From the NCBI RefSeq assembly GCF_009914755.1, contig NC_060945.1: a stretch of DNA of 64,000 bases. The stretch is one strand, 5' to 3'. The notes beneath the pieces were generated by a model. That model had not been told where the DNA came from. It saw only the letters and a program-made list of their open reading frames with translations, and made no database searches. Both the position numbers and the translations under genes were made by a program. The stretch comes from the human T2T-CHM13v2.0 reference genome, Homo sapiens. Of the stretch, positions 1 through 64,000 are shown piece after piece; positions within the stretch are counted from its first letter, which is position 1, and every line of letters starts with the position of its first letter.

Positions 1-400
1 GCGAATAGACCCCCGCGGACCCCCAAGCGCGCGGGGCCGGGGCCCTAGTTCAGGCCCTCGCTGCCCCTTTAAGGGTTCTCGAAACTTTCCCCCCGGTATC
101 AGATGAGCCTCGTCACATCCGTTGGCCGTGGCCGCTGGGGCGCTTTCCGAGGAAATTCGGGACTCGAGTTTCCCGGGGAAGAGGCGCGGCCTGAGCCCGG
201 CGAGGGTGGGGAGGGCAGGCGCAGGTGGACCCCGGCGCCCCCCGAGCCCCGCTGTGACCTTGGCCGCGGGGGAGGGGCTGGGCCGCTGCGGGGCAGTCGC
301 GGCCGCCAGAGGGGGCAGCGGAGAAGAACTTGCCCAACTTGGCGGCGCGGGCTGGGGCGGCTCTGCGCCTCCGCGCCCGCCTCCCCGGCCTCCGCCTTCT

Positions 401-443
401 CCCCTCCCGCGAGCCTCCTCCCCTCCCGCGAGCCTCCTCCCCT
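401..443 (+). repeat. 19-bp tandem duplication (CCCCTCCCGCGAGCCTCCT x2.3) in the promoter/5' UTR
   Basis: Exact copies at 401-419 and 420-438, plus a partial third copy (CCCCT). Confidence 0.9.
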
Positions 444-595
444 GGGCCCTCCTCCCGTCCTCCCCGCCGCCGCCGGTCCCGGTGCGCGCCCATCCCTGCC
501 CGCAGCCCCGCGCGCCGGCCGAGTCGCTGAGCCGCGGCTGCCGGACGGGACGGGACCGGCTAGGCTGGGCGCGCCCCCCGGGCCCCGCCGTGGGC

Positions 596-907
596 ATGGG
601 CGCACTGGCCCGGGCGCTGCTGCTGCCTCTGCTGGCCCAGTGGCTCCTGCGCGCCGCCCCGGAGCTGGCCCCCGCGCCCTTCACGCTGCCCCTCCGGGTG
701 GCCGCGGCCACGAACCGCGTAGTTGCGCCCACCCCGGGACCCGGGACCCCTGCCGAGCGCCACGCCGACGGCTTGGCGCTCGCCCTGGAGCCTGCCCTGG
801 CGTCCCCCGCGGGCGCCGCCAACTTCTTGGCCATGGTAGACAACCTGCAGGGGGACTCTGGCCGCGGCTACTACCTGGAGATGCTGATCGGGACCCCCCC
901 GCAGAAG
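596..907 (+). CDS. BACE2: BACE2 coding exon 1 (signal peptide, prodomain, start of catalytic domain; codons 1-104)
   Basis: ATG at 596 in a strong Kozak context (GGCATGG). It translates as MGALARALLLPLLAQWLLRAAPELAPAPF...NFLAMVDNLQGDSGRGYYLEMLIGTPPQK, the BACE2 N-terminus, and is followed by the donor AAG|GTAGGG at 907/908 (phase 0). Confidence 0.98.
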
Positions 908-3139
908 GTAGGGACCCCCGGCTGCTGCCGCGGGCTTTTCGGGCTCGTTGGAGGGAGGGGGCTGTCCAGAGACGCCTCCACGCGGCTTAGCGTCGCCCCC
1001 AAAGCAGCAGCTGTCCCCGCACAGAAGAGCGGGGAACGCAGAGGGGCTCGGGTGGGCCGGGGAGCGGGGGCGCTCGCTCTTGAGTCGCGGAGGACGGCAG
1101 CCCCCGCCCGGGGCGCACTGAGGGGTGTGCGCGAGTGTTTCAGAACTTGTGAGCTCCCCCTCCGCGGGGCTGGGCGGGAGAGGAGACCTGGAACTTGCCG
1201 CCTCCAATAACGTGATTTCCTTCTTGCGGGCGACACCTACTTCCAGCGGGAGACGGAGCGGTGGGCCTTGGGCGACGGGCTATTATGGGGAAAATCACCT
1301 CGTGTTCATACCCTCCCTCCCCCCCGCCCCCCCCCCACCCCACCACCATGCTGTCTCATTGCTAAAGAGGCTCGTGGCCGGCTTCCAAAGGCGCAGTACC
1401 CTTTAAAAAGGATTTATGCATGAGCTCAGCTAAAAGCAACCCGGTTAAGAAGTGGCTCGCTTGCTGCTCTGAGGAAGGAGCAGCGTCTCCCCTGCGCCCG
1501 CTTTCCTTTCTCGGAGTTGGTTTGTCAGCTGTGTCCTCGCTCATCCGGCGGCCCTGCCCCTCTGCACGGAGCGATGCATCTACACGCGGGTGTGCAGAGT
1601 GTGAAAAGCATTCCAGCTACCGGGAAAAAAACAGGGGCTGAGTGAGGTGTCCGGGGACCAAGTGGTATCCCGATTACAACACAAAAATAAAATCAAACAG
1701 CTTTCCTTTTCTCTTACTCTGATGTTCATTTACTAACACTTTTTGTAGCAAGAAACAAATGTTCCCAAGCACAGTGATCTGAAAAAAAAAAAAAAAAAAT
1801 CCCAATTGATCTGCCCCCTCCTACTTTCAAACTGTCTAATCCAAGTGGGATTTGAAGTCCTTTGCTCAATTGAATGCACTATTTGAAGATAGTTTATTTT
1901 TATTTTTAACATTGTCATTTGGGTTTTGATTCAGCTATGATTCCCCCATAAATAGAACATACTCATGACTTTTGTATAATTCTCATTAAATTATTCAAGA
2001 CTTTAAGAGGAAAGACATGCCATGCTAATTCTTTTAAAAAAGGAAACTGCCGAATAACTTCTGTAGTTGTTTAATTAGTTTAGGGGGAAAAAAAAACCTT
2101 CAAAAGCGTATATTCAAACTTTGATTCTAGTTGCCTTTCGTCTAAGTCATGGGAAGCCACGTGAGTGATCTTTGCCATCTCCAGGAGTGGATGGTTAGAG
2201 GGAGGGAATAGGAATCCCCATCAGCTGAGGGAGCTTAACTTGGCTGTAAGATGTGGTCTTGGTGCAGCCAACACGTGGGAACATGTGCCTGGTGCTGAGA
2301 ACCTTGGAAATATGACAAGATATTGAGGAAGAACCTCTTCTGTGACCTGCAGAGAATCTTTTGGAACAGGCCTTGAATGAATCCCCATTGGACATGTGTG
2401 CTTTGATGCGAGGGAATTCTCTCTACTAAAAGTAAATGTGGGTGGTCTGAGGGCTATGATAAAAGAAGCCCTGAAACCCTCCCTCCAGAGCAAAGGGGAA
2501 AGGGAGAAGCCTGAAGAAGGACTAAAAAATACTTAACTTTGGCAATCAAAAAAAAAAAGCTTTTATAAATAATAACTTGCCTGTTAATTAATTCAATGAC
2601 CTTTATTTTAAAATGATGAGGTTTAATTAATTTAATTAACAGAAATGTATTGAGTACCTAGGCTCCTGTCTTTACCGTAGCCAAGGCAGTAGTTGGTTCA
2701 AGATTACTTCTCAACCATTAGCATGTTTCCAGGGAGCGCTGCTTCTACAGAGACAGATTTAATTTTTACATGTGATGGGGAATGAAATATCCTGTACCTC
2801 CCTCCTGGCTTGATTTAGCGATAAGCTGCTTTATAACCAAATCTTTCCAAATGCCTACTGTAAAGTCAGGCTTTCCTGACTACTGCATTAGGATTCACTA
2901 CCTGCCTGTGTTGCCCTGAAATGTCTCTGACCACCAGCAGGGTGTCAGCAGCCGGCTAGAGGGGGCAGCAGTGAGGTGACTTCTGAACCTGGAGTGAGCT
3001 TTCCTGCTCTATTAATGGCCAGGAGTCATGCATTTATTCTCTGCTGATTCTCTGAAGCCTAAAATAAAAATTGCTTAGGTGGAGAGAAAAATGGAATTGT
3101 AAATTCAAGCAATAAATAACCAAGAATTTTTCAAGAATT

Positions 3140-3390
3140 AAGTAATAGTCATAGACAATGTCTGAAAGCTCAGTACGTGACAAGCACTGCGCTCTGTGCT
3201 TTAGGTGTGCTTTCCCAGGAATCCCCACCCACCACCCACCACCCCTCGGGGGTCTTATACGCATTTGGGGGTGGGAAAACTGAAGCTCGGAGAGACTGAA
3301 TGACTTTCCAGGGCAACAGGGCAAGAAAGAGGGAGGGCCAAAAATGGAAGCCAGGGAGCTGAACTTCAGAAGCCAAGTTCTGAACCACCA
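3140..3390 (-). mobile_element. MIR SINE fragment
   Basis: MIR core-like GGGAAAACTGAAGCTCGGAGAGACTGAATGACTTTCCAGGGC. Confidence 0.55.
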
Positions 3391-4679
3391 GACAGATAAC
3401 GACTTCCTTCCCTTCATGCCTCCTGATCTCTTTGGTTTTGGCCTCAAACTACCCTTTCTAGCCAGAGAACCCTGAACGTACACCCCAAGGTGTTAGGGAC
3501 TTATTGTATGACTGCAACTGGACCCTCCGGAACTCCGTGCTGTTCCCCCATCTCCTCTTTCCTTCAGCACTGCTGAATGAGCAACAGAATGAAGGGCTGG
3601 ATCCAGGTGTGCACGGGAGAGGCCTTGAGAGGAGAGGTTCAACAGGAACCAGAGCCCTCCAGCTCCCCTTCTTTTATGGGAAAGTCAACTGTTGGAAGTG
3701 TGCTTGTTCCCCGAAGGCTTTAATCAGGAACTAGAGGTCCATTGTTTAAAGCCCAGTGACTCTGTGAGGAGTCACAGGCATGTGCCCGGAAGCCCGCCTG
3801 AGAGCTGCAAGGCGTGTGTGCTGGCAGGCAGGGCCACGTTGGCATGGAGATGACTGCCAGGTTTGCGGCTGATCCCATTATGTGGGTTCTTTCGAACTGT
3901 AGAACTTTTGAACAGTTCTTTCAACCAGCACCTGCTTGAACCGTGCAATTTGGTCTTATTAATAATAACACTCTTCTAAAGTAATTATAATTACAGCAAT
4001 TTCTATTATGAAAAAAGAGACTTTCATGTTAACACAATAACTCCAGCTGAAGACAGGAGAAGGTGTGCAGCCATATACCTTGTAGTAGCTTCAAAAAAAG
4101 CCTTTGGGATTCTTTTTCTGAAAGATTTTCTGTCATCTCCACTAACATAGGTAAAGCAGACAGCAAAACTATTCTCATACCTGAACACTTGAATGTAAAG
4201 GGCCACCTAATTATTTTGGCGAATCCTATTTTAATCATGGTGCATTCACTTGATTATCAGCCTCTTAGTACACAATTATTTGGAAGACTTGTATTGAAAA
4301 TATGGATCCAGCATATGCAATAAGAGTTTGTGTTCTTCAGAAGAAGCCATCCAGGCTCCCCAAATGAAGCTGACTGTAGGTGAGGCTGAAAACAAGAAGG
4401 CAATCCCAGCAAGAAGAAATCTGATGGAGCCACTTGAAATGGTAAACTATTAAAGACAATGAGAAAAAACAATTACTGAGGTTGAAAGAACAAGAAAGTC
4501 AAAGCCAGTTTGCCACCAGCTCCTTCGAGTGAGAAGTGGCAGCTTCTGGGCTTTAGAGAAAGAATTCATCAAAGACTGTATTACAGAGGACTGGGAAAGG
4601 TGAGCCAAGAAATCAGCTTGAAACAACAAGGAGGGACAGGAGTCTGAGAAATAGTTTATAAGATCAAGAGCTGACCTTG

Positions 4680-4920
4680 ATTTCTTGCTGATGGAGTGTT
4701 GGACACTCAAAGGGCACGTGAAGCCCTGTGCGTGGCTCACCTCATTGTATCCTTGCAACGTCCTGGAAAATGTGCACAACAATGTGACTTAATTTTCAGA
4801 CAGGGTAACCGAGGCTTGGAGAGGCAGAGTAGTTTGTCCAGGGCCACACTAGTGAAGGCAAAGCAGGGTGGAGCTGTCAATCTGGGTCAGCCCAGCTCAG
4901 TCTTTGCACGTCACTGCCGT
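4680..4920. mobile_element. MIR SINE fragment
   Basis: TTTTCAGACAGGGTAACCGAGGCTTGGAGAGGCAGAGTAGTTTGTCCAGGGCCACAC resembles the MIR core. Confidence 0.5.
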
Positions 4921-5127
4921 TCCTCCTTAGGTGCAGTGTTTTAGTTACAGTAACTTTTTAAGAAGAACCATCTTCATGCTTCTGGAGATGATGTGGTTTG
5001 ACAGGAAGCATCCTGATGTGATTACAGGTCCTGAGCACTGTAGTGTCACACCTGTGACCAGGAGCAAGTGTGTAACCTCCCTCATCTTCCCTTTCCTCAG
5101 CTGTGGAGAATCAAATTTCTGCATTAA

Positions 5128-5515
5128 TGTCCTGGTCTCAAAACAATAGAAACTTGTTCTCATAATTCTGCAGGCCAGAGTTCAAAAAGCAAGGCGACAG
5201 CAGAAACACTGTCCCTCCGGAGGCTCTGGGGGAGGATCCTTCCTTCCCTCTTCTTAGTGTCTGATGGCTGCTGGCATTTCTTGACCCTTGGCCGCATGAC
5301 TCCAATCTCTCCCCTCCATGTAAGTTTCTGTGGCCAAATTCCTCTCTTCTTATAAGGAGACCAGTCATTAGATTAGGGCCTGCCCTCCTCTAACCTGACC
5401 TCATCTTTACTTCATCACATCTGCATAGACCCACTTTCTGAATAAGGTTAAGTTCACAGGTACCGGAGTTACGTCTTCAGCATATCTTTTGGGGAACATG
5501 ATTTAATCCACAACA
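5128..5515 (-). mobile_element. MaLR LTR (MLT1C-like)
   Basis: MLT1-type motifs TTCTCATAATTCTGCAGGCCAGAGTTCAAAA, CTTATAAGGAGACCAGTCATTAGATTAGGGCC and AATAAGGTTAAGTTCACAGGTACC. Confidence 0.7.
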
Positions 5516-5791
5516 AGTTCATTCTAAGTTTTTCATTCTATGGATTTTTTTTCTTTGATTCTACCTCACCTTTTAATTGTTAATAATTTCAATTTGGGAT
5601 TCAAGTGTAATTGTTATCACAGGCAATACACAAATGACGATTTTAGTGCTGTATTGATATGAAGCCTGCGGCAAGAGAGTGCCCTGGGGCTTAGGGTGGG
5701 AGAAGGAAGAGAGGAGTGTTTCTGCTTCCCTTCTGTACTTCTGTATTGTTTTTCCTGCTGGAGAGTAACTGCTTGAAAATTTAAAATGTCA

Positions 5792-6178
<387 letters not shown>

Positions 6179-6433
6179 TCAATGATATTTAAATACCTAT
6201 GAGTAATAAACACTTATGTTGGGATGGATGTAGAAAGCTTCAGTATTTCATGTTTTAAAGACATTATAAGGCAACCCCCTTATCAATCAGGATATATTTA
6301 ATATGAAACAGGTGCTTCCCCCCATACTTCCCGCCATACTCATCCCTGATCTCCTTGTGTGATCTCCTTGTTGTAGGTAAGTTGGCTTCACCTCCCCTTG
6401 CCTGCCCATTTTTCCTTTTTCCTCCTGGAATGA

Positions 6434-6770
<337 letters not shown>

Positions 6771-7579
6771 AAGTGGCTATTCTTTTGTGGTGGTGGTACG
6801 TAGCTGCATTGCTCCCAGGGGTGGAGAGGGAGGAATTTAAAGGTGGTGTTTCTCTCCTTCTCCCTGGTATCTGACAGCATGCCTTGGGATTTATGTAACA
6901 TCTCATTCATAGACTAGAGCAGGTCAAGCATTGGCCCCTGAATTCAGGGTCTACCTGTGCTGGAGAAGAGGTGGGGGGTTAGTGGGCACTGACTCTTGCC
7001 CCAACCCCACACTGGGTACAGCAGGAACGGGGTGGTGGTCCTCCTTGCTGGTGAGTGAGGTCCCTCTCCAGGTGACCTGAGGCTCCTATGACTGACTGTG
7101 AGCCTCTGCCTGTCCTTGAGTCCCTTGCTGTGTGTCATGGATCCCTCCTCTGGGTCACCCTGTTTGCCCAGCCTTGGTGAGACACTGGGGTTCATTGTAT
7201 GTTAAGGTAACAGATACTACCCGGACAATAGGGCATACCTGTGAGGCAGGTGGGCAGCCTGGCACCCCTTCTGTAATTTCCCTGGGTATAAACATGTTTC
7301 TGGTGGAACCTGAGGAAGAGAGTGTCACCTCTTCTGGGTGACTTTCCTGGCCTGGCTCCCCTTCATCCTCTCTTGGCCTAGATGTACTAATTTGATATTT
7401 GACTATTGCTACTCAATACAAAAAAAAGTGGTCACTTTTTTGCTCTTAGAATTCTCAAAAGAAGAGAGAATACTCTGGGAGTGCTGACATTAACCACATA
7501 AAGGAAATGAAATGAGTGTGTTTGTTTTGTGCTAATGCTTGCTGTCCAGCCCAGGCCCCGGGTGGGATGTTTTCAGATT

Positions 7580-7585
7580 TTTATT
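7580..7585 (-). terminator. Candidate distal polyadenylation signal (AATAAA) for PLAC4
   Basis: The + strand reads TTTATT, i.e. AATAAA on the - strand, downstream of the PLAC4 ORF. The position fits my recollection of the annotated 3' end, but other AATAAA hexamers exist. Confidence 0.5.
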
Positions 7586-7876
7586 ATATGGCAATCATAT
7601 ACCTGCACCTAGAAATATACAACCTCGGCGCTGCCATTGCAGGAAGACAAAGAGACTGTCTAGAGAGTAACGTGGCGATGCCCTGGGCAGCTCCATCATT
7701 CCAGGGTACCATAAAGGGAAGTGGGAATGCACACTCCATCTGTTTCACGCTAGGCTGAAAGTGGCAGGGGGAGAATTTACACCTGGCCTGCAAAAGGCAG
7801 CCTTGTGTTCCCACTTCAGAGCCCCAACTTCTCCAAAGCCAGTGCTTGGGAAATGGCCTTGTTGGCAGCAGGCAGG

Positions 7877-7950
7877 AGACTGGTGCAGTGTGCCAGCTGT
7901 GCAAACCCCCACCAGACTGGTGCAGTGTGCCAGCTGTGCAAACCCCCACC
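7877..7950 (+). repeat. Perfect 37-bp tandem duplication
   Basis: AGACTGGTGCAGTGTGCCAGCTGTGCAAACCCCCACC at 7877-7913 and 7914-7950. Confidence 0.95.
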
Positions 7951-10271
7951 AGCAGCACCCCCACCAGCAGCCAAAGAAAACAATTTCTAAAGCAGCCCCC
8001 AGGATTTCATGCCACGGGGGTGGTGAGGGGTAGGAGGAGGTGGAAAGCATTGAATCAGAAAGTCTTCCAGGTACCAGCAATGCCAGGGTTAATATGGTCT
8101 GGCTTGCTTTTCAGGTGAGCACCTGTAGCTGGCAGGAAAGTGGCTTCTTGGTGGAGGTGGGCATGAATTCCAGAAGCCTTGGAGAGACATCCAGAGCCCT
8201 TCCCACTACATCGTGCTGCCTCCTGGGGAAATTCCTAAGCTTTTTTTGAATCAGAAAAGCCACTGACAAGCAGACAGAATTGTGTGGCTTGCGCAGTGAT
8301 TGGAGAGCTAGGTGCTTTGGGTACTAGTCCCAGAGCTGCTACTTGTCGAATGTTGGGTATTGGAGAGAAGTCATTTGAGCTGTCTGAGCCTCTGTTTCCT
8401 CATCTGTAAATCAGGGAATTTGAACAAGTGACCTCAGATTCCTTCTAGAAGCTCTAACAGTCAATGATATCATCTATTTCATTTGAGAGAATCTCCATAG
8501 CTCTAATTTTTTGCCCCCAGACCAATCTGCTTCAGCTTTGTGTGGGTGCAACACCTGGGGTCCTGTTAAAATGCAGAATCGGATTCAGTGACCGAGAGCA
8601 GAGCTGAGGGTGGCTGCTGCCAGCTCACAGGTCACACTTGGAGTCGTTGCTTCTTTCCCCAAACCAGCTGCCGATGGTTCCTGGAAAGAGCAGGAATACC
8701 TTGCAGAAGGGCCTAGAAATAGAGATTCCCATATGCAGTCCAGACTTATTGGGTGAGCCTGTCTGCACTAGGACCTGAGAATCTGCATTTTATTATATCC
8801 CTTGAGTCCCCTTTAAGCAGCCACGCTGGCCCCAGCCATTGGACTCTATTTGGAGGCCACTGCAGAGGCCAGATGCCCCTCTGCTCGGCGGTTTCCTGTG
8901 CAGAAAGGCTGTGTTCTTTCTTCTTCCTAAATACTCTTCCTAGGTTAAGTGTTTCCTTCTCTTTGCCCATCTAGAAAATCTCCACCTCAAGCAGGTCGTG
9001 TTCCAAAAACTCCTCGTGTTGGGCAAGTGGAAAACACGCAGTTTTTTCTAGGGGTCTCATTCTGAGGCGGTGCTGCTGAAAATCTTGGTGCTGAACGTGT
9101 GTTTTTGAGATTTCCAGTCTATCACGGGGCCACAAGGTGTAAATATCAAGAAAAATGAATTACTAGAAAGGCAAAGTGAAAAAGACATACAAAATACAAG
9201 TGTCATTCTTTTTATTCTTAGTTTGGACAGATACTCCATTCTTCTACACTGGTCCCACGGTTTCTGAAGCTTCCTGTAATGATCAGTGGTTACCTTGTTG
9301 CCCAAGTAACTGCAAATCCCTCCTCTACAAAGTGTGCTTGCTCCAAGGCAGTGCAAACTAGAAGTTGTTACAAATGGTTCCAGTAACAAATTTGTTTGGC
9401 GGCCTTTTCCCATGAATGAGACAGTGGTTATTTTTGCTAAAGCAGAAAGGAAATGTGATACTATTGGGCTGTGTTTTGCCCTCTGGAGTAATCCTGCTTG
9501 GGGAAAATGGAGGCTTGTTCCAGAATGCAGAAATCCCTGTTAAATTAGGCAGTCTTGGGCTGGAGGACGTGTGCCTGCCTCCCCAGTGCCTCACAACTCA
9601 CATCTCTAAAGGCCACTCAGGTGGGACACCATCAAGACATTGAAAATCGACAGAAGGAAGGCAGGAAGGGGAGAGGATCGAACCTGTCAAAATAGATATT
9701 CAGAAAATCTGTGCTCTAAAATAAGGCAGCCCTTCCCTCACAGCACACTTATTCCTAATTTCAACAGGACTCCTAGTCTTGCCCCACAGCGTCACAGCCT
9801 ACAGCAAATTAGAAACTGGGGTGGGGGGCGGATATTATTCCACCAGTAATACCCTTGGGACGGGGCACACAAGATGTTTGCCCTCCTACCTCTCTGTCAC
9901 CTTCCCAAGAAAGGGTCAAGATGAAACAGTGTGCGTTTATGGTATTGCGAGAGTTAAGTGAGCTGCGGTGTATTAGAACCTTAGCCTCGCGCAGCGTCAG
10001 CCGTGTGGTAAGTGTTCCATAAATCTTCGTTTAGAAAAAGTGGCAAATTCCAGGCTGCTAGTAAACAAAGGAGGGAAGACAGACAAAACGGAACAGCAAC
10101 AACAGAAAACCCAAGAACTAGATGCCCAACAATCTGGGTCTGTATCTTGAAGGAATGTGCATCCTGTCCTCTGACTGCAAACCCAGGCCTTCTGTGGCCC
10201 CACGATGCTGCCTCCTAGCCCTCCTAAGGTGGGAATGGAGCTTTACCCCTTGGTGGCAAACAGACCTGGCT

Positions 10272-10488
10272 CCATGGATCTCAACCTGGGGTGATTGTGT
10301 CCCCACCCCAGGGGACATCTGGCATCCTCTGGGGACATTTTGAGTTCTCACAACTTAGAGGGTGCTACTGGCGTCCTGTGGGTGGAGACTGGAAGTGCTG
10401 CTCGGCATTCTTTGCCGTACAGGGCAGCCCCCACAACAAAGAACGATCTGGTCCAAAATGGCAACCATGCCAAGATTGAGAAATCCTG
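10272..10488 (+). mobile_element. MER20 (hAT-Charlie DNA transposon)
   Basis: TCTCAACCTGGGGTGATT...CCCCAGGGGACAT.TGGCA...GGGTGCTACTGGCGTCC...CAGCCCCCACAACAAAGAA...TTGAGAAATCCTG matches the MER20 consensus layout. Confidence 0.8.
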
Positions 10489-10784
10489 GTTACTCGACAC
10501 AGCAGGTCGGCTGGCCTAGGAGTTGCTGCCCAGAGAGGCAAAGGGAGAATGTCCAGTGGAAACAGCTGCCCTGAGCATACAGGGCACGCTGACACCTGCT
10601 GATTCCCCCATCCTTAAGGTCCTGTATTGTTCCTAACACCACGTGGATCTTCTTGCCAGATGCATTAAAGTGTGAGAAGAGTTAAAAATCACTTATAACT
10701 GGAGTGACTGGGGGTTAAAGAGGAGAAAAAATTTGAACCTGACTCAAAGGATGAGCATGTTTTTCTTTCTTTCTTCGGCACATT

Positions 10785-11072
10785 GGCTGGGTGTGGCGGC
10801 TCCATGGCTATAATCCCAGCACTTTGGAAGGCCGAGGTGGGAGGATTGCTTGAGGTTAGGAGTTCAAGATCAGCCTAGGCAACATAGCAAGTCCCTATCT
10901 ATATAATTTTTTTTTTAAATTAGCCAAGCTTGGTGGTGCATGCCTGTAGTCCCAGCTACTCAGGAGGCTGAGGCAGGAGGATCACTTGAGCTCAGGAGTT
11001 CAAGGCTGCAATGAATTACGATTGTGCCACTGCACTCCAGCATGTGCAACAGAGCAAGACCTTGCCTCAAAA
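10785..11072 (+). mobile_element. AluJ
   Basis: Diverged Alu with J-type GAGGATTGCTTGAG and GGAGTTCAAGGCTGCA. Confidence 0.9.
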
Positions 11073-11074
11073 CA

Positions 11075-11395
11075 TATTAAGCACCTACTGCATGTCAGGG
11101 CCTTGGTCTAAGCCCTGGTATGCAACAGTCAACTAGACAGAGAGAGTCTTGGCTTTTACAGAACCTCCCCTTATAAGGAAGACAGATTGTCAAGGAAGTA
11201 AACAGACTTTTAGAGGAGTGCTGTGAGACAGTGCCATGTGGGAAGGGGTATTGGTGAAAGAATCCTGCTTTATAAGGGCGGTTATGGAAGACCTCTCTGA
11301 GGAGGTGCAATTTGAGATGAGATTGGCTTGAGGAGGACTGAGCCTTCAGAAGTTAGGGAAAGCGTGTCCCAGGCTGCAGCCAGGGAGGTGAAGAC
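11075..11395. mobile_element. L2 LINE fragment
   Basis: ATTAAGCACCTACTGCATGTCAGG...GGAAGACCTCTCTGAGGAGGTG resembles the L2 3' end. Confidence 0.55.
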
Positions 11396-11396
11396 T

Positions 11397-11906
11397 TGAG
11401 GGTGTCAGGGTGAGGAGTGAGGGTGTCAGGGTGACTGAGGGTGCCAGGGTGAGGAGTGAGGGTGTCAGGGTGAGGAGTGAGGGTGTCCAGGGTGAGGAGT
11501 GAGGGTGTCAGGGTGAGGAGTGAGGGTGTCCAGGTTGAGTGAGGGTGTCCAGGATGAGGAGTGAGGGTGTCCAGGGTGAGGAGTGAGGGAGTCCAGGGTG
11601 AGGAGTGAGGGAGTCCAGGGTGAGGATTGAGGGTGTCAGGGTGAGTGAGAGTGTCCAGGGTGAGGAGTGAGGGTATCCAGGGTGAGTGAGGGTGTCCAGG
11701 GTGAGGAGTGAGGGTATCCAGGGTGAGTGAGGGTGTCCAGGGTGAGTGAGGGTGTCAGGGTGAGTGAACGTGTCCAGGGTGAGTGAGGGTGTCCAGGGTG
11801 CAGAGTGAGGTGTCCAGGGTGAGGAGTGACGGTGTCTGGGGTGAGTGAGGGTGTCCAGGGTGAGGAGTGAGGGTGTCAGGGTGAGTGAGGGTGTCCAGGG
11901 TGAGTG
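11397..11906. repeat. G-rich minisatellite/VNTR, ~18-22-bp units (GGGTGAG[GA]GTGAGGGTGTC[C]A)
   Basis: More than 20 imperfect tandem units are directly visible. Confidence 0.95.
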
Positions 11907-11960
11907 CACATGTGTGGTGAGGAGGTGTTTGCAGTGCTTCAGGCGCAGCAACTCTTTCAT
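11508..11960 (-). CDS. PLAC4: Putative PLAC4 150-aa ORF (low-complexity translation of the VNTR; probably non-coding)
   Basis: The ORF MKELLRLKHCKHLLTTHVHSPWTPSLTLTPSLLTLDTLTHP... matches the historically annotated PLAC4 protein. All but the first ~18 codons lie in the tandem repeat. Confidence 0.55.
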   Translation of the reverse strand: MKELLRLKHCKHLLTTHVHSPWTPSLTLTPSLLTLDTLTHPRHRHSSPWTPHSAPWTPSLTLDTFTHPDTLTHPGHPHSPWIPSLLTLDTLTHPGYPHSSPWTLSLTLTPSILTLDSLTPHPGLPHSSPWTPSLLILDTLTQPGHPHSSP

Positions 11961-12134
11961 CTAGTTTAAAATTGTGCTCTGAGGTTAGATTTTAGTAGAA
12001 CAAAGGCCTTACAAAGAATGTGAAAACATTGTGCTTCCCTGCTTACAGGCAATTAAAAAGGAGAATCAAGCTGAGGGTGCCTGGTGTGGGGTGGGGTGGA
12101 GAAGACCACAGAGACTATTGTGTGTTTTATTCAA

Positions 12135-12215
12135 CAGTGTCCTGGGCTGCTTTCTCCAGAAATGTCCCTGACACATGGATGTAAGTGTGGCTAGTTTACT
12201 GGGAGATGATCCCAG
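12135..12215. mobile_element. Old MaLR LTR (MLT1I/J-like), left part, interrupted by the provirus
   Basis: TGTCCTGGGCTGCTTTCTCCAGAAAT...TAGTTTACTGGGAGATGATCCCAG. The element continues at 19416 (CCAGGA...TGTGGGCCACTGAGACCCACTCCCCACTGGGGAACTCTGAGAG). Confidence 0.6.
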
Positions 12216-12661
12216 TGATGCAGGACAGGCGAGCCCTAAGATTGAAGCATAGCCCGGGAGGGTTCTTAGCTTTGCCCAGGAAGGAACTCAAGGGCAAGCC
12301 AGTGGTGTTAGCAACTTTTATTGAAGCGGCCGGCTGTGCACAGCAGCAGCAGAGGCGCTGCTCCTTGCAAAGCAGGGCTGCCCTACAGGCTGTGCGCCCA
12401 CAGTAGCAGCTCAGAGGCAGTTCTGCAGTGGTATTTGTATCCACTTTTAATTATATGCAAATGAAGGGGCAGTTTATGCAGACATTTCCAGGGTGAGGGT
12501 GGTAACTTCTGGGTGCTGCCAGAGCCATGGTGAACTGACTTGACACAGGTCGGTGTGTCCTATGGAAACTAGCATCTGCCCTGGACCTATTTTAGCTAGT
12601 GCTCAGTTTGGTCTGAGTGCCTGAGCCCCACTTCCAGAGTTGAGTCCCACCTCCTACCTCA
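12216..12661 (-). mobile_element. 3' LTR (MER66A-like)
   Basis: Homologous to 18933-19415. The - strand begins TGAGGTAGGAGGTGGGACTCAACTC. It has AATAAA at 12317-12322 and is preceded by the polypurine tract AAGGGGGAA (12662-12670). Confidence 0.9.
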
Positions 12662-12779
12662 TTCCCCCTTCAGAGATTAGATACTCCTCCTTAATCTTAA
12701 GGGGGCTGCAGAAGGGCGGAGATCTGTTTTCCGTAACTACTTCCTGCTGAGTTTATGGACGTAGGCCCTGCCTGGCACT

Positions 12780-14322
12780 GGAGGAGTAAAAATCTCTGGA
12801 TACCTGATCTAAGGAGCCCAGAGGCAGGACGATTTCATTCTCCGTGTCAGTGGACAGGATGGGCTGGAAGCCTTGTGCCAGCATTGTCTCTGGAACTGTG
12901 GTAATCTAGAATACACAAACTTTACTAAGAGGTTAAAGAAGCAAGGACCAAACATTTGTAACAAGACAGTTGTCAAAGGTCCTAGAAGAGGTGAAAAACA
13001 GGTGAGACTTGGGAAGGCACTTTTGATGGTTGACCAGATATAGTTGGGGGCAGTGCCCTGGTTATATCTATGTAACTAGGTAGCTTGCTCATAGATCTTT
13101 TGAATGTTAACCTCAACCTGTCCAGAGTTAATATATGTGCAGCAGGTTTTATTAATAACTGCACAAGACCCCACCTTGTTCAGCTAGTAAATAATCCAAT
13201 GCTAGTCTGTTATCAACAACTACATTTTCCAGAGTCTGGGGAACTCTTGAATTCTCTTTAATGCCTGATCTCCGTTGGTGGCTAAGGATTCTAGGATTTG
13301 AGCCAAGTTCTTTAGCGTTAACTCATGGTAGGCAAAGCCACCCCAGGGTGCTGCTAGTCCTATTGCCACCCTGATTCCTGCCAGAATTAGTTTTATTGCT
13401 TACTTATTTCTGATATTCTTGGGTCCTAGGCGTTATAGATTGTGACCCCTGGAGGGGTAAGAGTGGCCAACGTTCATTCATGTCAGTTCCAAGTTTTTTA
13501 GATACAAGGGAAAGCTATTCCTTAAAGAAGAGGTGACTCCTTAGGGAGTTGGAGTGGTTACAGGGTGTGACTTCTTCCCATTCATAGTCACAAACAAAAA
13601 TGAACCCAACTAGGGCACCAAGAGAAGCCCTGCGGGGTGCGATGTTTATACTTCATTGCCAGGTTGGGTCTATAGAGATATTTTCCACCTGTTCTCATGG
13701 TGGTGGTTGAACAATCTTTGTTTTCTAGAAGAAGGTAGTACTGTCACCTTCCCAGATCAGGCAGTTGTTTTTCCTTTGTATGTTCCCATCCGGGAGAAGG
13801 TACCATATATGGTCTTTTCACTCACAAATGGAATCTCATTTACCTCCCCGTGGTCTTGGAAACTTGGCAACTAGAGTTGGACCAGAGCATCGCAGGGAAG
13901 CTTCCACTTTTGTGTCATTAATGCAAGAGTGGATGCAAATGTTAGAGTTATGAGTGCACTGGAGATATAGATGCCCAACTTCCCAGATTCCGATAATAGT
14001 GGTCAGGGCAGGGGGACAGCAGGGTCCAGGGGGGATCCACTAAGTGGGGAAGAGTTCCACTTCACAATAGGGGTTTGGGTATTTTGGGGTGCTATGGTTA
14101 GTTAGGAGGTCTGGGGACATGGTCCTGAGATTTTCCAGATAGGTCGGAAGATGAAACTGTCTATCCTGGGGGTGTTGATGACAAATCTGGCAGCCATAAA
14201 GATGATTCTATGATGCTATAATTTTTGAAATATTTACTGTAGAATTTTGTCCACCCTCCCTGTCCACATACACACTAGCTTAGGTTAATTAGAAGAGCAA
14301 ACAGAATTAACAGTGGCATCAT
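12780..14322 (-). pseudogene. Decayed env, ERVV-1/ERVV-2 (HERV-V)-like
   Basis: Manual translation gives: signal peptide MMPLLILFALLINLS; NSTVNISKIIAS*NHLYGCQICH (CXXC at 14181-14192); furin site RNK*; fusion peptide AIKLILAGIRVAIGLAAPWGGFAYHELTLKNL; ISD NVVVDNRLALDYLLAEQGGV; CAVINKTCC; and the TM tail FGPCFFNLLVKFVYSRL. There are several stops and frameshifts. Confidence 0.9.
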
Positions 14323-14472
14323 GGTATCTGGTTGGGTCTTAGAGTAGCTTCTATACCCAACAAGCCCACAGGAGATGTTTCCCAGGAGGAGGTGGCTGGT
14401 TAAAGCCATAGAAAGGAAGTACTACAGTCAGGAAGAAGAGCAAGATCAATGCTCCTATTCCCATCTACAGCA

Positions 14473-14700
14473 TTACATTACCTCTTCTGGCTGAGTGTTG
14501 ATTATTTTAAATAGGTAGCAGAGGTCTTCCAAAGCTTTACTGATATTGGTTGTGGTTGTAGTGCCCTTCCTTTGTGCCTGTGACTCATAAGAAACAGGTT
14601 TAGTCCTGGATCTGTGTGCCCAAGTAGGTGTTCCCTGAAGTTTAACAGCAGTGGGGGTACTTAACAATACCTGATAAGGCCCCTTCCATTTCATTGTAAT
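14473..14700 (-). pseudogene. Integrase C-terminal remnant (GPY/F motif)
   Basis: ORF KWKGPYQVLLSTPTAVKLQGTPTWAHRSRTKP is a typical gammaretrovirus-like integrase C-terminus. Confidence 0.85.
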
Positions 14701-16149
14701 TGATTCTTGGGGTATCCCTGTCTTTACCCTGTCTTTAAGGTTTTAGCAAGACTAAGTCTCCTGGTTGAACCGGGGAGCTATTTTTTCCTTTGTGGGGAAG
14801 GACAGTATTTTATTTTTATATTGGAGGGCCTTTTGAACCTGTCCTAAATTCTAAAGGGGAGGGGGGAAGGTTCATATAGGTAATTACTACAAGCCAAGAC
14901 CACAGCAGCTCAACACATAAAATCCATAGACAAATCAGTTTTACAACCCCATTTCCTGGCTTCTAGTTCTTGGCTTCCATACTGCTCAAAAGGAGTTCAA
15001 GGGCCAATGAGTGCCCGCCCACCTCCACACTCATGCACTGTGCAGATGACTTACACAGACCATCTACAACATAGCTGAATTTCCTGACATGTTCTATACT
15101 ACCTCTTTCTTAAAGTTATTTTACTCTAGGATAGGGAATTTACTATACAGGATTCCTCCACATATAAAATTACTCTTTCTTTATATCCTTCCTTGCAAAA
15201 CAAACAAAAAATACATTTTCTATTCATAATATTCTTTACATCTCTCTTTTCTACTCACTGGTTCACTCATGTTTTGAACCTCCCATTTAGTAACTTCCGG
15301 ATTAGACAAAAAATTTTTTCTCAATAAAGAATACATTTCTTTAGCACATTTTATGGAAACCTAGGAAGGAAGAAGTCATGAACTTCACACTAGACATTGT
15401 CATTCTATAACTGAGAACCATTCTACCATTTTATGATTTTAAACCACACATTAAGCATATCCCATTTACGTGTATTTAATTATTTCACTTTTAACTTTAT
15501 CTAGATCACCGAGAACCAAGGTACCATGCAAAGCTGGTCACCATTTAAAGCCATTTTAACCATTTTAAAGCCTATGAACATCAGTGACTTACCTAGGTAA
15601 AAATCCTAAAGTTAAATTTTAGAAGATACAAGATTCTCTTCAAACTAATAAGCTTTCAGTAGTCTTATTTGTTGAATGTATGAGTGTTCTTTTATCTATA
15701 AGCCAGTTTGACAGCACGCTAGATGTAACACACATCACAATACATGTACATATACCCAAAAACATATTAAATAAAATGACCTATACAAGACAACTGGATT
15801 CAAGTTATTTACAGAACTGGGACCCATCTACCTGGCCAAATTTTGTTTGCCCCGATAGGTATGGAAAACAGGAAAAGGCAGGACAGGGAATCCCATAGCA
15901 TCAACTAAAAAGGGGAGGAAGCAAACTGCATTGCTCAAAAGGAGATTCTGGAGTCCCCACGCCACTGGAGAGCACACTCAGTGGTGGAAATACCAAAGAA
16001 AAATGTTCAGGCGGCTGCTTATCTGCCACTGTGGAAAGCTGTCCTCTGGGACAGTAAACTTACTTGAGCTAAGCAGCTCACTGGGGCTAGTAGGAGAAGG
16101 TTAGCTCTAGTATTGATGGAAGCTTTTTGTTGTTATTGTTCTCTCTCAC

Positions 16150-17427
16150 CAGAGCAGTTAGGACATTTGCATTGCCAGGGGCCCTTTTGCGTATAGTAGG
16201 CGCAGTGATTCTGGCCCAGGGGTCAGCAAGTCAGGCATCAAGTCTTGTCTAGGCATCCCAGATGCTAATTTTGTAACATTTTCTCAAGATGAGTAATCCT
16301 GAGGGGCAAGGAGGCTTAAAGTCACTGTTAACAATTGTACTTTTTGGCTATTTCTTTTTACTCCCCTCTTTTGCCCTGTCCCTGTTGTTGTAAACTTTAA
16401 AGGCTATGTTTAAGCGTCGTTTCATAGGACTTGAAGGTCCCATTGCTGCTTTTTGTAGATTCCTCCTAATGTCAGGAGAAGATTGAATGAGAAAATGTAT
16501 ACCCAGGAGAGCTTGCCCTTCTGGGGTGTCTGGGCCTGCATTAGTATATTTCCTGAGTGCTTCAACTAAAAGACCCTGAAACAGAGCGGGATTTTCATCT
16601 TTTCCCCGAGTTACTTCTTTAACCTTGTCATAATTGACTGGCTTAACCACACACTTTTTCCTCTACTTTTTTTTCCCCACAGCACAGCAAGCGGATGACA
16701 ATATTTGTAAATCGTGGCAATTTGAAGAACATAGTCAACGTAACAAACTCTTGTATAAGCTTTTCTGGTTTATCTGAAAACTGGCCAATTCTTTCCTTTT
16801 ATAAGGTCTAATTAGACATGGAAAGTGGCATATGTACTCTTTGAGTGTTCCCTCATTTCCATCAACTACTTTCCACAGTGGACACAGGCTTGACCTTAGG
16901 GGCTGATATGGAGCCCCACTCCTGGTGTACTGGTTGGGCTCATTTTCTTGGGCAGCAGAGGGTATAGGCTAGGGCTAGTTGGATAAGGGGGAAAGGTGCC
17001 TGATGATATTGGGGTGGAATCTCATTAGGGAATTGGCGAGAACCCCCACTCAGGACTGGGGGACTGAAGAGACTCTGGGGAGGCTTATGAACTTTCTATG
17101 GGGAGCAGCTAGGTGGGGATCCCTTATGCATGGCATTCTAATGCCTGGAAGTAACGTGATCCAGTATAGAGCCATAAAAGCCTGTACATAAGGGATCTCT
17201 TCCCATTTTCCTTCTCTTTTACAAAATAAGCCTAATCGTAAAATATCACTATAGTATATAGAACCATGTTTAGGCCAGATATATTCGTCATCTAACTTGT
17301 ATTTAACCCAAATGGTGTTGCAATACAAAATGAGTTTCTTTTTCTTTAAGCCAAATTTGAATTTGCTCCAATAGCTTAAAAGACACCCTAGCGGCGAGTC
17401 CCTTGGGATACTCCTTGTTGTCCCCAT
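16150..17427 (-). pseudogene. Disrupted gag (matrix, capsid/MHR, degenerate zinc knuckle)
   Basis: Matrix MGTTRSIPRDSPLGCLL...YCNTIW...WEEIPYVQAFMAL (17050-17427); capsid KPVNYDKVKEVTRGKDENPALF...FLIQSSPDIRRNLQK (16348-16650); NC-like LGQNHCAYYTQKGPWQCKCP near 16155-16220. Confidence 0.9.
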
Positions 17428-18911
17428 GCCTATATTAAGGATCTCTCTACAGAGGGTTTTATTAGCCCAAGTTTAGCAAAAGCCTAGTTACTCTTCCCTC
17501 TTAAATTCCCGTGTTCTTTAAAGGTGTAAATATAGATAGCAAGGTGTTATAAAAATGGATTATGAGCTACGAATGGGCAGTCGAATGTGGAGCCTAAATT
17601 CCATAGAGATCTAGAGTTGGGTGGAGAGGGGGCTAAACAAATGGAGGAAGGGAAAGGGGTAAACAGCGTTGCCCAAGGGGAGACCTCAGAGGCTCTGACT
17701 TGCTGAAGAACCTACCCAGTAGTGGAGATACTGAAAAAAATATTGGGCTGGCCACTTGTCTACCACTGTAGGTGGCTGACTGCCAGGCCAGGAGCCTGGG
17801 AGCTCCCAATTCCTTTGACCAAGAGCAGCTTAGGCAAGGGAGTTATAAGACAGTACACAGGAAGGAGCTTGCAATTGGCTATTAGGAAAATAATACTCCT
17901 AACTTCAGGGTGGAAAAAGACAAGACCAATATTCGCCTAGCGAAAGGGGTATAACCCACAATCCTAGAGGAAATGTCAGTGCTAAAAACCCCAGAGCATC
18001 TGGAGGGTGGCCTATAATACCGATGCTGAGAACCCAAAATGCCTGCGTTTCAGCCAACAAGGATGCCCTCGCCAAAGCAGCTGTGCACAGCAGTGCCAAA
18101 AACCCTGGGGTACCCAGTGGGCGGCCAACCCCGTGAACCCAAGACCAGGTTACAGAACATAGAACAACGTGACAACGTGACTCTGGTATCCCAGAGTCAA
18201 CACAACAGGGGACCTCTCACAACCAAGTGTCCTGCCTTAAACAATTGCCCAAATACAATTAACAGAAAGTCGAAAGCAAACATAAGACTCCAAACAAGAC
18301 ATACATGTTAGGACTGAAAATGAAACCAAAGTGGAGCAATAAAATGGAGTCAGAGGAGAAAGAACCAGGTGAAGGGGTGGCAAGAATGTGCTTCAAGGCA
18401 CCTAAACCGTGGGGAACTGACCGCTTAGCCAAAGGCTTTTATTTCCTAGCTTACCTGATATTACTGGGGGAGGGTGCAAAGGGGACTCTCACCCATCCAC
18501 AGAAGACAAAATGGCACCAGCCAGTCTTCCACGTGGGACCCGGGTGCAGGTCTCTCTAGGTTCCCCAGCTTGGGGGTGCTCAGCTTCTGTGTCGGGGGCT
18601 GGCTCGTTAGAGCAGTGGGTCCCACACGAGGCAGCTGTACTATGGACACTTGGCTGTCCACTCAGTTTCACCACCTGCCAGGGAAAGATGATGGCTGTGA
18701 AAAGAGGCACTGGTTAGGGTTAGAGCTCGGTAGTGTTAGCAGCTCTTTATTGGTACTTCCTCAGTGTTACAGATCTTACATCCTCAATCACAGACTGCTT
18801 CACCGTCTCTTGCTGTCTTGCCAACTGCTGTCTCTTGTCTCTCACCAATTGCTGCCTCTCTGTCTCTGCTGTCTTGCCTCTCTGCCAATTGCCACCATCT
18901 CCGCTGTCCTT

Positions 18912-18930
18912 GTCCCTTTGCTGGTTGCCA
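18912..18930 (-). other. Primer-binding site, tRNA-Arg-like
   Basis: The - strand reads TGGCAACCAGCAAAGGGAC, starting 2 nt after the 5' LTR. It resembles the ERV9-type Arg PBS TGGCGACCACGAAGGGAC. Confidence 0.7.
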
Positions 18931-18932
18931 GA

Positions 18933-19415
18933 TGATGCAGGACAGGCAAGCCCCAAGACTGGGGCTTAGCCTGGGAGAGTTCTTGGATTTGCCCAAAGAT
19001 TCAAGGGTGAGCTGGTGGTGTTAGGCAGCAGCTTTCATGGAAGCAGCTGTGCACAGCAGCGCCAGAGATGCCGCTCCTTGCAGATCAGGGCTGCTCCATA
19101 GGCTGTGTGCCCTGAGTAGCAGCTCAGAGGCAGTTCTGCAGTCATATTTATACCTACCTTTAACTATATGCAAATTAATGGGCGGTGTATGCAGATACTT
19201 CTAGGATGAGGGTGGTAACCTTAGGGCCATTGGGTCATTGCCATGGAAAGGGGTGGTAACTTCTGGGTGTTGCCATGGAAACGGTAAACCGACATGGCAT
19301 GCTGGTGGGTGTGTCCTATGGAAAACTGCATCTGCCCTGACCTGTTTTAGCTAGTGCTCAGTTTGGTCCTATGTCCAAGCCTTGCCTCTGGAATCAAGTC
19401 CCGCCTCCTGCCTCA
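18933..19415 (-). promoter_or_regulatory. 5' LTR (MER66A-like), candidate PLAC4 promoter
   Basis: The - strand begins TGAGGCAGGAGGCGGGACTTG. TATAAATA is at 19145-19152 (-) and an octamer ATGCAAAT at 19168-19175. It is followed by the PBS. Confidence 0.85.
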
Positions 19416-20714
19416 CCAGGAGTCGCAGGTAAGAGTGTGTGTCATGGAGGAGGTTATAAATGTGGGCCACTGAGACCCACTCCCCACTGGGGAACTCTGA
19501 GAGGTGACATCAGATAGATTCAGCTGTGCTGACTAGGGGGCAAGGCAGCTGGGCCTTATCACTCCCTCCTGCCAACCGTGGGTGGAGGGCAGCTCACAGG
19601 GGGTTCACTCTTCAGCGTTTCTGGCTCAATAGCTGGCCAAAGAAGCCATCTGCAGAGAGTCACAGGTGCTTGCATTAGAGGCTGTAGAGTCAAGTGCCCA
19701 GGAAGGGTGTGGCTGGCAGTTTGCTGTGGCTACTGTGTGCCTAGAACAACCACTGTGTGCTAGAACCATGGCTGGCACAAGTTAGGATGATATTTGAGGA
19801 ATGAAAGATCGAATATGTTCTACCACTGCACGTATTTGAGAGCATTATTTTGGCCCAGGAATCACAAAACAGAGTTTTAAAACTGTTCTTTAAAATCCTA
19901 ACCTGCTAGCAGGCTCTAGACTCTAACTCATGAAAGCCTCTGTGAGTTTGGAGTGTGCCTGTCATTGCTGTGTAGTTCCTTGAACTTTTATTGGAAGGTG
20001 AAGATGTGATGTGTAGATACTGAGCAAGAGAAAATGGTTGGGGGGCAAAGGGTGATCGTGTTTGAGGTTATAAACAACCACAAAACCGCCTTTGAGAGTT
20101 GAGTGCTCTGAACGTTAAGAGCTTGCAAACCCTTTAGAATGGCTGGGCTTTGTATGGTTGACTGGCAGCACAACAAAGTTGCAAGCAAGTGTTAAATTCC
20201 TGACCCACTACCACTTCCATGTAATCCATCAGGAAGTTTACCAAAGTATAGCTCCCACAGCTTTTGTATATATAAGAATTTACTACGTAGTAGTTCCTTT
20301 ATATTCTGTATAACGTCAGTTCTTAAGTACACACACATTTTAAAAGTACGTAATATTGTTATCATCCTTCCATTAGTCAATATACGTACATTTTGGTTTA
20401 ACCCTGTAGTCCAGGGGCAACTTCTATGATCCCTCCTTCTTGCTTTTTGCACCCAAATAGGAGAGAAGGCAGTGTCATTCAGAATGGTCGGGCTGCAGGC
20501 ACCTGTGGGCCGTGTTTATAGAGAGTGGAATCACTCTGTGCCCAGCAGAACCCACGTCTTCCCCTCCATGTCAGAGCTGGTGCTTCACTTGGGGCCTGCT
20601 CATCTCTGTATCCATGGACATATGCCTCATTGCCTGGGTTTATGAATCATGAGGCTAAGTAGAGAATTGAAAACAACTCCCAATATTTGTGTTCAGGCCT
20701 AGGGAGAGGCAGGG

Positions 20715-21141
20715 TGTTCCATGGTTGGCAGGCCTATGCAAACCACCCCAGAGTCCAAGGAAGCTGAGAGGCCGAAGAAGAGGCTGCCAAATCCAGTTTC
20801 TCAGAAAGAAATATTTAATAGGGACTTATGAATGGAAGTCATGCCTGTGTCTAGAGTGGTGGCAAGACGAGATGGTGGATTCCTACCCATCACCCCCCCA
20901 GACCCAGGGCTTACATACCATAGGGAAGGAATGTCTAGGGCAGTCGAAAAGGCAAGAATCCTATGTGAATCTGCCTAAGGGCAGGATTGCCTGAGCTAAG
21001 GGCAGGATTTACCAATAAGTACTTTCTCTTACATAAGGAACAATAGATAAGAGAAACCTTAGAAGCCTTCCAGGAACTGGGGTCAATCAGAAGTCAACAT
21101 GGTGGTGGGAATCCAAGGATGGAGTTGCTTTAGCCTCTCCA
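20715..21141 (-). mobile_element. Solo LTR (LTR47-like)
   Basis: TG...CA ends with a 5-bp TSD CAGGG (20710-20714, 21142-21146). The body motif is GGCCTATGCAAAC...GGAAGCTGAGAGGCCGAAGAAGAGGCTG. Confidence 0.7.
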
Positions 21142-21339
21142 CAGGGTCCTGCTCAACTTCAACCTTAAGCCTCATGTTCCAAGCCAGTGTCAACAGGATT
21201 CTTCCTGGGGCCACTGGGTTTTAGCACAGCCAATGGCACATTGGTTACCGTGGTTCCTTAGCCCTGTAATTGCATCAGAGGCCTGCCCAGAAGACTGATT
21301 GGAGGCCAGCAGTCTCGCTCCTGTGGCCAGGCAGCATCT

Positions 21340-22060
21340 TCTTGTGTCCCTCGAGAGTTTTGAAGGTATTTTCACATTATCTTCCCGATGCTGTTGATAA
21401 GTCTGATGCAATTGTAATTCCTGATTCACTGTATATGAACTGTTTTCTTTCCCTCCAGAAACATGTGAAGTATTCTTGACCTGGTATTTGGAAATTTCTT
21501 GTTGATGTGTCTTAGTCTGGATCTTTAAAAAAAAAAAAAATGCTGGGCACTTGGTGAATCTTTTCAGTCTAGAAACTCATAACGTTCATGTCTGAGAAAT
21601 TGTCTAGTAATTGCCTGTTCTCTCTTCTTGGACCTCCCATTATTCAGAAGTTGCACCTTCTAGTCTGGTCTCTCTGCTTCCCTTGTCTGTCTTTTTGGTT
21701 CTTCTCTCCATTTTCATTTCTGCCACCCACATTTTAGTTTTCAGGATCACTTTCTTTTTCTCTGAATGCTTCTGTTTTTGTTTGTTTTTCACCTTATTCC
21801 TGTTTCAAAGTTGCACATCTTCTTATATTTCTCTGAGAAAATTATGATTTTGCTTAACACTTGATTTCTGCTTCCTGCTTTTTATCTGTCTCCTCCAAGT
21901 TCCTTGTTTCAGTGTGTTTGTCATGGTCTTTGTGTCTCATGCTAGAGGCTTTCCTCACTATCTCATGATTATTGGCTGTCTGTTCATATTTAAAAGAGAA
22001 GCATTCAAATTTGATTGGAAGTTAAGGACTGTATGGAGACAAGGTATAGAAAATATTTTC
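21340..22060 (-). mobile_element. Old L1 (L1M) fragment
   Basis: T-rich diverged sequence with L1M-like motifs (GCTGTTGATAAGTCTGATGC, GATGTGTCTTAG). Confidence 0.5.
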
Positions 22061-22062
22061 AT

Positions 22063-22528
22063 TGTTTTATTAGTCAGGGTTCTGTAGGGGAACAGAATAG
22101 GAGATAGATATAGATAATAGAGATAGAGACATAGACATATAGATAAAGGGGAGTTTATTAAGTATTAACTTACACAATCACAAGATCCCACAGTAGGCTG
22201 TCTGCAAGTTTGAGGGGCAAGGAGAGCCAGTCTGAGTCTCAAAACTGAAGAATTTGGAGTCCAGTGTTCAAGGGCAGGAAGCGTCCAGTACGGGAGAAAG
22301 ATGTAGGCTGGGAAGCTAGGCCAGTCTCTCCTTTTCACATTTTTCTTCTGCTTTATATTCACTGGCAGCTGATTAGATGGTGCCCTCCAGATTAAGGGTG
22401 GGTCTGCCTTCCCCAGCCCACTGCCTCAAACGTTAATCTCTTTTGACAACACCCTCACAGACACACCCAGGATCAATACTTTGTATCCTTCAATCCAATC
22501 AAGTTGACACTCAGTATGAACCATCACA
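22063..22528 (-). mobile_element. MLT2A1 LTR (3' LTR of HERV-L)
   Basis: TATTAGTCAGGGTTCT...GGGGAGTTTATTAAG...CAATCCAATCAAGTTGACACTCAG...CCATCACA. It is adjacent to the PPT (AGGGGTGGACT on - strand). Confidence 0.9.
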
Positions 22529-25500
22529 AGTCCACCCCTCGTCAACTTGAACCCATACACATCTGAGATCATACATAATCTTCAAATAAAGACAATAATA
22601 AGGTCATAATTATGCCTAACATATTACAACTATTCTTTGTACAACCTGAAACACACCAGTCTCCAACCCAAATACTATTACATAAAGTTAACAATACTTA
22701 AATGCTGATTTGAAGTCAGTAAATCTTATGTCACATGCTAAAGGAAAAAGGAAATAAAATCAAGATATTTTCTTAGTACAAGTATAAACATGCACAAACA
22801 TGTTTTTAACAAAACAAGGAAAAAATACTCATGACAATTACAGTCCTCGTTTCTGCAGCTGGTCACGTGGTTGTAGCCGGTATTGATGACTGCCTTCTTC
22901 TACTACCCATTCTGTATTCCCTTTGCCTTCAGCAAACACCTTGGCAGGTTGTGATTTTTTTTTCCTGGTGGAGTGACCCAAACCTTCATTCCTGAAGGGT
23001 CTGGGCCATTTCTAGTCCTGCCTGGATTGGGCTGTTGTAGTTTCCCATTGATCTTAATCACAGGGCATGGTAATACTAAGAGATGCCCTAATGGATCTCC
23101 TGTATTCCATGAGTACTCTTCCTTACCTCCATTGTGGAGTAGTAGACTGATTTCATCTTGATAGTCTGGGTCAATCACCCCGGCCAACTGTAACTCCCAT
23201 CTTAGCCTGTTGACTTAAAGGTAGGAGGAGCCCAAAGTGTCCAGGTGGCAATCTGAACTTACAGTTTAATGGGATTGTTGTTGTGTCTCCTGGTGGCAGT
23301 GTTCCTCCCTCTGGAACTAAGACCTCTAGACCAACAGAACTTAATGTCATGGGAACAGGCAGCAAAAATTTTGCTACTTAATCACTAGGGGTGATGGTGA
23401 GTGATGCCACTTCCACTTCCAACCCTTGATTCCTGGACCCGTGAATCCTGGCTATGGGAGAAACAGTACCATATATGGGACGCTGATTCAGAGCATACAC
23501 GGCCTTCTGGAGAACTTTGTCCCAGGCATGCAAAGTATTGTCACCTAGTTGGCATTGTAATTGTGACTTTAAAAGGCCATTCCAACATTCTGTCAATCCA
23601 GCTGCTTCAGGATGATGGGGAGAACATGGTGAGACCAGTGCATTCCATGAGAATGAGCCCACTGTCACACTTCTTTAGCCATAAAGTGAGTGTCTTGGTC
23701 AGAGGCAATGCTGTGTGGAATACCATGACGGTGGATAATGTATTCCGTGAACCCACGGATGGTAGTCTTGGCAGAAGCATTGTGTGCAGGATAGGCAAAC
23801 CCATATCCAGAGTAAGTGTCTATTCCAGTGGGAACAAACCTCTGCCCTTTCCATGATGGAAGAGTTCCAATATAATCAACCTGCTACCAGGTAGCTGGCT
23901 GATCACCCCTAGAAATGGTGCCATATTGAGGACTCGGTGTTGGTCTCTGTTGCTGGCAAACTGGGCACTCAGCAGTGGCCATAGCCAGGTCAGCCTTGGT
24001 GAGTGGAAGTCCATGTTGCTGAGCCCATGTGTAACCTCCATCCCTGCTACCATGGCCACTTTGTTCATGGACCCACTGGGTGATGACGGGGGTGGCTGGG
24101 GAAAGAGGCTGAGTGGTGTCCACAGAAAGGGTCATCCTATTCACTTGATTATTAAAATTCTCCTCTGGTGAGGTCCCCCGTTGGTGAGCACTCACATGGG
24201 ATACAAATATCTTCACAATTTTTGACCACTCAGAGAGGTCCATCCACATCCCTCTTCCCCAAATTTCTTTGTCACCAATTTTCCAATCATGCTTCTTCCA
24301 ATTCCCTGATGATCCAGCCAAACCATTGGCTACGGCCCATGAATCAGTGTATAATCACACAGCTGGCCATTTCTCCTTCCATGCAAAGTGCACAACCAGG
24401 TGCACTGCTCGAAGTTCTGCCCACTGGGAAGATTTCCCTTCACTGCTGTCCTTCATGGATGCCCTAGAAAGGGGCTGTAGTGCTGCAGCTATCCACTTTC
24501 GGGTGGTGCCTGCATATCATGCAGAACCATCTGTGAACCAAGTCCTAGTCTTCTCTTCCTCTGTCAGCTGATCATAGGGAACTCCCCACGAAGCCATCAG
24601 TGCAGGCTAAGGGAGAGAAGGCAGGGTGGCAGGAGTGGAGACCAGGGCATTTGAACCACTTCCTCATGTAACTTACTTGTGCCTTCAGGATCTGCTCGAG
24701 CCCAATCACGTATATACCACTTCCATTTGATGATGGAATGCTGCTGTGCATGACCCACTTTATGGCTAGATGGGTCAGAAAGTACCCAGTTCATGATAGT
24801 TCAGGTCGCATGGTGACTTGAAACATTCAGTTTCCACCAAAGCCCAGTAACAGGCCAAGAGCTCTCTCTCAGAAGGAGAGTAGTTATCTGAAGAAGATGG
24901 CAGGGCCTTGCTCCAATATTCTAGAGGCCTCCACTGTGATTCACCTATGGAGGCCTGCCAACAGCTCCAATCAGCATCCCTATCTGCCACTGACACCTCA
25001 AGCACCATTGGATCTGCTGGGTCGTATGGCCCAAGTGGCCAAGCAGCTTGCACAGCAGCCTGGACCTGTTGCAGAGCCTTCTCCTGTTCTGGACTCCACT
25101 CAAAATTGGCAGCCTTTCGGCTCACTCGATAAATGGGCTGGAGTAACACACCCAAATGAGGAATGTGTTCCCTCCGAAATCCAGATAGGCATTGTGCTCT
25201 TTCTTGGTTGTAGGAGGGACTAAATGCAGCAACTTATCCTTCACCTTAGAAGGAATATCTTGACAAGCCCCACACCACTGGACCCCTAGAAATTTTACTG
25301 AGGTAGAAGGTCCCTGAATTTTAGTCATATTTATTTCCCATCTCCTGGCACATAAATGTCTCACCAATAAGTCCAGTGTGTTTGCTACTTCTTGCTCACT
25401 GGATCCAATCAGCATAATGTCATCAAACTAATGGACCAGTGTGATATCTCGTGGAAACGAAAAGCGATCAAGGTCTCTCCAAATAAGATTATGACATAAA

Positions 25501-26645
25501 GCCGGAGAGTTTACTGTCCTACCCCTGAGGTAGGACAGTAAAGGTGTATTGCCGGCCTTGCCAGCGGAAGGCAAATTGCTTCTGGTGGGCCTTATGGACA
25601 GGAATGGGGAAAAAGTCATTTGCCAAGTCAATGGCTGCATACCAGGTACCAGGAGGTGTGTTAATTTGCTCAAGCAATGAAACCACATCTGGTACAGCAG
25701 CTGCAATTGGAGTCACCACTTGGTTAAGCTTACAGTAACCCACTGTCATTCTCCAAGATCCGTCTGTCTTCTGCACAGGCCAGATGGGAGAGTTGAATGG
25801 GGATGTGGTGGGAATCACCACCCCTGCATCCTTCAAGTCCTTGATGGTGGCACTAATCTCCACAATCCCTTCAGGGATGTGATACTGTTTTTGATTTACT
25901 ATTTTTCTAGGTAGAGGCAGCTCTAATGGCTTCCATTTGGCCTTTCTCACCATAATAGTCCACACCCTACCAGTCAGGGAGCCAGTGTGGGGGTTCTGCC
26001 TGCTACTAAGCATATCTATGCCAATTATGCATTCTGGCACTGGGAAAATGACCACAGGATGAGTCCGAGGACCCACTGGACCCACTGTAAGTTGGACCTG
26101 AGCTAAAACTCCTTTAAGTACCTGACTTCCGTAAGCCTCTACTTTACTGGAGGACCACAGTGACATTTTGGGTCCTCTGGAATTAACGTCAGCTCAGAGC
26201 CAGTGTCCAGTAGTCCCTGAAATGTCTGATCATCTCCCTTTCCCCAGTGCACAGTTACCCTGATAAAAGGCCAGAGGTCTCTTTGGGGAAGGATGGGAGA
26301 AAGATTCACTGCATACATTGTCGGTAATGTAGTGGGGTCCTTCCTCAAGGGGACCCGACCTCCCCTTCATTCAAGGGGTTCTGGGTCTGTAAACTAGCTC
26401 AAGTCTGGAAATTGATTGAAGAGCCATGATTCTCTGTTTTTATAATTCAAATTAGTGTTTTGGCCATTTGACCTAGAAGTTTTCTGCTTGTATAAATTAA
26501 GTAGGAATGCAGTGGGCTTCCTATCAATTTCACTTCTAGGAACACCATGATTAATTAACCAATGCCGGAGCTCTACACGAGCCAGACTGTTCTGATTGCT
26601 GCTTTGCCTCTGCTGTCCATTAGGGTAGCTGTGCCCACCTGACCT
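22529..26645 (-). pseudogene. HERV-L internal region, 5'-truncated: gag end, protease, RT, RNase H, integrase, dUTPase (all disrupted)
   Basis: Protease [11 protein letters not shown]; [21 protein letters not shown]...IDLANDFF...LPQG with YIDD mutated to *FDD (25419-25430); integrase HEQSGH...CPVCQQ; dUTPase LPPGHFGLLLP / GVIDPDYQDEI. Confidence 0.95.
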
Positions 26646-27383
26646 TATCATATCTAGTTTTTGAAACATGGCAGGGAAAATGATTCCACGTAACCTGACC
26701 ATATCAGCTGGGTGACTGAATAAAACACCTTCTCAGCTCGCTTTCCTCTGGCCTGAAGCTTTTTGCTGTAGCTGCTTTTGCAACAAAGGACACAGTTGTA
26801 GGCAGTGGATCCTAAATGGAGGTTTCCTGGGGGACTTTAGGGAAAGCTTATATTTTCCTGATAAAACTGTCAAGTGTGGCCAAGATAATACTTCCCCGTT
26901 TTCTGACTTTAATGAAAATACAAGGCCCTCAACAGAGATAGCTGACTTCTGACTTTGGGAGAGAGGTCAGGGAACAGCAGTGATGCTGTCGCTGATGTTT
27001 TTGAGCTATTGGTCTGATATCACTAGAGGCTTCCTTTACATATTTGAGCCATCCTAAATCTATAATTTTCTGTTTACTTGTAGCCAAAAATATTCTAAAT
27101 GTTTCACCCTCATACTTTTTGAGAAAAAAAAATAGCTTAATAATAATAAAGTACCTTAAGGCAATTTGCCATTCTTTTCCTTTCTTCAAAATCAGCAAAG
27201 CATGGCAGGACACATCTGAAAGTCTGTTTACTGTTGTTTTTGTTGATGTTATTGGCAGGCAGGGCACTTATTTCCAGCAGGGAAGAAGCGGACCCAGTTA
27301 AAGGGATCTAGACTCTGGTCGTCAGGAACGGGTCAAGGCCTTCACCATGAGAAGAGCACCAAAGGGAGTTAATATGGGGTTGA

Positions 27384-27605
27384 CCAGAGGTAGGCAAAGG
27401 AAGGCCTGTGGGCCAAATCTGGCCAGCTACCTGTTTTTATAAATAAAGTTTTATTGGAACACAACCATGCTGGGGTTTGTTTCATATTTCCTGAGGCTGT
27501 TTTCACACTGCAATGGCAGAGGTGAGTGGTTGACACAGATGCCGTCTCACCAAAGCCTATGATATTTACTGTCTGGCCCTATACAGAAAAAGCTTGCTGA
27601 CCTCT
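27384..27605 (+). mobile_element. MER58A DNA transposon
   Basis: GGCCTGTGGGCCAAATCTGGCC...TTTTTATAAATAAAGTTTTATTGGAACACAACCATGC...TATTTACTGTCTGGCCCTATACAGAAAAAG..TGCTGACCTCTG. Confidence 0.85.
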
Positions 27606-27768
27606 GGGTTAGACTGTCAGGTGGTAGAGACTAAGGAGGGAGTGATAAGTCCCTGTTGGCCACCTGAGGTTTTGTCTGTGTCAGGAAGCTGCAGATGGGA
27701 GATGTCCAGGCAGTGGCTCAGAAGAACCCATGGAGGACCCATTAGGGGAAGGGTTGGTATGTGGACAC

Positions 27769-27952
27769 CAGCCACGCCCAGGGTGAACCAGCTGTGCAGT
27801 CAAATACAGAACTTCCCGTCCCTTACACCTCCATTCTCTGTGTTTCAATTTTAGTGAAGTCAGCCACACCCAGAGTGAACCAACCGTGCAGTCAAATACA
27901 AAACTTCCTGCCCCTCACACCTCCATTCTCCCTGTTTCAATCCTGGTGAGGT
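27769..27952 (+). repeat. Diverged 92-bp tandem duplication
   Basis: CAGCCAC.CCCAG.GTGAACCA...GTGCAGTCAAATACA.AACTTCC...CACCTCCATTCTC..TGTTTCAAT at 27769 and 27861. Confidence 0.9.
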
Positions 27953-28334
27953 CAGAGGCACAGTCATGAGCAAGGTGGGGAAACAGCAGTAAATCCAACC
28001 ACAACACCTCTCCTCCCCGACTATAGACCGCCAAGCCTAAAGCAGGCCCGTCACGTTGGATGCCAGATAGAAACTTTGATATGAGATAGGACTGGACTCA
28101 AAATGCCTAAAATCAAATGTATGACCACAAAGCTTTTCGAAAAATGTAGACTTTGTCCAAGATAGCATTCAAGGGTTGAGAAGTATAACTTACATGGCTT
28201 GTTAGAAAGCAGTTGTATGGCAAGAGAGGGTTCTATTAAAATGTTATTCCATCATATAATTTCTATGGAGAGGAATTTGGAAATGGCTAGCAAAATTACA
28301 TACATTTATCCTTTGACTCAGAAATCCACTTCTG

Positions 28335-28731
<397 letters not shown>

Positions 28732-29286
28732 TCACAAGGCTATTCACCGTGGCACGACTGTCATAGCAAATGATTAGAAATAACCCACGTGTGCCTCAAA
28801 AGGGGACTGGTTGATTAAACTATGGTAAATCTACACCATCGAACATGATATAAATGATTGAGAATATCTTTAGATACTGCAAGTGAGAATAGCAAGGTAG
28901 AGAAAAGAGGATAGATGTGTACCACTGTTCACCTAAGAAGGTAGCATATGGCACATGGAGGTGTCTTTCCCAAGAAACTTCCCAGGACAAAGGTCTCCAA
29001 AGTTAGAGGATGCAGGAAGAAATTAGAATGTCTGAATTTGTTTTGCCTAAAGCAATAAAGAATTTGGCTTTGGTAAGTTGTGATAAACACAGGTAACCTC
29101 GTTTGGTTCACCTGCCGGGTGTCCTGGTCTTCGTTGACGGTGACACACTGCAGAGGTCTGGGGTCTAGGGATCGCTGATTCTGCAGCTCAGTGAGCACAA
29201 CTGGTGCTTCCTCGAATGTTCTTTTGCTTGCACCCTGCTGGTGGCTTCGGTTTCCAGGATTTTGTATGGCATCAGTCTGGTTTGTC

Positions 29287-29594
29287 TTTTATTTTATTTT
29301 ATCTTATTTTTTGAGACAGGGTCTCACTCTGTCACTCAGGCTGAGTGCCATGGCACAGTTACTGCTCACCGCAGGTTCAGCCTCTCAGACCCAAGGCATC
29401 CTCCCACCTCAGCCTCCCGAGTAGCTGGGACCACAGGTGCATGCCACCACACCCAACTCGTTTTTAGTTTTTTGTAGGGATGGGGTCTCACTATGTTGCC
29501 CAGGCTGGTCTCAAACTTCAGAGCTTAAGGATCCTCCCACCTTCGCCTCCCGAAGTGCTGTGATTACAGGGATGAGTCACTGCACCCAGCCAGC
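29287..29594 (-). mobile_element. AluJ, antisense
   Basis: Diverged reverse-complement Alu (GAGACAGGGTCTCACTCTGTCAC...). Confidence 0.9.
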
Positions 29595-30059
29595 CAGGTT
29601 TTTTTTTGTTTTTTTTTTTTTTTAAAGAAATACAGTCTCTAAAGATGAGTTACATGATTTTATTTCTCAGAAAGTCACAGTTCCAGATTTGCTGACATTT
29701 ATGGTGTTAGCAAGTGACTGGCAGTGGTATGGTACTTAGTAGATATTGAAAAAAATAAACACAAAACAGGTCCCTTTAAGATGATATTTTAATGCTAAGT
29801 GAGAAGCGTAACATCTCCTGCTGTGGAGAGGTCTTCTGAGGATGATAGCTGTACATGTTTACATCATTAGTTGATTTCTACTACCAAAATGGAGTAAGTT
29901 GGCTACCTATAAAACACTTTTGAACCCTTAACTTGGAGACAGAATTTCCTACCTATGTAAAAATCTTCCAAATAATTTTGCTTGTGTTAAAAAAAAAAAA
30001 TGGAAATAAGCCGTACCTTCCGGTTAGTTTGCTAGTTACTGATTGACATTAGGAAATAT

Positions 30060-30215
30060 GCAAGTTGACTATTCCTAATCTCCATTTTACAAATGAGGAA
30101 ACTGAAGCACAGATCAGCTATATGGCTGAGGTAACATCATTCATGAGGGCAGAGCCAGGATTTGAAAGCAGGTTGGCTGGTCCCCCACTGTGTGCCCTGA
30201 ACCAGTGTACTAAGC
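30060..30215. mobile_element. MIR fragment
   Basis: CCATTTTACAAATGAGGAAACTGAAGCACAGA...GGCAGAGCCAGGATTTGAA. Confidence 0.75.
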
Positions 30216-30285
30216 TGCCTCTTGTGTGTTTTATAAATTTCAAAATGTATGTGATGTACAAAGGGAGGATATGCATAAGGGGTAG

Positions 30286-30684
<399 letters not shown>

Positions 30685-31180
30685 TGAGAATTCTGAAGCC
30701 TTGCGGGGAATGATGGGCCTCGTCTGATTCAAGAGAAATTGCCTGTTTCTGAGTTGAGTCGTAGTGTATCTGGGTACTCAGGCTAGATCCTAGAATATCA
30801 CAGATGCTCAGGAGCGATGCATTCACCTGTCTGTTCCTGCCAGGGCTTTCCAGCTGCCTTCTTTAATAAGCTCCTCTACCAAAGCAGTTCCAGATAGAAT
30901 TGAACAATCTTTTTAAAGCATAAATATCAGCTTCCAACAGGGGTCTCCATGCAGTCTCTACTCTACGGGTGGCGTATTTGACTCCTCTTTCCAGCTGGCT
31001 GGTGTGAACACACCCACTCGAGTTTCAGCACCACTGCCCTTTTTTTTGTTTTGTTTTGTTTTTTGTTTTTAATTTTAGTATGAGTACTGCTAGCAAAAAC
31101 AGACTGCTTCTGGAGCTTCAACCGAATAACCATCACCCTTCTAGGCAACTTGGGTGATGTGTTGGTGGATCTCTGTACGC

Positions 31181-31183
31181 TTT

Positions 31184-31218
<35 letters not shown>

Positions 31219-31497
31219 TTATACTTTAAGTTCTAGGGTACATGTGTACAATGTGCAGGTTTGTTACATATGTATACATGTGACATGCTGGTGTGCTGCA
31301 CCCATTAACTCGTCATTTACATTAGGTATATCTCCTAAAGCTATCCCTCCCCCCTCCCCCCACCCCACGACAGGCCCCCATGTGTGATGTTCCCCTTCCT
31401 GTGTCCAAGTGTTCTCATTGCTCACTTCCCACCTATGAGTGAGAACGTGCGGTGTTTGGTTTTCTGTCCTTGCGACAGTTTGCTCAGAATGATGGTT
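31181..31497 (-). mobile_element. L1PA 3' end (5'-truncated) with (TTTA)n tail
   Basis: TTATACTTTAAGTTCTAGGGTACATGTG...CCCACCTATGAGTGAGAAC...GAATGATGGTT is the L1PA 3' UTR in reverse. Confidence 0.93.
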
Positions 31498-32213
31498 CAC
31501 CGCCTTCTTTTTTAACAGGAACCCTCTCAGAGGTCAAGGTGCTGCCCAGCGTCTGCTCCTCTTTCCCCTTTCCTCCTTGTGGTGCCGGGGAGGAGCTGGC
31601 TGCCGGAGTCCCTTCCTCATCTTCCTCCACCTGCGCCTTCCTACCCTCCCTCCCTGCCTCCTTCTGGAGGGAGCCCCAGGGAGGAGGGGAAGGCTGGCGA
31701 GGAGGAAGAACTGAGCTCTGCTGGCAGCTGCTCGGGGGTCTGCAAGATGCTGAGGATGCTGCAGGGGGTGGCAGTGGGGCTCTGCCCAGCACCTGGACGG
31801 AAGTGTCTTGTCTGGGTGCCCCGGGGAAAGTAGTACCACCCAGTGTCCAAGGAGTGGTTGGTTGCCCAAGGAGTAGGGCATTTTCCTGAGACAGCTTCCT
31901 TCTGTCCTGTGCTAGGGAGGCGAGCTTCCTAGAGTGGTTCAGGCTTCCTTTTCTTAATTCAGCTCAGAAGGGCAAGAGAAAAGCCAGTGCATGGATCCCA
32001 CTCACGCTTCCTACTTGTTCTAGCCGGGCTTCGATTCCCTCCGCACTTCTAGCTTCTGAAAGCAGAGCCTCTCCCAGCCCCAGCTCTCACTGGCAGGCAA
32101 GGTGGTGTGTGCCCTGCCCCTCAGGCCAGGGGCGGGGATGGCTGCCGTTGTTGTAGGTCCCTTGTGCCCCGCTCACACCTCCAAAAATAGCCCTTCCATC
32201 ATAACCTCTTCTT

Positions 32214-32550
32214 CCCACCTATGAGTGAGAACATGCGGTGTTTGGTTTTTTGTCCTTGCGACAGTTTGCTGAGAATGATGGTTTCCAGTTTTATCCATGT
32301 CCCTACAAAGGACATGAACAATGAGAACACATGGGCACAGGAAGGGGAACATCACACACCAGGGCCTGTTGTGGGGTGGGGGGAGGGGGGAGGAATAGCA
32401 TTAGGAGATATAACTAATGTCAAATGATGAGTTGATGGGTGCAGCACACCAACATGGCACATGTATACATATGTAACAAACCTGCACATTGTGCACATGT
32501 ACCCTAAAACTTCAAGTATAATTAAAAAAAAAAACAAAAAAAAAACCCAA
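32214..32550 (+). mobile_element. L1PA 3' end with 5' inversion (twin priming) and TSD
   Basis: An inverted segment (32214-32319) is followed by a sense 3' UTR and poly-A. The TSD AACCTCTTCTT lies at 32203-32213 and 32551-32561. Confidence 0.92.
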
Positions 32551-32885
32551 AACCTCTTCTTGGGAGCTCTGGAGTAGAATTCTCTTTCTGGCTGGACTCT
32601 GATAAATACAGCTGGTGACCATTATTTCAGAATGAAATTTCGTTTAGTTTATGAGTCTGTCCAAATATTTCGATCATTTAAATTCAGATGTTAGTTTACC
32701 TCGGTTTGTGGAGAATGGACTGGGCTGTAGAAACTTAGAAGCCAAGCGAATGTGGACTCCGCTGTCTTCATTGCTGTCTTGTTACTATGGATGTCGGATT
32801 AGGTGCACCCGTGAGGTCTTGGATTGTAACCCCATGTTCTGCAGGTCTCAGGACCTCTTCCCTGCACTGTGCTAGCCCGGCCCCC

Positions 32886-33268
32886 TGTGATGGACTGAAT
32901 TGTGTCCCTCAAATTTATACGTTGAAGTCCAAACCTCCAGTACTTCAAAATATGACTATCTTTGGAGATGGGGCCTTAAAAGAGGTCATGAAGTTAAAAT
33001 GTGGCCATGAGGGTGGGCCCTGATCCAGTCTGACAAGTGTCCTTATATAGGACATGCAGAGAGACACCAGGGATGTGCGCAGAGGGACCGCCATGTGAAG
33101 AAGCAGCAAGAGGAGCAAGAGGACGGCCATCTGCAAGCCAAGGGGGAAGCCACCTGCCCACACCTTGATCTGAGACTTCCGGCCTCCACAACCGTGAGAA
33201 GATACGTGTCCGTTGTTTAAGCTGCCCAGTCTGCGGTGCTTTGTTCTGGCAGCCTGCACTGACTCACA
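32886..33268 (+). mobile_element. MaLR LTR (MLT1B-like)
   Basis: TGTGATGGACTGAATTGTGTCCC...GGGTGGGCCCTGATCCAG...GCCATCTGCAAGCCAAG...CACCTTGATCTGAGACTTCCGGCCTCC. Confidence 0.85.
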
Positions 33269-35349
33269 AACCCACTTCTGACCTAGGCCCTGACTGGGTT
33301 CAAGCATACACAGCCTGGCCAGCTCAGCCACTGTCCGCATTCACAGCCTCCTGCAGCTTCCACTGCTCAGGCATCCTGATCCTAGCCTTCTTAGTTGGCC
33401 ATTGCTCACCAGACCATTTTATATGGGCAGGAATGAGGAGACAAGGAGGCCCTCAGGGACACAGTTGCCCCTCTGCTGTCTTACCCTACCTGTCTTATCC
33501 TCTGGACCATGCAAAATGTTTATCTTACGCAGTCTTTTGTTCTTTGGTAAATGCATATAACAGACACATACTTAGTATCCATGATGTCCCAGCAGCCCCG
33601 CAGCTCTGATCGTAGTAGAGGTGGTTTAAAGAGAAATGCATTAAGTAGAGTTGAGTTTGTTTTTCACAAATCAAGACACATCCCACTTGGGGCAAAGTCG
33701 TGACATTCAGGTGAACCTGAAAGTTATAGCTTCTTTTATAGCCAGTTATCCAAGGGCTGAAGCCATCGAGCTGCCTGCCTTCTGAGCACTTGAAACAAAA
33801 AGGATTGGAATGTTTGGTACAAAACCCAGCACTTAAAACCTATGAGGCTTTCAGCTGTGACTCTTACTGTCTCGCCTCCATCTGGGAAGTTCATTGATCT
33901 TCAAAACCTGGCAGGCTCCTCAGGGGAGAGAAGGTTTAAGATGGAGCAGCCAGCTCAAATCCCTATTAGGTCCAAGAGCCAAGAGGCGCAACGCACAGCT
34001 AGTTGGGAACATATGAACACCCTCCCAAAAAGCTGCAAGACTGTTGTGCGTGTAAATCTAAGTGAGGAAATTATGTGGTGAAATGGGTTTTTTCAAAGTT
34101 TGCACTTAGGCCCTTTTCCGAAGAAAATCTGTGTTGACAGTGGAGGGAGATAATGTTTGAGTTAATTGATGAGGGTTTTAAGCAGTAATCAATATTTCCC
34201 AAACTAGCAAACCCAGCATGTTTTAGGGTCATTTTCAATGATTAAAATTAAAATTTGGTTGTTTCAAAACTTTGGTTGAATGCTAACCACTGGAGGCCTG
34301 GTGTTGGATGAACAGAGCATACTGGGATGCTAAAAAATATTAAGTGCAAATCCCATCTTTGTCTGAAATTGGTTTTTGTATAATTCCTGTTTTAGGAAAT
34401 TGTGAAATCATGTAAGACAGTTTTCACTATAAATTATTTTCAAAAGTCTTTGTGCTAAATGATCAGGCATGACCGTAGTGAGCTGTTTGTTATTTGTTAT
34501 GGTTAATGCTTAGTTGCCATGTGCGGAAACTGACGGTTAGATGTTTGATTAGGGGATTGTTGAAGGTGGTGTGAGGGCTGGATATTGACCCCAGATGAGT
34601 TTTTGAGATGCTACCATGATGAGGAAGGAGCAGGAAATCATATCACACGACCAATGCTTGGAGGATTTCGAGGGGGTATGCAGCCCACCCACCTCCACCC
34701 CAGAGGGATGCCATGGGTCCTAGGCAGGAAACATTCTACACTCAACAAGCTGCCAGCCAGGTGGAAGAGGGCATTATTGCAGAGGACAGGCTTGAGTCTG
34801 CTGGAAAGCAGTAGGGGATGGGAAGTATTCAGCCAACTGGACGTTTCCTGGGGACAGGCACCAAGTCCCTTTCACTAGCTGTTTATTTCTGGATAGGCCA
34901 TCGCTCCTGGCACTGGTCAGACCCTCAACAAATGCTATGGAATTAAACTGGAAAAGGGAGAACGTGGTGAAAAATATGCCCTAACATTGTAACAAGTCAT
35001 AAGGTAATGCACTTCCCATCACTGAAAAACCCAGCAGAAACACTGTCACCTCTGCATGCTGATAGACAGCAGTGCGGTCACTGAGAGACGGGACCAATCG
35101 GTGCTCCCCAGACCTGGCTGATCAGCAGTTACATGGGGACCTGGTTAAACATATGGATTCCAGGCACCATTCTCTGGGCTGGAGATGTATATATTTTTTA
35201 AGTGTCTGAGGTGATTCCAGTGATCAGGCAGGACAAAATGATGACCCCCCAAGATTTTCATGTTTCTTCATAAAATCTAGTGCAGTGACTGAGTCTGGTT
35301 ATTGTTTTGGTGGAGAAGTTACTGTAATCCACATGTGACTGCAAACGTT

Positions 35350-36722
<1,373 letters not shown>

Positions 36723-38259
36723 TAATAAGCGGGAGTGATCCTGGGAGAGGGGGAAAAACTGATGATGCAGAAGAAAGGGAATTAGGGGCATGCTGTCCTG
36801 AGTGGGCACTGAGTGGGGTGGTCCAGTGCCCACGGAGAGGGGCTGGAGCTAGGACCATGGGTGGTACCTGTCTCCACTGCTGCTCCAGCAAACATATTTA
36901 ACACTCACGTTCAAGGGCTGTCACACGTATGTTGAAGACTTTGCCAAGGTTAATATGTTGCAATTTTTTTCTCCAAGTCTTCTTCATTTTTCCTGTCTCT
37001 AGAATGTTCTGAAAGATTTCTTTATGACTTTTCTATACCATAATTAAAGCAAACGTCTGTATTTTGCTGGCCATAGAAGCCAAAGAGGGATGCATCTGTC
37101 ATTTCTCTTCTGGGTTAGCATTCTTTCAAAATATCTGGACACCATAAAAATGTAGAGGTCAGTCAATAGAGATTTAATGCTTTCTTGTGAGAAATTCCCT
37201 TGGAAGGGCTTTAAGAAAGTCTTTTTAGAAGAGAATAATATCTTTGATCACTATATGCCTATTAAAATACTTTTTTTTTCTTGTGGGTTTACCATGGAAA
37301 AAAACATCAAAGCCTTATATGAGCCACATAGAAATAGCCTGTTTCTTAAATGGCTGGCCTGAAATTAGCGAAGGGTAGCAAATTGAACACAATGGTTTTT
37401 CTGTGTTGCGCATTCAGTTTGGGCTGATCAGATCCCATGCAAAAAGATTACTGTAAAACGAAGATGAAATTTTAGATTTTAAGAAGATTTCATTGTAAAG
37501 CTAGGTCACAGCATTCCACATTCAGGTGAGTACTAGGATTTGTAGATTATCAGTCATTATCATTAACATACTCACATACAATTGTCATTGTTGCTAAGAA
37601 GTGTTTGCACCTTTTCAACACTTAGAAATTAAGTCACATTTTCTGCTTTCAAAGCCCTTAACCTTAATCAATATTTTATAATGTGTTTTCATAGATGAGA
37701 TACATTTGAGTTACCCCAGTTATAAGATGGTTACTCCTTGCAATTATTCTAGATATGAAGATTCATTTGGCTAAAATGTGGTAAAATTGCAAGGCCATTC
37801 AGCAGGTCAGTTTTAAATACAATATGATTATTATTCCGTCATCTTTGTGCGTGATTGAAAATAACAGATTGTGTGGTTGGCAATTCGCTTCCCCATTAGA
37901 AAATTTACCTTCCTACTTCTGTTGTGTCTTACATAGTATAATTATTCTGTTGCCTTGAAAAATATTATAATAAACAGAAGGGCTAATTTTTTTAAGCGTG
38001 TTGGGTGGCCGAGGAGAAATGAAATTTTGAGTGGAAAACCTCACATGAATTGTCTGTAGTTGCTTGTACTTCATCCCTCACCAGTGCAAAAGCCAATTCC
38101 ACAGGAATTGAAAACTGTTATGAAAGAGAAGCCTGGTCTTCCGTCTTAACATCGGGTCATGAATTCAATGGGGAACACTGTATCTTCTTCATCTCTATGA
38201 CTCAGGCACATAGTAGCTGCTCACTTAATATTTATTAGAAATAAATATTTACTGAAAAA

Positions 38260-39160
38260 ATGAATCTCCCCCAAAGAACTGAAAGCAGGGTCTTGAAGAG
38301 ATAGTCACACACCTGTGTTCACAGCAGCATCATTCACAATAGCAAAAGGTGGAAACAACACAAGTGTCTGTGGACAGTTGAATGGATAAACAAAATTCTG
38401 GTCTATACTTATGTTTTAGTTTGGGCTGCCCTAACAAAGTACCCTAGACTGAGTGGCTTATAAATAATGTCAATGTATTTCTCTTAGTTCTGGAGACTGG
38501 AAACCCAAGGTCCAGGTGCCAGCATGGTCAGGGTCCAACGAGGGCCACCTTCTGGGCTGCAGACTGCCTGCTCTTCATTGCATCTTCAGATGGCAGAAAG
38601 AGGGTGAGAGCTCCTCCGTCCTTTTTATAAGGGCACTAATCCCATCCATGAGGCTCCATCCTCATGACCTAATCACCTCCCAAAGGCCCTGCCTCCTAAT
38701 AGCACCACCTTGGGGATTAGGATTGCAACAAAAGGCAGGGGATACAAACAATCAGGTCATAACAGCATATAATGGAATATTATTCAGCCTTAAAAAGGAA
38801 GACGGTTCTGGCACATGCTATAACATGGATGAACCTTGAAGACCTTATGCTATGTGATAGAAGACTGTTACAAAAGGACAAGCACTGGATGATTCCATTT
38901 ATGTGAGGTTCCTGGAGAAGGCAAATTCATAGAGACAGAAACATTAAGGGTGGTGTCCGCAGGAATGGAGAGTGAGGAGTTGTTTAATGGGTAACGGGTT
39001 TCAGTTTTGTAAAATGAAGTGAGTTCCTCAGGTGGGTGATGATGATGGTTACACAACAATGTGAATGTACTTAACGCCATTGAACTTCACCTTTAGAAAG
39101 AACTAAGATGGTAAATTTTAAGTTATGTGTATTTACCACATTTTAGAAAAAATGAATGTT
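38260..39160 (+). mobile_element. L1MB 3' region interrupted by an MLT1A-like LTR (~38412-38766)
   Basis: L1MB motifs (CAAAGAACTGAAAGCAGGGTCTTGAAGAGA; AATGGAATATTATTCAGCCTTAAAAAGGAA; GGATGAACCTTGAAGAC) flank an MLT1A body (TTGGGCTGCCCTAACAAAGTACC...GACCTAATCACCTCCCAAAGGCCC). Confidence 0.85.
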
Positions 39161-40671
39161 AATATCTAGAATAATTGCAAGGAGTAATCATCTTATAAAT
39201 TGCAGTAACTTAAAAGTCTTGCCTGATGCTGCAGCAGGCGTATATGCCTTATCTCTTTCTTTTTTTATGTTTATTTAAAATTGTGACAAAATTTGAATGT
39301 TGGTAACTAGGGTAAAGTTAACGATGTTCTTTTTCTGTAAGTTCAGGTTTGGAGTGGGTCTTCAATTGCTGTCATCAACTCTTGAGCAAAAGAGAACATT
39401 TAGTGAAACTCCAGAAACATCTTGAGAACTAAGACATTACACCTTTGATAAGAATTTATTCACACTTCTTTAGAAAATGTGCAGGAAGAACTAATTTGTA
39501 GGTAAAATGACATGTCCTAAAATTTTGGGAAATGCATAATGGGTTCTTAGGGGTTCTTTCGGAGTGGCTTTAGTTGTCGCTTGGGAAAGGAAGAAGCTAA
39601 TTAGCCCTGTTAATAGAAATGTTATTCTACTTATCCCCCTCCCCAACTATCATCAAAGTATGAAGGTCAGAGCTCTTTTGTCCTTTTTAATAGTTTGTTT
39701 TCTTAAAAGTGGTTGAGTGTGAATTTTCTCTTGCATGGGAAAAGGATCATTGTTTTCACTGGCATCAGTGAATGCGCTCACACATGACTGTTTAAATATG
39801 TCTTCATTCGTTAGTCAGTAGGATCGCATCCTGCTGGAAGACAGATTGTGTAACCTCAGAGGCTTCCAGGGAAACTCCAGTCCCAGGGAGAGAGTGGGAC
39901 AGTGGCATGCTCTATAGAGAAAGCACTCCTTGTTCTCTCTCTCTGCCTCCCCAACCCCGCCCCACTGATCTCCCTCCTGGTGCAGGAGGGACTGTTGGAG
40001 CAGAAGAAAACATCCAGCTCACCTGTCACTGAATAGCCCCTGTTGCAAAGGAACACAGGCTCTCTGGCCTCCAGCCCACATCTGCGGAAGCTTGGTTGGA
40101 GTGAGGCTGCTTACGGCTGCTCCCCTTTCAGTCCATGTTTGGTTTCTGCATCCAAGAGGCAGAGTGAGAATCAGACCCTGGTCGGGGGTGATCCCTGAAG
40201 GCAACGCAGTCATATGCAGTCTCTTGGCAAGCAGCCAGTGCTCTCAGCTGGGACACCCTGTCTTCAGGCATGCTGCTCTGTGGCCCCGCTTACAATGGTG
40301 ACGTTGCCTGATTCTGGCCCTGGTTCTGCCTATCACTGGCCAGACAGCCCTAAACCAAGCTCATACCGCTAGGGCCTTAGGAAGGGAGAGGAATGCAGGC
40401 AAAAGTCGTCTCCCATACACAGCCACCTAAGGAGGAACAGAGCCTTAGGATGTTAAGTGGAACAAACCAAGTCACGACCCACATGTAAGAATGTGACCAA
40501 GAGCGAGAAAACCCACAGACACACCTTTCTAAGGGTGGTGGCCTACAGGATTAGTTTCTCTTTCTCTTCCAAGTGACTGCTCTCCCCACACCTTGGCCTC
40601 CACCAGAGGGGAATGTGGGCAGTGCACGCAGGACCGCACGGTGTCTTCTGCAGGGGTGAAAACAGTATTTG

Positions 40672-41793
40672 AAGCCCCTGTGACTGCAGGTGCCTGCACC
40701 TTCTGGGGGTGGGAGAGGGCATGAAATCCTATCAGCAGGAAAGTCCATCCTTGCTGCTCTGCTCCACTCGCCCAAGCCGGGCTGGGAAGAGAGGAGAGAG
40801 GACTTCAGAGGTACCCAGGCTATTCCCAGGGGGAGGCCTGTGTGGTCCCCGTTTGTTCGGAGATGATAAGGAGTCCATTCGAGGGAGGAGCTGCCTTCTG
40901 AACATGGGAGTGGCTGACACTACCTCTGAGGGTTTCAGTGCCTCTCCCGTGTCCAGAATTCTTCTGATTCTGATGCAGGGGGCAGGATGGCAGGGGTACA
41001 GGGTAAGGGTATGAGGGCTCAGGGGCTGCTGAGGATGGGGGTGTTTGTTTTGTTTTAGTTCCTGCCACCCCACCCTGCCCTCTGCTCCCCATCTCTGCCT
41101 GGGTCACCCATCACTGAAAGATGTCAGTTGCACACCAAGGTGGCTACCAGAGGGAGAAAAACAGCCCCTAGGGGTAGGGAAGGTGGGAGTTCCGTGGAGG
41201 CAGCACCTGGATCAGGAGAGCTGGGCAGCCAGGGGCAGAACAACCACCTGCCAGGGTGGGATTAAAAAGCAGGCATCCTCACCATAGCCTAGGATACCTT
41301 TGGATTGGAGCATTCCCAGCTGGAACGTTGCCCTCTTGCAGCCACGTACAGGTGGTGCTGACACTCAGGCCGCTCCCAAACGTTCTGTCGTGCGGTTATG
41401 TCCACCCTGGGTTGCAGCCCATGTGCACCCTGGGAGGACTGCTGAACACACCGCCAGGCCATGGAGATTGTGCACACCACTGCCGGTCTGTGTCCAGACT
41501 AGCAGCAATAAGGATTCTGATTCTGATTAAAGCCCCTGTGACTGCAGGTGCCTGCGCCTTCTGGGGGTGGGAGAGGGCGTGAAATCCTATCAGCAGGAAA
41601 GTCCATCCTTGCTGCTTCCCTCCACTCGCCCGAGCCGGGCTGGGAAGAGAGGGAACAGAGGTGCCCAGGCTGTTCCCAGGGGGAGGCCTGTGTGGTCCCC
41701 GTTTGTTCGGAGATGATAAGGAGTCCATCTGAGGGAGGAGCTGCCTTCTGGACATGGGAGTGTGGCTGACACTACCTCTGCGGGTTTCAGTGC
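40672..41793 (+). repeat. Interspersed direct duplication: ~270 bp at 40672-40941 and ~264 bp at 41530-41793
   Basis: AAGCCCCTGTGACTGCAGGTGCCTGC...GGAGATGATAAGGAGTCCAT...GGGTTTCAGTGC is present twice with few differences. Confidence 0.95.
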
Positions 41794-42519
41794 AGAGATA
41801 AGGAATGCCAGTCTGGTGGATAATTTGATGCGTGCCTTTTTCTGCAGAGTGATGTATTTGAGAAACAGCCCTGTAACGAGAAAAAGCCGCACTACCCCTC
41901 TTTAAGTTCAAACACCACTGTGCCAGGTGCTTTTATAGAGGCAGGACAAGGCACGATGCTCAGAGCAACACTCTTTATTAACCCAGGGTACAGACAAGGG
42001 GGCTGAGGCTCAGAGAGGGTGGCAACCCTCAGATTCTGCAGCGAACAAGAGGTTGAGCTGGGGTTAGAATCTCGGTCCAGCACACCCTGAAGTCACTATC
42101 CTTTCCTGCATGGAGAAGACACAGGTGTATCCTGGGACCATGGCTAGGAAATGAATGTGAAACTCGCATCCTGTGAATGTTATGAAAGGACATAGTTCCC
42201 AATATGTTTAAGGGCGTTGGCTATGGGTTTGGGATGAAACCTCTCCCCGTTGTAGAAATGTGTCCTTTCTACTCTTCATAAGGGATGTGTGTTATTTGGA
42301 AAGTTTCAAAACTCAGTCAGGGAGGTCCCCCTCCCCCCTAACCAACCTATCACCCCAGGAACGAGGTTTCAGCTGCAGAGGTAGTGACAGCTCCCAGGTC
42401 CAGAAGAATTAGGATTTGGGGACTTGGATTTGAGTGATCTCTTAGGTTCTTAAAACGGGCCTCCTACACCCTAAATACTGCTCCCTCAACTTCAACCTCC
42501 ACAGTTGGTATCAACCTGC

Positions 42520-43425
42520 TGTCAACTAAAAGTAAGCTCCTAAGCCCCCCACCAACTGAACAGACCCTTCTTTTTGCCAAGGAGACCCCCCAGAAAAACC
42601 TTAAAAACTTAGTTCTCAGCCATGATGGGACAGGAGATCAGACACACCTTGTTACACTTTCTCCCTTTTATGGTTTAGGCACAACGGCTGACCAGTACTA
42701 ATGTTAAAATAGAGAATAGAACAGACTGTTTGTGGCAACAAGATACCAACTTATAAGCAGCAACCTCAGGTCACGCCAGGCAAGGGTCGAGCCGCGTACT
42801 CTACACTTAGAGAACGGATTCTGTTCTCACGGCACAGCGTCTTCTTTTTCTCCAGCAGCTAAAACACTCACCGGCCCGGAGATCAGCCAGATTCAAATGA
42901 CTGCAGCTCATCCGCCCACAGACGCAGACTGACCCCGTTCCACAGCCATGACTGCAGCTCGGATTGGGCAGGAGACTGACTTCAGGAACCTCCTCCAGAT
43001 AAGAGACCCCTGACAGTGGACTGGCTCTGGTTGCTTTACAGAGGCTGCTCACTTGAGTGCCTTCAAGTCCTGAAAAGACCTTTTTGACATTTAGGGCCTA
43101 ACTGTGATACACTTAAATGTTAAGACTCCAGCCCAGAGTGAACACAGGAGGCATGTCACATGGATGTTCAATATGCGTGCATCAGGACCACCTTCATGAA
43201 TATTCATAGTTCCTCCTGTAAACTGCTGAATATGTATGTTTAGCCAACCCATTCAGCGTAAAGCTCCTTCCCCAACCCCTCCTCCTTCAAAGTGCCTGTC
43301 TCTGTTCTTGCACAAAGGCACACTTCCCAGACTGCAGGATGGCCGCCTTGCACCTTTATAAGAAGGTATTCTTTTCACCTTCCCAAATGTATAAATATTG
43401 TGTTGATTTTTTTTTTAAGTGAACA
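42520..43425 (+). mobile_element. Solo LTR, MER4 group (MER4D1-like)
   Basis: TGTCAACTAAAAGTAAGCTCCTAAGCCCCCCACC...TTTTAAGTGAACA, with a 4-bp TSD CTGC at 42516-42519 and 43426-43429. Confidence 0.85.
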
Positions 43426-44407
43426 CTGCTAAATGCTAAGCATTTGGTGGAAAACCACCACATTCCAGAATCAGGCAGCCAAGCCCATCCCCATTCCCCC
43501 CTCCCCATCCCTCTCCCCCCTTCACTGCCACCGTCCACTTGGCAGCTGTGGTTTTCCCAAGAGGAGCCCAGGTATCCATGTGTCTCTCAACATGTGTCTT
43601 TCTAGTAGGAGCCTGTACAGCAATAGTGAAATGGCTCACACTCTCACACATGCACACACAGCCAGAATAAATTGTATAATCAAGCTCCTCTTAGCTAAGT
43701 TCTGTAACATCTGTTTGTGTTAAGTGGTGCTCTTTGAAAATGATTCCCCCCTCCCTTTATAAAAACAACCTTAATTTTAGATTGTGGAGAAATGGCGCAT
43801 GACAATTATTTTTGCTTTCTTCAACAAGATGTGTTTAAGTAAATGAGATTCATTTCTAGAACTGAAGCGCTGAAAGAGCCTGATTAACAGAATCAGTGCC
43901 TACAATCATATGTAATAACTGTGGGCAAACAGCCCCGCGTGGCTGGGCTGCAGAGGCCACTGCTGCTGTGGGTTCGGCTTGCCGGCAGACTTCAGCAGAT
44001 GGGCTGCTAATATAATTAGGAATCGTTGTGTTAAATGAGCCATTATTTAAATTATCTGCTAATTTTCCTATCTATTAACCTGCTGAAATAGAGAGAGTAA
44101 TATCTGAGAAATCTCAGGCTGCTAATCACTAACTAGATGAATCGCCCAGTTTTTCCCTTTAATGCAACATTTTACCTTATTGCAGCAATTAGCAAATGGC
44201 TTTCTGTAGGGTTATTGCCCAGTGCATCAACCAGAGATTAAGAAGGGACAGTGGGAGACGTCCACAGTCTGTTTAGGTTTCATCCAGGTGGCAGATTGGT
44301 GGCTAGACCATGGCTTCTAGCCGAGGAGGCTCTTAGCTTTCTCGACCACTGTTTTCTTGTTTATTTCATAGTCTCTGCATTAAAGGATATTTGGCCTTCA
44401 GAAAGCT

Positions 44408-44770
44408 TCTCTTAGTCCATTTGGGCTGCTATAACAAAATACCTTAGACTGGGTGGCTTATTGATGGCAGACATGTATTTCTTACAGTTTTGGGAGCTGG
44501 AAGTCCAAGACCCAGGCACTGGCAGATTGAGGTCTAGTGAGGGCTTCGTGCTTCATAGAGTCAGTGCCTTCTCTCTGTCTCCTTACATGGCAAAAGGGAT
44601 GAGCGAGCGCTCTCACGTACTTTTGTAAGGGCACTAATCCTATCTCTTAGGGCCCCACACTCATGATCTAATTGCCTCCCAAAGGCCTTGCCTCCTAATA
44701 TCAGTACGTTGGGAATAAGGGTTCATCATACAAAGTTAGGGGTCAGGGCACAGACATTCAGAGCACAGCA
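44408..44770 (-). mobile_element. MaLR LTR (MLT1A-like)
   Basis: CTTAGTCCATTTGGGCTGCTATAACAAAATACCTTAGACTGGGTGGCTTA...ACATTCAGAGCACAGCA. Confidence 0.85.
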
Positions 44771-45825
44771 GAGCATAAGGTGAGGACTGTGTGAGTATAA
44801 CTTCTCTCACTCTCCCTACCCTGAGACACTGGTAGGGGGCAGGAAAGTGAGGTAGGCGGGAGGAGGAGGTCAATACAGGGTGCACTCAGAGTGGGCTATT
44901 GCAGTGCACATCTGGGGCTCAACCCCACCAAGGACTTCTGGGGGATGACACAGAGACCACTCCAAACTGTTTGCCTGGGGAGTAAGGGAGCAACGGTTTG
45001 GACCCACCAGCTGTTTATTTTTGGTCAAGGGCTGCTCCCAGGAGCATTCACTCCCTGGTACGTCAGACCTGACTTGGACACTAGATAATCTCACTCCTGA
45101 GGTTACAGAAGCTGAAGTGAGTGCCCAAGGAATATGGGTAGGCCACCAGCAATCTCTGCTGTCTTCTCGCTTCTAGCTTTGCTTATACTTGGACATTTAA
45201 GAGACAAGTTTGTGGTTATTTATATAGCAGCTGGGAAGTTGACTAAGTTTAGCCTACCCTTGCCATGTCTAGAAAATCTAAATTAATTCTTTGCACACAT
45301 GATTTAGGAGTTTGGCCTGTTGAACTTTCTCCGGCTACTTCCAACTTCTTGGCAGGTTTGTTGACCTAATTGGCATTCTCTCTGCTCCCAGGTGGGGGCT
45401 CATGGACATGCTTCCCCATCTGAAGGAACAAGTGATTAGTGAATTCCTATTAGTTGCAGGCACTGTGGGGACCATCAAAAAGAGACTAAGAAGAAGAGCT
45501 TTGTCCTTAAGGAATTTACAAGCTCATTGAGAGGAAAGAAAGGAAACCGGGAAACATTAGAGGACAATAAAAGACACGAGACAACCCTAGACACCAAAAA
45601 TCAGGGCATGAGCTGTCAGAGAGGAGTAAATCAGAGCTGCAGCTGGGAGGCCTTCTGGGGAACGCAGGACTTAGCATGGGTCTCAAAGGCAACAGCCTTT
45701 GTACGGTTTATCGTTTACTCTCAGCCAGCAGGCAGAAGGGGTGAGAGGTGGTTTCTACTTGCATCAAAACAAAATAAGGAATATCAAACCCCACAAATCA
45801 TGCTGTTGAAAAAAATGAGTAAGCT

Positions 45826-46309
<484 letters not shown>

Positions 46310-49255
46310 TCAGTTTACTCAGTTTTCACACCTTGCTGGCTAAAATTGCACGTGGAACCGGCGCTAGTGTTTATTTGCTCACTCACCGTGAGCCAGCACC
46401 ATGAGGAGCACGTGTCACAGCATTTACTTCTCACAAGCACCCCATGAGAATGGTCATCACCCCCTTTCCTAGAAGAGGGAGGGTGCAGAGAGATCTGGGG
46501 AGAGGAACCCACCTCTTCCAGGTGCCAGGCACTGGTACATGAATGGTGGAGGGAGATTGGACCCCAAGCCCTGCGTGCATTCAGTCATTCTGCTCAGTGA
46601 AGTGTGGACAGAATTTGTTTGATGGGAGGGTAGAATTGTTCTCAAAGGGCTTGTGACACAGGAGGAAGACGTCCACGTTCAGGACATGTCTAGTTCCTAC
46701 CCATCCGTGATGTGTGCATAATGGTCATCCCTCTTTTATAATTATTTTGTAAAATCTGATGATGCGGTTTTGGGCAGGGCTGCTGGAACTGGGGCATATT
46801 GTCAAGGAAGTCTATGCCAAAGACGAACAGTTTTCATCGTGGGGGCATAGAATTTTCACACATCTTCTGGAATAGATCATCTAAACTCTTTTACTCTCAG
46901 ATTTTCTGTATAATTGGTAGGTGCTCAAGAGATTTGCTTTAGAAATGAACAAGCCACCTTCCTTTTGCCTGGAATGTGCATTTCTGCCACTTGCCCTTCA
47001 CTGCATGAACGTCTCTCTAACCTTGACTTTCATTTATTCATTCAACAACTGTTTAGTGAGCACCTACTAGGCTCCCAGGCACTGTCTGAGGTACTGGTGA
47101 CAAAGAGATGAGCCACATGTGGCCCTACTGTCAGCTGTCATGGAGGGCGCACTGTGCTGGGGACATTATCTGGAGAAGACAGGCTCCTGTGTGACGGTGA
47201 TGCACCCAGGACAGGGGCACAGAAGCCTTGGGAACACCATGTAAAGTTAGAGGAAGAGGTATGGGGGGAGGGCAGAGATCAGAAGGAAGGACTGTGGGGG
47301 GCAAACCAGGAGGGCGCATTTCCAAAGCTTCACTGAGGCCTGGTCACTTGCGGCCAGCACTGCCTGCAGGCTGGACAGGTCAGGGGAGAGCTCAGAGATG
47401 ACCGTGGGCCTGGAGCACGGGAGGTCACTGGTGAGCTTGGCCGGCCATGGAGAGCTGAGGCAGAAGCTCCATCTCTGCAGGTGGAGGAGAGAAAGAGAGA
47501 AAGGAATTGAGACGGGAGGTGGCCCACTGCTGGATGCTTGACCGCAAAGGGGGAAGGAACAGTAGCTGGAGGGAGTGTGTTTTGGGTTTTGCCATTTTTA
47601 GGAAGGCGAGAAGAAATTAGCCACTGAGTTCCTGCAGTTCCACCTCCTTAGGTCTCTGGCAGCTTGGATCACAGATGGTTTTCAAGGGCAGGTCCTGGTG
47701 GACAGGCCATTCTCCCTACTAGATGCTGCACTCTGCAGGGGCCAGGACACAGGCACCATCATCTTTGCTGCTCTCACCCCATGCCCCAGGTTCAGCACAG
47801 CAAAGACCCACATCTGCCCTGCAAAGGCCCTCGAGGCCGCTGATGTTGGCGGCAGGGTTGGAGTAGTTAAAAGCCAGTGATTTTCAAGGTAGAAGACTCC
47901 ATCCAGCTTCTGCTGGAAAACCGGTTTTTGTTAGTTGTGATTGTGTTCTGGAAAAATGGAATGTGACTTCTATGGGAGGCTCCCTAGTATCAGGAAGGAA
48001 GCAGGGAACAGGGGCGGGGACGTCGGGACCTCCATGGGCTGTTTCACATCTCCAAGGCGTTTCTGTTTTCCTCAGATGTAAAGTGGGGATCTGTCTATCG
48101 TATGAGCTTTTGAGTCATTTTAAGTTATGCTTTGCTTGGAAGTTAAGAACATTCCCTGAATTTGAGAATATATATTTTCAATGACCTTTTATGTAGCTGG
48201 AGGGACATGGCCCAGGGCTAGGCTGGTGTGTGTGTGTGTGAATACATGCATACATGCACGTGAGGTTGAACCCAAAGAGGCAGGAAATAATTTTGGAAAT
48301 TCCTAGAATAAAGGAAGGGGCAGATTAAATTGCTAGCATGTGGCATGAGGTGAGGAACCTGGAAGGAGCCCACAGCCGGGGTGTTTGAGTTTTCCGTTGT
48401 TTGAGAGCGCGTCGTGTGAAATTTATAGAGCAGGTGGCATTACTATTTTTATCTCTGTGGTTGAGGCTACTTGTGAAAGTGGGTGATGGTCCTGGCTAGA
48501 ATTCAACACGAGAAAGGTCCATTTCCAGTGTCACCACACAGAAAATGGTGGTGGCTCCTGCGGGCCGCTCAGACACATGATGTGATGTACAGCCCAGAGC
48601 GTTTACTGTGCCCTGGAGACTCAGCCCTTGCCTGACTCTGTGGCTGCCTTATTTATTTGGGGCCATTTCTCTCAGATCATATGCTCCAGGAACGACCATC
48701 GTGGTGACTGGCTTTGCCAAGCTGTGACTCTGAGTTGAACCTTCTTGAAAACTAGCTTTTGCTGGAACTGCCACGGAAGATAAGGTTGTGCTGAATGCCT
48801 GGGCAATGAGAAGAAATCACCTGTGTAAAAGAATGCAGTCCACACTTTGGTCTGACTTTCTCTGCATTTGTGTTCCCTGCCTCTGCGGAGGAGTGACACC
48901 CCCTGAGAGGCAGGACCGGGTCTGGGCGTGTGAGAACGAGCTCCGGTCATGAGGCAATGCAGAGGCTGCGGTGGAGCTTCAGAGGGAGGGAAGCAGGGTG
49001 AAGCGTCTCTGGAGAGAGTCCCCCTGTCACTGGGGCTGCTGTGTGGAGGGCAAGTCTTGTTCCTGCCTTGGCCCTGTCTAGTTACGCAGTCGCAGTCAGC
49101 GCGGACGTGCGTTGCCAGCCTGACCGGCCGGGTGTGGGATCTCCTGAGCTACTGAGTGCAGAGTTGCCAGCGAGACCCAGAAATGGTTGTGAAACAGCTT
49201 CCACGATGGACAGTGGGCACAGGGAGGAAGGCTGGTCTTGTTCAGAAATCTGTAG

Positions 49256-49562
<307 letters not shown>

Positions 49563-50039
49563 AATCTAGAGCTGTTCTTATCTGTGACTTTCAATGGCCA
49601 AGAAAACGTATTTCCTACTGTTGTGCAATTAGTTATTTTTTTAGGGCGATTGATGTTTCTTGCCTAACATCCACACTGTCCTCTTCTCAAGCCCTAGTAT
49701 TCTCTGATTTGCCTTGTAAAGGAATTTTTGTGTGTTTGTTTTCTGTCTCTCCTTTACCTCTTTACCCCCCTCCTTTCCCTCTTTACCCCGTTTTAGCCAA
49801 GCAACTTCCAAATTCATCTTGCCTCCAGAAAGCATTTAAATCCCCAACACAGAGACAGTGGTGAACACTCAGGGCCCTGTGCCTTCCCTGTGGCAGCTCA
49901 TGGCAGCTTTGGCGAGGTATCTGCTGGTTGAGCCTCGGTGCTTTCCAGCCTGGGTGCTGGACACGTTGTACTTTGGAGCCCCCTCCCAGTGATGGTTTAG
50001 GTCCCGGCCCTTGCTCTTTTCACATCAGCCATAGAAGTG

Positions 50040-50410
50040 GCTTTTGCTCTTGTGATAATCCTAAGCTGGATGCAAAGAAGGTGTCACAGAGCCAGCTCGG
50101 CAGGCAGCAAGGAGGCCTGGAGGCCGGCAAGCCTTGAAGATGGACGGAGCAAGTAAAGGCGGCGGCCAGCAGCAAGTGAGTGGGAGGCCTGGGGACACGC
50201 CTCCATGACACAGCCTGAGGGCTGCCAGCCCCTACCAGAAACTGGGAGAGACAAGAAGGGCCCTCCCCTGGAGCTTCTGTGGGAAGCGCAGCCCCGCCCA
50301 CACCTAGATTTTGGACTTCTGACCTCCAGAACTGCCAGAAAATAAATGTATATTATCTCATGCCAACCAGTTTGTGGCTGTTTGTTAAGGCAGCCATAAG
50401 AAATTAATGT
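50040..50410 (+). mobile_element. MaLR LTR fragment (MLT1D-like)
   Basis: CACACCTAGATTTTGGACTTCTGACCTCCAGAACTG...AGTTTGTGGCTGTTTGTTAAGGCAGCC. Confidence 0.65.
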
Positions 50411-51130
50411 AAAAAGTGAGTCCCGTTTTCCAGGAAACTTGAATCAGACCAACCAATGTTAAGATATGTCAGTAAAACTACAGAACGATGGTTCTAATAT
50501 AAACAATACAACTATAGAACTTTGTGGCTATGGAAAGAATTCTTCAGTAACCAAGGAGAAAAAGTCACGTGTAATGAGGAAAAATAAGACATGCTTTAGA
50601 TTTCTCCACAAATACTCACTGTTGAAATACACTGGAGAAACATATATATAAAGTGTTAAGAAAAAAAATATGACCCAAATGCACAAAACCCAGGCAGATC
50701 ATTCTTCAAGTGTAAAGGCCATGGATAGGTGCTCGCAAGCATGAAAGCCCTTGGGGAAGATGGTGTCCAACTTTGGGTGGGGCCCGTGGGAGGCTGAACA
50801 AAACCTAGCCATTGGGGAGCTGGGTGAAGTCAGAGACAGGAGGACTGGTAGGAAGGAGAGAACCTCTTTCCTTATAGAATGACTAAGCAACTGTGGGAAA
50901 TATGGGTATCAAAAACAAATCTTGAAAATATATAAACAACAGTGTAACCTATGGAGAGGTTGGTGGGACTCAGATTCCTGGTGACATAGGTACATTCACC
51001 ACCTCATCTTCCTTAATGGAAGGAAATTCTGACAGATGATAAATAAAAAATATTGGCAGGTAGGTAAAAAAGAAAGATGTTCATGCATTATGTAAAATTA
51101 CAAAAAGGCATATCATGAAAGTAAAAATAA

Positions 51131-51493
<363 letters not shown>

Positions 51494-52092
51494 AATTCTT
51501 GATTTTTTTAGAAGTGTGCAGAGTGGGGATCCCAAAAATATCATTCTAAGTTGCTAAATCAAGAGAAGAGGTTAAGATATATCACATAAAATTGTAAAGA
51601 AAATGACTAGAATAATTTAAAAATAGATGTAAAGCTTGCAGTTCACCAGAACAATTATTAAACACCAGAAATCTGTATAGTAAAGATGAAAAGAATAAAA
51701 GAAGAAACATTATAGCAGACAGTGTCACATAGGAAGAGATAGGATGAGGAAAAATGTGTATAATTGGATGCAAATTGATAAATTCATCTCTTAAAATAAT
51801 TCAGTTTGGGGGAATGTTTAAAAATGGTGCAGGGATTCTGATATGCCTGCCCCCTTTGAGAATCAGGTTGTGGTGAGTTACTGATAACTTAGTGTTTATT
51901 ATTTAAGAGCAGAAAAAGAGAGAACCCTGTCCTTCAGGAATATCTGGTTCAACCAGACTGACCTAGGGACGGATCTCCTTCACTTACTTTGACCTGTTAC
52001 TGACTATTTGATACATGCAAGAATTACTCAGCCTCCAACAATTTCTCTCCTGTGAAATCCATGTAAATGCAGATTTGCTTGGTGTCCTCTAA

Positions 52093-52910
52093 GTGGAAAA
52101 ACCACACACTGATTTCCCTCTGCTCTCACACCACAACGATCAACACAGAAGACTTCCGGGACCAAATGTGCGGGGATTTCTCCTCACCAACAAACAATCG
52201 ATCGGTTCTGCGACAGACACCAGCTGCGTATCCTCTAATTTAGTTCAGTTCCTACACTGTCTGCCTGGGGATGGCGTGGGACCCCAGAGTGAGGGCCCAG
52301 TCCCCCAAGACTGCCCCCAGCTTCCATGCCAGTTGCGAGCTCCGGGTCATTGCCTGTGCTTCTGATCGATCGGCTACAAATGGAAGATTTCCAGGATCCT
52401 ATCCTTGGTTTGATTAATTTGCTAGATTTACTCACAGAACTCAGGAAGACATGTACACTGGTTTATTATAAAGGGCGTTACAGAAGATACAGATGAAGAG
52501 ATGTGTAGGTTGAGGTATAGGGGGACAGGTACAGAACTTCCGTGCCCCCCCTGTACACGCCACCCTCCGGGAACCTCAGCTGTCTGGAAATTTAATGAAC
52601 CCTGTTCTTTTGGGGTTTTGTGGAAGCTTCGTTATGTAGACATGATTGATTAAGCCATTGGCCATTGGTGATCAGCTTAACCTTCAGCTCCTCCCCACTC
52701 CCCAAGGTTGGGGGTGGGGCTGAAAGTCCCAGTCCTCTAATCCCGCCTTGCTCTTTCTGGTGACCAGCCCCCATCCCGAAGCTACCTAGGGGCTGCCAGC
52801 CATCAGTCAACTCACAGCATACAAAAACACATCACTTTGGAGATTCCAGAGATTTTAGGAGTTGTATGCCAGGAAATGGGGATGAAATCACATACGTATT
52901 TCACAATCTT
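52093..52910 (-). mobile_element. MER21-family LTR
   Basis: CTCTCACACCACAAC...CAACACAGAAGACTTC...CAGACACCAGCTG...AGCCATTGGCCATTGGTGATCAGCTTAACCTTCAGC...TATTTCACAAT. Confidence 0.85.
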
Positions 52911-53232
52911 TCATGCCCTTTTGTACGTTTATGAGAAATTAGGATTAAATCTAACCCAAACTGTGGCTTTGAAACTTGGGGCTGTTGAGCATCTAATATT
53001 TGGATGAAGAACCAGATAATAAATTATTATATATAATACATTATATATATGTAAATATATTTTTATATATGTGAGATTACATTCTATCTGAAATCAACCC
53101 AAACACCTCTGTAAAGGAGCAAGCTCTTACACATTTTCTAGGAGCTGTGTATTTGTAAATCGAAATTAAGAATAGAGCATTCATTTACTAAAACGAAGAG
53201 GTTTAAAGTAACATTTATAGTCTCATTATTTA

Positions 53233-53430
<198 letters not shown>

Positions 53431-53876
53431 TCAAACCTTCATCCCCCAAATCTGTTTCCCTACCATTCCTACAAAGTTTTTGTGAACATGATCTTCATTG
53501 GTCGGGAGGGAATTCTCTGAAGTCACAAAGTAGCTTTTCGTTTGAGAAAACACAGGGGTGTGACCACAGGTTACAGCACTGCCCCTGGCAGATGCCCAGG
53601 ACTGTCGTTCATTCCTCTCCACTATTTCCATGGCCTCCTGCAGGGGAAGGGGCAATGGCACTTAGTACATTAGGGAAGTAGGAGTCTGACAGTTTCTGCC
53701 AACAGCTCGAAAACTGTGTGTGCAGAACCTACACACAGCTGGTTTGTGTGCACAGACTGCATTATTCTTGCTTATTATTTTGGAATCTGTTATCTTTGTA
53801 CCAAGGGCAAAACGAGTGTCTTTGATTTTACCTTTGCAAATAATTTTGTTGTCGATTCCACAAATGTGTGAGTGTC

Positions 53877-54261
<385 letters not shown>

Positions 54262-55339
54262 TCAGAGGGAGGCTTCACGCTGGTGGGGCGGAGGCAGCAG
54301 GAGCTGTCGGGACCCCGTGAATGGCATGATTGCGCACGGGGCCCAGGCAGTGGCTGAGTTGGTTACAAGAATGCGCTCGGAGTCTGACTCTGGGTTCCAG
54401 CCTCAGCTCTGCCACTTACCCTTGTAGAGTTGAGCAAGTCAGACTCTCTGCACCTCAGTGTTTGCATCTGTGACGTGGAGTGAGGACTGTGCTGCCCTCA
54501 GAGCTCTGTTATGAGGTTGAAATAAGCTAATGGATATAGGAAGCACGTACAGCAGTGCCCAGCCCACTGCAGGCGGTGTTCAGTGTCTGCTGTCACTGTT
54601 ATGTGAAAGGTGTGGTGTTATGGGAGGGAAAGGGATGCACAGGCCGGCAGGAGACTGGGAACAGCAGTTCTCCCAAAGGGCCAGCCAGGGTCAGCTTCGT
54701 GGAGAAGGTGGCGTTGAAGGAAGCCTGGAAGGGAGCGATGGGCCGTGCCACATGGACCTGGACCTGGGTATCCTGGGGAAGAGCCCCCACCCCAGCAAGG
54801 TGGCCAGGGGAAAGGCCCTGCCACTGGGGGATGTCTGGGGCTTTCACGGAGTGGCCTGGTGGTCAGCGTGGCTGGGAGGAGTGATGTCAGGGCATGGCGA
54901 GTGACTCAGCAGGCCATGTGAGGACTTCGCCAGTTACTCTGGGTGACGTGAGAGCCATGGGAGGTGGAGGGCTGACTCCCTCTGACTTAACTGTAATAGG
55001 ACTGTGGTGGCTGCTGGTTGGAAGTAGGCCTAGGAAGGAAGCAGGGACACCAGTGAGGACGAGGAGGGGATGACAGTGGTGTGGACCCCCACAGACTCCT
55101 TGGAGGAGGTGAGGGGTGGGCCGGTGTGGGCCAGAACCTGAAGGTGGAGCCCTCGGGACCTCCTGGTGGCTGGATGTGGGCCATGAGGGGAAGGAAGCCC
55201 TAGGGATCACCTCCGGCATGGCCTGGCCTGACCTGATGGAGCTGCTGTCGACCGAGATGGTCAAGTCCACCAGGAGAGCAGGGGTGGGGGCAGCTGGAGC
55301 TCAATTCGGGACACGCCAGGCGTGAGATGATGTCCCATC

Positions 55340-56090
55340 TCAAGATGTTTCCTGGACCTGCTGTAACTAAGTACACAAACTGAGAGCTGAAAACAACAGG
55401 AATGGGCCAGGTGCAGTGGCTCATGCCTGTAATCCCAGCACTTTAGGAGGCCAAGACGAGAGGATCACTTGAGCCCGGGAGTTCAAGACCAGCCTGGGCA
55501 ACATAGTGAGACCCCATCTCTACAAAAAATAAAAATAAATTAGCCAGGCATGGTGGTGCACGCCTGTGGTCCCAGCTACTTTGGAGGCTGAGGTGAGAGG
55601 ATCCCTTGAGCCCAGGAGTTTGAGGCTACAGCAAGTGATGATTGTGCTGCTGTACTCCAGCCTGGGTGACAGAGTGAGACACTGTCAAAAAAAAAAAAAA
55701 CCCCAGGAATGTATTCTTTCACAGTTCTAGAGGCAAGAAGTCTGAAATCAAGGTGTTGGTGGGGCCATGCATCCTCTGAGACTCCAGGTGGAGCCGTCCT
55801 TTCCTCTTCCAGCCCCTGGCCATGGTTGTCAGTCCTTTGGCATTCTTGTGACTCCGTCACTCCCATCCCTGTCTCTGCTGTTACTTGGCACCCCCCGTGT
55901 GTCTGCTTTCCGTGCATTTTCGTCTCCCTGGAAGGACGCCTGTGATACTGGATTAGAGCTCACCTCTGTGGTCCTCACCTTCACTTGATTATCTCTGTAA
56001 AGACCTTTTTTCCAAATAAGGGCACATTCACAGGTGCAGGGGTTAGGAACTTCAGCATCTCTTTTTGGAAAACACATCTCAACCCATAAA
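55340..56090 (-). mobile_element. MLT1C-like LTR interrupted by AluJ (+, 55405-55700)
   Basis: MLT1 start CTGCTGTAACTAAGTACACAAACTG...AAAACAACAGGAATG resumes after the Alu at CAGGAATGTATTCTTTCACAGTTCTAGAGGC (TSD CAGGAATG). Confidence 0.8.
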
Positions 56091-56475
56091 AGATGACTAT
56101 TAGCCAGCCAGGGAAAGGTGTTGAATAGGTAGAGCCCAGAGTGCATGCGCAGCCCGGGGCCGAGAGGTACACTTGGGGTTCGTCAACATGCGGATGGCAT
56201 TTAAAGCCTTGAGACTCAGTGGGGACCCCAAGGGTGTGAGTGGATGGATCCCAGAAGTGATTCCTGAGCTGAGCCCCGGGAAAGTTCAGCAGGGTGGGGA
56301 GATGAGAAGCACCTGTCCGTGAGACTAAAGTGAGGAGTCAGAGAAGGAGGAAATCAGGAAAGTGTGGGGCCCCGGGATCCAGAGTGAAGAATATTTCCAG
56401 GAAGAGGGAGCGAGACTGAGTCAGATCCTGCTGATGGGTCAGCTCAGAGACAAACACTGGTCCCAGCTAAACTGA

Positions 56476-56821
<346 letters not shown>

Positions 56822-57285
56822 GATTTTGATTTCTTTAGTCTATAGCTTTTTAAACCTGTTTTTCAACCTTTTGGGCTATATCTACGTGGTCTGTGTTTAT
56901 TTCTAAAAGAAGTGTTCATTCTGTAAACAACTGGGCATGTGTCTGGACTTGGGATAGATGCTGGGCATAAAATGATAAGTAACATACACACCTGCCCTGA
57001 GACATCGTTCACTGGGGAAGATGAGTGAAACAGTGGGATACAGGGCAACAGCCCAATAGCATTGGTCCCTAGGGGACTGCAGATTAAAACCACAGTGAAA
57101 TACCGTTCCACACCCGTTAGCATGGTTCACATTGAAAAGACCAACACCACCAAATTTGGGGGAGGATACAGAGCACATAAACCAAATGGCCCATGGACCC
57201 ATTGCTCATGGGAATATAACTTGGTGGACCCACATAGCAGACGTGTTCAGCAATTTTCTTTAAAACAGTAAAAATGTATCTAGTC

Positions 57286-57607
<322 letters not shown>

Positions 57608-58598
57608 TCACTCCTAGGTATTTACCCAAGAGAAATGAGAATATATGTCTGCAAAAAGACCTGTACAGTGTGTCCATAGCTGTCTTATTCATAGTAGCCT
57701 CAAAATGGACACAACTCAAGGGCCCGTCGAAAGCAGAGGCAAATCATGGTGTGTCCCTGCATCGTGAAGAGAAACAAAGGGCTGATGCAACATGAGGACG
57801 TCTCAAAGACAAGTTGCACTTAAGAAGCTATGCTAAGAAAACAAACACACAGAAGCCTACATCATTACATGTATAGAATGTTCAAGAACTGATGAAACCA
57901 GTCCGTGGTCACAAAAGCCAGAAAGTGGTTGCTTCTGGGGACCAGAAGGGAAAGGGGCATAAAGGAACCTTTTGAGGTGAATAGAAGTTTCTGCATCTTG
58001 GTTTGGCACACATGCCAAAACTCACCAGGTGAGCATTTAAGATCTTGCGTTTTTATTATATGCAAATTATATCTCAAATAACCTAAAAAACAATGCTTGT
58101 GACAGGTGTGCCCAGGTGCCATGCATGGAGGTGAGGGGCCACCACATGCCAGGAGGAGGCTGGGAGGCATCCTGGGGAGGGGAGGTCACGTTGGATCGGG
58201 GTTTCCAGGCGAGATTTGGAAAAGCAAGGGGAGGGTGAGCCCAGTGGAGGGCTAAACCTGGCCGAAAGCCCAGAGATAAGAAAGAGCTCAGCCTTGGTTT
58301 CAAGCACCAACGGCCTAAAAAGGAAACCCAGTTATTTAACAGAATCCATTCTCTTTTAAGGCTCAGTGTGTATCTGAGACAGGACCATTTCCCCTCTCCA
58401 GTGCAAGCTTCTTCATGGACTTTGTTCAGATTTCAATTTTATAATAGCTTTTTCTATTCTCCTCGTCAGTATACTTTTTTTTTGTTCCAACTGATAAATT
58501 ATTCTTGCTACTTAGTTTTAAAAACATTATTCAAGAGTATTGCCTTATTAAAATAACTTGATGCTTTCTATTTTTTTTTTCTCCTTAAAACATAAAAG

Positions 58599-58687
58599 CT
58601 ACAGATTCTCGTTGACACTGGAAGCAGTAACTTTGCCGTGGCAGGAACCCCGCACTCCTACATAGACACGTACTTTGACACAGAGAG
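58599..58687 (+). CDS. BACE2: BACE2 coding exon 2 (LQILVDTGSSNFAVAGTPHSYIDTYFDTE-R), containing the first catalytic Asp (D110)
   Basis: AAAG|CTACAG acceptor, 89-nt exon, donor GAG|GTAAGC. The aspartic-protease DTGS motif has its GAC at 58614-58616 and is in frame with exon 1. Confidence 0.98.
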
Positions 58688-59502
58688 GTAAGCGCTGGCC
58701 CCTTGGCTGGTGTGCTGGGCCGGGGCACTGCATGATCAACATGCTTCAAAATGCACCAGAGCATGACAGCCAGAAAGCTGTTTCATTTTAAGGGGGATAC
58801 CAATATGTATGTGTATGTATACACACATGTGGACATGTGTATGCATATGTACATGTTCATTCCATCCACAAATCCACAGCAGGAGTCTCCTCATGGCCTT
58901 CACGCATTTACATGAGATTCATTTTCTAAAAATCCAAGTCAAACACAACTCCTTTAGTTATCCCAAGTCGCAGGGAGCTTGTGGCCCTTTGGTGTTTATT
59001 GCAGCAGCTTTAGTTCTGCAGTGGAGGTGGGCTGGAGCAGGGGACGAGGTCTTGGGAGTCTGTGAGGCCACTCTGGCCGAGGGTGTGGGTTTGCTTCCTC
59101 AGCTGAAGGGATACATGGAAACCCACCTTTGCATAGTTCAGTAGGGGTTACGGTGTGGTTCATGGAAGCCATTTCTGTGGGTTGGTTTGCAACACTCATT
59201 TGGAAGAGTGAGTTTTGTGAGCACAAAGTATTAAGGGCCAAGACTGGGGCTGCACATGAGCAATTATGGGGTGGAGTTGAGAAAAAAAAGTGTAGCCTGA
59301 TGGAGGTCTCTGGAATAGAACAAGCCTTGCCCATGCAGGCTTCCGAGCAGCCCTGGGTGGGGTTGTGGGGAGGCCCCCAGCGGCTTGTGGCAGCCTTCAG
59401 CTCTGCAGGAGCCCGTGGGGTCTAGAGTCACCGCCCTCTGTGAACTGGAAGCTGCTCTAATGCTGTGCACGTTTTGATGTCACAACTATTTTTACGATTC
59501 TG

Positions 59503-59587
59503 AAATTTAAATTCAACAGACAGCCAGGTAAATTTAAATTCAACGGACAGAACAGGTAAATTTAAATTCAACGGACAGAACAGGTAA
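59503..59587 (+). repeat. 27-28-bp tandem repeat x3
   Basis: AAATTTAAATTCAAC(A/G)GACAG(C/AA)CAGGT at 59503, 59530 and 59558. Confidence 0.95.
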
Positions 59588-60707
59588 GCTGACATGCTGG
59601 TTTGTTTTTTAGGGTCATGAACCTTCTAGAGGCTCGGAACTGTCACATTAGGTTTCCCTACTGTAAATTCTTTTCCTGACTTCCCTTTCTCGCTTTCCTT
59701 ATCCTCAGTGTTTTGTTCCGGGAAATAAAGGCCAGCTCTAGTTGGGGACAAAAGGAGGGGGAAAGAATAACTGAAGTCTTCTGAAAATGCCAGGCAATTT
59801 AATAAAGCCAGATGATTTGCTGTGTATGAAAGAAAGCATAGAGGAAACCCTGTATATCTATGCTACCTACACCACATCCTGGGCTCCACTTTGGTGCCAT
59901 AAATGATGGGGCCTCCTGCACGTATGGCTGCAGGTGCTTGCTGGGGAGAGGGCTGTGGTGGCCAGTGCTCTATGAGGCTTCAGAAAAATATGGCTGGCCC
60001 CTCCCTCAAGGAACCTATAGCTTGGTTTATGGCTTCATGTGTTGGTAAGCTTTCTTCATTGATATTCCCGGATACAACTCCTGCCTATGATCACTATGTG
60101 CCCAGCTGTTGCTATAACCACAAACGTGTGTAGAAGTCGTGGTGGTGTTTCTCTCTGTGTGTGCAGCAGAGGTTTGGTTTACGATGGCTTATGCTGCCCC
60201 GTCCCACTCAGATCTGTGATTCATCCAAGTCCTCAGTCCCCAAACAGCCCTCACCTCCAACTGTTCACTCTGGACTGCTCATCATGGAACAGGACTTGGA
60301 GTTGGTCCAAACCCCTCATTTTGATTCCTGCGGCACAGGAGTTCAGAGAGACAGGGGACTTGCCCAAGTTCAAGCTTTGAGGCCAGCAGTCCCCAAACCT
60401 TCAGCCAACACCTGCTTTTTATAACAAGTGCTTTGTCATTCCCTGAAGTAAATGCAAAGGTCATATGACTTATCTACATACACAGCTCAAAGTGCCCTGA
60501 CGTCATATGGGGGGAATACAAGGGAAGTAATGTATAACCGGCTAATCAGTACCTCAGTACGTGAACACTCTGGCTCCGTGGTGCTGGTAGACCACGCAGT
60601 AGGCAGATGCTGGAGGTGAGTTAACATCACCATGGACATGTACACCCAGTGTAGACTGATCAAGGCAAGCTGACTTACACTCACACACCCCAAGCAGCTC
60701 AGCTTGC

Positions 60708-61117
60708 TGTCTTAGACTGTTGTGCTGCTATAAGAGAATACCCAAGGCTGGGGAGTTTATAAAGAAAAGAGGTTTATTTGGCTCATGGTTCTGCAGGCTG
60801 TACAAGAAGCATGGTGCCAGGCTCTCAGGCTGCTTCCAGTCATGGTGGAAGGTGAAGCAGAGCCAGTGTGCAGAGATCACATGGGAGAGAGGAAGCAAGG
60901 GTAGGGGAAGGACGTGCCAGACTTTTTTTCAACAATCGATCAGCCCTCCCTGGAGCTAACAGAGTGAGATCTCAGTCATTATTATGGGCAAGGCACAAAG
61001 CCATTCTTGAGAGATCCGACCTCACTACGCAAACACTTTCCACCAGGCCCCACTTCCTACACTGGGGATCAAATTTCAACATGAGAATTGGAGGGGACAG
61101 ATATCCAAACTCTATCA
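60708..61117 (-). mobile_element. MaLR LTR (MST family)
   Basis: TGTCTTAG...TGCTATAAGAGAATACC...TTTATAAAGAAAAGAGGTTTATTTGGCTCATGGTTCTGCAGGCTGTACAAGAAGCATGG...ATCCAAACTCTATCA. Confidence 0.88.
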
Positions 61118-61339
61118 GTTGCTGATGTGATTTTCCAGAATGGACAAGAATCTTAGGAAAGTTCCAAGAAAAACAGAAAGAGAATCAGCTTCCCTGGATT
61201 TCCATAGTAGCGAATATGCAATGTATACTAAACCTGTGTAGAAAAGATGGTATGCATATGTGAATGGGAGGTGCATTCTGTGCTCATATGATCCAGCAGA
61301 TTTCACCCATGTTGATGCCCAGAGCGACTTTGGAAAGTG

Positions 61340-61476
61340 GTGTGGGATGGGAACAATACTTCATTTTGCATGACTGCCCTTCACATTCCAGGATAACCAG
61401 CATGCTTATCAAACACACCCCCAAAGTTTCCAAAACTTCCCCTAGGGGACAGGACCTTCCCCATTGAGAACCGCTT
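61340..61476 (-). mobile_element. MER20B-like fragment
   Basis: CCCCAAAGTTTCCAAAACTTCCCCTAGGGGACAG...TTGAGAACCGCT resembles the MER20B terminus. Confidence 0.45.
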
Positions 61477-64000
61477 ATCTGAATAGTCCCTGATAGTCCC
61501 AGCCCTGTGTTGTTTCCACTGCTGGGCTCTAGTCTGTACGACACGTTTTCCACGTTTCCCCCTCACTGGGGCTCAGCACACAGGGGCAGAACCAACACAC
61601 GTGGAGCTTGCATTTCCTCGTTTAGCAATTCTTTCCCACTTAGAATAGGTTTTTCTCTCATCATCTGTAGATGCAAGATACAACAGAAAGAAGCAGTAAA
61701 GCACAGTAAAGTCAAGGTTAGGGTGATGTGGATGGTGACTTTCCAGATTTAAAGGGAACCATGCAAGTCAAGCCCTGTGGATGGCTACTTTTTTCATGGC
61801 AGATAAATAGCAGTTCTGTGGCAGCCGCTCATCGCCAGAGTCCATCAAGGTCAAAGTATGCTTCTCAATCCACACATCCTTTCGCTATGCAGAGGCAATT
61901 GTTGAAACCTTCAAGGGTAAATAATACTCTGCATTATCAAGACTATGTGCAATATTTCATCAACCGTAGACAACCCACCGCATCTTTCTCAGCTCCCTTC
62001 AACTGTGTTCAGTGTTTGGTTGAGCTGTGGTTCTCTTTCAGGCTACCGTGGGACACATCTCTCTTACTTACCTGCTAGCCCTGTTTTGCATTCAAGTGGC
62101 AGATGGTTCCTGTTTTCCATCCTTTGGGCTTCTCTAGTCCATATGCATTTGATGAATATGAAAACTGGGATCATCCAGAACTCATTTGATGACTAAGCCT
62201 TCCCTCCTGCTAATCTCACAAGATAATTCAGGATTTCTTGCCACCATTCTGACCACTCAAGGTTCTGATCTGTTTCTTCTTTTGTGGGTAAATAAAAAGA
62301 GAAAGAACACACCAGTGTCTGGGGAAAGCCCCTCAATGGTTGGTTTCACCCCATTGCCACTTCCACCATTCAAATTCAGTGTACCTTCCTTATTTGCGAG
62401 TACTGCAGAGACTGACTTATTACATATAACACATCACGCACCTTTTGGGTGTCTACCCTGGTACCGCCTTTCTTTTCAAGAGACCATTCTTCAACAGAAC
62501 TGTAAGGTTTCTTCTTGGCTGAATCAGATGTGACGCATCCCACTTCTGCGTTTGAGGCGAGTTCTATTCCTTCAGCTGCATCCCTGCTACCATGCTTGCT
62601 TTGCAGATTAAATTCTTAGATTGATATTAACTTGTTTCCTTTTATCTGCTTTTTACATGCTTTATTATGGTTGATATGCTTTATGATTGAAAGATATGAA
62701 TATTTTCTTTCAATGTCAATTATGTATAATTAATTTGTCTAATGCTTTCGTGTAACTTTAGAGCTGGCCTAAGTTATACTTTCAACCATTGTATTTGATG
62801 GGAGCCAAGAGACTGTCCTTTTGCCTTCTCAATTTTTGACAAAGGTTTCTTTTCTGAGCTGCAGCTCTCTGCCCTGTGATGTGTCTGTATTTGCTTGTGC
62901 TTCTGATCTCTCTTAGTTATAATAAGGTTCTGGTTGGGTTTGTCCGCCTCTGATTCACGTCCTCAGTCTTTGGATATTCAGGTCTAATGCTTCCTGAAAC
63001 ATGTTACAGTAATTGGAGATTTGGCGTGGGGTTCTTTGACAAGATCTCTTTGATTTATGGAATGAGATGTCAGGCTACCATTAGTCATTTGTGAGCTCGT
63101 CTTTATCAGAATCCATCTTTTCATGGTGGTGAATGTTCCAATGAGTTACTATAGAGCAAAAAAAGAAAAAAAGAAAAGAAAAGATCATGTATTTTTTAAA
63201 TGTACATCTTTTTTAGCCAATAAAATCTCACCTCCAGCTAGTTGGCTTGAAGAGAGATCCAGTATACTCATCCCTTGACCCTCCACGAATCTATTCAGGA
63301 GATTAAGTATATTTCCATTAAAATGTCTCCTTACTTCTGTACTATATCCGGGTTGAAGCTCACAGAGCAAGAGACCAATTTATTTTCCTCAACTAATGTT
63401 TGTAAGGGACTTCTTTAAGGAGGCTAAACTGGATACAGATCAAATGGCTTTCCATTCAATGAGGACAGATATTTTTACCTGATTATTGAGATCATTTCTC
63501 AAGCATGTCCATCATTTGCCTAGTAGAAGGGGACTTGCTGTTTTGGAGCCTGTGAGCATTTAACGTTATTGAGGATGTTGATGAACCGCCAGGCTGGGCA
63601 GGCTGAGCTGACCCTGAACCTCAGGGGGTCTCATGCATTCAGGTCTGGTGACTTCGAGAATCACAGAAGATTAAGAGGGGCATCCGGTCACCTGGGCCAG
63701 GACAGTAAGCCCACGGGTAGATTTCAGACCCTGAGAGCCCCAGGGAAGTCCTGAGCAGAATTCTTTAGGAGACTCAGCATTCCCTGGGTCGAATGGCTTA
63801 GGAGAACCAGAGCTGACCCAAGGATTGAACTCTAGAATTCTGCACATCCACCTTCTCTTTTCGTGTTCTCTGCAACCAACAGCAGGTTTCTTTTGAAATA
63901 ATAAAACGTTCTGTAGCTCTTTTCCCCTCAGTTCAATTGATTTCACTTTTTAATCCTGCATTCCCTGAGCACTCTTATCAGAGGCAGAACATCTTCTGAA

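What the first reader, a model, noticed from the sequence alone, without database searches (positions are those of the whole stretch)
12216..19415. PLAC4 looks like a co-opted provirus: the two LTRs have complementary promoter and terminator lesions
Seen: the 5' LTR has an intact TATAAATA (19145-19152, - strand), but its poly(A) hexamer reads ATGAAA (19033-19038). At the homologous positions the 3' LTR has a broken TATA (TACAAATA, 12432-12439) and an intact AATAAA (12317-12322). Both LTRs keep an ATGCAAAT octamer. Established: LTRs are identical at insertion, and PLAC4 is a placenta-enriched antisense RNA in BACE2 intron 1. Inference: each LTR lost the signal it would not need in a working transcription unit. 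This suggests the provirus is the PLAC4 unit (TSS near 19120), with a short form ending near 12300 and read-through to ~7563. Two substitutions could also be chance.
Basis: partly seen in the sequence, partly recalled or inferred. Interest (0 to 1): 0.8.

Follow-up and report, generated by a model that had tools for sequence, protein, structure and literature searches.

The report
PLAC4 provirus: LTR lesions look neutral
PLAC4 does sit inside an old endogenous retrovirus, which is already published, and the matching promoter and poly(A) defects in its two LTRs are real but are what ordinary decay of this repeat family produces.

Summary
The element is a true class I (gamma-like) provirus on the minus strand, with paired LTRs, a CTGG target-site duplication, a PBS-like site, a polypurine tract and gag, pol and env remnants in order.

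Its only long open frame, 125 aa at 17050-17427, is the PLAC4 protein Q8NAM4. PLAC4 as a co-opted gag (matrix) gene under purifying selection is already in print (PMC12679747, 2025; PMC2008291, 2007).

Among 50 other copies of the family, TATAAA survives in 31 and AATAAA in 21. The 5' LTR state (TATA kept, poly(A) signal lost) is the commonest (19 of 50), and the 3' LTR state occurs in 9 of 50. The expected joint frequency is about 0.07. One of four other complete proviruses of the family shows the same complementary pattern. A relative-rate test shows no significant constraint on the 5' LTR (31 versus 41 derived changes, p 0.29).

RefSeq starts PLAC4 at 17571, outside the 5' LTR, and runs it through the 3' LTR to a host poly(A) site at 7563. 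A TSS in the 5' LTR remains possible but untested. Verdict: known biology plus a pattern within chance.

The parts
18933..19415 (-). 5' LTR (483 nt), with TG...CA ends. U3 is about 19123-19415. It holds TATAAATA (19145-19152), the octamer read as ATTTGCAT (19168-19175) and the degenerate poly(A) hexamer CATGAA (19034-19039). It also holds a two-unit direct repeat in U3 (about 19215-19285).
19416..19419 (-). Target-site duplication CTGG, upstream copy
   Evidence: read directly
18912..18930 (-). PBS-like site starting TGG, 2 nt after the 5' LTR. The tRNA type was not determined here; a resemblance to a CpG-decayed tRNA-Arg site is recalled only.
17428..18932 (-). Long leader of 1505 nt. It is normal internal sequence of this ERV family, not a nested insertion. 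It contains 11 upstream ATGs counted from a TSS at 19122, and AATAAA hexamers starting at 18751, 18443 and 17463. The RefSeq PLAC4 5' end (17571) lies inside it.
17050..17427 (-). gag matrix ORF of 125 aa (end coordinate includes the stop). It starts MG, in the context GGCATGG. This is the PLAC4 protein Q8NAM4.
   Evidence: peptide DSPLGCLLSYWSK and length 125 in Table S1 of PMC12679747; the only copy in the genome open over residues 1-125
16351..16662 (-). gag capsid remnant (Pfam Gag_p30, E 1.5e-14), no longer joined to the matrix frame
14476..14742 (-). pol remnant: MLV-type integrase C-terminal domain (MLVIN_C, E 8e-10). Only about 1.6 kb lies between the capsid remnant and this one, so most of pol is missing or unrecognisable.
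12812..13322 (-). Weak env (TLV_coat) remnants, E 0.03, below the Pfam cut-off
12662..12670 (-). Polypurine tract AAGGGGGAA, directly before the 3' LTR
   Evidence: read directly
12216..12661 (-). 3' LTR (446 nt). It holds TACAAATA (12432-12439), the octamer, and AATAAA (12317-12322). It lacks a 41-nt U3 repeat unit that is present in the 5' LTR and in 39 of 50 family copies. It overlaps the RefSeq 'enhancer' 12047-12856.
   Evidence: hub annotation
12212..12215 (-). Target-site duplication CTGG, downstream copy
   Evidence: read directly
7563..12211 (-). Host (BACE2 intron 1, antisense) part of the RefSeq PLAC4 RNA. AATAAA at 7580-7585 sits 17 nt before the annotated 3' end at 7563.
   Evidence: hub annotation

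Best explanation
The region 12216-19415 (minus strand) is a single old class I (gammaretrovirus-like) endogenous provirus. It integrated antisense in BACE2 intron 1. LTR divergence of K2P 0.214 puts the insertion near 49 million years ago, assuming a recalled neutral rate of 2.2e-9 per site per year.

Everything in the provirus has decayed except the 125-aa gag matrix ORF, which is the published PLAC4 protein. PLAC4 RNA is a proviral-sense transcript. As annotated, it reads through the 3' LTR and ends at a host poly(A) site.

The TATA loss in the 3' LTR and the poly(A)-hexamer loss in the 5' LTR are real, derived changes. They are of the kind and frequency that neutral decay gives in this LTR family. 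They carry no significant information about co-option or about which promoter is used.

Shown here: the anatomy, the polarity of the lesions, the chance expectation, and the lack of rate asymmetry.

Inferred, not shown: the promoter. I put about 45% on a major TSS in the 5' LTR, which keeps TATA and octamer. The rest goes mostly to a start in the leader near the annotated 17571.
For: Anatomy:
- LTR pair, CTGG duplication, PBS-like site and polypurine tract.
- Gag_p30 remnant (E 1.5e-14) and MLVIN_C remnant (E 8e-10), in order on the minus strand.
- The leader is family-typical. Other proviruses match up to positions 74-1489 of its 1505 nt.

ORF:
- 125 aa, identical in length to Q8NAM4 and containing its peptide.
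- Of the 9 closest genomic relatives (E below 1e-38), 8 carry stops. None but PLAC4 is open over residues 1-125.

Neutrality of the lesions:
- 50 unique family copies gave a joint expectation of 0.068; divergence alone gives 0.0625.
- The 5' LTR state is the commonest single state, 19 of 50.
- Control provirus L060 has a 5' LTR with TATAAATA plus AGTAAA and a 3' LTR with CATCAATA plus AATAAA. That is 1 of the 4 pairs with two full LTRs, out of 8 proviruses fetched.
- Relative-rate counts, using 50 outgroup copies one at a time: 31 versus 41 overall (p 0.29), 16 versus 25 in U3, 15 versus 15 in R-U5.

Literature: PMC12679747 (section 15 and passages read) reports insertion in the simian ancestor and dN/dS 0.272.
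Against: - The 5' U3 has fewer derived changes than the 3' U3 (16 versus 25). 44 of 50 outgroups give d5 < d3, but these are not independent tests.
- The 3' LTR also lost a 41-nt U3 repeat unit. That makes three promoter-side lesions in the 3' LTR and none of these in the 5' LTR.
- The 5' LTR keeps a CpG-containing CCGCCC 30 nt upstream of TATA that only 1 of 50 copies keeps. It also has a CCAAT that only 2 of 50 have (a post hoc look).
- The 50 copies are the best-scoring hits to the two PLAC4 LTRs, not a random sample of the family.
- The paired control has only 4 complete pairs.
- No primate alignments or expression data could be consulted.
Confidence: 0.7

Rival explanations
1. The whole provirus is the selected PLAC4 transcription unit. 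The 5' LTR is the trophoblast promoter (TSS about 19120). Its R-region poly(A) signal was purged to prevent premature termination. The 3' LTR supplies a poly(A) site (about 12300) for a short isoform, and its now-useless promoter decayed.
For: - Intact TATAAATA and octamer in the 5' LTR, and an intact AATAAA in the 3' LTR.
- Both lesions are derived.
- The 3' LTR has an extra 41-nt U3 deletion.
- U3 derived changes are 16 versus 25.
- The 5' LTR has a rare retained CCGCCC and a CCAAT.
- From recall, other placental ERV genes such as ERVW-1 use their 5' LTR as promoter.
- The annotated 5' end at 17571 has no TATA upstream and could be a truncated cDNA end.
Against: - The pattern is expected at about 0.07 by chance and is seen in 1 of 4 control proviruses.
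- No rate asymmetry is significant.
- The RefSeq TSS is outside the LTR, and the RefSeq RNA reads through the 3' LTR to 7563 (hub annotation).
- Three further AATAAA hexamers lie in the leader.
- The LTR-initiated 5' UTR would be 1695 nt with 11 upstream ATGs. The annotated 5' UTR is 144 nt with none, and has a strong start context.
Confidence: 0.15
2. Leader-promoter model. The main PLAC4 TSS is where RefSeq puts it, near 17571 inside the proviral leader. This gives a short mRNA leader free of upstream ATGs, suited to translating the matrix ORF. The 5' LTR is at most an upstream enhancer, and both LTR lesions are irrelevant.
For: - The hub annotation gives a single exon, 7563-17571.
- The 144-nt 5' UTR has no upstream ATG and the context GGCATGG.
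- Peptide evidence for the ORF (PMC12679747 Table S1) fits an efficiently translated mRNA.
- PMC13361550 (passages read) treats PLAC4 as a gene with a transposable element at its TSS, and reports low promoter methylation in placenta. This is compatible with either promoter. Its table of amplicon positions is an image and could not be read.
Against: - There is no TATA and no CpG island upstream of 17571 (CpG observed/expected 0.24).
- None of the trophoblast-factor motifs I scanned for occur there; only CCAAT matches were found.
- 5' ends of very long unspliced cDNAs are often truncated.
Confidence: 0.4

Closest known systems
ERVFRD-2 / gagV1 and LOC107986768 (placenta-expressed co-opted ERV gag ORFs, PMC12679747)
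   Same: These are gamma-like ERV gag genes kept open in simians or apes and expressed in placenta, with an N-terminal MG myristoylation motif. PLAC4 matrix matches a 522-aa open frame at C19:56091916 at 47% identity over residues 1-108 (E 2.7e-25). From its position and length I take that frame to be ERVFRD-2.
   Different: PLAC4 keeps only the matrix domain (125 aa); the capsid is a broken remnant. It belongs to a different LTR family, which I could not name because no Dfam or RepeatMasker library was available.
ERVW-1 (syncytin-1) type locus: a provirus whose 5' LTR is the placental promoter and whose 3' LTR supplies the poly(A) site (recalled)
   Same: A full provirus with both LTRs, a retained viral ORF, and syncytiotrophoblast expression.
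   Different: The retained gene is gag, not env. The annotated RNA neither starts in the 5' LTR nor ends in the 3' LTR. Use of the LTR as promoter was not shown here.
Ordinary decayed proviruses of the same LTR family (L060, L062, L063, L064)
   Same: The architecture, the LTR-LTR identity (76-84% against 82% here) and the kinds of TATA and poly(A) lesions are the same. L060 has the identical complementary arrangement.
   Different: In the protein search, none of the close copies keeps the matrix frame open over its whole length.

Membership tests
Class I (gammaretrovirus-like) endogenous provirus | Two LTRs in direct orientation with TG...CA ends, from a single integration (identical short target-site duplication) | tested here: met
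   LTRs at 18933-19415 and 12216-12661 are 81.9% identical. CTGG flanks both ends.
Class I (gammaretrovirus-like) endogenous provirus | PBS after the 5' LTR and a polypurine tract before the 3' LTR | tested here: met
   A TGG-initiated site at 18912-18930 and AAGGGGGAA at 12662-12670. The tRNA type was not determined.
Class I (gammaretrovirus-like) endogenous provirus | gag-pol-env remnants in order, of gamma type | tested here: met
   Gag_p30 E 1.5e-14; MLVIN_C E 8e-10; TLV_coat only E 0.03, below cut-off. The matrix ORF itself has no Pfam hit.
Domesticated (co-opted) ERV gene | An open reading frame kept where paralogous copies are broken | tested here: met
   The 125-aa ORF is open. 8 of the 9 closest genomic copies have stops, and none is open over residues 1-125.
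Domesticated (co-opted) ERV gene | Purifying selection across species, and a protein product | not testable with these tools
   No primate genomes were held here. Published values: dN/dS 0.272, q 6.39e-7, and 3 discriminating peptides (PMC12679747, section 15 and Table 2 read; Table S1 row seen).
LTR-driven transcription unit (5' LTR promoter, 3' LTR terminator) | TSS in R of the 5' LTR | not testable with these tools
   No expression data were available. The annotated 5' end, 17571, lies outside the LTR (hub annotation). TATA and octamer are intact.
LTR-driven transcription unit (5' LTR promoter, 3' LTR terminator) | Cleavage and polyadenylation at the R/U5 border of the 3' LTR | not testable with these tools
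   AATAAA is intact at 12317-12322. The only annotated 3' end is 7563, behind a host AATAAA.
LTR-driven transcription unit (5' LTR promoter, 3' LTR terminator) | Sequence constraint on the 5' LTR promoter relative to the 3' LTR | tested here: inconclusive
   Derived changes are 31 versus 41 (p 0.29) and 16 versus 25 in U3.

The most novel reading that the evidence does not exclude
The 5' LTR is the trophoblast promoter of PLAC4. Selection after co-option removed the promoter-proximal poly(A) signal in the 5' R, while the redundant promoter of the 3' LTR decayed through the TATA change and the 41-nt U3 deletion. 'Complementary LTR decay' would then be a sequence-only signature of proviruses that are used as whole transcription units.
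Probability: 0.12. Interest if true: 0.45.

Novelty: already known. Interest (0 to 1): 0.2.

Why it matters
PLAC4 is a widely used placental RNA marker and is now a candidate protein-coding gene. Knowing that it is the matrix remnant of a roughly 49-million-year-old provirus is useful, but it has been published.

The added idea is that complementary LTR lesions mark a co-opted transcription unit. That would be a handy sequence-only test if it held. Here it does not rise above the family's neutral background. The result is mainly a caution against reading function into single motif differences between LTRs that are 18% diverged.

The promoter question, 5' LTR against leader, stays open and could be settled cheaply with existing placental CAGE or long-read data.

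Tried and rejected
- **Literature on the PLAC4 TSS:**
  - I ran six full-text searches: PLAC4 with LTR, endogenous retrovirus, transcription start site, HERV, and BACE2+promoter, plus PLAC4 alone.
  - None of the papers whose PLAC4 passages I read reports a mapped TSS, 5' RACE or 3'-end data.
  - I read passages in PMC12679747, PMC13361550, PMC2008291, PMC2690655, bioRxiv 10.1101/2024.07.02.601748 and PMC13149032. Only the 40 best of the 163 papers were listed.
  - The supplement of PMC13361550 holds its locus tables as images, which give no text.
- **Nested insertion in the leader:** I considered a nested LTR or other insertion supplying the annotated TSS and rejected it. The 1505-nt leader matches other proviruses of the family along its length.
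- **Pfam on the matrix ORF:** no family.
- **Trophoblast and cAMP motif scan:**
  - I scanned for CRE, GCM1, TFAP2, GATA, TEAD, AP-1 and DLX3, using consensus strings recalled from memory.
  - The regions were both U3s and the 500 nt upstream of 17571 and of the 5' LTR.
  - Nothing distinguished the candidate promoters.
- **Family name:** By matrix similarity it is related to the very abundant gag family that gave hundreds of hits at 50-56% identity. My guess from recall is HERV-H-like.
- **Primate comparison:** not possible, because no primate genomes are held.
Full report
**1. The observation**

On the minus strand the 5' LTR reads TATAAATA at 19145-19152 and ATGAAA at 19033-19038. The 3' LTR reads TACAAATA at 12432-12439 and AATAAA at 12317-12322. 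Both LTRs carry the octamer, seen as ATTTGCAT when read on the minus strand. So the sequence statements are correct.

A global alignment of the two LTRs shows that the true homologue of the 3' AATAAA is CATGAA at 19034-19039. The alignment also shows a 41-nt stretch of U3 that the 5' LTR has and the 3' LTR lacks.

**2. What the element is**

- **LTRs.** They are 18933-19415 (483 nt) and 12216-12661 (446 nt). Both begin TG and end CA, and they are flanked by the same 4-bp duplication, CTGG (19416-19419 and 12212-12215). They therefore derive from one integration event, and the premise that they were identical at insertion holds.
- **Priming sites.** A TGG-initiated PBS-like site follows the 5' LTR (18912-18930). 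A polypurine tract, AAGGGGGAA, precedes the 3' LTR (12662-12670).
- **Coding remnants.** Stop-to-stop fragments of the minus strand gave Gag_p30 at 16351-16662 (E 1.5e-14). They also gave the MLV-type integrase C-terminal domain at 14476-14742 (E 8e-10) and weak env matches at 12812-13322 (E 0.03, below cut-off). This was from 33 fragments scanned. The order is gag-pol-env, and most of pol is missing.
- **Age.** The LTRs align over 436 columns with 79 mismatches (59 transitions, 20 transversions), giving 81.9% identity and K2P 0.214. At a recalled neutral rate of 2.2e-9 per site per year this is about 49 million years. That agrees with the published statement that PLAC4 entered the genome in the simian ancestor (PMC12679747, section 15 read).

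**3. The ORF, and what is already known**

The only long ATG-initiated frame on the minus strand is 17050-17427. It is 125 aa, starts MG, and sits in the context GGCATGG. It contains the peptide DSPLGCLLSYWSK and has the length listed for Q8NAM4 (PLAC4) in Table S1 of PMC12679747.

That paper (Nov 2025) describes PLAC4 as a co-opted retroviral gag ORF that keeps only the matrix domain. It reports the ORF as conserved across simians with dN/dS 0.272. PMC2008291 (2007, passage read) already listed PLAC4 as a placental gene whose product contains a gag domain.

Searching the genome with the protein (150 of 2307 candidates scored) showed PLAC4 as the only copy open over residues 1-125. Of the 9 closest relatives (E below 1e-38, 61-68% identity), 8 have stops inside the match. 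A 522-aa open frame on C19 matched at 47% identity and is probably ERVFRD-2/gagV1. So the headline 'PLAC4 is a co-opted provirus' is correct but not new.

**4. Polarity of the two lesions**

The genome holds well over a thousand candidate copies of this LTR family (1147 and 1328 first-look candidates, 40 scored each). I took the 58 loci returned. I dropped the two PLAC4 LTRs themselves and six duplicates, which left 50 unique copies. I aligned each copy singly to the 5' LTR.

| Site | Kept in the 50 copies |
|---|---|
| TATAAATA | 25 |
| TATAAA | 31 |
| AATAAA | 21 (6 more read AATTAA followed by A, i.e. a shifted ATTAAA) |
| Octamer | 36 |

The 41-nt U3 segment is present (35 or more of its 41 positions) in 39 of 50 copies, so its absence from the 3' LTR is a derived deletion.

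**5. Is the complementary arrangement more than chance?**

| Joint state in the 50 copies | Count | Matches |
|---|---|---|
| TATA kept, poly(A) signal lost | 19 | PLAC4 5' LTR (the commonest state) |
| Both kept | 12 | |
| Both lost | 10 | |
| TATA lost, poly(A) signal kept | 9 | PLAC4 3' LTR |

- The product of the two relevant frequencies is 0.068. A calculation from per-lineage divergence alone gives 0.0625.
- As a matched control I fetched 8 other proviruses of the family, chosen from the best leader matches.
- Four of them had two full LTRs within the 10 kb fetched, with LTR-LTR identities of 76-84%.
- One of these four, L060, has exactly the same arrangement: 5' TATAAATA with AGTAAA, and 3' CATCAATA with AATAAA.
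Given all this, the pattern is within chance.

**6. Is the 5' LTR constrained?**

I used each of the 50 copies singly as an outgroup. The median number of differences derived in the 5' LTR is 31, against 41 in the 3' LTR (binomial p 0.29). In U3 it is 16 against 25, and in R-U5 it is 15 against 15. The direction holds both in the set found with the 3' LTR query and in the set found with the 5' LTR query.

Two post hoc observations point the same way. The 5' LTR keeps a CpG-containing CCGCCC that 1 of 50 copies keeps, and it has a CCAAT that 2 of 50 have.

**7. The transcription unit**

- **Annotated ends.** The hub's RefSeq model is a single exon, 7563-17571. Its 5' end lies 1.36 kb downstream of the end of the 5' LTR, in the leader. 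Its 3' end lies 4.65 kb beyond the 3' LTR, 17 nt after a host AATAAA at 7580-7585.
- **The leader.** It is normal family sequence, not an insertion.
- **LTR start versus annotated start.** An unspliced RNA from a TSS at about 19122 would have a 1695-nt 5' UTR with 11 upstream ATGs. It would also meet AATAAA hexamers starting at 18751, 18443 and 17463. The annotated 5' UTR is 144 nt with no upstream ATG.
- **Weakness of the annotated start.** There is no TATA or CpG island upstream of 17571, and cDNA 5' ends of 10-kb RNAs are often truncated.
- **Literature.** None of the papers whose PLAC4 passages I read reports a mapped PLAC4 TSS or 3' end (searches; only the 40 best of 163 papers were listed).
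- **Conclusion.** The promoter is unresolved. I put about 45% on the 5' LTR.

**8. Verdict**

The anatomy and the motif calls are right, and the polarity is right. The biological headline is already published. The inference that each LTR lost the signal it did not need is not supported beyond chance. Interest is low. The open question worth a quick look in existing data is where PLAC4 RNA actually starts and ends.

Noticed in passing
window 11387-11906: A G-rich (plus strand) minisatellite with units of about 19-22 nt and more than 20 copies. It lies about 300 nt beyond the 3' LTR, inside the annotated PLAC4 RNA and next to the RefSeq 'enhancer' 12047-12856.
   Followed up: no
window 18075-18098 and 19041-19064: A 24-nt direct repeat (96% identity) between the proviral leader and the R region of the 5' LTR, just upstream of the poly(A) hexamer position. 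It contains a 12-nt palindrome (GCTGTGCACAGC) that is also present in the 3' LTR. By eye, the leader near 18720-18760 also resembles the LTR's poly(A)/U5 stretch.
   Followed up: partly
L060 (G000:C18:28670885-28680884): Another provirus of the same family, with LTRs 75.7% identical, shows the same complementary TATA and poly(A) lesions as PLAC4. I did not check whether it is transcribed or annotated.
   Followed up: partly
window 19180-19185 and 19229-19233 (minus strand): The 5' LTR keeps a CpG-containing CCGCCC about 30 nt upstream of the TATA box; 1 of 50 family copies keeps it, and most read its CpG-decay products. The 5' LTR also has a CCAAT that only 2 of 50 copies have. The CCAAT lies in the 41-nt unit missing from the 3' LTR. 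This was a post hoc look and is not significant on its own.
   Followed up: partly
PMC12679747, section 15: [quoted passage not shown] The window (chr21, BACE2 intron 1) and the title of the paper's own reference 62 (21q22.3) show this is a slip.
   Followed up: yes
genome-wide: The PLAC4 matrix protein matches hundreds of loci at 50-56% identity over residues 2-91, many with open frames of 200-450 aa. The first look gave 2307 candidates. This is presumably the gag of a much more abundant related ERV family.
   Followed up: no

What the first reader, a model, noticed from the sequence alone, without database searches (positions are those of the whole stretch)
12780..14322. Decayed paralog of the placental ERVV-1/ERVV-2 envelope, on the transcribed PLAC4 strand
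Seen (missed by the ORF track): the - strand gives NSTVNISKIIAS*NHLYGCQICH, RNK*AIKLILAGIRVAIGLAAPWGGFAYHELTLKNL, NVVVDNRLALDYLLAEQGGV/CAVINKTCCTYIN and FGPCFFNLLVKFVYSRL. As I recall them, the HERV-V envelopes carry near-identical blocks (SKIIASGNHLSNCWICH, APWGGFTYHDVTLRNL, DNRLALDYLLAEQGGVCAVINKSCC, FGPCFFNLL). The last furin-site codon is a TAA (13400-13402), and frameshifts flank the immunosuppressive domain. Inference: the same ERV family supplied both captured placental env genes and this placental lncRNA. The locus may be a former or lineage-specific syncytin-like gene.
Basis: partly seen in the sequence, partly recalled or inferred. Interest (0 to 1): 0.72.

Follow-up and report, generated by a model that had tools for sequence, protein, structure and literature searches.

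The report
Dead MER66 envelope in PLAC4 provirus
This is the broken envelope gene of an old retrovirus whose gag fragment is already reported as the placental protein PLAC4; it is only a distant cousin of the placental ERVV genes and is likely an ordinary neutral fossil.

Summary
The env blocks are real, at the stated places, and far above chance. They are the env of a 7.2-kb provirus (LTRs 19415-18933 and 12661-12216, 4-base target duplication, Arg-type primer site) whose gag ORF (17427-17050) is letter for letter the published PLAC4 protein. The family is not HERV-V. ERVV-2 matches only 24 N-terminal residues and the TM part. In contrast, 25 of 29 fetched human loci match most of the env at 70-79% DNA identity. 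The TM tree rejects a clade with ERVV-1/2 (AU p 1.4e-5), and HERV-V has a Val primer site and unrelated LTR and gag DNA. Three family hits carry the same ISD text as published MER66-LTR rows, so the family is most likely MER66. The env holds 14 stops and 9 frame changes (family median 10). Its branch dN/dS is 0.75, against 0.60 in dead sister copies, while the gag control gives 0.28. Verdict: a neutral MER66 env fossil in the 3' untranslated part of a gag-coding placental transcript, not a former syncytin. Other primates could not be examined, so an intact monkey copy is unlikely but not excluded.

The parts
18933..19415 (-). 5' LTR, 483 bases (MER66A-type by inference)
   Evidence: 78.6% identical to the 3' LTR over 440 columns, TG...CA ends, CTGG target duplication outside both LTRs
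18913..18930 (-). Primer binding site, tRNA-Arg(TCG)-like
   Evidence: 13 of 18 ungapped to tRNA-Arg, best of 22 tRNAs; 4-7 of 18 to four tRNA-Val
17050..17427 (-). Gag matrix-type ORF, 125 aa, the PLAC4 protein Q8NAM4
   Evidence: Same sequence as Table S2 of PMC12679747, 3 peptides, dN/dS 0.272; first ATG of the RefSeq transcript; branch dN/dS 0.28 here
16348..16662 (-). Gag capsid (p30) remnant, cut off from the ORF above
   Evidence: Pfam Gag_p30 E 1.5e-14
14473..14742 (-). Integrase C-terminal remnant; only 1.6 kb lies between capsid and this piece, so most of pol is absent
   Evidence: Pfam MLVIN_C E 8e-10; distance
13403..14322 (-). env signal peptide and SU, broken (stop after 15 codons, further stops and frame changes)
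   Evidence: 57% to the unnamed relative P0038 over 236 residues
13400..13402 (-). Stop codon at the SU/TM cleavage-site position
   Evidence: also a stop in 16 of 25 sister copies
12753..13399 (-). env TM remnant: fusion peptide, ISD 13226-13167, CX6CC from 13165, membrane anchor, tail; frame changes near 13236, 13166 and 12892, stop at 13078
12662..12671 (-). Polypurine tract
   Evidence: Directly before the 3' LTR
12216..12661 (-). 3' LTR, 446 bases, AATAAA at 12322; lies inside RefSeq enhancer 12047-12856
   Evidence: 48 matches in the genome from 40 of 1146 candidates scored; enhancer from the hub's gene table

Best explanation
The stretch is the stop- and frameshift-ridden env gene of a class I provirus, likely of the MER66 family, and it likely makes no protein and merely rides in the 3' untranslated part of the PLAC4 transcript, whose reported product is the provirus's gag matrix fragment. 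Shown: the proviral anatomy, the family of dispersed copies, the separation from HERV-V, the breaks, and the identity of the gag ORF with PLAC4. Inferred: (1) a copy lacking most of pol integrated before the simian radiation; (2) a promoter in or near the 5' LTR drives placental transcription, which reads through the 3' LTR to an AATAAA at 7585; (3) scanning ribosomes take the first ATG (gag) and do not reach env, 62 ATGs further on, and even a spliced env RNA would stop after 15 codons; (4) selection kept the gag fragment and left env to decay.
For: Family: 59 DNA matches (40 of 119 candidates scored), none at the ERVV loci on chr19; 25 of 29 fetched loci cover at least 1400 bases at 70-79%; 21 of those 29 carry the same LTR end. 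TM tree of 52 rows: 31 family rows on one side, 100/100; path to ERVV-2 0.83 against a family median of 0.23; AU p 1.4e-5 against joining ERVV-1/2. Name: ISD text of three family hits equals that in rows of PMC4724089 Table S1 labelled MER66A LTR / MER66-int on chr1, 9 and 20; two rows are classed MER66, the chr1 row PRIMA41. Decay: 14 stops in env-like frames; 9 frame-changing indels against a median of 10; longest open stretch 88 codons, third shortest of 26; branch dN/dS 0.75 (0.43-1.24) for SU end plus TM and 0.60 (0.32-1.17) for the SU start, against 0.60 pooled in sisters. Positive control: gag core 0.28 (0.11-0.71), lowest of 12 rows, no stop, close to the published 0.272. No intact full-length relative closer than ERVV in four protein searches.
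Against: No other primate genome could be read. The dN/dS intervals are wide and the gag interval overlaps that of its sisters (0.38-0.79); over the whole gag ORF the value is 0.42 (0.22-1.07). In the TM tree the window's end branch is short (0.076, median 0.12), though dN and dS are both low there (0.078, 0.103) and the whole-env branch is ordinary (0.12 against 0.13). The ISD and CX6CC text are well kept. The MER66 name rests on matching hg19 rows to T2T places without liftover, and this locus was not found in that table (searched with recalled coordinates). Promoter position and lack of env translation were not tested.
Confidence: 0.86

Rival explanations
1. The env was a placental envelope gene for some time after insertion, or is still intact in a monkey lineage, expressed with the gag fragment as at HERV-V1, and was lost on the way to humans.
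For: Placental transcription of the locus and selection on its gag (PMC12679747); short TM end branch; wide dN/dS interval, lower bound 0.43; most stops are absent from most sister copies, so they arose after insertion and their dates are unknown.
Against: The load of breaks equals that of unselected sisters of the same age; dN/dS is not below theirs; no relative of 451 aa or more found with the SU query (0 of 455 candidates), longest of 27 hits 290 aa. These searches depend on annotation.
Confidence: 0.06
2. It is a third, decayed human member of HERV-V, a true paralog of ERVV-1/ERVV-2.
For: Shared N-terminal block and TM; PMC12679747 captions its Fig. 6, which includes PLAC4, as HERV-V gag genes; PMC555746 and PMC2567338 call MER66 one of the closest families.
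Against: AU p 1.4e-5; Arg against Val primer site, with the HERV-V loci as control at 14-15 of 18 to tRNA-Val; no DNA match at E under 1e-4 between the provirus and 18 kb upstream of the ERVV genes; gag 46-48% to gagV1 against 52-68% to the 11 best hits, six of which lie beside env-family loci; both papers report only two HERV-V copies in human.
Confidence: 0.03
3. The env DNA has a non-coding job: part of the enhancer over the 3' LTR, or an RNA element in the long PLAC4 3' untranslated region.
For: RefSeq enhancer 12047-12856 covers the 3' LTR and the last 100 bases of env (hub table); low dS in the TM part (0.103 against 0.182).
Against: Whole-env divergence is ordinary; dS in the SU start is ordinary (0.184 against 0.190); the enhancer is explained by the LTR alone.
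Confidence: 0.05

Closest known systems
MER66 (MER66A LTR, MER66-int; HERVFRD-like supergroup of Vargiu et al., PMC4724089)
   Same: Sister loci with the same LTR and env match published MER66-LTR rows by chromosome, strand, rough place and ISD text; LTR divergence 21% against 16-23% in most of those rows; one row has an Arg primer site.
   Different: This copy lacks most of pol and, unlike 9 of the 11 sister gags compared, has a stop-free matrix core that is under selection.
HERV-V: ERVV-1 and ERVV-2 env, gagV1 (chr19q13.41)
   Same: Same env architecture, 24-residue N-terminal block (67%), TM 44% as read in one frame, simian age, placental transcription, a co-opted gag in the same provirus.
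   Different: Most of SU not alignable, TM DNA 58%, Val primer site, unrelated LTR and gag DNA, intact 477 and 535 aa frames.
PLAC4 gag gene (Q8NAM4; PMC12679747, PMC2008291)
   Same: The same locus; ORF 17427-17050 is the published protein.
   Different: The passages seen do not describe its env, LTRs or MER66 origin.
Syncytin-1 and syncytin-2 (538 aa ORFs on chr7 and chr6, names recalled)
   Same: Gamma-type TM with ISD and CX6CC.
   Different: TM only 35% and 29% identical; they are intact and the window's env is not.
CARenvV and ARTenvV (PMC9604959)
   Same: Co-opted genes from proviruses with MER66-like env sequence, so this env lineage can be captured.
   Different: Those are conserved ORFs in carnivores and artiodactyls; not compared by sequence here.

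Membership tests
HERV-V | tRNA-Val primer binding site (PMC555746) | tested here: not met
   Window 4-7 of 18 to Val, 13 of 18 to Arg; HERV-V loci 14-15 of 18 to Val
HERV-V | TM groups with ERVV-1/2 | tested here: not met
   (AU p 1.4e-5)
HERV-V | SU homologous along its length | tested here: not met
   Only ERVV residues 25-48 and 301-492 match
HERV-V | Shared LTR and gag DNA | tested here: not met
   No blastn match at E under 1e-4 to L067 or L068; only 149-158 bases of TM to L031 and L032
MER66 | env groups with loci published as MER66 | tested here: met
   L020 is in the 31-row group and shares ISD text, chromosome and strand with a MER66 row; two more hits do too
MER66 | LTR matches the Dfam/Repbase MER66A model | not testable with these tools
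   No repeat library held; indirect only: same LTR end in 21 of 29 sister loci, and published rows list MER66A LTRs
MER66 | Primer site type | tested here: inconclusive
   Arg-like here; the published rows give mixed, mostly low-scoring types, with R in three
Class I (gamma-like) provirus | LTR-PBS-gag-pol-env-PPT-LTR with target duplication | tested here: met
   pol reduced to an integrase tail
Syncytin / captured env gene | Intact open frame | tested here: not met
   14 stops, 9 frame changes, longest ATG frame 48 codons
Syncytin / captured env gene | Purifying selection | tested here: inconclusive
   Branch dN/dS 0.75 (0.43-1.24), not below dead sisters at 0.60; no orthologs available
Syncytin / captured env gene | Placental expression of env RNA or protein | not testable with these tools
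   Lies within the annotated single-exon PLAC4 RNA; the 3 reported peptides are all gag
Syncytin / captured env gene | Cell fusion activity | not testable with these tools
   No product exists in human

The most novel reading that the evidence does not exclude
The PLAC4 provirus was once a two-gene placental capture, gag fragment plus envelope, independent of and parallel to HERV-V1, and its MER66 envelope is still an intact placental gene in some monkey lineage.
Probability: 0.05. Interest if true: 0.65.

Novelty: new member of a known kind. Interest (0 to 1): 0.17.

Why it matters
As an env fossil it matters little: it is one of at least 26 near full-length dead copies. The useful by-product concerns PLAC4. 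Its gag comes from a provirus that is separate from HERV-V, so PLAC4 and gagV1 are likely two independent placental captures of gag from related families. The mapped LTRs give candidates for the PLAC4 promoter (5' LTR) and for the annotated enhancer (3' LTR). If an intact env turned up in monkeys, it would be a new primate placental envelope gene.

Tried and rejected
1) HERV-V membership: rejected. 2) A family-wide SU-only envelope, suggested by the cleavage-site stop in 16 of 25 sisters: not supported; the stop needs 6 changes on the tree (shuffled mean 7.7, 67 of 500 as low), and the window's stop differs in type from 15 of the 16. The tree is nearly a star, so inheritance is not excluded. 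3) A short ATG frame at 14464-14351 that looks like a signal peptide: it ends after 37 codons, and the start that matches relative P0038 is at 14322. 4) One Pfam query (13510-14280) was in the wrong frame and is disregarded; the gag query there began one codon late and had no Pfam match. 5) Stops at 14042 and 13517, shared by most sisters, lie outside the env-like frame and were dropped; one search gives the corrected list of 14. 6) Four of 29 family loci (L023, L024, L025, L029) were left out of the env alignment as too short; L034 and L035 were left out of the tree as repeats of L030 and L002. 7) No solved structure matches the gag ORF. 8) The locus was not found in the Vargiu table by recalled hg19 prefixes; inconclusive. 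9) PMC10759522 (HERV Ribo-seq) has no mention of PLAC4 or MER66 in its main text. 10) Boso et al. 2021 (PMC8662612) was not available to read.

Full report
Observation. Pfam TLV_coat matches the TM frame (E 7e-7). Human ERVV-2, fetched from chr19 and translated (535 aa), scores 150 bits on the TM part and 35.8 bits on the N-terminal block. The best of 100 shuffles scores 26.2. The env starts at an ATG at 14322 and ends at a stop at 12755-12753 that 15 of 18 sisters share.

Anatomy. A self-comparison finds one repeat pair. These are LTRs at 19415-18933 and 12661-12216, with TG...CA ends and a CTGG target duplication. They are 78.6% identical, K2P 0.26, which gives 43-87 Myr for assumed rates of 3.0 to 1.5e-9 per site per year (rates from my own knowledge). 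Between them lie a primer site, a 1.5-kb leader, a gag ORF at 17427-17050, a capsid remnant (Gag_p30, E 1.5e-14), an integrase tail (MLVIN_C, E 8e-10), env and a polypurine tract. Only 1.6 kb separates capsid and integrase tail, so most of pol is missing. Four sister loci align through that stretch to about 15400-15600, so the shortened form was copied as such.

The gag ORF is PLAC4. PMC12679747 (passages, all of section 15, and supplement rows) reports PLAC4 as a 125-aa gag matrix ORF. It lists three peptides and dN/dS 0.272 over 40 simian sequences, and its listed sequence equals the window's ORF. PMC2008291 (one passage) had already noted a gag domain in PLAC4. PMC13361550 (passages and supplement passages) reports low promoter methylation in placenta. 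The gag ATG is the first ATG of the RefSeq transcript, 62 ATGs lie between its stop and the env ATG, and the env ATG meets a stop after 15 codons. The env therefore sits in the 3' untranslated region; that it is not translated is inferred, not tested.

Family. The env DNA finds 59 matches in the genome (40 of 119 candidates scored), none at the ERVV loci. Of 29 fetched loci, 25 cover at least 1400 bases at 70-79%, and 21 carry the same LTR end. ERVV-2 DNA matches only 158 bases at 71.5%, and residues 49-300 of its protein find nothing in the env region. In a TM tree of 52 rows the window and 30 family rows form one side of a branch (100/100), and ERVV-1/2 sit among other groups. The path to ERVV-2 is 0.83 against a median of 0.23 within the family, TM identity is 58% against up to 86%, and forcing the window with ERVV-1/2 is rejected (AU p 1.4e-5). 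The primer site fits tRNA-Arg(TCG) best among 22 tRNAs (13 of 18) and fits tRNA-Val at 4-7 of 18. Both HERV-V loci fit Val at 14-15 of 18, as PMC555746 states (passages). No LTR or gag DNA is shared with the HERV-V regions. PMC2567338 and PMC555746 (passages) give two human HERV-V copies and name MER66 among the closest families. Rows of Table S1 of PMC4724089 with MER66A LTRs on chr1, 9 and 20 have the same strand, rough place and ISD text as three of my family hits. The name MER66 is thus an inference from matched sisters, since no repeat library is held.

Decay. The env-like frames hold 14 stops and 9 frame-changing indels, against a median of 10 in 25 sisters. The longest stop-free stretch is 88 codons (range 85-174 over 26 rows). 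Branch dN and dS were taken from pairwise distances. For 240 codons of SU end and TM, dN/dS is 0.75 (bootstrap 0.43-1.24); for 120 codons of the SU start it is 0.60 (0.32-1.17); sisters pool at 0.60 in both. Values under 1 in dead copies are expected from this simple count and from selection during viral replication (own knowledge), so the sisters are the baseline. The same method on gag codons 1-87 gives 0.28 (0.11-0.71), the lowest of 12 rows, against 0.57 (0.38-0.79). Over the whole ORF it gives 0.42 (0.22-1.07) against 0.65. The control points the right way but its interval overlaps the baseline, so power is limited. Against my reading, the TM end branch is short (0.076, median 0.12). There dS is reduced more than dN, and over the whole env the branch is ordinary (0.12 against 0.13).

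Intact relatives. TM query, 346 aa or longer: 2 of 516 candidates, an ERVV-type cluster (46%) and a bat env (49%). TM query, 108-345 aa: 35 of 143, best identity 74% over 46% of the query. SU query against all representatives: 27 hits, longest 290 aa. SU query, 451 aa or longer: 0 of 455. No intact ortholog appears, but these sets hold only predicted proteins.

How it most likely works. A MER66 provirus lacking most of pol inserted antisense in BACE2 intron 1 before the simian radiation. Placental transcription, likely from the 5' LTR region 1.4 kb upstream of the RefSeq 5' end, runs through gag, env and the 3' LTR (AATAAA at 12322) to an AATAAA at 7585. The matrix fragment is translated and selected, and env decays. 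It works like a pseudogenic passenger, not like a syncytin. PMC555746 found even envV non-fusogenic in its assay; a later report of fusion by monkey envV2 is recalled only.

Novelty. The locus and its gag are in print. In nine literature searches I found no description of the env remnant or of a MER66 origin for PLAC4. Subscription papers, Boso et al. 2021, bioRxiv supplements and genome-browser repeat tracks were not seen and may well state it. PMC9604959 (passages) shows that MER66-like env was captured in carnivores and artiodactyls, which keeps a monkey capture conceivable. PMC5753468 (passages) lists MER66_I in the HERVFRD-like group. Verdict: a new member of a known kind, interest 0.17.

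Noticed in passing
window 17050-17427 (-): PMC12679747 places PLAC4 on chromosome 7 in its text but at chr21:41,184,718-41,185,095 in Table S2, and captions it among HERV-V gag genes; the tests here point to MER66.
   Followed up: yes
window 13400-13402 and 13818-13820 (-): These two codons are stops in 16 of 25 and 11 of 23 sister copies, scattered over the tree (6 and 9 changes); likely recurrent mutation at hypermutable sites.
   Followed up: partly
window 12047-12856: The RefSeq enhancer covers the whole 3' LTR, which makes it a candidate LTR enhancer for PLAC4 or BACE2.
   Followed up: no
window 18933-19415 and 12322: The 5' LTR has no AATAAA while the 3' LTR keeps one; the annotated RNA nonetheless reads through to 7563.
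   Followed up: partly
window 11397-11904: 22-base tandem repeat, about 25 copies, inside the PLAC4 3' region.
   Followed up: no
window about 22900-24350 (-): Frames resembling ERVL-type pol pieces (RNase H, integrase, dUTPase-like; names recalled).
   Followed up: no
L056 (G000:C5:60131400-60133800): This decayed env is the sister of ERVV-1/2 in the TM tree (100/100), a closer ERVV relative than the window's env, although papers report only two HERV-V copies.
   Followed up: no
L039 (G000:C23:102105053-102105367) and L047 (G000:C11:48509738-48510082): Two sister gag matrix regions are also free of stops (161- and 121-codon frames), with branch dN/dS 0.58 and 0.48, like dead copies.
   Followed up: partly
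L053 (G000:C22:34967000-34969400): Resembles a published MER66 row of env group MER66_B but falls outside the window's env group, on the ERVV side (84/87), so MER66 elements likely carry more than one env lineage.
   Followed up: partly
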